DNA of 64,000 bases, from NCBI GenBank assembly GCA_965198005.1, contig CBDAOI010000004.1, forward strand, positions 2,384,549-2,448,548, in the 5' to 3' direction. Origin of the DNA: Spirochaetia bacterium. GTDB lineage: Bacteria > Spirochaetota > Spirochaetia > SZUA-6 > Bin103. The translations under genes were made by a program, and so were the position numbers. A model generated the notes under the pieces. The model saw nothing but the letters and a program-made list of their open reading frames with translations, had not been told where the DNA came from and ran no database searches. Of the stretch, positions 1-64,000 are shown piece by piece. Numbering within the stretch: position 1 is the first letter of the stretch; the number at the start of each line of letters is the position of its first letter.

Positions 1-1
1 G

Positions 2-712
2 GCGGGGCACGATCCCAACCAGATGACACTGGCCGACCGGCTGCAGGGCCCGTCGGGCGAGTACCCGCTGGGCACCGACCAGCTCGGGCGCGACTTCCTG
101 AGCCGGCTGATCTACGGGGCGCGCATCTCGCTGTTCGTCGGTCTGGCAGCGACCACGCTGCACGTGGTGGTTGCGATGCTGATAGGCGGCACCGCGGGGT
201 TCATCGGCGGCAAACTGGACCTGTTGGTGCAGCGGTTCGTCGATGCCTGGATGTCGTTCCCGGGCCTGCTGCTGTTGCTCACGATCATGTCGATCGCCGG
301 GCAGGGGCTGCTGCAGATAATCGTGATTCTGGGGGTATCCTCCGGTATCAGCAATTCGCGGGTGGTGCGCGGCGCGGTGATCGGGATCAAGGAGAACGAC
401 TACTTCCAGGCCGCGCAGGCGATCGGCGAGCGCACCTCCGGGACCCTGCGGCGGCACGTGCTGCCCAACATCATGGCGCCGATCATCGTGATCTTCTCGA
501 TCACCATCGGCGGCATCATTGTGGCGGAGGCGTCGTTGAGCTTCTTAGGGTTTGGCCTGCCGCCCGGGGTGCCGAGCTGGGGCGGGATGCTGAGCCGGGA
601 AGGGCGCCAGTACATGGAGATGGCGCCGCGCTTGGCGATCTGGCCGGGCCTGTGCCTGACCATCGTGGTCTACAGCATCAACATGTTCGGCGACGCCCAT
701 CCTTCGAGTTGA
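2..712 (+). pseudogene. Dpp/Opp-type ABC permease (DppC/OppC-like); 5' end off-window, 3' end truncated
   Basis: LGTDQLGRD, EAA-like loop 'ENDYFQAAQAIG', 'EASLSFLGFG'. Ends MFGDA-HPSS rather than the GDALRDLLDPR end seen in the paralogue at 7164. Confidence 0.85.
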
Positions 713-1044
713 GCGTGTGCGCCGATGAAGAAATCTGGCAGCGGGACCAGGGGCGCCACCGTTCCTTGCTGCTTTCGGCGCCGCTCGCGGTACCGGCGAT
801 AGGCGGCCGCACATCCGGCTGATGCGGCCGCCGGAAGGTCGAGGGTCTGCACGCCCCACGACCGCAGGCGACCGGCTGCCAACTCCGGCTGCCGGTCACC
901 GACACCGACCTCGGCAATGCTGACCGCATTCGCGCCGGCGCCATCACCGACAACACCTTCGGCGATCGTCGAAATCGCCCACTCGTGGAACGGTGAGCGC
1001 GGCTGAGACGCGTAGATCAGAACGTTGGTGTCGAGCAGGATCAC
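670..1044 (-). pseudogene. PIN-domain (VapC-like) toxin, C-terminus lost at the junction with dppC
   Basis: MILLDTNVLI...PDFFIGAHA motifs; the last residues come from the antisense strand of dppC. Confidence 0.8.
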
Positions 1045-1274
1045 GGCTCGCGGGTCACCTCACGCAGTTCGTCCCAGGCGAGGGTGGGGCGAAGCGGAGC
1101 GGCCTCGATCGCGGCTCGACACTCATCGAAGCTCATTTGTCGCGTGGAGCCAACCGGTTCAAGGCGGGTCAAGACGATCCGGCTATCGGACTCCTCCGCG
1201 ACGCTGAACACCTCCCCGGGACGAGTAGCTCCGAGCACGATCCGTTTCTTCGAATCGATCACGCGCACCCTCAT
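1041..1274 (-). CDS. Small antitoxin (AbrB/VapB-like) upstream of the PIN toxin
   Basis: 77 aa MRVRVIDSKKRIVL...RIVLTRL; its TGA overlaps the GTG of the PIN gene (GTGA). Confidence 0.65.
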   Translation of the reverse strand: MRVRVIDSKKRIVLGATRPGEVFSVAEESDSRIVLTRLEPVGSTRQMSFDECRAAIEAAPLRPTLAWDELREVTREP

Positions 1275-1822
1275 AATGGGAATTTTCCACCCTTCGCCGC
1301 ATCTGTCAAGCTGACCCGGGTGCGGCGTGCCAAGCAGCCGTTCCGTCCGACCGGGCGGCGCACGCCGTACCTGCGTGTGCTGTTCCAACAGGTCGACGAG
1401 GAACTCTGGCGCTGATGCGCATCTGTCCGGACATCTCCGGGTACAGCCACTTCAGGCGAGGGATGCCGGAGGCGGTGCGAACCGTGACCCGGGCCCGGTC
1501 GGTGTTGGTGGCGGCCATCCTCCTGGGCGAGTGGGTGCCGGGTTGGCGGCCATCCGCCGTCGGCGCCGGTCGGGAGCGGCACACCACCCCGCATCGCGTT
1601 GGCACGCAGGTGCGGACGCCCGTCGAGCGGTCGGTGTTGGCCTGATGGGACGCACCCGCGCCACGCGCTGGGCACGCCACAACACCGCCGGCACCCAGAC
1701 CAGACCCTATTCTGGTCCGAAAAAGCGGACCAGCGGGCGATGCCTGTGCATCGCTTTTCATGGTCTTCCGTATCACGCAGTGACCGTGCCGACTCTATCA
1801 ATTGCCGAAACCTACAGAAAAT

Positions 1823-1991
1823 GGAGGTGCAAATGATACTCAAAGAACCGCACGCGCGCGCGGCGTGAGCCCGGGTGAACCCGGTGAGTCACACGCCGCG
1901 CGCTTCAGGAAGTTGACTCTATCTGGCTGGTCGCCTGCGTTGCGGGCGCGAGAGTAGCCAGGAAGCGGCAATCCGCTTCGCAATACTCTCG
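1823..1991 (+). promoter_or_regulatory. Conserved structured leader, copy 1 (GGAGG + 11-codon uORF, 12-bp hairpin, covarying stems)
   Basis: Homologous to 9249-9415; pairings are conserved through compensatory changes; ends 25 nt before the SBP ATG. Confidence 0.65.
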
Positions 1992-2015
1992 AAAAATCCA
2001 CATACGGAGAAACGT

Positions 2016-3189
2016 ATGAACATTGTAAAAATCAGAATGACCTTCGCGATTGCGTTGGTCCTCGCCCTGACCGCAACCGGCCTCTGGGCCGCCGGCGCAG
2101 ATGAGGAGCCGGCAGCCGCCGCCGACAAGAAGTATGTAACCGACCCCACAACCGGCAAGGTGGTGACTGCGCCAGAGTATGGCGGGACAATAACCTTCGC
2201 CCGAAAAGAAGAGCCGGCGGGTCCTGACGCCGTGCTCAGTGGTTTATGGGTGCTAGACTACGTCGGTGGCGTTCTAGAGAAGCTGGCCATGGCGGACTGG
2301 GCAACGCCCAGAGACAAATTTGACTTCGTAGGTTATGCAGTGCCTCTATTCGCCTTAAAAGGGGCCCTGGCGGAAAGCTGGTCGCAGCCCGACCCACTGA
2401 CGTATGTCGTCAAAGTCCGCCAGGGCGTTCACTGGCACGATAAGGCACCGATGAACGGTCGGGAGCTGACTGCCGATGATATCGTATATAACTATCACCG
2501 AATCTTGGGACTCGGCAGCGGGTTCACCGAACCTAGCGAATTTGCCACCACTAGCTGGGCCGGTGTGCAAGTGGAATCGATAACGGCCACCGACAAATGG
2601 ACGGTTGTTTTTAAGCTGAAGGAGCTAAACCTCCGTGCGCTGGCTGCTATCCTCGACGGCCACATCGTCTGGATATACCCCCCCGAGGTAATCAAGGAAC
2701 ACGGGGACGTTACGGATTGGAGGAACCTGGTCGGCACCGGACCCTTTATGCTGACTGACTGGACCGAGGGCAGCTCTGTCACCTGGGACAAGAACCCTGA
2801 CTACTGGGGCTACGACGAAAAATACCCGGAGAACCGCCTGCCCTATGTCGACCAATTAAGGGCTCTGCTTATGCCCGAGGTGGCAACAATGTTGGCGGCA
2901 CTGCGCACAGGTAGGGTTGATCGTGGATACGAATTAAGGAGTCTCGACCAGGTAGAGAGCCTCCAGCGCACTAACCCCGAAATCGTGATATGGCCATTTT
3001 CCAATCGGTCGGATAATGCTTTCGGTATGAACGTTCAGTTGCCGCCCTTTGACGACATCAGGGTGCGCAAGGCACTGCAGATGGCAATAAACCTCGAGGA
3101 AATTAACAATGCCTTCTACAAGGGTTATGCAGATGTGACACCCCCGCCTCTGGGTTGATAGTGAGCTGAAGGAGGCAATGGGTCGATAG
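2016..3189 (+). pseudogene. ABC transporter substrate-binding protein family 5 (DppA/OppA-like) with ~0.6 kb internal deletion
   Basis: LAESWSQPD, GTGPF, DIRVRKAL motifs. After ...ADVTP (~3140) the sequence jumps, out of frame, to RLWVDSELKEAMGR*, equivalent to the C-terminus of the paralogue at 9439. Confidence 0.85.
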
Positions 3190-3285
3190 AGGGAGCGAAT
3201 CCCTACTGACCACGCAAAAAAGGGGGCTGGGGGGTTGCGCTTCCGAGCGCGTCCCAGCCCCTCACTCCTCATTGATAGGTGTTTC

Positions 3286-4088
3286 GTGAGAGCCTATATT
3301 ATCAGGCGATTATTGCTCATCATCCCCACCATGTTCATATTGAGCATCCTGGTCTTTCTCTCGGTCCGCTTCATCCCCGGAGATGTAGTAGACGTAATGA
3401 TGGGTAGGATGGAATACCAAACGATGGGGGCGCAACCATTGAGCTTGGTTTGATGGCAATCCTCATCGGGCTGGTGATCGCGTTGCCGGTCGGCATCTAC
3501 TCGGCGATTCGCCAGGATACCGTCGCCGACTTCCTGGGGCGCTCGGTCGCCATCGTCGGCCTGGCCACGCCGAACTTCTGGCTCGGCATAATGGTCATGA
3601 TCTACCCAGCCATCTGGTGGGGCTGGGCGCCGCCGCTGGAGCTGGTTTCTTTCACAGAGGACCCGCTGGGGAATCTGGCGGTGTTCGTCATTCCCAGCCT
3701 GATTCTGGGAACGGCCGCTGCTGCCGCCACCATGCGGATGACGCGCGCCATGATGCTGGAGGTGCTCCGGCAGGATTTTATCAGGACGGCCTGGGCGAAG
3801 GGCTTGCGGGAGCGGGCCGTGGTGATCCGACACGCGGTCAAGAATGCCCTGATCCCGGTGGTGTCCCTGATCGGCCTGCAGTTGCCGATTCTGGTGGGGG
3901 GCGCCGTGATCATGGAGAACATCTTCAACCTGCCGGGCCTCGGCCGCCTCCTGCTGAATGCCCTCAATGAGAGAGATTACCCGATGGTCTCCGGCATCAA
4001 CCTGTTCTTCGCCACCGGGGTGGTGCTGATCAACCTGCTCATCGACTTGGTCTACGCCGTCTTGGACCCCAGGGTCCGCTATGACTGA
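3286..4088 (+). pseudogene. DppB/OppB-like permease with internal deletion/frameshift near 3435
   Basis: VRAYIIRRLLL start; 3' part ...DFIRTAWAKGL...LDPRVRYD. Lacks the periplasmic segment present in 11346..12305. Confidence 0.85.
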
Positions 4089-4295
4089 CACGGCGGTGCT
4101 GCGCCGGGTGGAGCGGGCGCCGGGTGGAGCGGGCGCCCGGTGCGGCGGAGGCAACGAAGCCGGCGGCGTGGCCAAAGCCGGGTCGCAGTCGGTCGTCCGG
4201 GTAAGGAAGCCGCGGCGGGAATTGACATTTACGGCACTTGTTGCATTCGTGACGTTTGTTGGTTACCGTTGGAAAGCAAGTACGGGAGGATGTTG

Positions 4296-4757
4296 ATGGA
4301 TGATCACGGGCCGGTCAGTTTCATGGAAACGACGTTGCCAGATGATCGGGACGTGGCGCTCGCTGCGCGCTCGAGCCGGAAGCTGGCGGCGCTGAACGAC
4401 AGCTCCGAGCCGGTGCCGGCACGGTTCGGGATGGTCGAGACGGAAACCGTACAGCTTCCCGCTCCGGCGATGCGGCTTCTCCGCGAGATCCTGGACCAGA
4501 TGGCACGCGGCCATGCGGTAACGCTGGCGCCCGTCCATGCCGAGTTGACCACGCGGCAGGCTGCCGATCTCCTGCAAGTGTCCCGGACTCATCTGGTGCA
4601 ACTGCTCAAGGACGGAAAAATCCCCTGCCGCAAGGTCGGGTCGCACCGGCGCGTGCGAACGGAGGATATCATCGCCTATCGTCGTGCCACCCAGTCTCGC
4701 CGGCGGGACGCGCTGAACGAGTTGACTGCCTACGATCAAGAGCTTGGGCTGCAGTAG
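4296..4757 (+). CDS. Excisionase-like HTH (HTH_17) antitoxin/regulator
   Basis: ELTTRQAADLLQVSRTHLVQLL...GSHRRV; GGAGG RBS at 4285; directly upstream of a PIN gene. Confidence 0.85.
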   Translation: MDDHGPVSFMETTLPDDRDVALAARSSRKLAALNDSSEPVPARFGMVETETVQLPAPAMRLLREILDQMARGHAVTLAPVHAELTTRQAADLLQVSRTHLVQLLKDGKIPCRKVGSHRRVRTEDIIAYRRATQSRRRDALNELTAYDQELGLQ

Positions 4758-4760
4758 CGA

Positions 4761-5330
4761 ATGCAGCACCGGGCGGCGCTGCTCGACGCCAATGTATTGT
4801 ATCCGGCGGGCGTCCGGGACATCTTGTTGCGTCTGGCGGATCGGGGCCTGTTCAGACCGTTGTGGACGGCACAGATCCATGACGAGTGGATCCAAAACCT
4901 TCTCTCTGACCGCCCTGAACTGACGGCCGACAAGCTGCAGCGGACAAGGTCGACGATGGACGAACACTTTCCCGAGGCCATGGTCATCAGCTACGAAAGC
5001 CTCATACCAGGGCTTGATCTCCCCGACCCGAGAGACCGCCACGTCCTGGCGGCAGCGATCTGCGCCCGAGCGGATGTGATTGTAACCCGGAACCTGCGTG
5101 ACTTTCCGGCGGACAGATTGACGCCGCACGGGCTGGCGGCGCAGCATCCCGATGAGTTCATATTGGGTCTCCTTGATGCACACCATGGAGACGTGCTCGC
5201 AGCGGTTCGCGATCATCGCACCGCGTTGAGGAATCCACCACGATCGCCTGAGGAGCATTTGGCGGCCCTCGAGAGCGGCGGCTTGGTGCAATCCGCCTCC
5301 ATACTCCGCGATTACATGGACACAATATAG
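4761..5330 (+). CDS. PIN-domain toxin (PIN_3 type)
   Basis: LLDANVLY, LPDPRDRHVLAAA, IVTRNLRDFP, HPDEF motifs. Confidence 0.9.
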   Translation: MQHRAALLDANVLYPAGVRDILLRLADRGLFRPLWTAQIHDEWIQNLLSDRPELTADKLQRTRSTMDEHFPEAMVISYESLIPGLDLPDPRDRHVLAAAICARADVIVTRNLRDFPADRLTPHGLAAQHPDEFILGLLDAHHGDVLAAVRDHRTALRNPPRSPEEHLAALESGGLVQSASILRDYMDTI

Positions 5331-5392
5331 CTCGACATGCGCCGAGGTCGAGTGGATCAGCGCCAGCGCCAAGCACCAACTCGACGACGCCG

Positions 5393-5728
5393 TTGACAGT
5401 TTGCCGCGGGCGTGCGACCGTCCACCGCTCGCACGGCCCACGGTCAGCGCAGTGACCGGTTGCCGGTGACGCCGGTGACGTCCGAGCGCTTGACCGCTGT
5501 TGCAGCGTCGGCTAGGGTGACCACCGTGGGAGCCTCACCGATGCGGCTGATGCCTGACGTGCCTGACGACACGCGCTTGACGGCTGTCGCAGCGTCGGCT
5601 ATGGTGCCTGCCTTGGGGATTGTGAGCGATGCGCATGATGCATGACGATACCTACCCGCACAGCCACTGGTTAGCCTCGAAGCGGCCGGTGATACGTCTG
5701 TCTACCCCCCCCGTACCCCCCTGTACCC
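5393..5728 (+). repeat. Tandem sigma70-promoter-like units with 9-mer duplications, followed by a C-rich tract
   Basis: TTGACA-17-GACCGT (5393), TTGACC-17-TAGGGT (5490), TTGACG-17-TATGGT (5577); units 2 and 3 share a ~34-bp near-identical core. Confidence 0.6.
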
Positions 5729-5771
5729 TTTAGAGATTAGAAAGTTCGTCAGGGACTGCTAGAATCCCAGG

Positions 5772-5955
5772 CGGGCAAGGCAGCCTACCGGGAGCAACCT
5801 TGAGCCCCCCGCGCCGTAGAGCGCCCGGGGGGGACGTGTGCCCCGGTAGGAGTGCCGCGATGGATACCCAGTGAGGAGCTTCCCACCGGGCGGGGCCCGG
5901 CGTGGTCATGTAAGAAACTGTTGTTTCTTAGGAGTAGTGCCAGGTGGGAAGGTGC
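5772..5955 (+). ncRNA. Predicted IS110 bridge RNA
   Basis: Two stem-loops with large internal loops: CCTACCGGG(5784)/CCCGGTAGG(5850), and CTTCCCACC(5879)/GGTGGGAAG(5951) with inner TAAGAAAC/GTTTCTTA. Position upstream of an IS110 ORF fits. Confidence 0.6.
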
Positions 5956-6040
5956 CAGGAGCACCGGAGCACCGGAGCACCAGTACAGGGGTGGAACGAC
6001 ATCGTGGCAGCCGAGCTCCACAATCTCTGGAGGTGACAGG

Positions 6041-6730
6041 ATGTCAACCGAACAGACCGAACAGACCGAACAGTGGTTCGTGGGTATCGATTGGGCGACC
6101 CAGCAACATCAGATTTGTGTGCTTGAGGATGACGGCGCGGTGGTCGCGGAACGGCAGGTGGCCCATAGCGGCGCCGGCATCGCCGACTTGTGCGCATGGT
6201 TGCACGAGCTATCCGGCGGGCACCCGGAGCGCGTGCACGCGGGGATCGAGGTGCCGCATGGCGCGGTGGTCGAGATGCTGCTGGAGCGGGAGGTGCAGGT
6301 GTACGCGATCAATCCCAAGCAGCTGGATCGATTTCGTGACCGGTTTACGGTGGCCGGCGCCAAGGATGACCGGCGCGACGCGCGGGTGTTGGCAGACTCG
6401 CTGCGCACCGACCGACGCAGCTTTCGTCAGTTGCAGGTGCAGGCACCGCCGGTGATCGAGTTGCGGGAATGGTCGCGCCTGACTGCCGAGTTGCAGGAGG
6501 AACGCAACGGGCTGATCAATCGCATGCGCGAGCAACTGCGCCGCTACTACCCGCAGCTGATCGAGCTGGGCGGTGACCTCGGCGCGGGCTGGGTTCTGGA
6601 GTTGTGGGAGAAGGCTTCGACGCCGGCGGAGGCAGCGCGGGTCCGGAAGGCGTCGGTCGCGGCCATCCTGAAGCGCAACCGCATCCGGCGCCATGATGCT
6701 GTCAGTGTGCTGCGCATCCTGCGGCTACCG
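6041..6730 (+). pseudogene. IS110 transposase/recombinase, N-terminal DEDD (RuvC-like) and coiled-coil part only
   Basis: FVGIDWA, GIEVP, INPKQ, KDDRRDA motifs; GGAGG RBS; fused to a dppC fragment after ...LRLPA. Confidence 0.9.
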
Positions 6731-7164
6731 GCGGCATCGGCGGCTCGCGCATCGCGCGCAGTGCCGTCATCGGCATCAGGGAGAACATGTATCTGCAGGC
6801 GGCGGAGGCGTTTGGCGCGAGCGCGACCAGGACCATCTTCCGTCACGTACTGCCCAACATCATGGCGCCCATGATCATCACCTTCACCGTGACCATTGGC
6901 GGCGTCATCATGGCCGAGGCTTCGCTGAGCTTCCTCGGTTTCGGCCTTCCCCCGAATGTCGCCACCTGGGGAGGCATGCTCAGCAACGACGGGCGCCGCT
7001 TCATGGAGTTGGCGCCATGGCTGGCCATCTGGCCGGGCCTCTCCCTGACCATCGTGGTTTACAGTCTGAATATGCTCGGTGATGCGCTGCGAGACCTGCT
7101 CGATCCCCGGCTGAAGGGCGGTGTGGGTCGTCTGGGTGCCAATAGTCGCGCCAAGTCGGGCTAG
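6729..7164 (+). pseudogene. DppC/OppC-like permease, 3' half only
   Basis: GGSRIARSAVIGIRENMYLQAAEAFG...GDALRDLLDPRL. Confidence 0.85.
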
Positions 7165-7251
7165 TAGCTAGCTAGTAGTCGCCAGGTAACGTCGCTGTGG
7201 TACGGCTTGGGCGCTGTTGGCGGGGCATGCTCCCACGCGTATCATGGTGGC

Positions 7252-7638
7252 ATGGGTGCGTTCATGGTCGAGTGTAAGCTGTGGGATGTCGCCAAGAGCG
7301 GTCCTGAGAAGACGATCGCCGCGGTGCTGGTGGACACCGATTCGGAGTACACCTGGCTTCCGGAGGACGTTCTCCTGGCGGCGGGCGTCACAGTCGCAAA
7401 GAAGGACCTCGCGTTCGTGATGGCCAACGGCATGACCATCACGCGAGATGTTGGCTATGCCTTCCTTTCCAGTGGGGAGTTCGAGACGGTGGACGAGGTT
7501 GTGTTCGCCCGCTCGGAAGATCTGAGTTTGCTCGGCGCCAGAACGCTGGAGGGATTCGCCGCGCGGGTGGATTCGCGCGAGAAGCGTTTGGTCGCCGCAG
7601 GGCCGATTCCTGTCGCAGGTACTGTCGCGGTCCACTGA
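7252..7638 (+). CDS. Retropepsin-like (clan AA) aspartyl protease family protein
   Basis: VLVDTDSEYT (DTG-equivalent) and LLGARTLEG motifs. Confidence 0.75.
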   Translation: MGAFMVECKLWDVAKSGPEKTIAAVLVDTDSEYTWLPEDVLLAAGVTVAKKDLAFVMANGMTITRDVGYAFLSSGEFETVDEVVFARSEDLSLLGARTLEGFAARVDSREKRLVAAGPIPVAGTVAVH

Positions 7639-7687
7639 CTCCACCGTGGGGCGACACAAGTGTCGCGGGGGCGTGGTTTGCCGCCGC

Positions 7688-7813
7688 CGTCAGGATGGTG
7701 GTCAGGCCATGGAATCCGGCGGGCAGGCGGAACAGGCGGTTGGCGGCGCCGAACAGGCCCTCGCGGAGCAGCATCGGCAGTGCCGCAAGGACGCCGCCGT
7801 AGGCGACCGCGGA
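7688..7813 (-). pseudogene. Short transposase-like fragment
   Basis: YGGVLAALPMLLREGL...LPAGFHGLTTIL resembles an uncharacterised putative transposase family; recognised from memory only. Confidence 0.45.
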
Positions 7814-7932
7814 CCTATAACACGTCAACGCTTATGACACTCTGTTCCCCTGACAGCCGCTCGCCGAGAATTGCCGCGGACTGAACCGATTGTACGGGGC
7901 GTGGTATGCTGTGGTGGAATGGAGGATAGCCC

Positions 7933-8739
7933 ATGGCCAGTTCGCTGCTCGCTCCCGCCAAGGTCCACTACCCCTCATCCGACGGCCGGCCGATGGCGGA
8001 AAGCGACTTTCAGCGCACGCCGCTGACCTACGCCGTCGACCGGCTGCGATACCACTTTCGCAACCGCCGGGACGTGTACGTCTCCGGCAACCTGTTGCTC
8101 TACTACCAGGAGGGGAATCCGCGGGCGGTAGTGGCGCCCGACGTGTTCGTGGTGCGAGGCGTGGCCAACGCCGACCGCTCCAGCTATCGGCTGTGGGAGG
8201 AGCGCAAGGTGCCTGACTTCGTGCTGGAGATTACCTCGCGCACGACGCACCGCGAGGACCAGGGACGCAAGCGCGAGTTGTACCGTGCGCTTGGGGTGCG
8301 GGAGTACTGGCAGTACGACCCGACGGGCGACTATCTGGAGCCTCCGCTGCAGGGATTGGAGTTGCGCGCGGGGGAGTACCGGCGGCTGCCGGGGCGGGAG
8401 TTGGCGGACGGCACGCTGGCGCTGGCGAGCGGCGTGCTGGGGCTGGAGTTGCGGCTGACGGAGCGGGGGCTGCGGTTCCACGATCCGGACACCGGGCAGG
8501 ACCTGCCGAACCTTGGGGAGACCGACGAGGCGCGGGAGCGCGAGCGGCAGGCGCGGGAGCGCGAGCAGCAGGCGCGGGAGCGCGAGCAGCAGGCGCGGCA
8601 AGCGGCGGAGACGCGCCTCGCGCAGGAAGCGGCAGCCCGCGCAGCCGCGGAAGCACGGGTAGCGGAGCTGGAGGCGGTGTTGCGCCGGGAGCGCGGTAGC
8701 GATTCCGGTCAGGACGGCAATCCAGCGGCACCTCGGTAG
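7933..8739 (+). CDS. Uma2 (DUF820) family endonuclease with coiled-coil tail
   Basis: YPSSDGRPMAES, VAPDVFVV, PDFVLEITS, GVREYWQYDP; GGAGG RBS. Confidence 0.92.
   Translation: MASSLLAPAKVHYPSSDGRPMAESDFQRTPLTYAVDRLRYHFRNRRDVYVSGNLLLYYQEGNPRAVVAPDVFVVRGVANADRSSYRLWEERKVPDFVLEITSRTTHREDQGRKRELYRALGVREYWQYDPTGDYLEPPLQGLELRAGEYRRLPGRELADGTLALASGVLGLELRLTERGLRFHDPDTGQDLPNLGETDEARERERQAREREQQAREREQQARQAAETRLAQEAAARAAAEARVAELEAVLRRERGSDSGQDGNPAAPR
8530..8598 (+). repeat. 21-bp tandem repeat x3 (AREREQQ) in the Uma2 tail
   Basis: GCGCGGGAGCGCGAGC(A/G)GCAG repeated. Confidence 0.85.
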
Positions 8740-8773
8740 GTGGTAGGGTGTGGTCGGGTAAGCACCGTTCTGG

Positions 8774-8964
8774 TTGACCCGTGTCACGGGTCCGTGCTAC
8801 GGTCACACTGTAGAGCCATGAGCTGTCAGATTTCTTCGACTTCTTCGACGCAGGTGATTGCCCCGAGTCGCGGGTCCGTGCTACAGTCGCACGGTAGAGC
8901 CATGGACGGTCCCTGTAGCGCCCACAACAAGTTAGCGCTTATGCCTGTACCCCCCCCCCCCCCC
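8774..8964 (+). repeat. Second tandem promoter-like repeat array with poly-C tract
   Basis: TTGACC-18-TACGGT (8774) and TTGCCC-18-TACAGT (8858); ~48-bp similar units; TTCTTCGAC x2 between them; C15 at 8950-8964. Confidence 0.6.
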
Positions 8965-9248
8965 GACTTTTCGAACCGAGAAACAACTAACCGCTCCGGC
9001 TGATCGCCCTGTACGCGACCGCGCGCGCGCCGTCGCCTTCACCACCGCCGTAGCTATCGGTGGCGCCGGCTCGGTCCATCGCCGAACCGGCATGCGGGCC
9101 GCTCGCGCCGTTCCCAGCGGCCGCAACGGTCCCGGATCCCCGCCCGCGACCGACTGCCAGCAAAACCCACCGCCGACGTTGCCGGTCATTCGGACTCGCT
9201 GCTTCGCCGACTACGACCCCGCGTGGCGTTGTGACGTGAGGAAGAAGA

Positions 9249-9415
9249 GGAGGTGAAGATGATACTGAAAGAACCGCACCCGCGCGCGGCGTGAGCCCGG
9301 GTGAATCCGTTGAGTCACACGCCGCGCGCTTTTAGTGAATTTGACTCAGACTGGCCGTCCGCGTTGCGGGCGTGAGAGTAGCCAGGGAGCGGCAAGTCGC
9401 TCCGCAATACTCTCA
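9249..9415 (+). promoter_or_regulatory. Conserved structured leader, copy 2
   Basis: GGAGG + MILKEPHPRAA* (9259-9294), hairpin followed by TTTT, covarying stems; homologous to 1823-1991. Confidence 0.65.
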
Positions 9416-9438
9416 AAATCCAAGCAAGGATACTAACG

Positions 9439-11247
9439 ATGACGAAAATCCTATTTCGAATGACCTTCGCGATTGCGTTGGTCCTGGTCATGGCCGCAAC
9501 CGGCCTGTGGGCCGGCGGCGCAGAAGAGGCACCGGCAGCCGCTGCCGACAAGGAGATGGTGACCGATCCCACCACCGGAAAGGTGGTGGTGGCACCACGG
9601 TACGGCGGGACAATAACCTACGCCCTATCAACAGACCTTCCGGGACCTGACACCGTGCTCACTGGTGGAGCGGCGGCTCACTCCGCCGGTCCCGTTGTAG
9701 AGAAGCTGGGCGCCGCGGACTGGGCAGCTCCCAGGGACAAGTTTTCCTTCAACATCTATGAACTCAATATTCCTGCTAACACGAAAGGGGTGCTGGCGGA
9801 AAGCTGGTCGCAACCCGACCCACTGACGTATATCATCAAAGTCCGCCAGGGCGTCCATTGGCATGATAAGGCACCGATGAACGGCCGGGAGCTGACTGCC
9901 CAGGATGTCGAGTACAACTTTCACCGTATGGTGGGTATAGGTAGCGGTTTCACCGAAAAAAGCCCTATGGCTTATAGCTTCCAAGCTGGGGAATTCGAAT
10001 CGATAACGGCCACCGACCAGTCGACGGTTGTTTTTAAGATGAACAAGCCCCGCCTCAGTGCGCTGGCTTCTATCCTCGACGACTGGTCTGCCTGGATATA
10101 TCCCCCCGAGGTGATCAAGGAACACGGGGATGTTTCGGATTGGAGAAACCTGGTCGGAACCGGACCCATGATGATGACTGACTGGACCAAAGGCAGCTCT
10201 CGCACCTATGAGAGGAATCCTGACTACTGGGGATACGACGAGAAATACCCGGAGAACCGTCTGCCCTATATTGACCGGCTGAGGGGCCTGGTTATGCCCG
10301 AAGTCGCGACACGCACGGCTGCACTGCGCACGGGTCAGGTTGATTATGTAGGTGCGCTCGGCCTAACTTCATTGAGGAATCTCGACCAGGTAGAGAGCCT
10401 CCAGCGCACCAACCCCGAAATCGTGATATCGTCGTATACTTTTCGGAATGATGGTGCTGTTAGCTTGAACGTTCAGATAGAGTCCTTTGACGACATCAGA
10501 GTGCGCAAGGCCATGCAGATGGCAATAAACATCGAAGAAATTAACAATTCCTACTTTGGAGGTTTGGGAGATACGACACCTCAGGGGAAGATAAGCAGGT
10601 CTTATGCAGGGGTTGTCACCCAATTCGAAGATTGGCCCGAAGATGTCAAGAAGGTCTTTGATTACGACCCGGAAGGTGCCGAAGCGTTGCTTGATGAGGC
10701 CGGATATCCTCGCGGCGCCGACGGTATCAGATTCAAGACCAAGTTCTTGCATCTCGAGCGGTACGATTTGAACTATACACAATTGATCACTTCATACTGG
10801 AACGAGATTGGCATCGATGTAGTAGACATTGAAGTATTGCCATTTGCTGGCTTTGCCGCGAAAAGAACTGACAAGGATCACGAAATGATCAGTAGCGAGT
10901 TGGCCAACTATGGGGATCCCATAAGCTACATGAGGTCCTATTCGAATCACCCGAGCAACCCATATGGGGCGGATTCCAATGTCAACGACCCTGTTTATGA
11001 CGCCATGCTTGAGGCTGCCGAAGCCGCTACCACTATTGAGGAGCAGCACAGGTTAGTTCGAGAGTTGAATCAATATGGGATTGAGAAGTTCTGGATGATA
11101 TGGACTCCTAATGGTCCACAATTCAACGCGATCAAACCGTGGATCATGGGTTTCAACAACGAAAACTGGATGGGTAACGGTCAAGTCCTGGTAGTGTTCA
11201 CCCGCCTGTGGATTGACCAGGATCTGAAGACGGAAATGGGCTATTAG
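9439..11247 (+). CDS. ABC transporter substrate-binding protein family 5 (DppA/OppA-like), intact
   Basis: 602 aa; signal region, LAESW, GTGP, DIRVRKAM, YDPEGAEALLDEAGY. Confidence 0.93.
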   Translation: MTKILFRMTFAIALVLVMAATGLWAGGAEEAPAAAADKEMVTDPTTGKVVVAPRYGGTITYALSTDLPGPDTVLTGGAAAHSAGPVVEKLGAADWAAPRDKFSFNIYELNIPANTKGVLAESWSQPDPLTYIIKVRQGVHWHDKAPMNGRELTAQDVEYNFHRMVGIGSGFTEKSPMAYSFQAGEFESITATDQSTVVFKMNKPRLSALASILDDWSAWIYPPEVIKEHGDVSDWRNLVGTGPMMMTDWTKGSSRTYERNPDYWGYDEKYPENRLPYIDRLRGLVMPEVATRTAALRTGQVDYVGALGLTSLRNLDQVESLQRTNPEIVISSYTFRNDGAVSLNVQIESFDDIRVRKAMQMAINIEEINNSYFGGLGDTTPQGKISRSYAGVVTQFEDWPEDVKKVFDYDPEGAEALLDEAGYPRGADGIRFKTKFLHLERYDLNYTQLITSYWNEIGIDVVDIEVLPFAGFAAKRTDKDHEMISSELANYGDPISYMRSYSNHPSNPYGADSNVNDPVYDAMLEAAEAATTIEEQHRLVRELNQYGIEKFWMIWTPNGPQFNAIKPWIMGFNNENWMGNGQVLVVFTRLWIDQDLKTEMGY

Positions 11248-11345
11248 GGAATTCTTCCCTTCTGATCTCAGATTGAGTGGAGCTGGGATGGTTTGCGCTT
11301 CCGAGCGCGCTTCCCGGCTCCCATTTCATTGCGTAAGGTGTCCGC

Positions 11346-12305
11346 ATGAAAGCCTATATCATTAGGCGGTTGTTGCTGATCGTGCCGACACTGTTCATTT
11401 TGAGCATCCTGGTCTTTCTCTCGGTACGCTTCATCCCCGGCGATGTCATCGACGTCATGATCGGCAGGATGGCATTCTATGTGCAATTTGATGTAGACCG
11501 TGAAGCTCTCGAGCGTACGCTGGGGTTGGACGTGCCTGTCTACGTGCAGTATGGACGCTGGATAGGAGATATCTTCAGGCACGGTACGCTTGGCGAATCC
11601 CTGTTTACCAGAGAATTGGTGGAACAGGCGATATTAGAGAGACTGCCGGTCACCCTTGAGCTCGGTTTCATGGCAATCTTCATCGGGCTGGTGATCGCGT
11701 TGCCGGTGGGCATCTACTCGGCGATGCGCCAGGATACGGTCGCCGACTTCCTGGGGCGCTCTGTTGCCATCATCGGCCTGGCCACGCCCAACTTCTGGCT
11801 GGGCATCATGGTCATGATCTACCCGGCCATCTGGTGGGGCTGGGCGCCGCCGCTGGAGCTGGTTGCTTTTCCGGAAGACCCGCTGGGCAATCTGGCGGTG
11901 TTCATCATTCCCAGCCTGATTCTGGGCACCGCCTCGGCTGCCGCCACCATGCGGATGACGCGCACCATGATGCTGGAGGTGCTGAGGCAGGACTATATCC
12001 GCACCGCCTGGGCCAAGGGTCTCAAGGAGCGGGCCGTGGTAATCCGACACGCCGTCAAGAACGCACTCATCCCGGTGGTGACCCTGATCGGCCTGCAGTT
12101 GCCGATTCTGGTGGGGGGCGCCGTGATCATGGAGAACATCTTCAACCTGCCGGGCCTCGGCCGTCTCTTGCTGACTGCCCTCAATGAGAGAGACTACCCG
12201 ATGGTCTCCGGCATCAACCTGTTCTTCGCCACTGGGGTAGTGGGGATCAATCTGCTCATCGACCTGGTCTACGCTGTCCTGGACCCCAGGGTCCGCTATG
12301 ACTGA
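11346..12305 (+). CDS. DppB/OppB-like ABC permease
   Basis: 319 aa; YIIRRLL, GLDVPVYVQY, DYIRTAWAKGL, LDPRVRY. Confidence 0.93.
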   Translation: MKAYIIRRLLLIVPTLFILSILVFLSVRFIPGDVIDVMIGRMAFYVQFDVDREALERTLGLDVPVYVQYGRWIGDIFRHGTLGESLFTRELVEQAILERLPVTLELGFMAIFIGLVIALPVGIYSAMRQDTVADFLGRSVAIIGLATPNFWLGIMVMIYPAIWWGWAPPLELVAFPEDPLGNLAVFIIPSLILGTASAAATMRMTRTMMLEVLRQDYIRTAWAKGLKERAVVIRHAVKNALIPVVTLIGLQLPILVGGAVIMENIFNLPGLGRLLLTALNERDYPMVSGINLFFATGVVGINLLIDLVYAVLDPRVRYD

Positions 12306-12355
12306 TTTCTTTCGCAGGCTGGTGAAAGAGAAGCCACTGAGCATCATCGCCGGGG
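12298..12355 (+). pseudogene. DppC-like permease, first ~19 codons only
   Basis: MTDFFRRLVKEKPLSIIAG overlapping the dppB stop, then an abrupt junction. Confidence 0.6.
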
Positions 12356-12633
12356 TCGGCGGCAGCGACATGGAGAATGTCCAGCGACCGGCAGCCAGTG
12401 GTCGGCGTGCGCAAGGTCAGCTCGATCGCACGCTCGTGCAGTGCAACCGGGTCGAGAAAGGGCACGTGATACTGGCCGGCGCGCTTGCGTGTGCGATAGG
12501 TGGACAGGAGACCGTCCACCTCCTGCTCGGTCAGCTCATCGATGAACACCTTGAACCGCAACGCGTTGTACAGTTCCAACTCGAGCACACTCCAGACCGG
12601 CAGCGGCTCCCGCTGGGAGACCACCGCTTCTAC
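12355..12633 (-). pseudogene. PIN-domain toxin fragment
   Basis: LELELYNALR...CRSLDILHVAAA; both ends missing. Confidence 0.7.
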
Positions 12634-12785
12634 CCGTCGGTGGCCAAGGCCGCGGGGGTGAGCCGGCCAGCGAATTGGTCCATCAGGTTGTCGGTTGTCG
12701 ATTCGCGGTGGCATCTTCAGGTCGGGTGCGGTCACCGCAATAATGCGCGGCGCGTGGCGGCGTGCTACCCTTGGAGCAGACGCCG

Positions 12786-14372
12786 ATGGCAGTGCGCTTC
12801 TCCCTCGAACAGTACGGCATCCACGTCGCCCGGATCGTCCGCAACCCGGCGCCGGCGCTGCTCTACGAGTCCGCGTTGCAGAACGAGCACGGCACCGCGA
12901 TCGCGGCCAGCGGCGCGCTGGTGGCGATGAGCGGCGCGCGCACCGGCCGCAGCCCCGCGGACAAGCGGATCGTGGCCGAACCCGCCACCGAGCGCGACAT
13001 CTGGTGGGGCGACGTCAACATCAAGCTGGACGAGCATACGTTCGAGATCAATCGCGAACGCGCCATCGACTATCTGAACACGCGCGAACTGGTGTACGTG
13101 ATCGACGGCTTCGCCGGCTGGGACCCGGCCCACCGGATCAAGGTGCGGGTGGTGTGCGCGCGCGCCTATCACGCGCTGTTCATGCACAACATGCTGATCC
13201 GGCCGCGGCCGCACCAGTTGGCGCGGTTCGGCGAGCCCGATCTGCTGATCATCAACGCCGGCGCGTTTCCCGCCAACCGCTACACCACCGGCATGACCTC
13301 CACCACCTCGATCGACGTCAACCTGGCGCGAGGCGAGCTGGTCATTCTCGGCACCGAATACGCCGGCGAGATGAAGAAGGGGCTGTTCACGATCATGAAC
13401 TACCTGATGCCCAAGGCGGGCATCCTCTCCATGCACTGCTCGGCCACCTGCGACAGCCGCGGCGGGTCGGCGATCCTGTTCGGGCTGTCGGGCACCGGCA
13501 AGACCACTCTCAGCCACGACCCCAAGCGCCGCCTGGTCGGCGACGACGAGCACTGCTGGAGCGACCGCGGCATCTTCAATCTCGAGGGCGGCTGCTACGC
13601 CAAGGTGATCCAGCTCGACGAGGAAGCCGAACCGGTCATCTACCGCGCGCTGCGGTTCGGGGCGGTCCTGGAGAACGTGGCCTACGACCCGCGCACGCGG
13701 GAGGTGGCGTTCGGCGACGGCAGCCTGACCGAGAACACGCGCGGCGCCTATCCGATCGAGTACATCCCGCAGGCCAGCGTGCCGTGCGTGGCGGGCCACC
13801 CGCGCCACGTGGTGTTTCTGGCCTGTGACGCGTTCGGGGTGCTGCCGCCGGTGGCGCGCCTGACCCCGGCGCAGGCGGAGTACCACTTCCTCAGCGGCTA
13901 CAGCGCCAAGGTGGCGGGTACCGAGGTGGGGGTCACCGAGCCGCAGGCCACCTTCTCCCCCTGCTTCGGCGGCCCGTTCCTGGTCTGGCATCCCACCGTG
14001 TACAGCCGCCTGCTGAGCGACCGGCTGCGCCGCCACGGCAGCCAGGCGTGGCTGGTCAACACCGGCTGGGCCGGCGGCCCCGCAGGCCGCACCGACCGGA
14101 TTCCGCTGGCCTGGACGCGGGCCATCCTGGACGCGATCTACGCCGGGTCCCTGACCGGCGTGGCGGCCGAACGCGACCCGGTCTTCGGGCTGGACGTGCC
14201 CCGCGCCTGTCCCGGCGTGCCGGCGCGCGTACTGCTGCCGCGCGCGGCGTGGAGCAACCCGGCGGCGTACGACACCGCCGCGGCGCGGTTGGCGCGGCTG
14301 TTCCGGGACAATTTCACGCGCTACGCGGCGGCCGGCACGGGGCACGCGGCGACCGCGGCGGCGCGCGCCTGA
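12786..14372 (+). CDS. pckA: Phosphoenolpyruvate carboxykinase (ATP)
   Basis: TGRSP, YAGEMKK, FGLSGTGKTTLS, GDDEHCW, NLEGGCYAK, TENTRGAYP; GGAG RBS before ATG 12786. Confidence 0.97.
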   Translation: MAVRFSLEQYGIHVARIVRNPAPALLYESALQNEHGTAIAASGALVAMSGARTGRSPADKRIVAEPATERDIWWGDVNIKLDEHTFEINRERAIDYLNTRELVYVIDGFAGWDPAHRIKVRVVCARAYHALFMHNMLIRPRPHQLARFGEPDLLIINAGAFPANRYTTGMTSTTSIDVNLARGELVILGTEYAGEMKKGLFTIMNYLMPKAGILSMHCSATCDSRGGSAILFGLSGTGKTTLSHDPKRRLVGDDEHCWSDRGIFNLEGGCYAKVIQLDEEAEPVIYRALRFGAVLENVAYDPRTREVAFGDGSLTENTRGAYPIEYIPQASVPCVAGHPRHVVFLACDAFGVLPPVARLTPAQAEYHFLSGYSAKVAGTEVGVTEPQATFSPCFGGPFLVWHPTVYSRLLSDRLRRHGSQAWLVNTGWAGGPAGRTDRIPLAWTRAILDAIYAGSLTGVAAERDPVFGLDVPRACPGVPARVLLPRAAWSNPAAYDTAAARLARLFRDNFTRYAAAGTGHAATAAARA

Positions 14373-14416
14373 CCGCGAGCTGCCGCGGCCTGACCTGACC
14401 GGGCCTGACCGCGGCC

Positions 14417-15196
14417 TTACCCGCGGCCGACGTAGGGCATCTGGTTGGCCATCACGGTCACGAACAGGACGTTGGTGTCCAGCGGCAGATTGGCCATGTA
14501 CAGCACCGTGTCCGCGACGTTCCGCACGTCCATGGTGGGTTCCACCATGCGCGTGCCGTTGGGCTGCGCCGGCCCTTCGGCGGCGCGCGCCGTCATCGGC
14601 GTCAGCGCGTTGCCGACGTCGATCTGGCCGCAGCAGATGTCGTAGGCGCGCCCGTCCAGCGAGGCGGCCCGGGTCAGCCCGGTAACCGCGTGCTTGGTCG
14701 CCGTGTAGGGCGCCGACGACGGGCGCGGCACGTGCGCGGAAATCGATCCGTTGTTGATGATGCGGCCGCCGCGCGGTTGCTGCGCCTTCATGATCGCGAA
14801 CGCCTGCTGCGTGCACAGGAACGGGCCGGTGAGGTTGGTGTCGACCACCCGCTGCCAATTCTCCAGGCTGAGCTCCTCCAGCGGGACGCCGGGGGCGCCG
14901 ATGCCGGCATTGTTGAACAGCACGTCCACCCGGCCGAAGGCGTCGGTCGCGGCCGTGAACAGGGCGCGCACCGACTCGGCGTCGCAGACGTCGGTGGGCA
15001 CCGCCAGCGCGCGCCGGGCCGTGTCCGCGGACCCGCCGGCCTCGTGCGCGGCCATGATCGCAACCGTCTCCTGCAGGGCGTCGGCCCGCCGTCCGGCGAG
15101 CACCACGCAGTATCCGTTGGCGTGCAGGGTAACCGCCGCCGCCCGGCCGATGCCGCTGCCGGCGCCGGTCACTACCGCCACTTTGTCGTGTTCCAT
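14417..15196 (-). CDS. Short-chain dehydrogenase/reductase
   Basis: [17 protein letters not shown]. Confidence 0.95.
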
Positions 15197-15230
15197 CGTT
15201 GTACAGGCTCCCTGATCTCAGTATCTGGTG

Positions 15231-15922
15231 TCAGTTGTCGAGCGGGTCCGCCGGTTCCTCTACCCGAATGAAGCGGGCCAGCTCCTGCGAGATCAGCACG
15301 GGGCCGTGTCCCCCCTCACGTTCGAGCTCGATTTCCGTGTCGCTCACCCGCAGCAGCTTGATCGCCGCGCCCGGCATCAGGCGATGACCGAGCAGCAGGT
15401 TCATCAGATCGGTGTTCTCTTCGGCCTCTTCGGTTACCCGCAGGATCGTGGTGGCCTCCCCCGCCTGCACCTCGGTCAACCGCCGCGCCTCCAGCAACCG
15501 GCGCTCGTCGCGCGAGCCGGGAAACGGATTGCCGTGCGGGCAGGTGGTGGGCCGCCCGAGGCGCTCGAACAGGTGTTCCTCGAGCCGGGGTGACAGCGAG
15601 TGCTCCAGCCGGTCGGCCTCCTCGTCGACGTCCGCCCAGTCGAACCCCAACTCGTCGACCAGCAACCGCTCCAGCAGATAGTGGCGGCGGATGGTGCGTT
15701 CGGCCTGAGTCCGCCCCTGGCGCGTCAAGCGCACGCCGTCTCGAGCACCGCCAGACCGTGTTGCTCCAGCCGCTTGATCGCCTGCGTCACGGCCGGCGGC
15801 GACACTCCCATGCGCTCGGCGATGCGCGCCCCCACCACTGGCCGTCCCTCACGCAGCAGCATGTAGAGCTGGATGAGGTATTCATTCTCCGTGGCGGAGG
15901 ACTTTGCGGCGCTGGCAGTCAC
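15231..15922 (-). pseudogene. DtxR/MntR-family metal-dependent repressor with FeoA domain; frameshift near 15735
   Basis: ENEYL...IAERMGVSPPAVTQAIKRL in one frame; RRHYLLERLL, LEHSLS, CPHGNPFP in another. Confidence 0.88.
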
Positions 15923-16029
15923 GAACCTAACCGATTTCCGCAGAGTACCCGCCGGGGGGCGCCCGGTCAAGCGAGGGCGCATTTCGTCCCGTCGCTGCAT
16001 GAGCCGGCGGCGTGGCAGCAGAACCGCCT

Positions 16030-16310
16030 TCCATGGGACCCGCCGGCGACCACCCCCATGCGCTCGGCGATGCGCTGGCCCGCCACCACCGGCCGCGTTT
16101 CGGCCTCACGTGCAGCAGCATGTAGAGCTGCCCGATCCAGGTACTGGCGTCCGCGGATGGGCTGATGATCGCCTCGCCCGAGTACAATTTCGCAGCACTG
16201 GCAGTCATCTGGGTGCGCCCTAAAGGGCTGCAGGTGCTCCGCTTGGTCGGCCACATCCGGTCGACCGGCAATTCACCCAGGGTACCCGCCGGGCGGCGTC
16301 CGGTCAAGCC
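16030..16310 (-). repeat. Degenerate tandem copy of the DtxR 5' end and upstream region
   Basis: Shares CCCATGCGCTCGGCGATGCGC, GCAGCAGCATGTAGAGCTG, CTGGCAGTCA, GTACCCGCCGGG and CCGGTCAAGC with 15800-15972, with many insertions. Confidence 0.7.
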
Positions 16311-16345
16311 GGCCGGGGTCCGCGGCAGGCTGTGCCGTTGCGGCG

Positions 16346-18475
16346 TCAGAACCGGTAGCTGGCGCAGGCGACCTCGATGCCCGGCCCCACGGCCAGGACC
16401 AGGGCGAGGCTGCCCGGCTTGGCGCCGGCGGCGTGCGCCTCCCAGCCGGCGGCCAGCGACGAGGTGAACAGGTTGCCGCCGGCATCCGCCGCCAGCCGCT
16501 CCGGCTCGACCCGCAACCTGGCGGCCAGCTCCGCCCGGAACTGCGGCGACACCTGCGGAGGGAGAATCAGGGCGTAGTCGTCCAGACTGCGCCCTTCGTG
16601 CTCCGGCAGGCCGGCCACCGTGGCGGCGATCGCCTCGAGGTAGCGCTCCTGAATGGCCGCGTCCCGGAAGACCGAAAGCCGGGGAGGTCCCGCGCTGTCG
16701 GTGCGGGCGTAGGAGTGGTACAACTCCAGATGCTCGGGGTGGCTGTCGAAGTAGAAGCTGCAGAACCCCTCTTCGCCGCGCCCGGGTTCCAGCAGCAGGG
16801 CGGAGCCCATGTTGGCGATCCCCAGCGGCTGCTGGCCGGTCACCGGCGTTTCGTCGTACTCGGAGGCCGCCACCACCGCCACCTCGCCGCGGCCGTCGAG
16901 CAGGCGGGCGGTGATCTGACACGCCATCAGCACGCCGGGGGGGCCGTTCATCAGGTCGAACGCCAGCATCCGCCGCGTTCCGGGGCGCCGGTTGGAGCCT
17001 TTGATGCCCATCTCGTGCGCGACCAGGGCGCCGAGCGCCGGCTCGGAAACGAACGACTCGCGGTAGATCCCGGTGTATACCAGCAGCCCCAGATGGCGCT
17101 CGGCGGCCGCGCCCGCGCTCAGGGCGCGCTCCGCCGCGCGCGCCGCGAGCTGCACGTTGCCGCGGTCGCATCCGGCGCCGGCGGTGCAAGTGGCGGCGGC
17201 CGCGATCCGGACGCGGTCACCGGGGGCGATGGCGCAGTAGCGGCCGTGGCCGGTGGCGGCCGCCCGGCGGACGGCGGGCGTGCCGCGTGCGGACCCGTTG
17301 GGGGCCGGATGGTCCGCCGTGCCCGCGGAACTGCCCGCCGCGGCCCCGTTGAGCTCACCGTGGCCGTTTACCACCACCGGCCCCTTGGCCGCCAGATGCC
17401 GCATCGCGTCCACCCGGTACTGGGCCAGCCCGATCGTGACCCCGGAGGCGGTGATGCTGAACAACACCTTCCGGCCGGGCGGCACGCCGGCGCCGCTGAT
17501 CAGGTCGCTCAACGCCACCCAGTGGGAGGTGGTGGCGGTGTTGCCGCGCCGGCTCAGGTTGTCGACGATGTTGCCGGAATGGAACACCGGCTTGCCGAAC
17601 CAGCGGTTGGTCGCGCGCACTGCGGCGCGAATGGCGACCGAGGAGGTCTGGTGCGGGATGAACAGGTCGGGGTCGAGATCGACGTGGCCGCCGGCCACCA
17701 GCTCGCCATAGTGCGGCACGGCGTCGTTCAACGCCGCCCGCGCCAACCCTTCCGAATCGGTGAACATGATCGCGCCGTGCGACTCCGCCGAGTGGGCGAC
17801 GCACAGCTGCGCGTACTCCGGGGCGGTGTACAGCTCGATGTAGTCGAACCCGGTGGCGCCGTTTCCCTGCTCCAGCAGCAGGCAGACGCCGGCGTCTCCC
17901 AGCGTCAGACAGGCCAAGCGCGGGTCGCGGGTGCTCTGCAGCTCGCGTTGGGCGGTCTTGGTGAGATGGGTGATGTACTCCCCGCTCACCACCAGGGCGC
18001 GGCGCACGTCGCCGCGGCGGATCAGCTCGTCGACCACCAGGATCGCGGTGAAGATCCCGGCGCAGGCGTTGCTCAGGTCGAACGCCATCGCGTGGCGCAT
18101 CCCGAACCGCTTGCGCAGCACGGCCGCGGTCGTCGGCTCGATGTTGTAGGTCAGCCGGGAGTCCTGCTTCGAGATGTTGGCGGCGATGATCAGATCGATG
18201 TCGCCGGGCTCGTAGCGCGAGGCGCCGAGACAGCGGGCCACCGCCGCGCGCGCCAGATCGACCGAGAACTCCGTCTCGCCGGCCACGTGGCGGCTGCGAA
18301 TACCGGTTATGCGCTCCAGCCGCACGCGCAGGCGCTGGCGGCACGCGCGCACGATGGCCCCGGTCGTGACCTCCCGCTCGGGAAGGTACACGCCCAGACT
18401 CTCCACCGTGGTCTTGCCGGTCCGGGCCCCCCGGCCGGCGGCGGACCTGGACTCAAGTGTCGCCCGTGACGTCAT
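16346..18475 (-). CDS. Tandem 3-oxoacyl-ACP synthase III / OleA-like protein (active plus degenerate domain)
   Basis: Domain 1: EPTTA, DLSNACAG, PHQTS, GNT. Domain 2: EPALG, DLMNGPPG, PPQVS, GNLFTSS. Confidence 0.85.
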   Translation of the reverse strand: MTSRATLESRSAAGRGARTGKTTVESLGVYLPEREVTTGAIVRACRQRLRVRLERITGIRSRHVAGETEFSVDLARAAVARCLGASRYEPGDIDLIIAANISKQDSRLTYNIEPTTAAVLRKRFGMRHAMAFDLSNACAGIFTAILVVDELIRRGDVRRALVVSGEYITHLTKTAQRELQSTRDPRLACLTLGDAGVCLLLEQGNGATGFDYIELYTAPEYAQLCVAHSAESHGAIMFTDSEGLARAALNDAVPHYGELVAGGHVDLDPDLFIPHQTSSVAIRAAVRATNRWFGKPVFHSGNIVDNLSRRGNTATTSHWVALSDLISGAGVPPGRKVLFSITASGVTIGLAQYRVDAMRHLAAKGPVVVNGHGELNGAAAGSSAGTADHPAPNGSARGTPAVRRAAATGHGRYCAIAPGDRVRIAAAATCTAGAGCDRGNVQLAARAAERALSAGAAAERHLGLLVYTGIYRESFVSEPALGALVAHEMGIKGSNRRPGTRRMLAFDLMNGPPGVLMACQITARLLDGRGEVAVVAASEYDETPVTGQQPLGIANMGSALLLEPGRGEEGFCSFYFDSHPEHLELYHSYARTDSAGPPRLSVFRDAAIQERYLEAIAATVAGLPEHEGRSLDDYALILPPQVSPQFRAELAARLRVEPERLAADAGGNLFTSSLAAGWEAHAAGAKPGSLALVLAVGPGIEVACASYRF

Positions 18476-18580
18476 CTCCGGTTACTTACCATACCATCAG
18501 CCGCGGCCGTGCACCAGTTGTCCGGTCTCATGTGTCGGCGGGCGTTTTCCGATTGCGGCAGGCCGTGCCATAATGCGCGC

Positions 18581-19276
18581 ATGGCCTGTTGCTGCGGCGC
18601 CGGCTCGGGGCAGAACGCGGGTGGCCGCCGGCGGCGCGGCGCCTGTCCCGGCACCGACCGGTTCTTTACGCGCGAGGCGCCGAAGCTGGCCCGGCGGTTC
18701 TGCCGGCGCGGTCCCGAGCCGGTCCAGCGCAAGCTGCTTGCAGCCTTGGCGGCCGCCGGCGTCGGCGGCGCGTCGGTGCTGGAGCTCGGCTGCGGCACCG
18801 GCTACCTGCATCGCCGCCTGCTCGCGGCCGGCGCCGCCACCGCGGTCGGGGTGGACGTGGCGCACGGCATGATCGCCGCGGCCGCGGCCGCGGCGCGCAG
18901 GGCCGGGCTGGGCGAGCGGGTGACCCTGCTGACCGGCGACGCCGTAGAGCGGGCCTCCGACCTGCCGCCGGCCGAGCTGGTCCTGCTGGACAAGGTGCTG
19001 TGCTGCTACCCCGACCTGGGCCCGCTGCTGGCGACCGCCCTGCCCCGCTGCCGGCGCCTGCTGGCCGTGGTGATCCCGCGCCCCAACCTGGTGGTGGCCG
19101 CCCTCTGGCGCGTTGCGATCAGCCTGTTCACACTGTTCGGCGCGAACTTCCATCCCTTCTATCACGACTGGCGCCAAGCACGGGCGACCATCACCGCGGC
19201 CGGTTTCCGGCGCGTGTTCGCGGACCGCACGCTGGCCTGGGAGACGTGGGTATTCCAGCGCCGTCCGGCAGGCTGA
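18581..19276 (+). CDS. Class I SAM-dependent methyltransferase
   Basis: VLELGCGTG, VGVDVA, LLDKVLCCYPD; Cys-rich N-terminus. Confidence 0.85.
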   Translation: MACCCGAGSGQNAGGRRRRGACPGTDRFFTREAPKLARRFCRRGPEPVQRKLLAALAAAGVGGASVLELGCGTGYLHRRLLAAGAATAVGVDVAHGMIAAAAAAARRAGLGERVTLLTGDAVERASDLPPAELVLLDKVLCCYPDLGPLLATALPRCRRLLAVVIPRPNLVVAALWRVAISLFTLFGANFHPFYHDWRQARATITAAGFRRVFADRTLAWETWVFQRRPAG

Positions 19277-19676
19277 CGCTGCGGCTCCGAGGCCAATCCG
19301 CGGCCGTGGCGCCGCCGAAGCCGGGTCACTCAAACTGCACGTCAGCGGACAGCACGACTACGTGGACTCGTCGATGCTCTCGAAATCTTCCGGAGCGCGA
19401 TCCATCTCTTCTGCTTGCTGACGCGTCCAGCTACCGATGACCCTACGGCCAGTTCGGCGTCGAACCCCCGTACAGTCAACTGGCGCACCGCCTCCGACCC
19501 CTTCCGTGATGCACCTGACGATTCATAATGACTCATTGGATGCCGCCTACCGATGCGTGTCAATCCCGCGTAGGCGCAGCAGGCGCAGCGACGGTCCGGT
19601 CAGGCGGCGCCCTGGCGCGCCTGACTGCCTACGGATCTTGACCCGGCAACCGCGTGGGCGATAGGTTCGGCGCACC

Positions 19677-22600
19677 ATGGCCACCGATACCCGTGCGGGG
19701 TGGGTGTTTTCCCCCGTGTCGCCGCGCGTCGACTTCGTCGCCCTGGAGCATGAGCAGCTCCGGTGGTGGCGGGACGCCGGCATCGTCGAACGCTACCTGC
19801 AGCGCAACGCCGCCGCCGAGCGCCGCCACTCCTTCATCGACGGGCCGATCACGGCCAACAACCCGATGGGAGTCCACCACGCCTGGGGGCGCACCTACAA
19901 GGACCTGTTCCTGCGCTGGCGCACCATGCAGGGGTACCGCCAGCGCTACCAGAACGGCTTCGACGGCCAGGGCCTGTGGGTCGAGGTCGAGGTCGAGAAG
20001 GAGAAAGGGTTCTCCTCGAAGCGCGACATCGAGGCCTACGGCATCGGGCGCTTCGTCGAGGACTGCAAGGAGCGGGTGCGCACGTACGCGGCCATCCAGA
20101 CCAGCCAGTCGCAGCGGCTCGGCTACTGGATGGACTGGGACGACTCCTACCACACCATGTCGGACGAGAACAACTACACCATCTGGCATTTCCTCAAGCG
20201 CTGCCACGAGAAGGGCTGGCTCTACCGGGGCACCGACTCGATGCCGTGGTGCGCGCGCTGCGGCACCGGCCTGTCGCAGCACGAGATCGTCACCGAGGGG
20301 TATCAGGAGGTCACCCACACCGCGGTGTACGTGCGCCTGCCGCTGACCGACGCCGAGGGCGAGTCGCTGCTGATCTGGACCACCACCCCGTGGACGCTGA
20401 CCGCCAACGTGGCCGCCGCCGTGCACCCCGAGCATCGCTACGTGCGCGTCCGCGTCGGCGACGAGATCTTCTACCTGGGGCGGAAGCGGATTGACCTTCT
20501 GACGGAGATGTCGGGCGATTCGAAGGCTCGGGTGGAGGGCACGGAGTCGATCAATCCGCTGGAACAAATCGGCTTGTCGAAACCCCTGGGCGTGTTGACG
20601 ATGCGGGAGCTGCTTCGCACTGGAGTCGAGTTACTCGAGGAGCTGCCCGGCAGCGCGCTGGTGGGCCGCCCCTACCGCGGTCCCTTCGACGACCTGGACG
20701 CTCAGCGCGGGGTCGAGCATCGCGTCATCCCGTGGAACGAGGTGGGCGAGGACGAGGGCACGGCGATCGTGCACATCGCCCCCGGCGCGGGCCCCGAGGA
20801 CTTCGCCCTGGGCAGGGAGCACGGTCTGGCGGTGGTCGCCCCGCTGGACGAGAACGGCTACTACGTCGACGGCTTCGGCTGGCTCACCGGGAACAGCGTA
20901 TTCGACGTGCGCGACCGCATCTTCGCCGATCTGGAGCGCAAGGGGCTGCTGTACTGCACCGAGGAGCATCGGCACCGCTATCCCTTCTGCTGGCGTTGCA
21001 ACAGCGAGCTGGTGTTCCGCGTGGTCGACGAGTGGTTCATCTCCATGGACGAACTGCGCCACACCATGATGGAAATCACCCGCAAGGTGCGCTGGATCCC
21101 GGCGTTCGGGCTGGAGCGCGAGCTGGACTGGCTGCGCAACATGCACGACTGGATGATCTCCAAGAAACGCTACTGGGGCCTGGCGCTGCCGATCTGGGCC
21201 TGCGACGGGTGCGGCAGCTTCGAGGTGATCGGCAGCGAGCACGAGCTGCAGGAGCGCGCGGTGGAGGGCTGGCAGGAGTTCGCCGGCCATTCGCCGCACC
21301 GGCCCTGGATCGACGCCGTCAAGATCGAGTGCTCCTCCTGCGGCGAGAGGAGCTCCCGCATCCGCGACGTGGGCAACCCGTGGCTGGACGCCGGCATCGT
21401 GCCGTTTTCCACCATCAAGTACCGCAGCGACCGGGAATACTGGCGCGACTGGTTCCCTGCGGACTGGATCTCGGAATCGTTCCCCGGACAGTTCCGCAAC
21501 TGGTTCTACTCCCTGCTCGCCATGAGCGCCACCCTGGAGGGGACCGAGCCGTTCAAGGCGTGCTTCACCTACGCGTTGCTGCGCGACGAGCACGGCGCCG
21601 AGATGCACAAGAGCAAGGGCAACGCCATCTGGTTCGAGGACGCCGCGGACAAGATGGGGGTCGACGTGATGCGCTGGATGTACCTGCGCCACACCCCGGC
21701 CAACAACCTCAACTTCGGCTACGCCCCCGGCGACGAGGTGCGGCGCCGGTTCCACATTCCGATCTGGAACGTCTACTCCTTCTTCGTCAATTACGCCAAC
21801 ATCGACGGCTGGCAGCCGGTGGCCGGCGCCGGCGGCTACCAGGACGTTGCGGAGTTCACCGAACTGGATCGCTGGATCCGGTCGGAGTTGCACCGGACGA
21901 TTCAGGCGGTCACCACCGCGCTCGAAACCTGGCGTCCCGAGACTGCCGCCGCGGTGCTGGAGCGGTTCGTGGACGCGCTCTCCAACTGGTACGTACGCCG
22001 CAGCCGGCGCCGCTTCTGGCGCGGCCAGCAGGGCCGGCCGGCGGCCGCCGCGACCACGTCGATCGTGGAGACCTTCCTGACCTTGTACGGCGCCGACAAG
22101 TGCGCTGCCTACCAGACCCTGTACGAGTGCCTGACCACGCTGGCAAAGCTGCTCGCGCCCTTCACCCCGTTCATCGCCGAGGCGATCTACCGCAACCTGG
22201 TGGCGGAACGGGTGTCCGGCGCGCCGCCGAGCGTGCACCTGTGCGACTGGCCGCAGGCCGACGCGGCGCTGATCGACGAGGAACTGTCGGCCGCCACCCA
22301 CCTGGCGATGCGGCTGGCGCGTCTCGGGCGCTCCGCCCGCGCCAGCGCCAACCTGCGGGTTCGCCAGCCGCTGGCCGAGCTGGTGGTCGACCTGGACAGT
22401 GAGCAGGAGCAGGCGCGTCTGTCGGTGATCCGGGCGCAGCTTCTCGACGAGCTGAACGTGAAGCGGGTGCGGCTGGCGGACGAGGTGGGCGGCCTGACCG
22501 CGGCCACGGTAAAGCCCAACTTCAAGGCCCTGGGCCCCCGCTTTGGGCGCCGAATGAAGGAGGTGACGGCGGCCATCGCCACCGCCGATCCGTCCGCCGT

Positions 22601-23597
22601 GGCTGCCCAGGTGGCATCGGGAGCACCGGTGCAGGTCGGTGAATTCGAGTTGCAGCCGGACGACCTGGTGGTCGAGACGGTGCCGCGCGAGGCCTACGCC
22701 ATCGCCGCCGAACCCGGCTCCCAAGTCGGCGTGCTCAAGGAACTGACCCCCGAGCTGCGCGCCGAGGGCATGGTGCGCGAGGCGGTGCACGTGATCAACA
22801 ACCTGCGCCGCGAGTCAGGCTTCGAGATCACCGACCGAATCGTCCTCTTCATCAATGTTGATCGCGCTTCGGACGGTCCCGAATCGCACGTGGAGGAGAC
22901 CTATCAGACGTTGGTTCGCATGGCCCACAGATTGCGCCACACGCAGGGCCGCATGGTCGACCGCATCAATCTCCCGTTCGACGCTTTCGACCGGCCCGAT
23001 CCTCTGAAGCTAGCGCTTCTTGCCAACGAAACGCAGTTCAAGGATGACGTGCTGGCGACCGAGGTCCACTACGATGCGGAGCTGCCCCGTGACGCACCGG
23101 CGAAGGAGTGCGTCATTGACGGGCATCGCGCCACCGTCGCGGTCCAGCTCTCCTGGGTCAGCCAACTGCGCGCTACAACCGATCCCGAGCACGTCGACGC
23201 GCTATTGCGTGAGCACGATCTGGTCCCGGTCGTAGAACGTCTCCGCTATCTTCGACAACTTGCCGCCGACGACCCGGACGAGCCACGGATGAAGGAAGAC
23301 TCACTGCGAGAGTTGGCTCGCTTCCTCTTGAGCGAGCGATGGCTCCCGTGTCCACAGATCGGTGTCAGTCCCGATGGACTCGCGCATGCCGAGTGGGTGC
23401 TCGCGGGCGCTGACGGCGACACGGTCGGTAACGGGATTCTGGCGATGGAGTTTCTTGGCTCCGGCTTGATCCGGTTCGCGGCTGTCTCGCCACCGTCAAC
23501 CCTGGGAGATGCGCAGCGGAAGAGGGTCAACGGTACCTTGCCGAAGGCCGAGGCGGTACAGGCGGTGCAGCCGTTCACCTCCATCCTGTGCCCATGA
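19677..23597 (+). CDS. ileS: Isoleucine-tRNA ligase (type 2) with variant motifs, insertions and C-terminal extension
   Basis: DGPITAN, GVHH (HIGH position), WTTTPWT, DWMISKKRYWG, EMHKS (KMSKS position), NWYVRRSRRRFW. Confidence 0.95.
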   Translation: MATDTRAGWVFSPVSPRVDFVALEHEQLRWWRDAGIVERYLQRNAAAERRHSFIDGPITANNPMGVHHAWGRTYKDLFLRWRTMQGYRQRYQNGFDGQGLWVEVEVEKEKGFSSKRDIEAYGIGRFVEDCKERVRTYAAIQTSQSQRLGYWMDWDDSYHTMSDENNYTIWHFLKRCHEKGWLYRGTDSMPWCARCGTGLSQHEIVTEGYQEVTHTAVYVRLPLTDAEGESLLIWTTTPWTLTANVAAAVHPEHRYVRVRVGDEIFYLGRKRIDLLTEMSGDSKARVEGTESINPLEQIGLSKPLGVLTMRELLRTGVELLEELPGSALVGRPYRGPFDDLDAQRGVEHRVIPWNEVGEDEGTAIVHIAPGAGPEDFALGREHGLAVVAPLDENGYYVDGFGWLTGNSVFDVRDRIFADLERKGLLYCTEEHRHRYPFCWRCNSELVFRVVDEWFISMDELRHTMMEITRKVRWIPAFGLERELDWLRNMHDWMISKKRYWGLALPIWACDGCGSFEVIGSEHELQERAVEGWQEFAGHSPHRPWIDAVKIECSSCGERSSRIRDVGNPWLDAGIVPFSTIKYRSDREYWRDWFPADWISESFPGQFRNWFYSLLAMSATLEGTEPFKACFTYALLRDEHGAEMHKSKGNAIWFEDAADKMGVDVMRWMYLRHTPANNLNFGYAPGDEVRRRFHIPIWNVYSFFVNYANIDGWQPVAGAGGYQDVAEFTELDRWIRSELHRTIQAVTTALETWRPETAAAVLERFVDALSNWYVRRSRRRFWRGQQGRPAAAATTSIVETFLTLYGADKCAAYQTLYECLTTLAKLLAPFTPFIAEAIYRNLVAERVSGAPPSVHLCDWPQADAALIDEELSAATHLAMRLARLGRSARASANLRVRQPLAELVVDLDSEQEQARLSVIRAQLLDELNVKRVRLADEVGGLTAATVKPNFKALGPRFGRRMKEVTAAIATADPSAVAAQVASGAPVQVGEFELQPDDLVVETVPREAYAIAAEPGSQVGVLKELTPELRAEGMVREAVHVINNLRRESGFEITDRIVLFINVDRASDGPESHVEETYQTLVRMAHRLRHTQGRMVDRINLPFDAFDRPDPLKLALLANETQFKDDVLATEVHYDAELPRDAPAKECVIDGHRATVAVQLSWVSQLRATTDPEHVDALLREHDLVPVVERLRYLRQLAADDPDEPRMKEDSLRELARFLLSERWLPCPQIGVSPDGLAHAEWVLAGADGDTVGNGILAMEFLGSGLIRFAAVSPPSTLGDAQRKRVNGTLPKAEAVQAVQPFTSILCP

Positions 23598-23672
23598 CCG
23601 GCGACGAACTGGCGGTCGCGGTCTCAAGACGAGCCGAGCATCCCGCGGTACCGTAGCGGCGCTGAGGCTCAC

Positions 23673-24411
23673 TTACAGCGACACGCCGCACCTGGCGGCG
23701 ATCGCGATCGCGAGGCCCTTGAAATCGTCGTAGCAGTCCTGCACTGCGTGAATGTGTCCGCCAAGGGCACCGTCCGCCGCTCTCAGGTGGAACATCGGCT
23801 TGCGTGCTTCCTGCGCCATCAGCATCAGGCTGCGGTAGTGCTTCAGCGTGGCCAGGCAGTTCACGTCGTCATCAGTCGACGCGGCCGACGCGGCGCTTGA
23901 ACTCACGTCATCGAGGGCTTCCGCACGATAGACTTCGGGAATCCTGCGCATCCACTTCTGGTAGGCTTGGACCGGACGCCCCGCGCGGACGGCATGCTGC
24001 ATCACGATATAGCCGGCGGGTATGATGTCGGTCGATCCGAAACGCCGCTTCGTCGCCGCCCAGACAATCGGGCCAAGCGGAGGAGAGTCTCGCCTCGAAC
24101 CGAGACAGCCCGAGATCGCCGACGATCAGGCCGAGGTTGTCATTCACTTCCTCGACGTGTGGCGGAGAAATATCACCAAGACCGCGCAGGATCGGTGAGA
24201 CCGAGCCGAGGATGCTGTGCGGATGGTCGCCGTCGGGCCACAGCTCTTCCAGCCGATCTTCGCTGAGGAACATCGTGGTCAGCTTCGCTTGGGGGTCGAG
24301 ATCGGCGGCAACCACCGATACGCCGAGCTCCGCGTACATCCACGAGAGGTGGTACCCCAGCGTGGTCTTGCCTACCCCTCCCTTGTTGTTGAAGAACGCT
24401 ATCGTGGTCAC
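23673..24411 (-). pseudogene. ParA-like (AAA_31) ATPase with internal deletion/frameshift near 24040
   Basis: FFNNKGGVGKTT, DLDPQ; the C-terminal piece LKHYRSLMLMAQEARKPMF is in another frame. Confidence 0.85.
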
Positions 24412-24986
24412 GGTTTCCTCCGTATCGTAGCCAACACGTGGGAGGGATCGAACGTGAATTCTGCAGGGAGATTGCCGTTCCTGCGCAGTGCTTCCTGTGC
24501 GCGGATGACGCCGCGCCCGAAGTGGTTGACGTAGCCCAGCGTCGCCATGGCCTCGGCGATCACGGGGTTGCGGTAGTCGGTCTGACGCGGAAAGTTCTCG
24601 GGCGATGCCATCCCATACAAGCCGCCCGGATTCTGGATATCGATGCGGTCCTGGTACCAGTAGAATTGGACCTCGACCACGGCGATCTCGCCGCCCGGCA
24701 GCGTGTGTTTCTGTACGGTGATGGCCGGGAGCGGCTCAAGGTTCACGTTGGATCGCAGCTCACCGAGACTGCGCAGGAGCGGATCGGTGACCGTCAGTCC
24801 GCTGGCGGTGCCGTCGTCGTTGACTCCGACGAGCAGGTACCCCGGTCGACGGCGATTGGGAAAGTCGTTGGCGAAAGCGCAGATTGCTTCGCAGAACTTG
24901 TCCGTATTGCGCTTGGAGGTAGTGAACTCCACTGCATCGGACTCATGATCCGCGAGCAAGGTGAGCAGTTGATCGGTGGTCAGCAT
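24408..24986 (-). pseudogene. Schlafen/AlbA_2 plus HATPase_c_4 protein with in-frame central deletion
   Basis: ESDAVEF, AICAFAN, GYLLVGVNDDG joined directly to DRIDIQNPGG, YRNPVIAE, FGRGV. Confidence 0.8.
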
Positions 24987-25132
24987 GCCGGGGTAGCATG
25001 ATAGCCGATCCTGCCAACTCGTAGGAAACGCCGCAGGCATCGGGCTGCTCGGCTATTGTGCTCTTCGGCGGTGAACCCTGCGCGTCGCCGAGCTGTTGGC
25101 GCAACTGGGTGCGGCGACTTGCGTGACCATGT

Positions 25133-27187
25133 TTACTCCAGCAACGCCTTCAACAGAGCGTCCGGCGTGTCCGAGTAGAACTGCACGTTGACCCTCGTTG
25201 CCATTTCGTCTGACAGCTCGAAGAGCTGCTTGCGAGCCGATACCGGGATCAGCACGGTATCCGCGCTCTTCTCGACCGCGGCTTCCACGATGCCGACGGC
25301 GTTTGCCAGTTGCTCCACCGATCCGCCGAGGTTCAGTGCTCCGACCACGATCAAGCCCCCCTTCAGGCTTTTCTCGAGGAGGGCTCCGCAGAGGGCAAGG
25401 AGTACCGGAAGGCCCAGTGACTCCCCTGCACGGTCGTTGTCCATGGCCCGCAGTTGTACCGAGAACTCCCGGGAGCGCGGCTCGCGATCGCCCACCAGCT
25501 CCCGCACCCGCGTGTAGAGGTTCTGTTCCGCGTACCTGGTGCTCTCGCGGAACGTCGGCGGCACGGGCGCATTGAGAATCTTGACGCCGCTGCCGGGGCC
25601 CGCCGTAGCTTCGATGCGGTAGAGCGAGGGACCGGTCTCGGGGCCGCCGGGGCCGATGCCCCAAACCTGACCCGGTGGCAACGGATCCGGATCGATGGCG
25701 TCATCGCTGCGCAACTCGGGCGTGGCGACGAACTTCTCGATACCGTCTTCGCCCATGGCGTAGCTGAAGTGAGTATTGCGGAACTCGCTCTTGAATACCC
25801 GTTTCTGCTGTTCCTTGACCCGGCGGCGGACTTCGAGAGCAACGCGCACCAGCTCCTCCAAGTCCTCGTCCGGAATTTCCATCTTGGGGTCCGGGTAGAG
25901 CAGCTTGAGCAGGCCGCTTACCGTCTTGTTGACCGCCGTGATATCCCGTCCGCTGAGAGCGCCGCCGTAGTTGACCCTGCCCTGGAGCGTCTGCAACCGG
26001 GAGCCGATACGCAGTCGGCTCCAGCACTCCGCCAGAAAATCGCTGACCAAGCCGAAGTGGCCGGTGAAGTGCTCGTTCGGATTGAGCTTCGGAAACTCCC
26101 AGCCTGGGACGTAAGCGTGGATCCGATCCATGAACGCGGTGTCGTCGCGCATATCTGCAGACAATGGGCTGAACAGGTGTCCAACACGCTGCTGGTGCTC
26201 TACCTCCACGTCGAGGTTGCCCACCATGGCGATGCCGCCGTCGGCGCGGATGCTCTCCTTGCCGCGCGAGAACTCACCGGACTCCATATAGCCCTTGAGG
26301 ATGTTCACGCCGTCCTTCTGGTCGAAGGAGACGCCGGAGATCTCATCGAAACACACCACGTCGTACTGGCACACGAGGCCGCGCTGACCGTTGGCGTTGT
26401 TGACGAACATCTTCGCCACGGTTGCCCTGCCGCCGGAGATCAGGTGGGCGTAGGGGGAAATCTGTTGAAACAGGTGGCTCTTGCCGGTGCCTCGTGGCCC
26501 CAGTTCGACCAGGTTGTAGTTGCGCTCGACGAACGGCGCCATGCGGATCAGCGCGATCATCTGCGCACGCTCGGAGAGCGCCGCCGGCTCCAGTCCGATG
26601 CTGCGCAGCAGAAGCCGCTTCCACTCTGCGCAGGTAAATTCATTGCGCCCCCGCAGCAGCGTACCCAACACGTCGGCCTTCGAGAGCTGAATGGCGCGGA
26701 GCCCTTCTATGGCGAACGGGCGCCCGTTCTTTTCTTGAGCGATGACGGCGTCATAGCTGAGCGTGACCTCGGCGTAAAAGCCATCGGTCAACATACGCTC
26801 GTGCTTTTTCACCAGGTAGTCGTCGATACGGACGTCCCGCAACCCTAGGCTGGGGAGTTCGGCGATCAGCGAATCGGTCTTGGCGTCGAGCCTCGCCTTG
26901 ACGATGTCGATCAGCTTGATGGAGCCTCGATCCCTGGCCCGCGCCTTGAACAGCTCTTCCTCGCCGGTGCGGACGGCTCGATCGGCGAGTTGCCGTTCGA
27001 CGATCGCCAGCCCGTCCTCGATCTCCTGCTCGTCGGTCGTGGCGCAGTAACGTCCGAGCAGAAACTCGACGACGTAGGTGGGAACCGGGTATTGGCGGCT
27101 GTACTTGCGAACCAGGTCCTTGCGGACCAGATAGCCGTCGAACGCAGTGGCCGCTCGCTGGTCCAAGTCATCCAGTTGCAGACTCAC
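25133..27187 (-). CDS. brxL: BREX Lon-related AAA+ protein BrxL
   Basis: 684 aa; VPTYVVEFLLGRYC, ELGPRGTGKSH, FDEISG, DTAFMDRIH, Lon-like C-terminal domain; coupled to pglZ. Confidence 0.93.
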   Translation of the reverse strand: MSLQLDDLDQRAATAFDGYLVRKDLVRKYSRQYPVPTYVVEFLLGRYCATTDEQEIEDGLAIVERQLADRAVRTGEEELFKARARDRGSIKLIDIVKARLDAKTDSLIAELPSLGLRDVRIDDYLVKKHERMLTDGFYAEVTLSYDAVIAQEKNGRPFAIEGLRAIQLSKADVLGTLLRGRNEFTCAEWKRLLLRSIGLEPAALSERAQMIALIRMAPFVERNYNLVELGPRGTGKSHLFQQISPYAHLISGGRATVAKMFVNNANGQRGLVCQYDVVCFDEISGVSFDQKDGVNILKGYMESGEFSRGKESIRADGGIAMVGNLDVEVEHQQRVGHLFSPLSADMRDDTAFMDRIHAYVPGWEFPKLNPNEHFTGHFGLVSDFLAECWSRLRIGSRLQTLQGRVNYGGALSGRDITAVNKTVSGLLKLLYPDPKMEIPDEDLEELVRVALEVRRRVKEQQKRVFKSEFRNTHFSYAMGEDGIEKFVATPELRSDDAIDPDPLPPGQVWGIGPGGPETGPSLYRIEATAGPGSGVKILNAPVPPTFRESTRYAEQNLYTRVRELVGDREPRSREFSVQLRAMDNDRAGESLGLPVLLALCGALLEKSLKGGLIVVGALNLGGSVEQLANAVGIVEAAVEKSADTVLIPVSARKQLFELSDEMATRVNVQFYSDTPDALLKALLE

Positions 27188-29350
27188 TCCTCACCTCCGA
27201 TGATCGTCGATTGCTTGGCGATGACCCGGCCCTCAGCGTCCAGAACGACGACGACGGCTGATGCGCCTTCAAGGTCGTCGTCAGCCACCAGCAGGCTGGC
27301 CGCTCCGGCGTCGTCGACCGGCCGCGACGTGCTGACGCTGCTCGTCGCGTCGCCCACTCGCCCGCGCAGATCAACGTGTAGCTGCCCCTCCGCACCATCG
27401 ACCCGCACGCGGCAACGCAATCCAACCCAGACGACGTCCGTGATTTTCGGGTGGGTCACGGGAGAACGCCTGGCGGCAGTGACCCGAACGCTCGGGATCA
27501 GGCTCTCCTGCAGGCTCACCCCGCCGTGAGCGTATTCGTGGCCGGCACCGAAGCAGGCGATACCGCGTGCGACCGCGACCTGCGCCTGGGCGTTCCAGTG
27601 CCAACTGACGACCGGCGTCTCCACCGTGGATTCGCCGGCGATGGCCGCGCACCGCGCCCAACGGCTCCTGGTGAGGTACTTGGGAAGATCGACCTTCGGC
27701 AGCCCGCCCGGGAGCCACAGCCAGCCGTGATCGGTTACCACCCGCACCTCACGCCAGCCGGCGGCGCAGAGCGATTCGACGCGTTCGACGAGCAACTCGA
27801 TCTGACTGTCGATCGCGGCAGCGAGGGCACCCTTCAGCGAGTGTCCGAGGCGGTCGATCTGTCCGCTTTCGGTCCACGCGCGCCCGGCCGGGTCTCCCGT
27901 GTCCGTCGCGCCAAGGTATGCGAAGCCGGCTTCGGCCAGGAGCCTACGGAATCGGTCGGGGGTGAGCGGGCGCCGGTCAGCCGCCGTCACGGGCCGGAAA
28001 TCGTCGCCCGGCGATACGCCGGTGATCCCGGCTCTTACTGGCGAAACAGCCGGCTTCGCAGTTGCCGTCACCGTGGGGAGTCCCGACCACCGAGTGGTCG
28101 CCGTCACCGAGAGCCCGCGTGTGCGCAACCGCTCGATCAGGCGCTGGGCAAGATCGAAGCGGAGACCGTCGGCGAACAGCATGACGGTCCCCGACTCGAC
28201 GTTCGTATCGTAATCGTACGACGCCTCACCGTCACGGATGGCGCCCGAATCGGTTGCCTCCAGCGACTGCAGATGAATGGCCGCAGCCTCCAACCAGGGC
28301 CGGTAGATCGCATCCAGGGCGCGGCTCACCGCACGCGTGTCGGCCGTTGTCTTCACCGCGGCCATGCTGGACAGGGCCGCGGCATCGATTTCCCAGGCGC
28401 CGGCCGCGTATGACCGGGCCATCTCCGCCGCGTTCCTGCCACCGAGTTCCTTCGACGCTCGCTCCGCGATCACCGCCAAGTGGGCAATGGCGTGGGCCAG
28501 CGGCGCCTCGTGGAGCTTCGCCCACACCCAGTCGCGCCGCTCTGCGTGCCGGTGCTCGAGTTCGATTACCCGCGCGCGCGCAGCCGGAGGCGGCTGGCCT
28601 TCAAGTTCGAGGAGAGCCCGCCGTAACTCGTCTTCATCCGTCTTGTTGTCCTGGGGCCAGGAAGATCGCTCCACGAACAGCTCGTCCGGCTTTGCGCGGC
28701 GCAGCAGTTCCGAGATGCCCCCATACAACGCCGGCGACTCTACGAAGCGGTTCCAGATCGACACCCATGCCCCTTCGCGACGGCCGAGCCGCTCCGCCGC
28801 GGCGAGCTCCCCGTCCTTCTCCGGATCGAAACCGAGAACGGCCTTGCACCGCGACCGGAACGCACTCCAGCGTGCGGCTTCCCATCCGTCCCTCACGCCC
28901 GCAGCATCGTTCAGCCATACCAGGAGGTCCCGGTCCGGATCCGAGGAAAACAGCCGGTCGAAGTCCTCGGCTTCGATGCGCCGCCCCCTGAGTGCGCGCA
29001 CCGGTGTCGTCGCCAACTCCGTCAGTGCACGCAGCATCGACCGTCGCGTATCCGCGTCGCGAGCGACATCCAGTCCGAGACCGCCGTCGTTGGACACCAG
29101 AAACGCCTCCACCGTCCAGTCTCGCCCGCTCTTCTGTGTCCAGCAGACGCCGCGGTACTGGAGTTCGACCAGCGGTTTCAGGTGGTCGGGACAGGTGTCC
29201 GCGGCGCCGAGTACCTGCCGGCTTACGGCGGGCAGGTAAATGGTCGGCGTTACATCGTCGGGAATCAGGGGAGACTCCAAGGTTCGTTCGATCATGCAAC
29301 GCAGCCAGATTGCCGGTCCCGTACGAAGCTCGGGATCGAACTCGCGTAGC
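27184..29350 (-). CDS. pglZ: BREX phosphatase PglZ (type B), N-terminus truncated
   Basis: GPAIWLRC, FADGLRFD, PTVTATAK, VTDHGW, YAHGGVSLQE; the open frame extends upstream of ATG 29295 to a junction at ~29350. Confidence 0.9.
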
Positions 29351-29369
29351 TATGCCGATATCGGCATAG

Positions 29370-29815
29370 CTGCTCGAGTTCGACCGCCGCCACGGCTGGG
29401 AAGGCTTCCGCTCGTGCGCCCACTGGCTCAACTGGCGCACCGGCCTCGACCTCGGCGCCGCGCGCGAGAAGCTGCGCGTGGCCGCCGCCCTGGCCGACCT
29501 CAACCACGTGAGCGCCGCCATGGCCTGCGGCGTGCTGTCCTATTCGAAGGTACGGGCGCTTTCTCGGGTGGCGACCCCGCGCACCGAGGCGCGGCTGCTG
29601 GCGGTGGCGTGCGGCGCGACCGCCGAGCAGGTGGAGCGGCTGGTGCGCGGCTGGCGGCGGGTGGACCGGGAGCAAGCGGCGGCCGGCGACGATGGCGCGC
29701 AGGTACGCTTGGCGCGGCGCGGGTTGAGCCTGCGGGTGGACGAAGACGGGATGGTGGTGCTGCGCGGGCGGTTGCTGCCGGAGGTGGGGGCGGTGGTGCT
29801 GCGGGCGCTGGAGGC
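29370..29815 (+). pseudogene. DUF222 (HNH-associated repeat family) fragment
   Basis: FDRRHGW...SCAHWLNWRTG...LSYSKVRALSRVATP...GRLLPEVGA. Confidence 0.8.
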
Positions 29816-30738
29816 TGGGCACGACCCGCGGTACCGTCGGCAAGTGGCGGCGACGTTTTCTGCGCGACGGTTGCGATGGCTTACTGGACGAGCCGCGACC
29901 GGGAGCGCCGCGCACGATTGGGGACGACGACGTGGAGCGGGTGGTGGTGCAAACCTTGGAGACGATCCCGGCAGGTGCTACGCATTGGAGCACGCGCTCG
30001 ATGGCCAAGGCGTGTGGGCTGAGCGCGGCGACGATAAGCCGCATCTGGCGTGCGTTCGGTCTGAAGCCGCATCGCTGCGAGACCTTCAAGCTGTCGCGCG
30101 ATCCGCTGTTCAGCGAGAAGGTACGCGACATCGTGGGTCTGTACCTGCATCCGCCCGAGCGTGCGGTGGTGTTGTGCGTCGACGAGAAGCCGCAGATTCA
30201 AGCGTTGGAGCGCAGCCAGCCGGTGCTGCCGATGCGTCCAGGGCTCCCGGAGCGGCGCACCCACGACTACCGCCGGCACGGAACCACATCGTTGTTTGCG
30301 GCCCTGGACGTAGCCACCGGTGAGGTGCTCGGCAGATGCTTCCCGCGCCACCGGGCGGTGGAGTTCCGCAGGTTCCTCGACGACATCGCCAAAGCCGTCC
30401 CGGAGGATCTCGACATTCATCTGGTGCTGGACAACTACGGCACTCACAAGACGGCGATGATTCACGATTGGCTGGTTGGCCAGCCGCGCTTCCACCTGCA
30501 CTTCACACCCACGAGCGCATCGTGGATCAACCAGGTCGAACGGTGGTTCGCGGCGATCACCGAACGGCAGATCCGGCGCGGCACGCACCGCAGCACCACG
30601 GAGCTGGAACAGGCGATAGAGGAGTACCTGAGGGTCCACAACGAGAACTCAAAGCCGTTCATCTGGACCAAGAGCGCCGACCATATCCTCGAATCACTCA
30701 AGATTTACTGCGAACGGATTTCTGAGACAGGACACTAG
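29812..30738 (+). mobile_element. IS630-family transposase, 5' truncated, right end present
   Basis: [50 protein letters not shown]; ends ACACTAG. Confidence 0.92.
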
Positions 30739-30768
30739 CTGATCGTCACCTGGGCAGTGCGTGCTTGC

Positions 30769-31221
30769 TTACAACAGCTTATCTACGGCAACCAGGATCG
30801 CCACGGCAGCAGCGATAGCGGCTCCCAGACGGATGGTCAGCCGCTCCTGGACCTTGCTGATCTCGCCGCGCAGGCTGGCCGCCATCTCATTCATATCGCC
30901 GCGCAGGCTGGCCGCCATCTCATGCATCTCGCCCCGCAGGCTGGCACCCATCTCATTCATATCGCCGCGCAGGGTTGCGAGCTCTTCCTTGGTCGCAAGG
31001 GTTGCGAGCTCGCGGCGCAGGGTTGCGAGCTCTTCCTTGGTCGCAAGGGTTGCGAGCTCGCGGCGGATGCCGGCGATGTCGTCCTTGGTGGCGAGGTTCT
31101 CGACCATGCCCTCGGCAAAGGTCGAGACCAGCACGCGCGCCTTGGTCTCGTCGAAGCCCGCTTCTTCCTGCAGCCGAGTCGCCGCCTTGAGCGTATCGAA
31201 GGCTACCGCCACGCCGGCCAT
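30769..31221 (-). CDS. DUF1640/CCDC90-like coiled-coil membrane-anchored protein with tandem repeats
   Basis: FDTLKAATRL...GFDETKA, LATK repeats (51-nt unit x2), SLRGEM-type repeats (33-nt unit x3-4), C-terminal TM helix. Confidence 0.85.
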   Translation of the reverse strand: MAGVAVAFDTLKAATRLQEEAGFDETKARVLVSTFAEGMVENLATKDDIAGIRRELATLATKEELATLRRELATLATKEELATLRGDMNEMGASLRGEMHEMAASLRGDMNEMAASLRGEISKVQERLTIRLGAAIAAAVAILVAVDKLL

Positions 31222-31727
31222 CCTACCCCCTCGGCGGCGCCCTGTACACCACGATTCGTCACGTCGCTCATGTCAATGTACAACAGGCCACGCGCGCTGG
31301 CGCTTCAACCCGCGGCGGCGGGTGGCTCGAGGGCGCTCCGGCGGCGGCACATGGCGCGCTCGATGCTGACGCGGGAGATCTGGCGACGATACGCGCCGCT
31401 GGGGAGCGGCCTGCAAGGGACGGTCTCGACCGACTGACGGCGCGCTTGGATGGCGCTGGCGCCGGTGCCTGACGGCACCCGTTGCGGCGGCGCCGACTTG
31501 AGCCAAGGGGTTCGGCGCCGGCCCGGCTGGCGCGCGTGCCGAAGGTGCCGAAGGTCGCCGGCGGCGGCGTGGCCCCAGCAGATCGCGCTCTCGCGGCCGT
31601 TGGCGAACACCGGCCGGTACTGATCCCTAACACGCCGCCGCGGGCCGCGCGCCGACAATGAAGGTGAGTCGTCCGCTCCGGGTGCCGCTCGTCTCGCTCT
31701 GCCGGCACGAGCGGAAACCATCACTAC

Positions 31728-32174
31728 ATGAGGGAGAATGCATTGGACCATTTGAACAAGAAACCGATCTGCACCGTCCCGCTGGTGCTGATGCTGGCCG
31801 TGATGCTGGCCGGAATCGCGCTGCCGGCCGGCGCCGACGACCAGCCGGCCAGCGCCGCCGCGAGTATCTTCAAGCCTCCCCCGGATCAACGCTGGGAGTA
31901 CCTGATCCTGGCAATCGAACCCGAGTCGGAGAATATCTTCTTTGGCAACTACCTCACGTCGCAAGCGGAAGACGACATGGTTCAAGCCGAGATCACGCAC
32001 TTGAGGTCGCACGTCGACTGGGCCAACACCGACTGGGGCGGCCGCATCCTGCTGTACATGACCGTCCTCGGCCAGTGGGGCTGGGAAGCGATGTCGTTCG
32101 ACACGTCGTACATGTCCTCCTCCCAGTACATCCTCATGTTCAAGCGCCAGATCGGCAGAGACTACGACCACTAG
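31728..32174 (+). CDS. Secreted hypothetical protein (DUF4177-like motifs)
   Basis: Signal peptide; RWEYL...LGQWGWE pattern. Confidence 0.55.
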   Translation: MRENALDHLNKKPICTVPLVLMLAVMLAGIALPAGADDQPASAAASIFKPPPDQRWEYLILAIEPESENIFFGNYLTSQAEDDMVQAEITHLRSHVDWANTDWGGRILLYMTVLGQWGWEAMSFDTSYMSSSQYILMFKRQIGRDYDH

Positions 32175-32293
32175 CCGCAGAAGGGCCTCATGCTGGGACT
32201 GTCGCTCGGCGACAACGAGAGCGCCGGCAATGGAATCCGAAAAGCGCGCTCGGTGGGCAATGAATGACTCTCATGCCATTCAATGAGCATCCG

Positions 32294-32322
32294 TTGACAC
32301 AGCCACCTGTATGGATTACGCT
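32294..32322 (+). promoter_or_regulatory. Sigma70-type promoter of the OMP gene
   Basis: TTGACA-17-TACGCT; ATG lies 8 nt after the -10 box. Confidence 0.6.
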
Positions 32323-32330
32323 CATGCGTC

Positions 32331-33041
32331 ATGATCACGACTCGAAAGCTATCCATTGCGCTCTGCGCTACTCTGTTGCTGGCCCCGCTCGGCCTCCTGA
32401 CGGCCCAGACCCACGGCGACACCGGCGGATTCTATCTCGGCGCCAGCTACGGCGTGGCGCTCCCCGCGGAGAGAGATATTTCCGATCATTCGAAGACGAG
32501 CACGTTCGCCATTCAGAGCGACTTCGGTTTCTTCGGGGGCCAGATTGAGGTCGGCTACGCGATCAGTGGGTTCCGGCCGGGGATCTCGGTCGGCTACCAC
32601 CGCGCGTCCATTCCGTCCATCAGATTCAAGAAACTTGTCGGCGCATCCGAAGAGGATCTGAAAACCGTGAACGACCGAATCAACGAGGCCGACATCGACG
32701 GTTCGGTCAGCTCCCTGGAGTTGGCGGCAAGCGTCTACTACGACATTGACACTGGCACGCCGATCACCCCCTACATCGGCATCGGCGGGGGGATTTCGAA
32801 CGTCTCCGTGAAACTGACGGTACCGGATCTCCCTCCAATCTCGGTCGTAGTGGGCGATGCGCTGTGGGCGGTCGCATTCAAGGGGGCCGCCGGTATCGGT
32901 TACGCGGTCACCGAGCAGATGACCTGCTTCCTAGGCTACCGGTTGACCGGCACGTTCGAGGGCGAATTCAGCAAGGACAAAACAATTCTGTTGACGGCAC
33001 TGATCCACAACGTCGAGGCGGGGCTCCGCTTCCGCTTCTGA
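32331..33041 (+). CDS. Outer-membrane beta-barrel protein (OmpA/opacity/P44-like)
   Basis: Signal peptide, GFYLGASYG, YYDIDTGTPITPYIGIGGG, C-terminal GLRFRF. Confidence 0.85.
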   Translation: MITTRKLSIALCATLLLAPLGLLTAQTHGDTGGFYLGASYGVALPAERDISDHSKTSTFAIQSDFGFFGGQIEVGYAISGFRPGISVGYHRASIPSIRFKKLVGASEEDLKTVNDRINEADIDGSVSSLELAASVYYDIDTGTPITPYIGIGGGISNVSVKLTVPDLPPISVVVGDALWAVAFKGAAGIGYAVTEQMTCFLGYRLTGTFEGEFSKDKTILLTALIHNVEAGLRFRF

Positions 33042-33059
33042 GTCGACCGCGGCGCGGGC

Positions 33060-33275
33060 CAGAGCAGAGACCCCAGCCGGTCGCTGAGGAACTCCGATTT
33101 TCGCGCAGGACGATGGTGCCGGTGTCGATCAGGAGGTCGTTGGGGCGTTGCGGATCGAGGCGGATGCTGCCCTGGCTTTCGGTCAGCAGGCGCATCACCT
33201 GGTCCACCGGCACCTGCTGCATGCGGGCGAACTCGACCCGCACCACGCCGCGCTGCTCGCGCAGGCAGGAAGGTA
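33060..33275 (-). pseudogene. Probable Mfd (TRCF) C-terminal fragment, frameshifted
   Basis: LREQRGVVRVEFARM...IRLDPQRPNDLLIDTG...KSEFLSDRL resembles spirochaete Mfd C-termini; recognised from memory. Confidence 0.5.
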
Positions 33276-33409
33276 TTCCGGGGGGTTCGGGAGCAGACCA
33301 AAGTGCCCGCAAGGACGTCACAGCGCGCCTCTCAACCGTCTGGGCAGGATGACACGGACCTCTCCGGCCGCGCCCTCGCGATCCTCGAAGTGCTGGTCCG
33401 CTACAAGAC

Positions 33410-33482
33410 GCAGCCGATCATCGATTCGTTGCTCGACACCGCCGACCGACCCGAGCTCCCGTACATCTTCAGCCTGCGCAAG
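33410..33482 (+). repeat. Fragment of a paralogue of the twin-AAA ATPase gene
   Basis: Near-identical to ~53447-53516 (PIIDSLLDTADRPELPYIFSLR). Confidence 0.75.
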
Positions 33483-33651
33483 GATCAGGAAGTTGGGGAT
33501 GGTCGCGCACACGTGCAGGCGGGCGGTCGTGGCCACCGGACCCTTGGGGTTGTGCGGGGGCCACGGTGATTCCGTACATCTCCGCCAGCGCGGCGATGCG
33601 GCGCAGCTTGAGCCCCGGCGACGGAGGGCAGGGCAACGAGCCTGTCGCTGG

Positions 33652-34662
33652 TCACCAGCTTCGGGTGCCTTGCAGGGAGATGGTGTGCTGCGGGTCGGCG
33701 CCAAGCGTGGTCTCGTGGCGGGTGCCCTCGAGGCTGAGGGTGAGGCCGCGGCCTCGGGGCGGTGGTGATGGTGAGGCGGTAGCCGAGGCGGTAGTCGCGG
33801 CTGCCGTCGGCCAGACCCAGCCCGAGGTAGGGGGTGCCGACCCCCGCGGCGCCGAACAGCGGCAGGCCGTAGGCGGCCTCGGCGGTCAGCCGGGCGCCGG
33901 GATCGGCGCGGGCGGCGTCCGCGGTCAGGCCGGCCATGGTGGGCCGGCTGTGGAGCGCGTGCGCGCCGCTGGTCGCGGTCCCGCCCCAGGCGGGGGCGAG
34001 GGCCAGCGACAGGCCGAGGTCGGAGGCGGGGTCGGGATCGTAGCTGAGCGAGCCGGCCACGCCCCAGTCGGGGAAGACGGCCTTGTGCACCAGCAGCCCA
34101 TGACCGCTGACCTGCGCGGCGAGCCCAAGCGCCGGGGCGGTCCAGCGCAGGCTGCCGCTGAGGTCCAGGCCGAGGCCGGTGCCCGCCGTCGTGGCGCACG
34201 GCCAATTCCGCGGTGGGCGTGAGCCGTCCGCCGGCGCCCACGGCCAGCGCGTAGCTGCCTTCCAGGCCCAGCCGCAGCCGGCTCACGTCCGCCGCCGCCG
34301 CCGCCAGGCCGGGCGTTGCCTTCAGGCTGGTGCGTAGCACCAGCGCGTCCAGGTTCAGCGCCGGCCCGGCGCCGCCCGCGGAGTCGGGCGCCAGCACCTC
34401 GCCACGCGCGCCGCCCGCGCCCAGCAGCAGCCGGATACCCGGATTCCGCTCTCCAGCGGCTCGTCGCCGGGCGCGGTCAGCGTCAGCACGCCCTGGCCGT
34501 AGCCGGCGGCGCCCCACAGCGCCAGCGGCCCCGCGGCGTAGCCGACGTAGGGATAGCCGCCCACCAGCCACGAGCGCAGCGCGCCGTCCGCCGCCAGCGA
34601 CCGGTAGCTGCCGCCGCCGCTCTCGTGGTAGGCCAGCGCCAGCCCCGCCAGCCAGCCGCCGC
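33652..34662 (-). pseudogene. Partial second copy of the autotransporter beta-domain
   Basis: Nearly collinear with 36200-37207, with small indels; 5' end fused to a GH32 fragment. Confidence 0.85.
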
Positions 34663-35251
34663 CCAGACCTGGAGCGACGTGCCGCCCGAGAATGGCCGGC
34701 TGCTGCAGATCGCCTGGCTGCGCCGGCAGATGCCGGGGATGCCGTTCGGCCAGTGCATGACCATTCCGCACAGCCTGGGGCTGCAGCGACGCGGCGACCA
34801 AATGGTGTTGACTGCTGCCCTGGTACGCGAGCTGGAGAGCCTGCGGGTGGAGCGCTGGGAGATCGCGGACACGGAGATCACGCCGGCGCGGCCGCTCGAG
34901 GCCGAGGTGAGCGGCGAGCTGCTGGACGTCGAGGCGGAGCTGGATCTGGGCACCGCCGATTGCGTGGGCGTGGTGGTGCGCGGCGTGCCGGTGTTCTAAG
35001 ACCGGCGCCTGGACGCGCTGTGCTGCGGCGGCTACACGGTGCCGCTGCCGGCTCCGGAAGGCCCCTTCAGGTGGCGGATTCTGGTGGATCGTGCCTCGCT
35101 GGAGCTGTACGCGGATGACGGCGCGTTGACCATCGCCGCGGGCATCATCCTGCCGGAGTGGGAATCAGCCGTGCGGCTGGTGGCTGCCGGCGGTAGCGCC
35201 GTGGCGCGACGGGTGACGGTGGCGCGCCTGCGGTCAGCGTGGCCGGTATGA
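34663..35251 (+). pseudogene. Glycoside hydrolase family 32 (levanase-like) C-terminal fragment; in-frame TAA at 34997
   Basis: QTWSDVP..GRLLQIAW..MPFGQCMTIP..VRELESLR..ILVDRASLELYADDG. Confidence 0.75.
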
Positions 35252-35325
35252 GTCTCTCCGTGACCCCGATCGCGGGGGCCCTTGGCGCAGAAGTCGCCGG
35301 CGTGGATCTCAGCCGCTGGCTGGAC
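35248..35325 (+). pseudogene. TauD/TfdA dioxygenase N-terminal fragment
   Basis: MSLSVTPIAGALGAEVAGVDLS. Confidence 0.7.
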
Positions 35326-35329
35326 ACTC

Positions 35330-35728
35330 GCTGCGGTAGCCGGCGGGTGGCAGCGGGGAGGCGCCGGCGGCATGTTCGCGCTTGCCGGCGTACAGGGCCG
35401 GGTCGGGCGGTGACTGAAAGCTGATCAAACGCGCCGGAGCGCCGGAGTCGTTGACCGTGCCGTGCACTTCCCCCACCGGCACGAAGATCCCCTCGCCGGC
35501 CTCGATTGGCGTGTAGACATCTCCCTGGCGGACGGAGCCGCCGCCCTCCAGCACGACGATCATGTCTTCCGATTCGTCGTGCAGGTGCTGGGTGAACTCC
35601 TGGCCCGGCTCGTGCAGGCCGTGGTTGAGGGTGAGCCGGCGGGCACCCATCTCCGGGTGCGCGATGCGCCAGTTGCTGCCCTTGCCCATGCGGAAGGCGC
35701 GGCCCGCGTACAGGTCGAGGAATTGCAT
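35330..35728 (-). pseudogene. Cupin-domain protein, 3' truncated
   Basis: QHLHDESED...VPVGEVHGTVN; ATG overlaps the PhyH stop. Confidence 0.7.
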
Positions 35729-36190
35729 CAAGCCGGGTTGGCCGCGGTCTCGGCAAACAGCGAGGTGGTCCAAGTGCCGGGGTTGGCCGGCTCTTGAAAG
35801 AGAAGCTGCTGGCGCGGGGTGAGCGGCACCGAGGCGGGCGCCTGCACGCGGCGCGCCGACCAGGCGAGGTGCGACTGGCAGTACTTGTAGAGCAGAGTGC
35901 GGCGCTGGTGCGCTCCGTTCCAGGGCGCGGTGCCGTGGGTCAACGCCTCGGAAAACAGCACCACGGATCCCGCCGGTGCCTCGGGTACCACGACGCCGGG
36001 CGCCAGGGAATCGCCGTCCATCATCTCCCGGATCTCGTGGTCGCCGACCAGCACCTGGAACGCATGCCCGGTCATCACCTCCGGGCATCGCACCGGCTGC
36101 GCGTCGGGCACCGGTCCCCGGAAATCCAGCTCGAACGCCCCGTCCGCGCTGGTCTCGTAGCCGCCCCTCATCGTCACCACCGCCGGCCGC
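35728..36190 (-). pseudogene. Phytanoyl-CoA dioxygenase family fragment
   Basis: AGSVVLFSEALTHGTAPW..RRTLLYKY. Confidence 0.75.
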
Positions 36191-36199
36191 TTGTCATTG

Positions 36200-37666
36200 T
36201 CACCAGCTTCGGGTGCCTTGCAGGGTGACGGTGTGCTGCGGGTCGGCGCCAAGCGTGGTCTCGTGGCGGGTGCCCTCGAGGCTGAGGGTGAGGCCGCGGC
36301 CTGGGGCGGTGGTGATGGTGAAGCGGTAGCCGAGGCGATAGTCGCGGCTGCCGTCGGCCAGACCCAGCCCGAGGTAGGGGGTGCCGACGCCCGCGGCGCC
36401 GAACAGCGGCAGGCCGTAGGCGGCCTCGGCGGTCAGCCGGGCGCCGGGGTCGGCGCGGGCGGCGTCCGCGGTCAGGCCGGCCATGGTGGGCCGGCTGTGG
36501 AGCGCGTGCGCGCCGCTGGTCGCGGTCCCGCCCCAGGCGGGGGCGAGGGCCAGCGACAGGCCGAGGTCGGAGGCGGGGTCGGGGTCGTAGCTGAGCGAGC
36601 CGGCCACGCCCCAGTCGGGGAAGCCGGCCTCGTGCACCAGCAGCCCATGACCGCTGACCTGCGCGGCCAGCCCAAGCGCCGGGGCGGCCCAGCGCAGGCT
36701 GCCGCTGACGTCGAGGCCGAAGCCGGTCTCCGCGTGCCCGCCGTCGTGGCGCACGGCCAATTCCACGGTGGGCGTGAGCCGTCCGCCGGCGCCCAAGGCC
36801 AGCGCGTAGCTGCCTTCCAGGCCCAGCCGCAGCCGGCTCACGTCCGCCGCCGCCGCCGCCAGGCCGCGCGTTGCCTCCAGGCTGGTGCGCAGCACCAGCG
36901 CGTCCAGGTTCACCGCCAGTCCGGCGCCGCCCGCGGAGTCGGGCGCCAGCAGCTCGCCACGGGCGCCGCCTGCGCCCAGCAGCAGCCGGATACCGCTCTC
37001 CAGCGGCTCGTCGCCGGGCGCGGTCAGCGTCAGCACGCCCTGGCCGTAGCCGGCGGCGCCCCACAGCGCCAGCGGCCCCGCGGCGTAGCCGACGTAGGGG
37101 TAGCCGCCCACCAGCCACGAGTGCAGCGCGCCGTCCGCCGCCGGCGACCGGTAGCTGCCGCCGCCGCTCTCGTGGTAGGCCAGCGCCAGCCCCGCCAGCC
37201 AGCCGCCATGCGCGTAGTCGGCGCCCAGCAGCCCGGCCCACACGTCGCCGTCCAGCTCCACGGCACCGTCGCGACCGCCGAAGCGTGAGAACGCGCCGCC
37301 GCCCCACAGCGTGAGGGTGCCGCCGTCCGCCGCCGGCACCCCGACCTGGAACGCGCTTTCGCTCAGCAGCTCGCGCGCGGGCAGGATCCGCGCCCCGGTG
37401 GTGTCCTGCTCGCCACGTACCCACGCGGCCAGTTCCGCCAAACCTGCGGCCGGCGACGCATGGCCGCCGAGCGCCGCTACCGCACCATCGATCCCCGCCG
37501 GGGCAGCCGCGGGTGCGGCATGCGGGACCCGGTGCCCCGCGAGCGTCACCTGAGCCCCCGCCGACTGCGACGCCCGCAGCCGCTCCTCGACCGCGTTCAG
37601 CACCTGTTCCGCCACGGTGCGCCCGAAGCGCGCCAGCCACGCTCGCGGCAGCGGATCGGCGTTCGT
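36200..37666 (-). CDS. Giant surface protein, segment 3: autotransporter beta-domain
   Basis: NADPLPRAWLARFGRTVAEQV linker, LGADY, VSRLRLGLEGS, RHDGGHAETG, terminal W; joined to segment 2 by a single extra base near 37667. Confidence 0.88.
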   Translation of the reverse strand, partial: TNADPLPRAWLARFGRTVAEQVLNAVEERLRASQSAGAQVTLAGHRVPHAAPAAAPAGIDGAVAALGGHASPAAGLAELAAWVRGEQDTTGARILPARELLSESAFQVGVPAADGGTLTLWGGGAFSRFGGRDGAVELDGDVWAGLLGADYAHGGWLAGLALAYHESGGGSYRSPAADGALHSWLVGGYPYVGYAAGPLALWGAAGYGQGVLTLTAPGDEPLESGIRLLLGAGGARGELLAPDSAGGAGLAVNLDALVLRTSLEATRGLAAAAADVSRLRLGLEGSYALALGAGGRLTPTVELAVRHDGGHAETGFGLDVSGSLRWAAPALGLAAQVSGHGLLVHEAGFPDWGVAGSLSYDPDPASDLGLSLALAPAWGGTATSGAHALHSRPTMAGLTADAARADPGARLTAEAAYGLPLFGAAGVGTPYLGLGLADGSRDYRLGYRFTITTAPGRGLTLSLEGTRHETTLGADPQHTVTLQGTRSW

Positions 37667-40600
37667 CGATGGTCCCGGTTGCCTCCGCGTCGGACAGCCG
37701 TGCGCCGAACGGACGCGACAGCGTCAACGTCAGCGTCTCGGCGCCCTCCTCATGGGCGTCGTCGAGCACCGCCACCGCGACCGTCTTGGCGGTCTCGCCC
37801 GGCGCGAAGCGCAGCGCGCCCCGCACGGCCACGTAATCCGCGCCCGCCACCGCCGTCCCGTCGGCGCTCGCATAGCGCACCGAGACCGCGGTGGCCTGCG
37901 GCTGCTCCAGCGTCACCCGGAAGCGGAGCGCCGCGCCCGCGGCTTCACGTACCGCGGCGTCCGCCACCGACACGCCCGGGCCGGGGGCCGGCGCCGCGCC
38001 CCGGCGATTCAGACGCACCGCAACGGTCATGCCCGGCTCCCAGTCGAGCTCGACGCTCCAGGCGTAGGTCGTGCCGCTGCCTGCGCCCGCCAGGGCCAGC
38101 TCGACCTCGCCGAAGTGCAGGGTCAGCCCGTCGATCTCCTCCGGCGCTCGGGTGAAGCCGACCAGCAGCTCGCCCGGCACGTAGATGACGTAGTCGAGCG
38201 CGTAGTCGACCCCGTCCTCGGTCCAGCCGTTGTCGTCCACGGCGTCGCCGAGGGCGCCGATCCAGCCGCCGTAGGTCCCCACCTCCAGCTCGCCCGACCA
38301 CAGCGTCACGGCCGCCGATGACGGCGCCTGCTCGTCGTCGAACACGTCCACCCCGGCTGCCGCGGCAGCCGCAGCCACCCGGTAGCCGGCACCGGCCGCT
38401 ACCGTCGCCGTCACCCGCGCGTCCGCCTCCGCCGCGGCGTCGTCCTCGGTGGCGATCCTGAGCCGCGCCTCGGCGGTGTTTTCCGCGAAGGTGACCGATG
38501 ACGGCGCCGCGCCGTCGAGCACGTCGCCGGCCTCGGTCACCGAGACCGTGACGGTGAGCGCCGAGGTCGTAGCGCCGCTGCGGCGCAGCACGAACACCGC
38601 GGCACTGCCCTCGGTCACCGGCGAGGCCGCCGCCGCGATCGAGACCTCGGGCAGCGGCGCCGAGACGGTGGCCGTCGCCGCGCTGAGCAGCGTTTCCTCC
38701 GTGCCCCCGTCATCGGTGAAGGTGACGCGCACCTTGACCGTCTTGCCGGCCTCGGCGGCGGTCAGCGTGTAGCTCGCCTCCGTCGCGCCCGCGATGTCCG
38801 CGTCCCCGCTCCCGTCATTGACAATCCATTGCCAAGCGAAGACCGCACCGGCGAGCCCGTCCGCGTCTTCGATTCCGTGCGCGGAGGCCGTCAACGTCGC
38901 GCCCACCAGCGGCGTGCCCGCAATCGCCGGCCGGCCCGCCGGCAGCGTGTTGGCCACGGGGGTGGCATTCGTCACCGCCTGGCGGGAGAACCCGGCCGCG
39001 GCATTGCCGGCCGGGTCGCGGATGCGGGCCGATGCCTCCGCCGGCACGCTGTAGGTCACCGCGACCGTATCGTCCGCCGTCACCGCGGAGGCCAACGTCA
39101 GGAGCGTCGCGCTGCCGTCCACCGACACGCCGGAGACTCCGCGCGAGGCCGTCCCGACGGTGACCGCGAAGGCGCCTGCGGGCGGCACCGAGCTCTCGTC
39201 CAGCGCCTCATCGAAGGTCAGTGTCACGGTCGCACCGTCCACCGAGGCGCCGGTCAGCACCGGCGCGTCGTCGTCGACATCGGTGAGCCGCACCGTCAGC
39301 TCGGCCGCGACCGGATTGGCGCCATCGGTGACGGCGACCGTCACCTCGTACTCGCCGTCCGCACCGGCATCGTCGGGCGCCTCGAAGTCGGGAGCCGCCT
39401 TGAACGCCAGCACCCCCGCCGCCGTCAGCGTGAACTTGTCCGCGTCCGCGCCCCCCGCGATGGACCACGCGAGGTCCGCCGCCGGCGTATCCGTGTCCGT
39501 GGCCACGAGCGTCGCGACTGTCGTGCCGTTCTCCGGCGCAGCGATCGGCGTTGCCGTCGTGACGACCGGCGCCGCATCGTCGTCCGCCACCGTCACCGAC
39601 GCGGAGGCCGCGTCCGCGTCGACCGCATAGCCGTCGCCGCCCTCGAGCGTCGCGGTCACCGTGCTCGCGGACTCGGCCGTCTCGTCGTCATCCGTGGCCA
39701 CCGCGAGCTCGGCGGTGCCGGCGCCCGCCGCGAAGGTCACGTTGGCGGGGGGCGCGCCCATGAGCGCCGCGCCGTCTTCCGCCACCACCACCGCGACCGT
39801 CAGCGCCGCCGCCGTATCGCCGCTGCGGCTCAGCGTGAACGCCGCCGCCGTGCCCTCCGCGACCGCGCTCGCCCCGGCCGCGATCGAGATCGCCGGCAGC
39901 GGCCCGGCGATGGTCGCCTGCGGCCGGTTCGACAGCCGCCCGCCATCCGCCGTGCAGAGCGCGCCCGCCGCATCGCAGGCCCGGTCCGCCGGCAGCGCGA
40001 GCGTGACCTCGGCATCCGAGGCGGGTTCGACGCTGAGCTCCCACAGGTCGCTGCGCCCGTCGATGCGCCGTGCCCCTGTTACCGAGCCGTCCGTGACCTC
40101 GGCGGCGTGATCGCCGAACGCCGCGACGCCGGTCGTCACCGCCTCGCTGAACGCGATCCGCACGGCGAAAGCCGTGGCGCCGTCATGGCGCTCCGGGACG
40201 TTCTCGAAACGCGCCATCAGCGCCGCCGACACCTGCCCCGTGGCCGCGCTGACCAGTGTCTCCTGCGTGCCGCCGTCATCGGTGAACGTCACCTGTACCT
40301 TGACCGTCTTGCCTAGCTCGGCCGCGGTCAGCGTGCAGGTCGCGCCGGTCGCTCCCGCGATCTCGGCATCCGCGCTCCCGTCGTTGGCGATCCACTGCCA
40401 GGCGTACGTCGCGCCGCTCAGGCCGTCCGCGTCCGCGATCCCGATCTCCGACGCCGTCAGCGTCTCGCCCACGCGCGCGGTGCCGGAAACCGCCGGCAGC
40501 CCGGTCGGTGGCGTGTTCACAGAGTCAGAGGTGTTGTTCGTCACCCGGCGCAGCGACACCGCGACCCGGACGCCGTCCGACGCCCCGTCCTCGTAGCGCG

Positions 40601-41879
40601 AATATTCAGGACTCGGCTGTGGCGTGCGGCCCGCCAGCATCGGCAACGTGCCGCGCTTCACTTGTACCGCTTCCAGCCCCGAGATCCGGTATCCGTTCCA
40701 GTACGCCACCAAGCCCGATGCGTCGGGCAGCGTCGAACCCGTCGCCAGCGCGAACACGCCTCTCGAATTCACGAGGAACGCATCCACTACGTAAGTCGTA
40801 CCGCCGTCCTCGAACGAGGTGACGTCCATCTCTCCGAACGACTCGCCCAGCACCCGCCCGTACCCCGCGACCCAATAGGGGAACTGATGCGAACCCAGTG
40901 TCACCGTCGCCGACAGCAGCTCCTCCTCGCCGTCCGCGAGCGGCGGATTGGCGGGTGCCGACCACACCGGCGCCGTCGGCGCGCTCGTCAGCGTCTCACC
41001 GTCGCGCTCGACCCGCACCGAGAGCCGTGCGCCCACGTCAGCCACCGTCGGGACATAGGTGCTCGCCGTCGCTCCCGCGATCACTTCCGATCCGCGCAGC
41101 CACTGATATGCCAAAGCACCACTCGGCGGTTCCGCGAACGACGCCTCCAAGGTGTTCCCGACCTGCGGTACCCCGTCGATCTGCGGCATCGACACAAACG
41201 GCGATTCCTCGTCGGAAATCGTGCCGGTCGCCTCGGCGTCGGCAAGTGTCGCACCCGAGGGGTTGCTGAGCTGCAGCGTCAAGGTCTCCCCGCTGTCTTC
41301 TACCGTGTCGTCGAGAATGACGACGCTTACCGTCTTGCTCGTCTCCCCGGGTCCGAAGGTGAGCGTCCCGTTGGCCGCGGTGTAGTCCTCGCCCGCGGTC
41401 GCAGTGCCGTCCGCTGTGACCCAATCCACCGTCACCGTCTCGCAGTCGTCCCGCGCGTTGAGCGTCACCTCGAAGTCGATTGTTCCGTCGGTGCCCTCCG
41501 TGGCGCTCGCGTCCGCGGCCGATACCTTCCAGTTGTGTGCGAAATACAGCGAGTTGGCGGACGCGGTATTGAGGTTGCCGGACCTGTCTTGCCACCCGCC
41601 GGCAGGAACGGTGATCACGACGCCATTGACGTCCGAGACCGCACCGCGATTTTCCAGCGACACCACTGGCGTCGTGAAGTAGCGATAGTGCAGGTGGCTA
41701 CCTGCGAGGCCCCCTATCGCCAACCAACTGAAGTCGGTGTCATCCTGGCCGGCTATCTCAAACGGGCGAGCGCTGGTGTCATCGGCATTCGTGACCCGCT
41801 CGCTAAAATGTAACTCCCACGACAGCGAGTGGTTACCTCCCACCTGTGGACCGAGGGATTCGCTTCCAGGTCGACGCAT
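37667..41879 (-). CDS. Giant surface protein, segment 2: Calx-beta, Ig-like, cadherin and SwmB-like repeats
   Basis: TADGTATAGEDY..LTFGPGETSKTV (Calx-beta), APDFEAPDD (cadherin), LTFDEALD, NTPPTGLP modules. Confidence 0.85.
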
Positions 41880-44800
41880 TGCACCGACACGGTCGGCGAA
41901 ACGGTGTCCTCCGGTTCGTCGTCGTTGATCGTGCCTGTCGCCGTCGCGTCGCCCAGCGTCGCGTTGGTCGGACTCGACAAGGTGAGCGTGAAGGTCTCGT
42001 TGTCCTCGTCTGCCGCGTCAGCCGTCGTCGCAACGCTCACCGTCTTCGATGTCTCGTTCGCCGCGAACGTCAGCATCCCCGACGCCGCCGTGAAGTCGGT
42101 CCCGCTCTCCGCTGTGCCGCCCGAAGTCGCATACTGGACCGTCACCTGCTGACTGCTCGCCGCCGACAGCGACACCGTGAACTCCACCAAGGCGCCCTCG
42201 GTCGCACGTGCGTCCGACACGCTCAGCGTCAGTGAATCCTGCACCACCGCCGTCGCCGCACTGGTCAGCGCTTCCTCGGTGCCGCCGTCGTCGATGAAGG
42301 TGGCCCGCACCTTGATGGTCTTGCCTTGGTCGGCGGCGACCAGTGTGTAGCTGACCTGCGTCGCATCCGCGATATCCGTGTCTGTGGTCCCGTCGGATCT
42401 CATCCACTGGTAAGTGAACGTCGCCCCGCCCAGGCCGTCCGCGTCCGCAATCTCCGTCACCGAAGCCGTCAGCGTCTCGCCGACGCGCGCGGTGCCGGAA
42501 ACGGTCGGCAGCCCGGTCGGTGGCGTGTTCACAGGGTCAGAGGTGTTGTTTGTCACCGCCGCGCCGGAGAACGCCGCCGCGTCGTTGCCAGCCGTGTCCT
42601 CGATGCGCGGCGCGTCGGGCGCCGCTGGAACCGTATAGCTCACCGTCACCACGTCGTCCGCCGCCACCGCCGAAGCGAGCGTCAGCGCCACCGTGCTCCC
42701 CGCGACCGATACTTCGGTGACTCCGCGGGCAACTCCTGCGACCGACACCGCGAACGCATCCGCCGCCGGCTCCGAGCTCTCGTCCAGCGCTTCGCTCCAG
42801 GTCAAGGTCAGCGTCTCGCCGGCCACGACCGCCGCCGACAGCTCCGGCCGGACCCGGTCGCCCGGCGTGGCGATCCTGGACGACCAGGCGCCGCCGCCCA
42901 CGCCGTTGATCGCTCTGACTCTCACCCGGTACGAGACGCCATTGGTCAATCCGGTAATGGTGTAGGTCAGGTTCGCGAGATCGGTCACCGTGGCCCCGGA
43001 CAAGGGTCCTGAGTATTCGATCCGCCAGTACACACTGTATGCGGTGATCGCAGAGCCGCCGTCGCTGAGAGGGGCATCCCAAGACACCTGCAGCACCCCT
43101 TCCCGGCCAACGACCGGGGCGACCACGAGATTCCGGGGCTCCTGGGGCGGCTGTGCGATGTCCGCTACGGCCTGACCGCTGAACGCCGCCGCCGTATTGC
43201 CGTACAAGTCACGGACCGGGCTCGCATCCGGTCCCGTGGGAACCTCGTAGGCCAGCGTGATGCCCGTCTCGCCATGCTCGATCCGAGGCGTGATGTTCAA
43301 CTCCAGTCGCGAATCTCCGATTTTCCACACCTCGGCTACCGACCGGGACACCGCGCCCCCGGCAATCGTGAAGGCACCCGCCTCAGGCACCGAACCAAAG
43401 TGCAGCGACTCGCTCCAGTTCAGGTGCAGATTGCCAGCGCTACTCACCGTCACACCGTTGGTGGCGGTCAGAGCCGGCCTGACGCCGTCCACAAGGATAC
43501 GGTGCGTCGTGCCCTGCTCCGGAAGCGTGAGCACCGCGTCATTGCCGGAGCCGTCCCTGATCGTTCCGCCGTTGGCGACGATGTCTCCCGGCTCGACGCG
43601 CACCCCGTCCGTGTCTTCGTCGTTCTCCTCCACCGTGTAGCGGAACGTCAGCACCGCCGTGCCCGTACCGCTGTGATAGACGGCCTGCTTCACAACGTCC
43701 CCGACGTTGAGACCAAGCGACGGGCTGCCGTTGGTCGCATCGACCGTCACGCTCTCGTTGAACGTGACCGCCACGTCGAACGACTCGCCGATGACGTAGG
43801 TCGAGCTGTGTCCGGAGGCCCGGAGCAGGTCGACCCTGGTCGCCCGCGGCGCCATCGTATCGTCGGTGAGGACCGTGACCGCGTGGTCGTAGAAATTGCC
43901 GGCGAGATTCCCCACCGCGTCGCGGATGGCGTCCGAAAAACGGTAATACGGTACGGTGTAGCGAACGTAGACTTCGTCACCGGGCGAGACCGGCACGTTC
44001 AGCGCCAGCGTTACCACGGCGCCGTCCACCCAGATGCCAGTGACGGTTCGCCCAGTCACCGAAAACCCGTATCCGGGGGTGGGCACCGAGTCCTCGGCCA
44101 ATGGCTCGTCAAAGGTGAGCGTCAGCGTGGTTCCGTTCGCCACCGCGCCGCCGGCTATGGGGGCGGGTCTGACGCCGTCTACCTTGTGCCCGGGTTGCGC
44201 CGCCAGTCCCGAGTGCGTCAGCACCGCGTTCTTGTTCGCGCCGTCCTTGATCGTTCCCCCGTACAGTTGGGGCGACCAGCGGCGGGCGGGGACGGACACG
44301 CCGTCGGGCTTGTGGTCGCCTTCGCTCGCGGTGTAGCGGAACGTCAACGTCGCCGTGCCCGAACCCCCGTGGTACCCGGCAGGACTGTAGGGGCTCTGGA
44401 ACGTAATCGCCCCCAAGAAACTGTCCGCGTCGGCGGGCGGCTTGCCTGCGTCCAGAGGAAGTACGGGAGCTCCGGTAACCGTCACGCGTTCGCTGAAGGT
44501 CAGCGTCACTTCGATGACCTCCGGCTCGCCCCAGGTGCCAAGCATGGCGGTGTAGGTCCGGTCCGGCCCGGGATCCGAGGTGATCGCGATCGAGATCACC
44601 TCGGCGATCGTGTCGTTCCGCACCGTCCGGCCGAACAGTGGGGCCGCGTTGTTGCCTGTCACGTCCCGGATCGGTTTCGCCCCCGGCCCCTCCGGCACGA
44701 CGTAGTGCACCGTGACCTCGTCACTCGAGATCACCGCCGAGGCCAGCGTCAACGTCACCGCGTTGCCGGATACCACGACCTGGGCGACCTCGCGAGAAGC

Positions 44801-47800
44801 GACGCCCGCCTGCACCGCGAACGCGCTCGCCCCCGGTTGGGAGGCTTCGTCCAGCGCCTCATCGTAGGTGAGCACGAGCGTGGCTCCGGTCACCGTCGCC
44901 ATCGACAACTCGGGCGCAATCGTTTCCGCCGCGACCGGTGTCCCCGCCGCCTCAGCCGCGGCACCGTCGCCGTTCTGGTTGTAGGCGACCATCCGAACCG
45001 CGTATTCGATGCCGTTGGTCAGTCCGTCGATCGTGTGCAGCCAAGCTTCGGGTCCGATTGTCGCCGCGCGCCCCGACGAGTCGTAGTCCTGGGAGCCGGA
45101 CTTCCACTGGACCTGGTAACCTTCGATCGGCGAACCGCCGTCATGCGCAGGCGGATCCCAGACCACGTTCAGTTTCCCGCTGCCGACGGCGGTGGCGGTC
45201 AGGCCGCCGGGCGCCGCCGGCACGCATCCGCCGTCTCGCCACGGGTTCCTGGTAACCGCGCCGCTCCAGAGGGCTGCGGATGGCAGGTTTTCGCAGTAGC
45301 CGCCGAATGCATTGCGGAGCTGGTAGGTGACCGCGTGTCGCGCAAATGACTCAGGCCCGACATCGGCCCAGAATGCCTCCAGATCCGGATCGCCGTCAGC
45401 ATCGTGGTAGGTAGCGGCGAACCACTGCGGCATCTGGCCGCCGAGCGCGCTCCGCGCTACGCTCAGGGCTTCCTGCGTCTGACCGGCGGCGCCGCAGCCA
45501 TGCCCATCCCAATACGACGTACGGACGTCGCCCAGTACGAGTTTCGTCAAGATGTCGGCGTAAATTTCCCTCCCCGAGCAAACGAGCCGATTACCGCTTC
45601 GCAAACCGATCTGTTCGAAATACACATGGGCTACGCCTAGAGGAATCGGGTCTGACGACAGTTCGTTCGACGCTGTATAGATATGAGCCATCTCATGTAC
45701 CAGCGTAAGCGGTGAATCAATTTCTGCGTCGCGTATGCCCATGTCGGTGGATCTGCACCGACGAAGCGGTGAATAGGGGACGTCGCGGCACGGGGAGAGC
45801 ACGTAACCGTTGGCGTCATCGGGGACGTTATGCACGCCGGGTCCTTCAAGGGAATCGAAAACTCGCAATCGAAATCCGGGCCCGTTCATATGGCGCCAAG
45901 CCGCACGCAGCCACGGGTGGGCGGCTCCATGCACCGCTACGATATCGTTCTCGATGAAATGGCGAAGCTGGGACACCAGCGAGAGCGGTGTGCCGGTCGT
46001 CTCCCCCGACGCGGTGCCGTCGCCGGCATCGTTCACCGCGATGACCCGTACCGTGTATGCCACGCCGTTGGTCAGCCCGGTGATCGTGTACCTCAGGTTG
46101 GCCGGATCGGTCACGGTCGCCTGCCGGGTCGACGAGTCCGTCGCGTCGTAGTCCTCGGAGCCGGACTTCCATTGCACCGTGTAGTCGGTCACGGCCGCGC
46201 CGCCGGCAGGCGCAGCCCAGGACACCTGCAGCGCCCCTTCCGCCCTATTGGGGACAGCGAGCGTCAGGTTGCGGGGCGCATCGGGTACCGCGGCCTCCAC
46301 CTCCGCCGTGGCCGCGCTGGTGAGCGTCTCTTCCGTGCCGCCGTCGTCGGTGAAGGTCACCTGCACCTTGATGGTCTTGCCTGCGTCGGCGACGGCGAGC
46401 GTGTAGACGGCCTGCGTCGCGCCCGCGATATCCGTGTCCCCGGCTCCGTCGTTCGAGATCCACTGCCAGGCGAAGGTCGCGCCGCTCAGGCCGTCCACGT
46501 CCGCGATCCCGGACGCGGACGTGGTCAGCGTCTCGCCCACCCGCGCCGGGCCGGAGATCATCGGCAGCCCGGTTGGCGGCGTGTTGACCGGCGCCGGGGT
46601 GTTGTTCGTCACCGACTCGCTCAAGAACGACAAAGCCTCGTTGCCCGCCGCATCCTTGATGCGGTCGTCCGGCGACGGGGCCACGTAGAGCACCGTGACC
46701 GGGTCGCCCGCCGCCACCGCGGAGGCCAGCGTCAGCGACACCGTGCTGCCGGATACGGAGACTGCCGTGATCCCTCGCGCGGCGCCCCGGACCGACACGT
46801 CGAAGGAGTACCACCACGGCGTCGAGCCTTCGTCCAGCGCTTCGTTCCAGGTCAACGTCAGCGTGTCGCCGTCCACCGCCGCCGCCGCAAGCTGCGGGCG
46901 AACCCGGTCGCGCGGCGTGCCGGTGACAGCGGCCGTCGCGGCGCCGTCGCCCACGCCATTGGTCGCAATTACCCGCACCGTGTACGCCACGCCGTTGGTC
47001 AGCCCGGTGATCGTATGCGTCAGACCGGCGAGGTCGGTCACCACGGCCTGCCGGGTGGACGCCGCCGTCCCGTCGTAGTCCTCGGAGCCGGACCGCCACT
47101 GCACCTTGTAGCCGGCGACCGCCGAGCCGCCGTCGCTGTCTGGCGCCTGCCAGGACACCTCCAGCAGGCCTTCCTTGCCGTCGGGGGCGGCGATGCTCAG
47201 GTTGCGAGGCGCATCGGGGACCGTGGCCTCCACCGCAGCGGTCGCCACGCTGGTGAGCGTCTCCTCGGTGCCGCGGTCGTCGGTGAAGCTCACACGCACC
47301 TTGATCGTGTTGCCTGCGTCGGAAGCGGCGAGCGTGTAGACGGCCTGGGTTGCGCCCGGGATAGCCGTGTCCGCGGTCCCGTCGTGCGAGAGCCACTGGT
47401 AGCGGAAGGCCGCGCCGCTCAGGCCGTCCGCGTCCGCGATTCCCGACACCGACGCCCTCAGCGCCTCGCCCACGCGCGGGGTCCCCGCTATCGCCGGCAG
47501 GCCGGTCGGGGACGTGTTGACGGGCTCGGGAGCCTGCGACGTTCGCGTCAGGCGCACCGCGACCGTCTGCCCATTCCTCCAGGACAAACGGATGGGCCGC
47601 CAGCGAATGATGGTTTCCCCGGAACTCCCTTGCGGAAACGCCAGCGCGACGTCGCCCAGATGCAGCGTCAGCTCGCCCGCAGCCGTCGCCGCCTCGGACA
47701 ATATCAAATCGAGGCGCCGTACGCCGACGCTGTACCAGATCCACTCCACATCGAGTTCGTCGACGGTGACGTTCGTGAAGCTGTCCGCAGTGATGGCCCC

Positions 47801-50800
47801 GAAGGCACCCCCGTAATCCGTCACCGTCACGTCCCCCGACCACAGGACCTCCGTCGTCCCCGCGGGCGCCTCCGCCGGCGGCGGCACGACCGACACGCGC
47901 ACGCTGTCCTCGGCAAACAGCCCGCCGGCGTCCGTGACCCGTAACGTGAAAACGAGCACCGCTTCCGCGGCAATGTCCGACGGTATCGTGAAGGTCGGAC
48001 GCTTCGCGGCCGCGTCGGAAAGCACCACCGCGTAGCCGCTCGAATCTGTCTGCGTCCACCGCCAGGTGAGCGTGTCGTCCCTGTCCGGATCGCTGCTGCC
48101 GCTCCCGTCCAGCGTCACGCTGGCGCCCGGGCTCACCCCGGCGATGTCCGCACCCGCATCAGCCACCGGTGCCTCGTTCACGTTGCGGAGCGAAATCACC
48201 AGATCCGCACGTGCGCTGGCAGTCCTGGTACCGAACTGCGCCGTGACCTCGTACTCGCCGTCCCCATCCGCGTCGTCCGGCGACTCGTAGTCCTTCGCCG
48301 TGCGGAACGAGAGAACGCCGTCCGGCTCCAGCGTGAACGCATCCGCGTCTTCACCGCCGTCAGGTCCCTGCGGAATCGACCAGACCGAATCGGAACGGCG
48401 CTGCCCGATTTGCTGCATGGTGAGCGTGGTCACCATCGTCTCGCCTTCGTCGACCGTGAACCCCCCGCCGCCAAGCGTGATCTCCGGCACCAGCGGCTGC
48501 GTCTCGGCGACCGCGACCGTCGCGGCACTGACCAGCGTCTCCTCCGTGCCGCCGTCGTCGGTGAAGGTCGCCCGCACCTTGATGGTGTTGCCGAGATCGG
48601 CCGCCGTCAGCGTGTACGTCGCTGCCGTCGCGCCCGTGATGTCCGCGTCCGCGGCCCCGTCGTTCGCGATCCACTGCCACGCGAATTCCACGTTCTCCAG
48701 CCCGTCCGCATCGACGATTGCGTCGGCCGAGGCGGTCAGCGTCGCGCCCACCTGCGCCGTCCCCGAAATCGCCGGCAGGCCGGTGGGCGGCGTGTTGGAC
48801 GATTCGCTCGCGGCGATCGCAATCACCGCCCTGTTGTTGCCCGCGTAGTTCCCCAACGTGTCCAGAAGCGGAGGATAGGTCTTGTACGGTACGGTGTAAC
48901 TCACTACGAGCTGATCACCGGATTGAATAGCCGAGGACAGTTCCAGCGTCACCACGGCGCCGCTTATCGAGACCGCGGTGATCTCGTCACGGGGAGGACC
49001 GGGAGTATGCCAGCCATCCACAAGGTCCCATAATTGGAAGCCACGATTGTCACCCCACCCCGGCACCGAATTCTCGTCGAGCACCTTGTCCCAGGTCAGC
49101 GTGAGCACGTTCCCGTTTGCCACCGCTTTAATGCTGACCAGGGCTGGGCGCACGCCGTCCACCCTGTGGCCGGGCTGCGCGGCCAAGCTCACACGCGCCG
49201 GCGCCGCGTCATTGCTAGCGAGGTACTGGATCGTCCCCCCGCCGCCGATACGGCCGGCCGGGACGCTCACGCCATCGGCGTCCGTATCGCCATCGGCCAC
49301 CACGTAGCGAAACGTCAACGTCGTCGTGCCCGAGCCACCGGCGTACGCGGCTTGCTTCGTGACGGTTCCAACCTGCAGCGCCAACTCGGGCACGCCCGTC
49401 ACCGTCACCCTCTCGCTGAACGTCACCGTCAGCTCAATGAAATCCTGACTGCTGTGCCCATAATGAAAAATGTACGTCACGTCCGCGCCGGGGTCCGAGA
49501 CGATCGTCACCGCGGTCGTATCGTTGCGCACCGCGTGACCCGAGAGGCCCGCCGCGGCGTTCATCGCCGTGTCGCGGAGCGGAGAGGCGTTCGCCCCCGC
49601 CGGCACGGCATAGCTCAGCGTCACGGCCTCTCCGACGGCCACCGCCGACGTCAACGTCAGCGTCACCCGGTCGCCGGTCACCGAGACCCGGCCGATCCCG
49701 CGTGCGGTACCGCCCGCGCTCACCTCGAACGCGCCCGGCACCGGTACCGACGTCTCGTCCAGCGTTTCGTTCCATGTCAGCACCAGCGACGCACCGTCCG
49801 CCGTCGCCGCCGACAGTTGCGGTGCAGTCCCATCCTGCGCCACTGCCGTTGCCGTCGCTTCGACCGAGTCGGCGCCGCCACCGTTGTGGTTGTACGCCAC
49901 AACCCGCACCGAGTGGTCGACGCCGCTGGTCAGGCTCTCGATCGTATGGGAAAGGCGTTCAAGGTCGGTGACCTCCGCCTGCCGCGACGAGTCGTATGCC
50001 TCGGTGCCGGATTTCCACTGCACCTTGTACCCCTCGATCGGCGACCCGCCGTCATCGGCCGGTGGATCCCAGGATACGGTCAGCTTCCCGCCACCGACGG
50101 CGGTGGCCGCCACGTCGCGGGGCGCCGCGGGCACGCATCCTCCGTCCCGCCACGGGTTCCTGGTCACCCCGTTCTCGAAGGCAGACTCCGTTGCTTTCCG
50201 CCGGTCGCAGTACCCCCCGAACTCGTTGCGTAGCTGGAACACAGTCGCCGCACGGCTCTTGCTGGCTGAGATTCCCTTGACATCAGCCCACAGCCGTTCC
50301 AGATCGGGTTCACCGTTCGCGCCATGGTAGGTGGCCGCGAACCAGGACGGCATCCGCCCTTCCGCCGCGCCTCTCACCACGTTCAGAGCTTCCTGCTCAA
50401 AACCATGGGCGCTCTTGCACCCGGACCAGTACGTTGTGGCATGCCTTTGATCAGTGGTGAGTAAGTCGAGCAGGTCCGCGTAAAGTTCCACGGGATCACA
50501 GATTGACCCTGCTGACCCCATCAAGGCAAATTGGGAGTGATGATATACATGACCGATCGCTACAGGACCCGGATTGGTCGCGACACCGTTGCTTAACGTA
50601 TACACGTGGGCCAATTCGTGGGCGATTGTGGAAGCCAAGCTTGGCGACCCTATGCCTATGGTAATGCTCGTTGTATGACATTTTCTGAGATTGTCGTCCA
50701 GAGAAGAACAACTGACAAACACGCCGGCGCCGCCATGTTCATGGAAACTCCAGTCAACCGCTCGACCGCTGAGGTAGTTCCATGTGCTGCGCAACCATGG

Positions 50801-51550
50801 AAAGGAGTTTTCGAATCGACTGATGACCTCGTCGTGGATAAAGGGAAGCGCCTGATCAGGTATTGATTGCGGCGTACCGGTCGCCTCAGGCGACGGACTG
50901 CTGGTATCGCCATTATCGTTGACCGCAACGACCCGTACCGTGTATTCAATGCCAGCCGTCAAGCCTGTGATCGCGCTTTTGTATCTATTTTGACCCGAGC
51001 CATACAGAAACGACCTAGCGGTTGTGCCGTAGAACGGACTCAGCCGCAACTCTCGGGACGAATCGTACGCTTGGTTACCGGATTTCCATTGCACTTTGAA
51101 AACATCGAAAGTGTAAGGAGAGAGCGGGGCGGTAGGATAAGACCACAGCACTTCCAATCGCTGGCTGTCGACAATGTTGTAGACCACTACCGACGACGGT
51201 GCAGGTGGCTGACTTTCCGCCGCTGCGGGCGCGGCAATCGCGCAGAACAGCGCGAGGCACGCAAGAGCAGCGGCAGGCGATCCCGAACGTGCACGGGCGC
51301 GAGCCCATCCGCCACCCCCGCACCCGCGGGTTGCAGCAAGGGAGCGGCCACCGTCGATGCGCCGCCTCATCGGGAAACGCTGGCGTTGGCGGGCGCCGGG
51401 CATCCCGCTGGCGGCTGCGGGTCCGTCCGGACGCGGCCATGCAGACACCGCCGGCGCGCCAGCGGCGGGGAGTTTGTAGTCACTTGGGGGGAGAGAGGGG
51501 CGCCCGTGAAGGGCGAAGATGTTCCAGGCGGCGAGCCTCGCCGTAGACAC
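41753..51550 (-). CDS. Giant surface protein, segment 1: signal peptide, Fn3, two HExxH peptidase modules, SwmB-like, cadherin, PKD, Calx-beta; start codon uncertain (51550/51403/51370)
   Basis: 3265-aa ORF; ACLALFCAIAAPAAA signal; repeated WKSG..YD/GLTNG..Y.VRV Fn3; HELAH and HEMAH. Confidence 0.88.
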   Translation of the reverse strand: MSTARLAAWNIFALHGRPSLPPSDYKLPAAGAPAVSAWPRPDGPAAASGMPGARQRQRFPMRRRIDGGRSLAATRGCGGGGWARARARSGSPAAALACLALFCAIAAPAAAESQPPAPSSVVVYNIVDSQRLEVLWSYPTAPLSPYTFDVFKVQWKSGNQAYDSSRELRLSPFYGTTARSFLYGSGQNRYKSAITGLTAGIEYTVRVVAVNDNGDTSSPSPEATGTPQSIPDQALPFIHDEVISRFENSFPWLRSTWNYLSGRAVDWSFHEHGGAGVFVSCSSLDDNLRKCHTTSITIGIGSPSLASTIAHELAHVYTLSNGVATNPGPVAIGHVYHHSQFALMGSAGSICDPVELYADLLDLLTTDQRHATTYWSGCKSAHGFEQEALNVVRGAAEGRMPSWFAATYHGANGEPDLERLWADVKGISASKSRAATVFQLRNEFGGYCDRRKATESAFENGVTRNPWRDGGCVPAAPRDVAATAVGGGKLTVSWDPPADDGGSPIEGYKVQWKSGTEAYDSSRQAEVTDLERLSHTIESLTSGVDHSVRVVAYNHNGGGADSVEATATAVAQDGTAPQLSAATADGASLVLTWNETLDETSVPVPGAFEVSAGGTARGIGRVSVTGDRVTLTLTSAVAVGEAVTLSYAVPAGANASPLRDTAMNAAAGLSGHAVRNDTTAVTIVSDPGADVTYIFHYGHSSQDFIELTVTFSERVTVTGVPELALQVGTVTKQAAYAGGSGTTTLTFRYVVADGDTDADGVSVPAGRIGGGGTIQYLASNDAAPARVSLAAQPGHRVDGVRPALVSIKAVANGNVLTLTWDKVLDENSVPGWGDNRGFQLWDLVDGWHTPGPPRDEITAVSISGAVVTLELSSAIQSGDQLVVSYTVPYKTYPPLLDTLGNYAGNNRAVIAIAASESSNTPPTGLPAISGTAQVGATLTASADAIVDADGLENVEFAWQWIANDGAADADITGATAATYTLTAADLGNTIKVRATFTDDGGTEETLVSAATVAVAETQPLVPEITLGGGGFTVDEGETMVTTLTMQQIGQRRSDSVWSIPQGPDGGEDADAFTLEPDGVLSFRTAKDYESPDDADGDGEYEVTAQFGTRTASARADLVISLRNVNEAPVADAGADIAGVSPGASVTLDGSGSSDPDRDDTLTWRWTQTDSSGYAVVLSDAAAKRPTFTIPSDIAAEAVLVFTLRVTDAGGLFAEDSVRVSVVPPPAEAPAGTTEVLWSGDVTVTDYGGAFGAITADSFTNVTVDELDVEWIWYSVGVRRLDLILSEAATAAGELTLHLGDVALAFPQGSSGETIIRWRPIRLSWRNGQTVAVRLTRTSQAPEPVNTSPTGLPAIAGTPRVGEALRASVSGIADADGLSGAAFRYQWLSHDGTADTAIPGATQAVYTLAASDAGNTIKVRVSFTDDRGTEETLTSVATAAVEATVPDAPRNLSIAAPDGKEGLLEVSWQAPDSDGGSAVAGYKVQWRSGSEDYDGTAASTRQAVVTDLAGLTHTITGLTNGVAYTVRVIATNGVGDGAATAAVTGTPRDRVRPQLAAAAVDGDTLTLTWNEALDEGSTPWWYSFDVSVRGAARGITAVSVSGSTVSLTLASAVAAGDPVTVLYVAPSPDDRIKDAAGNEALSFLSESVTNNTPAPVNTPPTGLPMISGPARVGETLTTSASGIADVDGLSGATFAWQWISNDGAGDTDIAGATQAVYTLAVADAGKTIKVQVTFTDDGGTEETLTSAATAEVEAAVPDAPRNLTLAVPNRAEGALQVSWAAPAGGAAVTDYTVQWKSGSEDYDATDSSTRQATVTDPANLRYTITGLTNGVAYTVRVIAVNDAGDGTASGETTGTPLSLVSQLRHFIENDIVAVHGAAHPWLRAAWRHMNGPGFRLRVFDSLEGPGVHNVPDDANGYVLSPCRDVPYSPLRRCRSTDMGIRDAEIDSPLTLVHEMAHIYTASNELSSDPIPLGVAHVYFEQIGLRSGNRLVCSGREIYADILTKLVLGDVRTSYWDGHGCGAAGQTQEALSVARSALGGQMPQWFAATYHDADGDPDLEAFWADVGPESFARHAVTYQLRNAFGGYCENLPSAALWSGAVTRNPWRDGGCVPAAPGGLTATAVGSGKLNVVWDPPAHDGGSPIEGYQVQWKSGSQDYDSSGRAATIGPEAWLHTIDGLTNGIEYAVRMVAYNQNGDGAAAEAAGTPVAAETIAPELSMATVTGATLVLTYDEALDEASQPGASAFAVQAGVASREVAQVVVSGNAVTLTLASAVISSDEVTVHYVVPEGPGAKPIRDVTGNNAAPLFGRTVRNDTIAEVISIAITSDPGPDRTYTAMLGTWGEPEVIEVTLTFSERVTVTGAPVLPLDAGKPPADADSFLGAITFQSPYSPAGYHGGSGTATLTFRYTASEGDHKPDGVSVPARRWSPQLYGGTIKDGANKNAVLTHSGLAAQPGHKVDGVRPAPIAGGAVANGTTLTLTFDEPLAEDSVPTPGYGFSVTGRTVTGIWVDGAVVTLALNVPVSPGDEVYVRYTVPYYRFSDAIRDAVGNLAGNFYDHAVTVLTDDTMAPRATRVDLLRASGHSSTYVIGESFDVAVTFNESVTVDATNGSPSLGLNVGDVVKQAVYHSGTGTAVLTFRYTVEENDEDTDGVRVEPGDIVANGGTIRDGSGNDAVLTLPEQGTTHRILVDGVRPALTATNGVTVSSAGNLHLNWSESLHFGSVPEAGAFTIAGGAVSRSVAEVWKIGDSRLELNITPRIEHGETGITLAYEVPTGPDASPVRDLYGNTAAAFSGQAVADIAQPPQEPRNLVVAPVVGREGVLQVSWDAPLSDGGSAITAYSVYWRIEYSGPLSGATVTDLANLTYTITGLTNGVSYRVRVRAINGVGGGAWSSRIATPGDRVRPELSAAVVAGETLTLTWSEALDESSEPAADAFAVSVAGVARGVTEVSVAGSTVALTLASAVAADDVVTVSYTVPAAPDAPRIEDTAGNDAAAFSGAAVTNNTSDPVNTPPTGLPTVSGTARVGETLTASVTEIADADGLGGATFTYQWMRSDGTTDTDIADATQVSYTLVAADQGKTIKVRATFIDDGGTEEALTSAATAVVQDSLTLSVSDARATEGALVEFTVSLSAASSQQVTVQYATSGGTAESGTDFTAASGMLTFAANETSKTVSVATTADAADEDNETFTLTLSSPTNATLGDATATGTINDDEPEDTVSPTVSVQCVDLEANPSVHRWEVTTRCRGSYILASGSRMPMTPALARLR

Positions 51551-52039
51551 AACTCGGCGGCGCGGCGCTCTTAATCAGACAGACAGCTTCCAACCATTTC
51601 GCGCAAAACAACCCCATCGTCGAACCTCCCCTCGCACCCGCGCGTGATGGCCTGTCCACAAGCCGTTGCACCGCGGCCGCTTGGGCGAAATATGGACAGG
51701 ACAGTACACGCAGGTCAAGGACGTGTGCGGCTAACTCCAATCCACTAAAAGAATTATGGCAACGCCATAATTGAGTTATGCCAACGCCGGCCCGGCCGGG
51801 CCTGCGGCGCGGTCAGACCCTGACGAGGCCGTCGAAGCGGCGGGGCTTCGGCGGCGCCCCGTCCTCCGGCCGCGCCGGACGCACCGGGTGTGCCGTGCAT
51901 CCAGTCGAGGGGCGCGGATCAAGGTGGAGATGAGCCGGCGCAGCCGGAACTTGGCAGCGCTGGTGCTGGTGACCAGACCCACCTGGAGGCTGCTTGACGC
52001 TACCACACTGCGGGAATGCACCCGAGAGGCGCTATGCCG

Positions 52040-52069
52040 TTGACTGTTTCAGTACGAGCCGTCTATAAT
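52040..52069 (+). promoter_or_regulatory. Sigma70-type promoter of sodC
   Basis: TTGACT-18-TATAAT. Confidence 0.65.
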
Positions 52070-52090
52070 CGTCCCGGGAGTGACTATCGG

Positions 52091-52618
52091 ATGGAACACG
52101 GCAAGAGGATCCTGGCGGCGGCACTCATGGCGGCTGCGGCGGTCGCGGCGCCCGTCGTTGCAATGGCGGACATGGCCGCCGCGGAGATGATCGACACCGG
52201 TGGCGCGGTGATCGGCAAGGCCACGTTCGAGCAGACGCCCCACGGCGTACTGATGTACGTCGAGGTGGCGGGACTGCCGCCTGGACCGCATGGCATTCAC
52301 CTGCACGCCGCCGGCTCCTGTACGCCGGATTTCAAGGCGGCAACCGGACACATCAACCCGGACGCGGTGCCGCACGGCCTGCGGAATCCGGAGGGCCCGG
52401 ACCACGGCGACCTGCCCAACCTGTACGCCGCCGCGGACGGCTCCGCGCAGGCGGAGTTCTTCACCACCCTGGTGTCGGTTGCCGGCGGCGACATGCCGGC
52501 ACTGTTGGACGAGGACGGCTCGGCGGTGATCATCCACGAGAATCCCGACGACCACCTCACCCAACCGATCGGCGGCGCCGGTGGCCGCATCGCCTGCGGC
52601 ATCATCATGAGAATGTGA
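52091..52618 (+). CDS. sodC: Cu/Zn superoxide dismutase, exported
   Basis: HGIHLH, GHINP, HGDLPN, IIHENPDD, GGAGGRIACG; signal peptide. Confidence 0.93.
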   Translation: MEHGKRILAAALMAAAAVAAPVVAMADMAAAEMIDTGGAVIGKATFEQTPHGVLMYVEVAGLPPGPHGIHLHAAGSCTPDFKAATGHINPDAVPHGLRNPEGPDHGDLPNLYAAADGSAQAEFFTTLVSVAGGDMPALLDEDGSAVIIHENPDDHLTQPIGGAGGRIACGIIMRM

Positions 52619-52863
52619 TGCCGGCGCGGCCGGTCGCGATCCATACGAATGGTCGTATTTCACCGTTGCCGTGCGTCAGCCGGCCCAGTGCACGTCCCGG
52701 TTGCCTGAGCCAAGTGCGCAGCCAATCGGTTTCCTGATCACTTCACCGACGTTGGAGGTGGCTGCTGGATGTCAGCCTTGGCGGGAGGATCCGGCAGAGT
52801 GGGCGATTTGGTAGCTGCCTCCCGTACCTTGCGGCCGCGGCGAACCATCGCGCCGGAAATCAG

Positions 52864-53181
52864 GTGGTGGACCTGCGGTTCGCCGAGCGCGTCGACGACA
52901 GCGAGCTTGCCGACGAGCTACGCATTCTCGGAGCGCTGCGGGTCCCGGTAACCGTGTGCCTGTCGGAGGACTTCTTCGAAGTGGCACGCACCGGCGACCG
53001 GATGCTGGTGACCTATCGCCGGAAGGCACGGCGCGAACTGGGGGCGGCCTGCGACGTCGGCATCGTGCCGCCTCCCGACGCCGAGGTCGCCACCGAGGTG
53101 GAGCAGTGGCTCGATCATCCGGAGCGCATGCAGTGGATGCTGCGGCTGTCCCCGATGCTGCGCGCCCGCCACGGCGATTGA
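52864..53181 (+). pseudogene. Thioredoxin-family protein, C-terminal part
   Basis: RVPVTVCLSEDF..GDRM..MLRLSP.LRARHGD; the CxxC-containing N-terminus is absent. Confidence 0.6.
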
Positions 53182-53312
53182 GGCAGCCATGGGCTGATTT
53201 CGGCGATCGACAGCAGGCTCGGCACCACCTCGGGCAGCGGCCCGACCTGGCCGCTGATTTTTTCAGGGCTACGTCCGTTTCTGACGTACACGCGACGTAA
53301 CTTGTGCCAATC

Positions 53313-55155
53313 ATGGCATCCATCATCACCGACTACGAGCGGCACCTCGTCTTCTCCTACCTGTTCAACCTCGTGGCGCGGCCTTCGGACACCCGCCTGC
53401 GCCACGCGCTTGACAAGGAGAACGTGCCGGAGTGGATCATCGAGCACGCCGATCATCGAATCGTTGCTCGACACCGTCGACCGACCCGAGCTGCCGTACA
53501 TCTTCAGCCTGCGCAATCCACTGCTGGCGGGAGTGCTCGGCGTCTCCACCAATACCATTCGCGAACGCTGTAGTCCCGGCGCACCGCTCATGCGCTCGGG
53601 GCTGGTCTCCTTCGACAGTGACCACGACCTCAGACTGGTGAAGCGCCTGGTGCGGCTGGCCGGCGCTCCCGATGACAGCGAGCAGGACGTGACCAGCCTG
53701 CTGCTGGGCGCTCCCGCTCCGACCGAGCTCGAATGGTCCGACTTCAACCACCTCGGAGAAGATCGCAGGCACATCGGAAAGATCCTGGAGGGTGCTCTGA
53801 ACAGCGGCGCCGCCGGCGTCAACATCCTGCTGTACGGCCCGCCGGGCAGCGGCAAGACGGAATTCACCAAGGTGCTCGCGGCCCGGCTCGGCGTCAACCT
53901 GTTCAGCATCGGCGAGTCGGACGACGACGGTGACGAGCCAAGCCGCCTGGAAAGACTTCAGGAACTGAAGCTGGCCCACGTACTGGCACGCGACCGCAGG
54001 TCGATTCTGCTGTTCGACGAGATGGAGGACCTTCTCGCCGGGGAGCAGGATTCACTTTCGCTGCCCGCTCTGTTGTTCTCCCCGTGGCGCGGCAGTGAGG
54101 GATCCAAGGTGTTTCTGAACCGAGTGCTGGAGCGGGCGCCGGTGCCGACGGTGTGGGTCATGAACGACGTACGAGCGGTCAGCCCGGTCATCCTGCGCCG
54201 CATGATGTACGCGCTGGAGCTGCGCCTGCCACCGGCCGCGGTCAGAGAGTCGATCTGGGAACGGCAGCTCGCTCGGCACGAGATCGTGAGGGAACCCGGT
54301 ATCGCCGCGGCGCTGGCCAAAGAGTTCCCGGTGACTCCCGGCTTCGCGGACGGCGCCATACGCGGCGCGGCCCTGGCCAACGGTGACATGGATACGGTGC
54401 GCCGCGGCGTGAACAGCCTGCTCCGTGTTGTCCCTCCCGACATCACCCACCTGGAAGTCGAGACACCCGAACGGTACGAGCCGGCGCTCATCCGCGCCGA
54501 CACCGACCTCGGTCGGCTCGCGGACCAGGTCGTAGCCGGCCGGTCGCACCACTTCTCGCTGTGCCTGGAAGGACCGCCAGGCACCGGAAAGAGCGCCTAC
54601 GTACGCTATCTGGCCGAACGCCTCGGGCTGCCGGTCGTGCAGAAACGGGCCTCCGACCTGCTCTCTCCCTTCCACGGAGCGACGGAACAGCGGATTGCCG
54701 CCGCGTTCACCGAAGCGCGCGCCGCCCAAGCCTTTCTCGTCTTCGACGAAGCGGACTCGCTGCTCGCCGACCGGAGCCACGCACACCGGAGCTGGGAAAT
54801 CACCCAGGTCAACGAGATGCTCACCTGGATGGAATCGCACCCCCTCCCATTCGCGTGTACCACCAATCTCGGCACCGTGCTCGACCCGGCGACGCTGCGC
54901 CGCTTCCTGTTCAAGGTCTCCCTCGGCTACCTCACCCCCGAGCAGGCGCAGACCGCGTTCACGCTCTACTTCGACCACACGCCCCCGCCGGGGGTGGCAA
55001 CCCTCGCCAACCTCACTCCCGGCGACTTCGCCCTCGTCCACAGACAAGCGAAGTTTCGCGGCTGCCTGCACGATCCACAGGCACTGGCGGCCCTGCTGCG
55101 CGCCGAGTGCGCCGCCAAACCCGGACAAACCGGCCATCTCGGCTTCGGGCGGTAG
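53313..55155 (+). pseudogene. Twin-domain AAA+ ATPase with deletion/frameshift near 53450
   Basis: GPPGSGKT/FDEMED and GPPGTGKS/FDEADS; N-terminal MASIITDYE is in another frame. Confidence 0.85.
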
Positions 55156-55299
55156 CAGCCAACGCATCCCCATCTCGACCGCGACGGGCATGACTTCCAA
55201 GAAATCTTGTTCCCCCCTGGTCGTTTTCCGCCCGCCCGCTACGGCTGGGAGATGCGCTGCCAATTCAACCGCCGGCAACGCGCATGCCGGATCACCCGG

Positions 55300-55838
55300 C
55301 TATTGCGCCCGTTCCTTGAGGGCCAGCGCGCGCCGGGCACCGGCCACCATGTCGGCGACGGAGCAGCCGTGGGGGTCGAGCAGGTCGAAGTAGGGGCCGG
55401 ACTCGGTAAAGCAATCGGCGATGCCGGTGCGCACCACGGGCACGGGGCAGGTCTCGGCGAGCGCCTCCGCCACCGCGCCGCCCAGGCCGCCGATCACGTT
55501 GTGCTCCTCGGCGGTGACGATGGCGCGGGTCTCGCGGGCCGCTGCCGCCAGCGTGTCGGCGTCAAGCGGCTTGATGGTGTGCAGGTCGATCACCCGGCAC
55601 CGCACGCCATCGCCCGCCAACTGCTCCGCCGCGGCCACGGCCCGCGCCACCATCACACCGGTTGCGACGATGGCCGGGTCGCTGCCGGGGCGCACCACCT
55701 GGGCGCGGCCCAGCTCCAGGTCGGCGGCCGGGCCGGCGTCGCCGGTGCCGTACACCGCCGGCACAGGTCCGGGTTGCTGTGCCCCAGCTCCACCAGCGCC
55801 TTGCCGTAGGCGACGCGGGTGTTGATCAGTTCAGCCAC
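55300..55838 (-). pseudogene. Transketolase C-terminal subunit with large internal deletion
   Basis: TRVAYGKALVELG start joined out of frame to IVATGVMV, TIKPLD, EEHNVIGGLG. Confidence 0.85.
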
Positions 55839-55969
55839 TGCTGCATCCCCGCTTCCGGCGCCGCCGGCCGGTCGCGGTCCTCGGAACGCCACAGACAGCG
55901 CCTTGCTGCCTGTTCCGCAAGCGGCTATGTTCTCGGCATCCGTCGGCGGGACGGCCTGACGGTAATCGC

Positions 55970-56527
55970 ATGGACTTCGAACGCGTTCTTCGTGAGCTGG
56001 CATCCGATTTCAACGAGCACGAAGTCCCATACGCCGTGATTGGCGGGTTCGCCCTGGGCCTGCTAGGGATACAGCGGGCGACCATGGACCTCGACTTCCT
56101 GGTGGCCCGGGACGCGCTTCCACAGGTCGATGAGATCATGCAGCGTCGTGGTTATCGTCTTCGCCACCGAAGCGAGAACGTATCCCAGTTCGCGTCGGAT
56201 TCGGCTCCTCTTGGCCAGGTCGACATCCTGCACGCTTTTCGCAAAGTCTCGACCGGCATGCTGAGCCGAGCTTCCGAGTTGCCCGTGTTTGCCGGCAGCC
56301 TCCGCGTCCGCACGCTGCGGCCGGAGGATGTCATCGGCCTGAAAGTGCAAGCGCTGGCGAATGATCCGCAGAGGGAACGCCGGGATCTGGTCGACATCGA
56401 GTTGCTGGCCGAACGCTACGCCGCCGAGATCGACTGGGGACGGATGCGCGAGTACTTCGCGCTGTTTGGAAAAGTGGAGCTGTATGAGGGAATCCGAGAG
56501 GCCCACGGTCCCGCTGACCGTGGCTGA
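55970..56527 (+). CDS. Nucleotidyltransferase family protein
   Basis: YAVIGGFAL..RATMDLDFLV..EDVIGLK..RDLVDI. Confidence 0.85.
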   Translation: MDFERVLRELASDFNEHEVPYAVIGGFALGLLGIQRATMDLDFLVARDALPQVDEIMQRRGYRLRHRSENVSQFASDSAPLGQVDILHAFRKVSTGMLSRASELPVFAGSLRVRTLRPEDVIGLKVQALANDPQRERRDLVDIELLAERYAAEIDWGRMREYFALFGKVELYEGIREAHGPADRG

Positions 56528-56708
56528 GAAGGCCGAGCTGCTAGCGCTGGCGGAATCCGCCGAGTTGCGCAAAGATCTGCGTTCCGGCGCCCGGGAACGG
56601 GAAGCCAGCGTCGACGAATACATCGCCTTCGTGACCGGTATCGCCAGACTGTCGAACCACGCGCGCCGGCCCTTCCGTCCCATGATCGGCAACCGCTTCA
56701 TGCTGTAA
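56484..56708 (+). CDS. Small hypothetical partner of the nucleotidyltransferase
   Basis: 74 aa helical ORF overlapping the NTase end. Confidence 0.5.
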   Translation: MRESERPTVPLTVAEKAELLALAESAELRKDLRSGAREREASVDEYIAFVTGIARLSNHARRPFRPMIGNRFML

Positions 56709-56759
56709 GCCGGCTGCGCCTGCCGAGTCAGCCGGTGTATTGGTCGGCGGCTCCGTGCG

Positions 56760-57150
56760 TGCCCTCGCCGAGGAAATTGATGGCCAGCACCGCTACCGCG
56801 ATCCACAGCGGGAAGCCCCACAGGGAATCCGATGAACGCGGAGCCGATCATGAAGTCCACGTGGGTCACGTTGGAGTTGGCGCCCGCGTCCGCGAGTTGC
56901 TGCTCCGACATGGTGTCGACGCCGTCGAGGCACACCGCCTACCAGGATCGGCAACTGCAAGCCGACCAGGATGGCGATTCGACATCCAGGCTGTATTGGC
57001 CGATCTCGACATCGACGCCGATCTCGGCCCAGTAGGCGGCGGCGATCTGTGCATAGCTCGCCGACCCGAGGACTCTCATTGGCGTCGTGAATCTCGTGCC
57101 ATCCGCGCCGCGCGGATATCCCGCGTCATCAAGGGGCTATTCCGCCTGTT
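56760..57150 (-). pseudogene. Mosaic of fragments: family-5 SBP, M29 aminopeptidase C-terminus, DppC-like C-terminus
   Basis: DDAGYPRGADGTRF..YWAEIGVDVEI; GANSNVTHVDFMIGS; LWIAVAVLAINFLGEG. Confidence 0.65.
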
Positions 57151-57229
57151 CAACGAGGCCAGGTCGCAATACCTGCGTCGCCTGCGGTCTGGCAACGCCG
57201 ACGGTGCCTCGGATCGGTCACTGCGGGAG

Positions 57230-57410
57230 ATGGAGCAGAGTTCGGGAGACTTGGCTGCAACGCAGCATCCAGGTTGACGCTTCCGGTCAGTCGGCGCGAA
57301 TCGGCACAAGTCACGAGCGAACGGTGCTGGCCGGGAAGAGCCTGTTTGCCAAGTCGGAAAGCGCCGGCGACTGCCGCGGGAGCCGCTTGCACGGCGGACT
57401 CAAAACTCAT
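57230..57410 (-). pseudogene. Hypothetical partner of the ABC-type ATPase, truncated
   Basis: MSFESAV..GKQAL..RLTGSVNLDAAL; ATG overlaps the ATPase stop. Confidence 0.5.
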
Positions 57411-58457
57411 GAACGCTCGACTGGCTGACTTCGAGCGGCTACGTGGGCTACCAGATCGCCCACCCTGCCGGACCCTGCCGTCAATCCTCCCCAGCCGGCC
57501 TCGTCGAGGCTGTCGGCGGCCGGGTCCAGGTTGGAAATGTCTCGTACGTGACCGGCCTGGGAGAAATAGTGCACCCGGAGTGTGCGCTTCAGTACGGATT
57601 CGGCGAGTTCCCGCGTACCCGCGCTGGACTTCAAACCAAGGAGTTCCAGAACGTCGGCCGGCTGTGCGCCATGAGCCTGGAAGAAGCGAAGCGCCCACAC
57701 GAGGTCGAGTACATGCGGCGACTACCCACCTCACCGTACCGACGCCGGGCGGGGCCGATGGCGGAAGAAGTGGGTAGAGTCCCATCAGCAACGGAACGAA
57801 CTCCCGTTGTCCGGCCGACCAGACCAGAAATGGAAGCGAGGTTCCGGAGCGTCGCCGCAAGACGATGCGACGCTGATACTTGGCGTGTTCCGTCTCGAGT
57901 CGGAAACCGCCAAAGACGTGCCGTTCCAGTGGTCGGGTCAAGGCGGGGCTCAAGCGTCCTCTGTGCGGGAATATCCCGGTGGAGCGGCTGAACTCGTTCT
58001 GCACCAACTGGTGGATCCGATCGCTGAACGTGCGGAGCACATAGGGATCCCCGGACCGGTAGTCGGTGAATGGTCTCGTGATGCCGTCACGGAAACTGAG
58101 CACCCGCTGTGCGGGGATGTATGACATCTTCTCGACCGGTCGGGCCGCATGACGACCTGCGTAGCGCACAAACTCGACCTCATGGTCGTCTACGAGCAGC
58201 TTGCTGTCGCCTTCTGTCCACAGTTTGGCCATCCCTTCTCCGAAGTAGACCTCCAGGAAGCCGTCTCGCTCGTCATTCCAATCGATGCCGAATCGCTGCA
58301 GCTGCTGGTGGATCATGGACTTGTCCACCACCAATTTCAGGAGTTGGAGGAAAATGCTCTTGCCGGTGGCCTGTGGACCGACGAGTACCGTGAGGTCCCC
58401 GAACTCGACTCGAGCATCGACGATCGGCCCGATGTCATGTGCCTGTATGCGGTTCAT
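57407..58457 (-). pseudogene. AAA_15/AAA_21 ABC-type ATPase (defence-associated type); deletion removes Walker B
   Basis: IGPIVDA, VGPQATGKS, YIPAQR, WSAGQRE; frame jumps near 57715. Confidence 0.8.
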
Positions 58458-58884
58458 CGTATCATCGTAGTCCCGAGGCAGACGAATGCTTCGCAGATGT
58501 GGAGTACACGCTTGAGCCCGACTCCGAACCGGCTGAACCGCCCGATCTTCGTTGCGTCCTCCGCTTTGGAGCCTCCGAGTGTCCACCGGCACGTGCTGCA
58601 TGCGGGCGAACTCGTCTTGCCGCTGCCCGGCGGGCCGTATCAGCAGGATGTTCATGCCCGCCACGGACGAATCGCACTGCAGCAGGTCGGCGTGCTTGAT
58701 GATCCACTCGGGTAGGTCTCCTTGTCAAGCGCGAGCTGCCTCCCGTTCCAGATCTCACTCTCAGACTCCAACCCCGGATCGCCGGTTTGCGCTATGATGG
58801 CGGTTATGGCAGCTTCCCACGAGACCAAATATCGCGATAGACGGCAGGGCTTCTGGCGCAACACGTGTGCCGGCGCGCTACTAC

Positions 58885-59165
58885 GTACCAGCACCGCGCG
58901 CAGCCGATGCAGCATGGTCCACGCCGTCTGGTAGGAGCCGATCTCCAGCGTCCGCTTCAGGCTCAGCGCCGAATTCCCATCCTTGCCGGTGACAAACAGC
59001 CAGCAGGCAGTGAACCACACCGTCAACGGCGTTCGTGTCCGGTCGAAAATCGTGCCCGCGGTCACCGAGGTACGGCTTTTCGCACCCGGAGCACATGAGC
59101 CTACCGTCACCGATCCGCCACGCCCCGTGGTGACCACACGCCGGGCAGCCGAAGCCGGTGGGCGA
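58885..59165 (-). mobile_element. IS1595-family transposase N-terminal fragment
   Basis: GFGCPACG zinc ribbon, SVTAGTIFDRTRTPLTVWF, SYQTAWTMLHRLR. Confidence 0.85.
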
Positions 59166-59174
59166 CTTGCGGCA

Positions 59175-59340
59175 CTGGGGGCAGTCGACCGCGCGCGCCA
59201 CCGGCATGACCCACCCCTTTCCGCGCGCCGGCGACGCGGTGGTACGGATCATGCGCGCCACCGGGGAGCAGGGCTGGGCAGTGTCCGACGCCGACAGCTT
59301 CGCCGCGGCCCGCCGGCTGGCCCGGCGCGAGGGACGTTCC
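59175..59340 (+). pseudogene. PLP-dependent (threonine synthase-like) fragment
   Basis: AVSDADSFAAARRLARREG. Confidence 0.55.
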
Positions 59341-59439
59341 TGCAGCCGGCGGCGGCCGCGCCGGCGGCCTGCCTGCTGACCGGGCGCCTGCCCGAATCCC
59401 GTGACCCGCGCCCGGTGGTGCTGCAGCTCCCGGTAGCCG

Positions 59440-59554
59440 TGCACGTGCCCATCCACGTCTTCTGAATGCACGCGCCGAGCTGCGCGCCGGGGGTGATCAG
59501 GTACCAGCCGTCGGGAAACGGATGCAGGGAGTGAGCGCCGTTCGGGCTCGTCAT
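59440..59554 (-). pseudogene. Rieske oxygenase N-terminal fragment
   Basis: PFPDGWY...KTWMG. Confidence 0.5.
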
Positions 59555-59573
59555 GCCGTCCTCCCCCGGCGGG

Positions 59574-59890
59574 CTATCCCGCCCGCGCCAGGACCGGTTG
59601 TGCCAGCCTGCTTTGGGTCTCGTAGATCGACCCCCGCCGCTCGTGCTGGAGGAGGGGGATGCGCACCGGGACCGCGGTGACGCGCGGCACCACGGTCGGC
59701 GCGCCGCGCAGGATCCTGGCGTCGAACGTCTCCAGGTCCTTGAAGTTGACCGGCGGCCACGCGTCGAGGGCGCACATCTCCAGCAGCATCAGGCGCCGCG
59801 GCCGGGCCGACCGGTTCGGCGCCGAGCCGTGCAGCGTGCGCACGTGATGCAGGGGTGATGCCGCCGGCGGGGACCGTGACGCTCTCCACC
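59574..59890 (-). pseudogene. Phytanoyl-CoA dioxygenase family C-terminal fragment
   Basis: VPAGG..HHVRTLHGSAPNRSARPRR..GSIYETQ. Confidence 0.75.
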
Positions 59891-59984
59891 TGCGCGGGTT
59901 CGATTTCGGCATCAGTAACCGCGCATGACCCACCGCATCCTCACCACGCTGCTGGAGACGATCGACGGCTGACTTGAGTCGATG

Positions 59985-60479
59985 TCAACGGCCGCCGCGA
60001 CCCGATTGTCGTGACATATGTTTCCGTTGAGTATCGCTGGCAATGGTCGTGACACACATCATCTGCACCCGATCGGGACACGTGGTTCGGGCCTGTGACA
60101 AGTAATCGATGGCGTATCGCGCGCGCTCGATCGCCTCTTGGGCATCGCTCTTGTCCGGTTCGTACGTGTGGTCGTAGTCGGCACGCTGACGACTCAGATA
60201 AAGGAGCACAAATCGCTTCGCAAACTCTCGCAAGTTGTCGTCGCCACGGTTATTCCCTTTGAGCGTCTCGCAAACTGAGCGGGCCTTGCCGTGTTCGACC
60301 AACCTGCGAGCGGTAGCTTTCACGTTTCGCCTGTAGGGCCGGGCGATCTCTGCCGTGAATGCGGTGAATAAAGCGTAGTAGGCGGTGGAGATCGAGCGGC
60401 GAATGCGTGCCCTCGATGGCCGGCCCCGTCCTGGGGGAACCAATGCCTCGGTTGCGTCGAGCAGCCCCTCCGGAGTCAC
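59985..60479 (-). CDS. HEPN-domain protein
   Basis: RRSISTAYYALF and RQRADY motifs. Confidence 0.8.
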   Translation of the reverse strand: MTPEGLLDATEALVPPGRGRPSRARIRRSISTAYYALFTAFTAEIARPYRRNVKATARRLVEHGKARSVCETLKGNNRGDDNLREFAKRFVLLYLSRQRADYDHTYEPDKSDAQEAIERARYAIDYLSQARTTCPDRVQMMCVTTIASDTQRKHMSRQSGRGGR

Positions 60480-60817
60480 CGGCTCTCCGGGGCTATGGCA
60501 GCAGACTCAGGGACAGCTCGGGCATTTCGGAATGCTCTTGCAACGGTTTTCGCGGTACGGAACAAACACGATGTACTGGCGACTCCGACCAATCGATCCG
60601 CCAGCATTTGCTCGTAGCCCATGAGCTTGTGATGCGGCCACACCTCACGTCCGGGATCCGGCGGCGGCAGTTCCCAGACCGTCGTCACTATCCACTCACC
60701 CTCCCAATCCGGATCAGGCTGGATCACCATATAGCGAATGCGGGCAGGGTCACCACTCCGGGACAGCTCCGTATTCAACTCAACGAGATTTCGTTCGGTT
60801 TCGTTCCATAGATCCAC
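60476..60817 (-). CDS. Hypothetical protein translationally coupled to the HEPN gene (antitoxin-like)
   Basis: GTGA overlap with the HEPN start; GGAGGGG RBS; start uncertain. Confidence 0.55.
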   Translation of the reverse strand: MDLWNETERNLVELNTELSRSGDPARIRYMVIQPDPDWEGEWIVTTVWELPPPDPGREVWPHHKLMGYEQMLADRLVGVASTSCLFRTAKTVARAFRNARAVPESAAIAPESR

Positions 60818-60987
60818 AGCTCCCCTCCAGACTGGTCGGGTGGTTGGTACCACCCCAGTTCGGCGGCGATGGGGTGGACATCCTCGGGCGCTTGAAGTAC
60901 GCTGGGTTGCACGGTGCGGGTGTTGCGCATCGCAACCTCCGGTGTTTCGGTTGGGGTGGTCCCGGTTCGTTTGACAGCCCGAGGGAT

Positions 60988-61016
60988 AGGTTAAGGTGTA
61001 TTGCGTTGTTTGTCAA
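60988..61016 (-). promoter_or_regulatory. Sigma70-type promoter for the HEPN module
   Basis: TTGACA-17-TAACCT on the minus strand. Confidence 0.6.
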
Positions 61017-61049
61017 CCCACCCCTCCCTCTCCGATTTTCCAGGACCAC

Positions 61050-61332
61050 CTCAGTTCGTCGGTCTCGACCACGACCCGGCGCATGCCGCGATAGGGAGAA
61101 AGCGTCGACTGGTGGTAGTCCAGGAATCCTCGGGCAGCGACCGGACGTGGTTCTTGACAGCCGGTTCACCACCCACTCGGCGTCCTCCCGGGGCTCGGCA
61201 TGGCCGGGCAGGAAGTCGATCACGAGATCCGAGGCCGGGGCCCGGTGCCTGGACCCAGACGCCGATGGGATCGTAACGTGGCGCCCGGATGCGGTCGCGC
61301 AGCGCGTACTCGACCATGTAGCGCAGTTTCAT
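61050..61332 (-). pseudogene. Hypothetical protein, frameshifted
   Basis: MKLRYMVEY..PIGVWVQAPGPGL continues as VIDFLPG..AEWVVNRL in another frame. Confidence 0.4.
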
Positions 61333-61349
61333 TCCCGGTCCTCTTCTCT

Positions 61350-61705
61350 GCAACTTCATTCCGACCCGTCTGGCCTACCTGTTGATCGCCGTCGTTGGGC
61401 TGTTCTTCCCGGGGTGTTCGGCGCGTAAGGCGCTGCTCATCGGGTGGCGCCAGCACGCCCTCGTTGCCGGTCCCAACTCCGCGTGGAGCGAAGCCGCGGT
61501 GGCCGGTGCGCTGCAGCGAGCGCATGGTCGGCCCGATCTGGCGGCACCAGGGGTTGATCACGGAGCTGTGGTTGGGCCGCGGCCGGCGATCCGGCGGCGG
61601 GGCAACCCGAGGACCTGCGGGGCACCTGTGGGCTGGTGATCGCCACCTGTGCCGTGGCCAGCCGGGGTGAGCGCGTTGCTCATCGGCACGGTTGGTCCCT
61701 GGTAG
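61350..61705 (+). pseudogene. CobD/CbiB (adenosylcobinamide-phosphate synthase) C-terminal fragment
   Basis: NFIPTRL..GPNSAWSEAAVAGAL..GP; frameshifted. Confidence 0.75.
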
Positions 61706-61868
61706 CGCCGGGCAACGACTCGGGAGTCGCCGCGGCCGACCACCGCCAGCCGACTCGGAGCGGCGGACCGGCTCGGACGGGCGATGGTTCTCGTTCGAAA
61801 CGGCGGATAGGCTACGGGGCCGGTTGCGCTGGTCCTTCGTACTAACTACCATACCGGCGAGCGACGTC

Positions 61869-64000
61869 GTGCAGCGGTTCAAGACGATCTACTTTCCCGA
61901 CCATCCCGGCGTCGATGCGCGTCGCAACCTCAAGCTGGCGTTCGGCCCTGCGGATGACGATCTCTATCGTGCCGCGGCGCCGCTTGCGAGCGAGGAACTG
62001 CGCCGGCTGCTTGGCTGCGAGTCCTACTCCCAGTTGAGGGCAGCTGCCGAAGCGCGGGCGGTCACTGTGAACCGCTACGGAGTGGAGCGGCTGCGCTCGG
62101 TCCTGTCTCGACTCGACCCGCGTCGCCAGCTTCAGGCGCATGCCATTCAACCCGTGACCGCCGCTGTGGGGCACGCTGCTTTGGACCTGAATCCTGTACA
62201 CGCGACATTCCGCGGCGGCGCCGCGGAGCCGCTTCACGACTGGTACCCGTTCCTCGAAGGATACTCGCCGGAATTCGTGCGCAATGTACTTGCCGCCTGC
62301 GCTCCGGACGCGCGGCGGGTGCTGGATCCGTTTGCCGGCACGGGGACGACCCCGCTCACCGTGGCACAAGCAGATAAGGAGGGATTCTATTGCGAGCTCA
62401 GCCCGCTGCTCCAGCTTCTGGTGGAAACCAAGTCCGCCGTACTCGCTGTGTCGGACCGCGAGCGAGGCGAGATTGCCCGGCGCCTGAGCGCACTGGCGCA
62501 AGATCTGGTCCAATCGCTATCTGCCCATGAACCGGATCGAGCACTCGCGGAAGCATACGCCGGCGCATTCGGGGACAGCGCCTTCTTCTCTCCGCAGGCA
62601 TTCGACTGTAGTCTGAGGCTGCGCACATGGCTCGATTCCTTGGTGTACGAGGCGGCACCGATTGCCGACTTGGCCGCCGTAGCCGTGCTGCGCTCATTGG
62701 TACCATGTTCGAACATGATCCGCCGCGGTGATCTGCGGTTCCGTAGAGGAGCGGAGCGGTTGGCAGTTCGGTCCGACTTAGCGGGCGAGACAGCGGCCCG
62801 GATGTGCGCGATGGCGCGCGACATCGTCGATCTGGGTACCATTGCGAAGTCCCCTGTGCTGGTGGCGAGCGACGCCAAACTGCTGGATCGAGTTCCTGGC
62901 CTGGAAGTGGACGCGGTCGTCACTTCGCCCCCATATCTGAACGGCACCAACTACTACCGCAACACCAAGATCGAACTTTGGTTTCTGCGCACTTTGACCT
63001 GCACTGCGGATCTGACCGCGTTCCGCGAAGCCACAGTCACTGCGGGTATCAACGACGTGGTGGGCAGCAGACGCCGGGAGCCGGCGACGCCCTCGGTGGA
63101 GCGGCTCGTGCAGCAATTGGATGAACGCGCCTACGACCGCCGCATCCCGACCATGGTGGCGCGCTACTTCGCCGACATGCGTCAGGTTTTCCATGCGCTC
63201 TCCTACCACGTCGCACGCGCCGCGGTTCTGGCGATGGATATTGGAGACTCGTGCTACGCAGGGGTACACGTCGATACGCCACGCATCCTTGGCGAGCTGT
63301 TGAGCGCGCAAGGTTGGGTGCTGCGACCCGAGTACACGCTGCGACGCCGCGTTTCCCGCAGCCGCCAGCCTCTGCGGCAAGTACTTATGACCGCCCGCGC
63401 GCCAGCGCCCGCTCGCGGTCTCGGGAGCACGCAAGGAGGGTTACCCGGTGACGCACAAAGCCATGCCCCGGAGCACCCGACCGACTGGTCATCCGCTCAG
63501 ACCACGGCGTCAGAGCCACCACCCTGGCATGCAGCGTGGGATAGGTTCAAGGCCGACCTTCCGCACCGCCGCGACGACTACCGCCGTCGTAACTGGGGCA
63601 ATCCACTCCATTCGTTGTGCTCGTATCAAGGAAAGCTGAAGCCGTCACTGGCGCATCATTTGGTGGCGATATTCGCCAGTCCGGGTGGCCGACTCCTCGA
63701 TCCGTTCGGCGGCGTAGGGACCATAGCGTTCGAGGCAGCCGTGTGCGGTGTGACCGCATGGAGCTTTGATCTCAGCCCGGCGGCGGTCGCGATCGCGCGG
63801 GCCAAACTGGATCCGCCCACCTTCCATCAGTGTCTGAACGTTCTGCAAGATCTCGAAGCGTTCATCCGAACGTATCGGCCGACTGAATGCGAACGGAGCA
63901 GTGCGTCGTCCCTTCGTTTCAACGGCCGGCTTCCCGACTACTATCACCCCAGAACGTTCGACGAAATCCTTGCAGCACGCCGCTACTTCCTGGATGATCC
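61869..64000 (+). CDS. Tandem two-domain DNA methyltransferase (N4-cytosine type); runs off the window, start uncertain
   Basis: Own translation (absent from the ORF track because there is no stop): HDWYPFLEGYS, VLDPFAGTGTT, VVTSPPY, then LHSLCSYQGKLKP, LLDPFGGVGT in the same frame. Confidence 0.88.
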   Translation, partial: MQRFKTIYFPDHPGVDARRNLKLAFGPADDDLYRAAAPLASEELRRLLGCESYSQLRAAAEARAVTVNRYGVERLRSVLSRLDPRRQLQAHAIQPVTAAVGHAALDLNPVHATFRGGAAEPLHDWYPFLEGYSPEFVRNVLAACAPDARRVLDPFAGTGTTPLTVAQADKEGFYCELSPLLQLLVETKSAVLAVSDRERGEIARRLSALAQDLVQSLSAHEPDRALAEAYAGAFGDSAFFSPQAFDCSLRLRTWLDSLVYEAAPIADLAAVAVLRSLVPCSNMIRRGDLRFRRGAERLAVRSDLAGETAARMCAMARDIVDLGTIAKSPVLVASDAKLLDRVPGLEVDAVVTSPPYLNGTNYYRNTKIELWFLRTLTCTADLTAFREATVTAGINDVVGSRRREPATPSVERLVQQLDERAYDRRIPTMVARYFADMRQVFHALSYHVARAAVLAMDIGDSCYAGVHVDTPRILGELLSAQGWVLRPEYTLRRRVSRSRQPLRQVLMTARAPAPARGLGSTQGGLPGDAQSHAPEHPTDWSSAQTTASEPPPWHAAWDRFKADLPHRRDDYRRRNWGNPLHSLCSYQGKLKPSLAHHLVAIFASPGGRLLDPFGGVGTIAFEAAVCGVTAWSFDLSPAAVAIARAKLDPPTFHQCLNVLQDLEAFIRTYRPTECERSSASSLRFNGRLPDYYHPRTFDEILAARRYFLDD

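Follow-up and report, generated by a model that had tools for sequence, protein, structure and literature searches.

Two genes for family-5 SBPs, which are periplasmic binding proteins, lie within a 64,000-nucleotide stretch of spirochaete DNA (hereafter, the window), and each of them is preceded by a short element with the same predicted base pairing. Is this element a regulatory RNA, how far does it extend, and what might it respond to? The explanation that we favor, which we put slightly below an even chance, is that the element is the 3' domain of a cis-acting 5' leader that heads ABC-importer operons, is specific to one lineage, and is coupled to a mini-ORF.

The flagged motif and the leader around it

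The initial annotation proposed that positions 1923-1991 (copy A) and 9351-9415 (copy B), both on the plus strand, share their pairings while their letters differ. Both stretches read as claimed. Each begins with CTGGC (1923-1927 and 9351-9355), followed by a hairpin, H2, which is CGCCTGC-GTT-GCGGGCG in copy A (1932-1948) and CGTCCGC-GTT-GCGGGCG in copy B (9356-9372). The outer stem is (C)GAGAGTA/TACTCTC(G) in copy A (1949-1956 with 1984-1991) and (T)GAGAGTA/TACTCTC(A) in copy B (9373-9380 with 9408-9415). Helix H3 is the part of this stem at 1950-1956 with 1984-1990 (copy A, plus strand) or 9374-9380 with 9408-9414 (copy B, plus strand). Within the stem are GCCAG (1957-1961 and 9381-9385), the inner hairpin H4 (1962-1979 and 9386-9403), and GCAA (9404-9407 in copy B); the GCCAG and GCAA loops are identical in the two copies. 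RNAfold returned the claimed fold, with a 7-bp hairpin, the outer stem around GCCAG, the second hairpin, and GCAA, at z = -3.1 for copy A and -3.5 for copy B (200 shuffles each).

The motif ends 25 nt before the SBP start codon in copy A (ATG at 2016) and 24 nt before it in copy B (ATG at 9439). The genes downstream of both copies are family-5 SBP genes, as proposed (Pfam assigns them to SBP_bac_5), and the structured element is their 5' leader. In copy B, the Shine-Dalgarno sequence (SD; AAGGA) and the ATG lie at 9426..9441 on the plus strand, the gene (9439..11247, plus strand) encodes 602 amino acids (PF00496, E = 1.6e-64), and a permease gene follows (11346-12305, PF00528). After this first permease is a 210-amino-acid ORF (12298-12930) that has no match in Pfam and that overlaps the start of a PEP carboxykinase gene (12762-14372); the second permease of this operon may have been lost or truncated. 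The SBP gene of copy A (2016..3158, plus strand) is truncated to 380 amino acids, as compared to about 600, and its Pfam match stops at position 246 of the 368 in the profile. It is followed by ORFs for an IS110-family transposase (5852-6874) and a Uma2-family protein (7933-8739), and the copy A operon looks disrupted. In many paralogues, as at 2001-2018 of the window, the SBP start codon is part of a small hairpin, CAUACG-GAGAAA-CGUAUG, whose loop holds the SD, and variants of this hairpin (CAUAGG/CCUAUG and UAUGG/CCAUG) keep the pairing.

The proposed extent was right for the 3' domain and too short for the whole: the conserved block starts about 95 nt further upstream, at another SD and a mini-ORF. 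When the two upstream regions of the window are aligned, their similarity runs from this SD into the signal-peptide codons of the SBP, and the motif is thus the 3' domain of a leader of about 190 nt. In copy A, the SD (GGAGG) is at 1823..1827 and the mini-ORF, which encodes MILKEPHARAA-stop, is at 1833..1868 (both plus strand). In copy B, the SD (GAGGAGGT) is at 9247..9254, where the conservation across copies starts, and the mini-ORF (11 codons, MILKEPHPRAA-stop) is at 9259..9294 (both plus strand). Overlapping the end of the mini-ORF is another hairpin, H1, at 1856..1903 in copy A (plus strand, dG -36.2 kcal/mol, z = -5.2) and at 9282..9329 in copy B (plus strand, dG -30 kcal/mol, z = -3.7). 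H1 is a 12-bp GC stem whose 5' arm holds codons 8-11 of the mini-ORF and its TGA stop.

The letters after H1 vary by copy (TTC, TTTT, or GTC), and no intrinsic terminator was called on the plus strand in either leader of the window. With no U tract after H1 and no terminator called on that strand, we rejected a classical attenuator with a terminator and an antiterminator. We also found no sigma-70 promoter on the plus strand inside the leader.

Leader copies in the window's genome

The initial annotation had just two copies at hand. Searching the window's own genome (4.89 Mb in 4 contigs, 90% complete, 3.27% contamination) with blastn at E up to 1e-3 gave 87 HSPs, 73 of them near-full. Of these 73 leaders, which we term type 1, 69 are distinct from SD to ATG, and we dropped four identical duplicates. 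The identical pairs, all of which span contigs (C2:13087 = C4:693011, C1:4928 = C4:1735505, C2:7716 = C3:799094, and C3:894908 = C4:2001947), are either very recent duplications or redundancy in the assembly. At C4:381125-381444, a full type-1 leader is followed by a partial second pseudoknot domain, which is a tandem duplication of the 3' domain in front of one SBP.

Nearly all of the near-full leaders (71 of 73) lie directly 5' of an SBP-like ORF, and the proteins encoded there are 41-67% identical to the window's SBP. With tblastn, we identified 203 SBP-like loci in the genome, and 159 of these extend over more than 400 residues. A type-1 leader is present at 76 of these 159 full-length loci. 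A permease-like gene lies on the same strand within 1.5 kb downstream at 144 of the 159, and we therefore consider the leader to head ABC-importer operons. The leader is more conserved than the gene it precedes: across 120 sampled pairs among 56 genes, and considering aligned columns only, the median nucleotide identity was 0.895 in the leader, 0.846 in the first 120 nt of the coding sequence, and 0.759 in the remainder. The leader was more similar than the mature coding sequence in all 120 pairs.

The mini-ORF varies as a coding sequence would. In all 69 distinct copies, 5-9 nt separate the SD from the start codon, which is ATG in 66, CTG in two, and TTG in one. Codons 2-6 encode ILKEP, and 47 of the 59 departures from the consensus are synonymous (CTC/CTG 47/21, GAA/GAG 53/14, all four CCN codons, and AAG twice). 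Codon 7, on the other hand, varies freely (CAC 50, TAG 12, TAC 5, TGG 1, GAG 1). Since it is TAG in 12 copies, the mini-ORF stops at either codon 7 or codon 12, and both stops would put the terminating ribosome onto the 5' arm of H1. In related genomes, 41 of 53 distinct copies could be parsed and have the same codon pattern; the 12 unparsed copies include synonymous ATT/TTG variants, GTG starts, and two copies with no start. A divergent copy in a relative encodes MTRKDPRAA, which keeps K-D-P. Because most of this variation is synonymous, the mini-ORF is probably translated and under constraint at the level of the peptide. As in tnaC, then, there is a conserved short peptide with selection on its amino acids, and the xPKTGYD-stop peptides of type 2 (described below) are also conserved. 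MILKEPHARAA has no repeated regulatory codon, and we rejected a classical amino-acid attenuator of the trp/his type.

Does the structure show compensatory change? The changes that were noted in the outer and inner stems are real in the two copies of the window, and two of the three pairs that were put forward are weak across the 69 distinct copies. The outer-stem pair is UG in 23 copies, CG in 19, UA in seven, and unpaired in 16, while the second inner-stem pair is GC in 42, GU in five, AU in one, and unpaired in 20. Across the whole type-1 structure, 94.5% of 2802 cells (a base pair in one copy) are paired in the 69 copies, as compared to 24-54% for controls in which the arms are slid. Changes on both sides were seen for seven pairs (14 cells), versus 4.1 pairs and 6.2 cells in shuffles; eight of 500 shuffles were as high for pairs and none of 500 for cells. 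Relatives gave nine pairs and 18 cells with double-sided changes, versus 3.4 and 5.5 in shuffles (0/500), for 53 distinct copies that were aligned by a covariance model, so that this alignment leans towards the structure. Overall, type-1 variation is low and the covariation support is therefore modest, and because the copies are kin, the shuffle controls overstate its significance.

Insertions and deletions respect the helices. As counted from the alignment, the whole H2 hairpin is duplicated in tandem in about 21 of the 69 copies and the inner part of H1 is missing in 10 of 69. H1 is 98.4% paired (by cells) in the 69 copies. Three copies (C4:389212, C4:360353, and C4:428651) share a 22-nt insertion in the apical loop of H1 (alignment columns 65-86). 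From a MAFFT alignment of the 69 copies, RNAalifold recovered H1 and H2 alone; insertions break the columns of the 3' domain in this alignment, so we named the structure by hand.

A second feature of H1 is that its loop holds UGAGUCA (9311-9317 in copy B, plus strand), whose candidate partner in an alternative helix is UGACUCA (9342..9348, plus strand). Between H1 and UGACUCA is a variable linker, and the linkers vary freely across copies. When the mini-ORF region was blocked during folding, as a ribosome would block it, a UGAGUCA/UGACUCA hairpin replaced H1 in all six of the folds that were printed (six of the 73 copies), and this hairpin adjoins the CUGGC strand of the pseudoknot described below. 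The predicted pseudoknot domain is the same with or without the block, and the SD of the SBP gene is not clearly sequestered in either folding state. The heptamers are 96-99% paired (by cells) and nearly invariant, and as many as 138 of 500 shuffles reached the observed percentage; the result in relatives was marginal. Since the two strands hardly vary, covariation gives no test of this helix, and we propose it as a hypothetical alternative fold from the modeled structures. Both heptamers contain GANTC, and we rejected a methylation switch at these sites, as GANTC is not depleted from the genome (observed/expected of 0.96). Relative to the mononucleotide expectation, GAGTC and GACTC are under-represented in the genome (0.63 and 0.64) and GATC is over-represented (2.18).

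Sister leaders and the pseudoknot

About 44 further SBP operons in the genome carry leaders of two other types (types 2 and 3) with the same topology as type 1. These have, in order, an SD and a tiny ORF, a hairpin, GUCGCCCUCGC, a variable hairpin, CGAGAGUA, GCGAGGG(G)CCGGCAGUG, UACUCUCG, and the ribosome-binding site of the SBP gene. The third loop differs by type: it contains hairpin H4 in type 1 and CCGGCAGUG in types 2 and 3. A covariance model built from 17 type-2/3 leaders alone gave 55 genomic matches at E up to 1e-3, some of which are weak matches to type-1 leaders. With filters off, its top two matches in the window were 1877-2015 (E = 1.3e-4) and 9320-9439 (E = 1.1e-3). In the model's alignments, H2, H3, and GCCAGG...CGGCA of type 1 correspond to H2, H3, and GGCGAGGG...CGGCA of the sister types.

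Covariation is clearer in these sister types. For 30 distinct leaders, we found nine pairs and 25 cells with double-sided changes, versus 4.1 and 8.5 in shuffles (0/500). H3 accounts for much of the signal, as seven of its nine pairs show compensatory changes (for example, AU in 15 with GC in nine, or UA in 23 with CG in five). Among 24 distinct type-2/3 leaders from six related genomes, there were seven such pairs and 14 cells, versus 2.5 and 3.1 (0/500).

The initial annotation had suggested that GCCAG could pair with the upstream CTGGC as a pseudoknot. In type 1, CUGGC/GCCAG is 99.1% paired and nearly invariant, and in relatives one of its pairs is double-changed in two sequences. The sister types support the idea with a helix of different sequence at the same position: CCCUCGC/GCGAGGG sits at the same topological place, with the 5' strand before H2 and the 3' strand directly after the 5' arm of H3. 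It was fully paired, in register, in 23 of 25 sequences, four of which have the double changes CCUUCGC/GCGAAGG. Because this helix interleaves with H3 and has compensatory changes, we take the domain to be an H-type pseudoknot; its strands come in the order A5', B5', A3', B3'. The domain ends 6-25 nt 5' of the ribosome-binding site of the SBP gene.

Using our own pattern, we searched the 44 type-2/3 leaders for tiny ORFs behind an SD, and 30 of the leaders have one, with a length of 1-8 codons. These ORFs encode xPKTGYD (including MKHPTGYD; 11 leaders), MKSPYD (three), MQN, MRN, or MEN (five, plus one MCRMQN), MKL (three), MKP (two), or MKLC (one), and four are a bare start and stop. The pattern did not find a tiny ORF in the other 14 leaders. 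Given these 14 and the four with start and stop only, the leaders cannot in general require a particular peptide. In the types with the shortest ORFs, the stop is 19-29 nt 5' of the inner pseudoknot strand, which is near the leading edge of a terminating ribosome.

Leader types also differ between orthologues. The orthologue of the window's SBP in a related genome (G001) is 87% identical over 602 residues; its leader is of type 2, and its signal peptide starts differently. This indicates that leader cassettes have been exchanged among paralogues, and the types appear, from these comparisons, to be interchangeable. Part of the conservation of the leader stems from recombination. Gene conversion among paralogues or a DNA-level role in recombination, with no function as RNA, could account for this swap, for the mosaic modules further upstream, and for the tandem duplications of H2. 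Such a process would not explain why variation is patterned, with changes at third codon positions of the mini-ORF and compensatory pairs in H3 and the pseudoknot, or why the linkers vary freely, and we consider it very unlikely.

Another alternative is that the leader is a constitutive expression cassette, that is, a 5' stabilizer or an enhancer of translation that keeps SBP output high and does not respond to any signal. Interchangeable types would fit this, and classic mRNA stabilizers are stable 5' structures or a ribosome-bound SD near the 5' end. A plain stabilizer has no need for selection on the amino acids of the mini-ORF, however, and a leader of about 500 nt would be costly. We did not find RNase J (TIGR00649) in this genome, which is 90% complete, and for this reason we also rejected a block against a 5'-exonuclease. 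We think that a constitutive cassette is improbable.

Range, upstream sequence, and a possible mode of action

Is the leader a known RNA family, and how widely is it found? As the initial annotation had anticipated, Rfam gave no matches at the gathering score across the whole window; at E up to 10, there were two chance-level matches in 8740-9460, both outside the motif. We scanned 185,579 species genomes with an exact pattern and obtained 34 matching stretches, which come from four assemblies that are all labeled "MAG: Spirochaetia bacterium." With blastn, we found the leader in six of the 10 other genomes of the genus, in none of 13 genomes of the sister genus, and in none of 17 from the rest of the order. 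Covariance models added G008 and confirmed G004 and found no leader in three other members of the genus (G002, G009, and G010). The leader was found only in this genus of Spirochaetia MAGs, in seven of 11 genomes. Full-text literature searches (supplements were outside their scope) found no paper with MILKEP, MILKEPHARAA, or PKTGYD, and topical searches found nothing on such mini-ORF/pseudoknot leaders. The abstract and outline of PMC13285730 concern uORFs in Sinorhizobium and do not describe the leader, and none of four terms that we looked for occurs in PMC12522431.

The leader and the expansion of SBPs occur together. There are 134 SBP matches in G001, as compared to eight, eight, one, and none in genomes without the leader (G009, G010, G011, and G018), and in G009 the region 5' of the closest SBP is plain and short and has no match to the models. 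This co-occurrence would be expected if the leader were a common docking site for an RNA-binding protein or small RNA that acts in trans and regulates all of the SBP genes together, as would the sharing of one conserved structured element, with invariant loop letters, by many operons. The analysis turned up no candidate partner, and a docking site leaves the conserved mini-ORF unexplained, so we view this possibility as doubtful.

The pseudoknot domain could instead be a small-molecule aptamer that sets the translation of the SBP. A ligand-sensing riboswitch of this kind would agree with an H-type pseudoknot beside a ribosome-binding site, with near-invariant unpaired letters (GCCAG and GCAA in type 1 and CGGCA in types 2 and 3), and with a fold that is more stable than shuffles. 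The preQ1-II, SAM-II/V, and guanidine-III riboswitches likewise have an H-type pseudoknot within about 25 nt of the start codon and conserved unpaired letters. Unlike in those families, the SD here is outside the pseudoknot, the content of the third loop (H4 versus CCGGCAGUG) varies by type, there is no match in Rfam, and the distribution is narrower than a genus, with the same absence from the sister genus (0/13) and the rest of the order (0/17). It is also hard to motivate one ligand for over 100 importers whose binding proteins have diverged. Given that the loops differ between types and that the family occurs in only part of one genus, a lineage-specific leader fits better than a metabolite riboswitch, and we consider the latter unlikely.

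Returning to the proposed coupling with the mini-ORF, we considered the sequence further upstream. Homology among the copies extends at least 700 nt upstream, and the region 5' of the mini-ORF is built from about five classes of modules, each shared by a subset of the copies. In copy B, a poly-C tract (15 C; 8950..8964, plus strand) lies 309 nt upstream of the mini-ORF, and the sequence between them (8965..9246, plus strand) is C-rich and G-poor, with mosaic modules that are shared with subsets of the paralogues. A C tract of 7-28 nt is present in 44 of the 73 leaders, 194-679 nt upstream of the mini-ORF, and in many cases CA repeats and a ACTTTTTCGAACCGAGAAACAACTAACC block that is conserved come after it. 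In these 44 leaders, the median length between the tract and the mini-ORF is 341 nt, and the sequence there is 41% C and 27% G (medians), as compared to 29% C and 32% G in the core leader. The genome contains a gene for Rho, and this, together with the composition, suggests that Rho may be involved. In G001 (L207, about 3700-3745, minus strand), there is a tandem repeat of about five octamer units (CCGACTAC-like) 5' of the type-2 leader that precedes the orthologous SBP gene, where the window's genome has poly-C.

Contigs from four metatranscriptome libraries in three studies cover 8961-9134 and 9222-9488. Two records from X18, 28 (9357-9442) and 29 (9407-9488), bridge the motif and the SBP coding sequence. 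These assembled contigs show presence in RNA libraries and do not give the strand, ends, or level of a transcript, and DNA carry-over is possible. With this limit, contigs that run through the motif into the coding sequence speak against a transcription start downstream of the motif, which the initial annotation had listed as a concern. Contigs with loose ends at 9248 have, at those ends, the upstream module that belongs to other paralogues. Upstream of about 8961, there was no cover in two of the runs and low cover in two more; because these are assembled contigs and homopolymers break assemblies, this drop is no evidence for a transcription start.

We infer that the leader is cis-regulatory and that its input is ribosome occupancy of the mini-ORF. 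The leader would then couple expression of the operon to ribosome traffic. A ribosome that is translating or terminating on the mini-ORF would melt H1; in the sister types with short ORFs, the ribosome would abut the pseudoknot strand directly. The linker would re-pair, and this would alter the formation of the pseudoknot domain beside the ribosome-binding site of the SBP gene. The mini-ORF ribosome would also stand between RNA polymerase and any Rho that had loaded on the C-rich stretch, and we propose that, with the ribosome in that position, both read-through and SBP translation would depend on mini-ORF occupancy. The coupling step is the weakest part of this proposal because the pseudoknot domain is unchanged in the blocked folds.

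Parts of this arrangement have precedents. In the tna operon of E. coli (tnaC with a rut site), a ribosome at the end of the leader ORF is thought to decide Rho termination. The leaders studied here similarly have a short ORF with a conserved peptide, a Rho gene in the same genome, and a C-rich, G-poor stretch. They differ from tna in that the C-rich stretch precedes the mini-ORF and does not follow its stop, and in that the tryptophan logic is absent. The mini-ORF is also followed by a GC hairpin and a pseudoknot, and a genome holds more than 100 copies of the leader. In translational attenuation by the leader peptides of erm, cat, and cmlA, a ribosome on an ORF of 5-19 codons remodels the downstream structure. 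Those leaders share with ours a strong SD and a very short ORF (here, 1-11 codons) upstream of hairpins, but our genes encode importers rather than resistance, and the main SD is not paired with the mini-ORF region.

The C tracts are simple repeats of the hypermutable kind that is found in the control regions of phase-variable genes. Known contingency loci with homopolymer tracts include opc and porA of Neisseria and the fim promoters of Bordetella. The likeness is a highly variable poly-C (7-28 nt) upstream of many paralogous genes; the difference is that these genes encode periplasmic binding proteins. The tract lengths come from assembled contigs. It is conceivable, if improbable, that each of more than 120 importer operons is a contingency locus that is individually switchable via its poly-C or simple-repeat tract, and that a shared mini-ORF/pseudoknot decoder gates read-through and translation. 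If so, a clonal population of a host-associated spirochaete would display a stochastic, re-shufflable repertoire of nutrient-binding proteins. The tracts raise the idea of repertoire switching, in a testable form, outside the usual setting of surface antigens.

If the leader is regulatory, then the organism's largest gene family, with 159 full-length SBP genes in 4.9 Mb, is under the control of a new RNA family. The hundreds of natural variants of the leader, in three interchangeable types, could be used to dissect the interplay of a mini-ORF and a pseudoknot. The source is an uncultured marine spirochaete in which the leader fronts well over a hundred nutrient-uptake operons, and the leader would reveal the means by which a host-associated bacterium keeps control of a very large set of nutrient importers.
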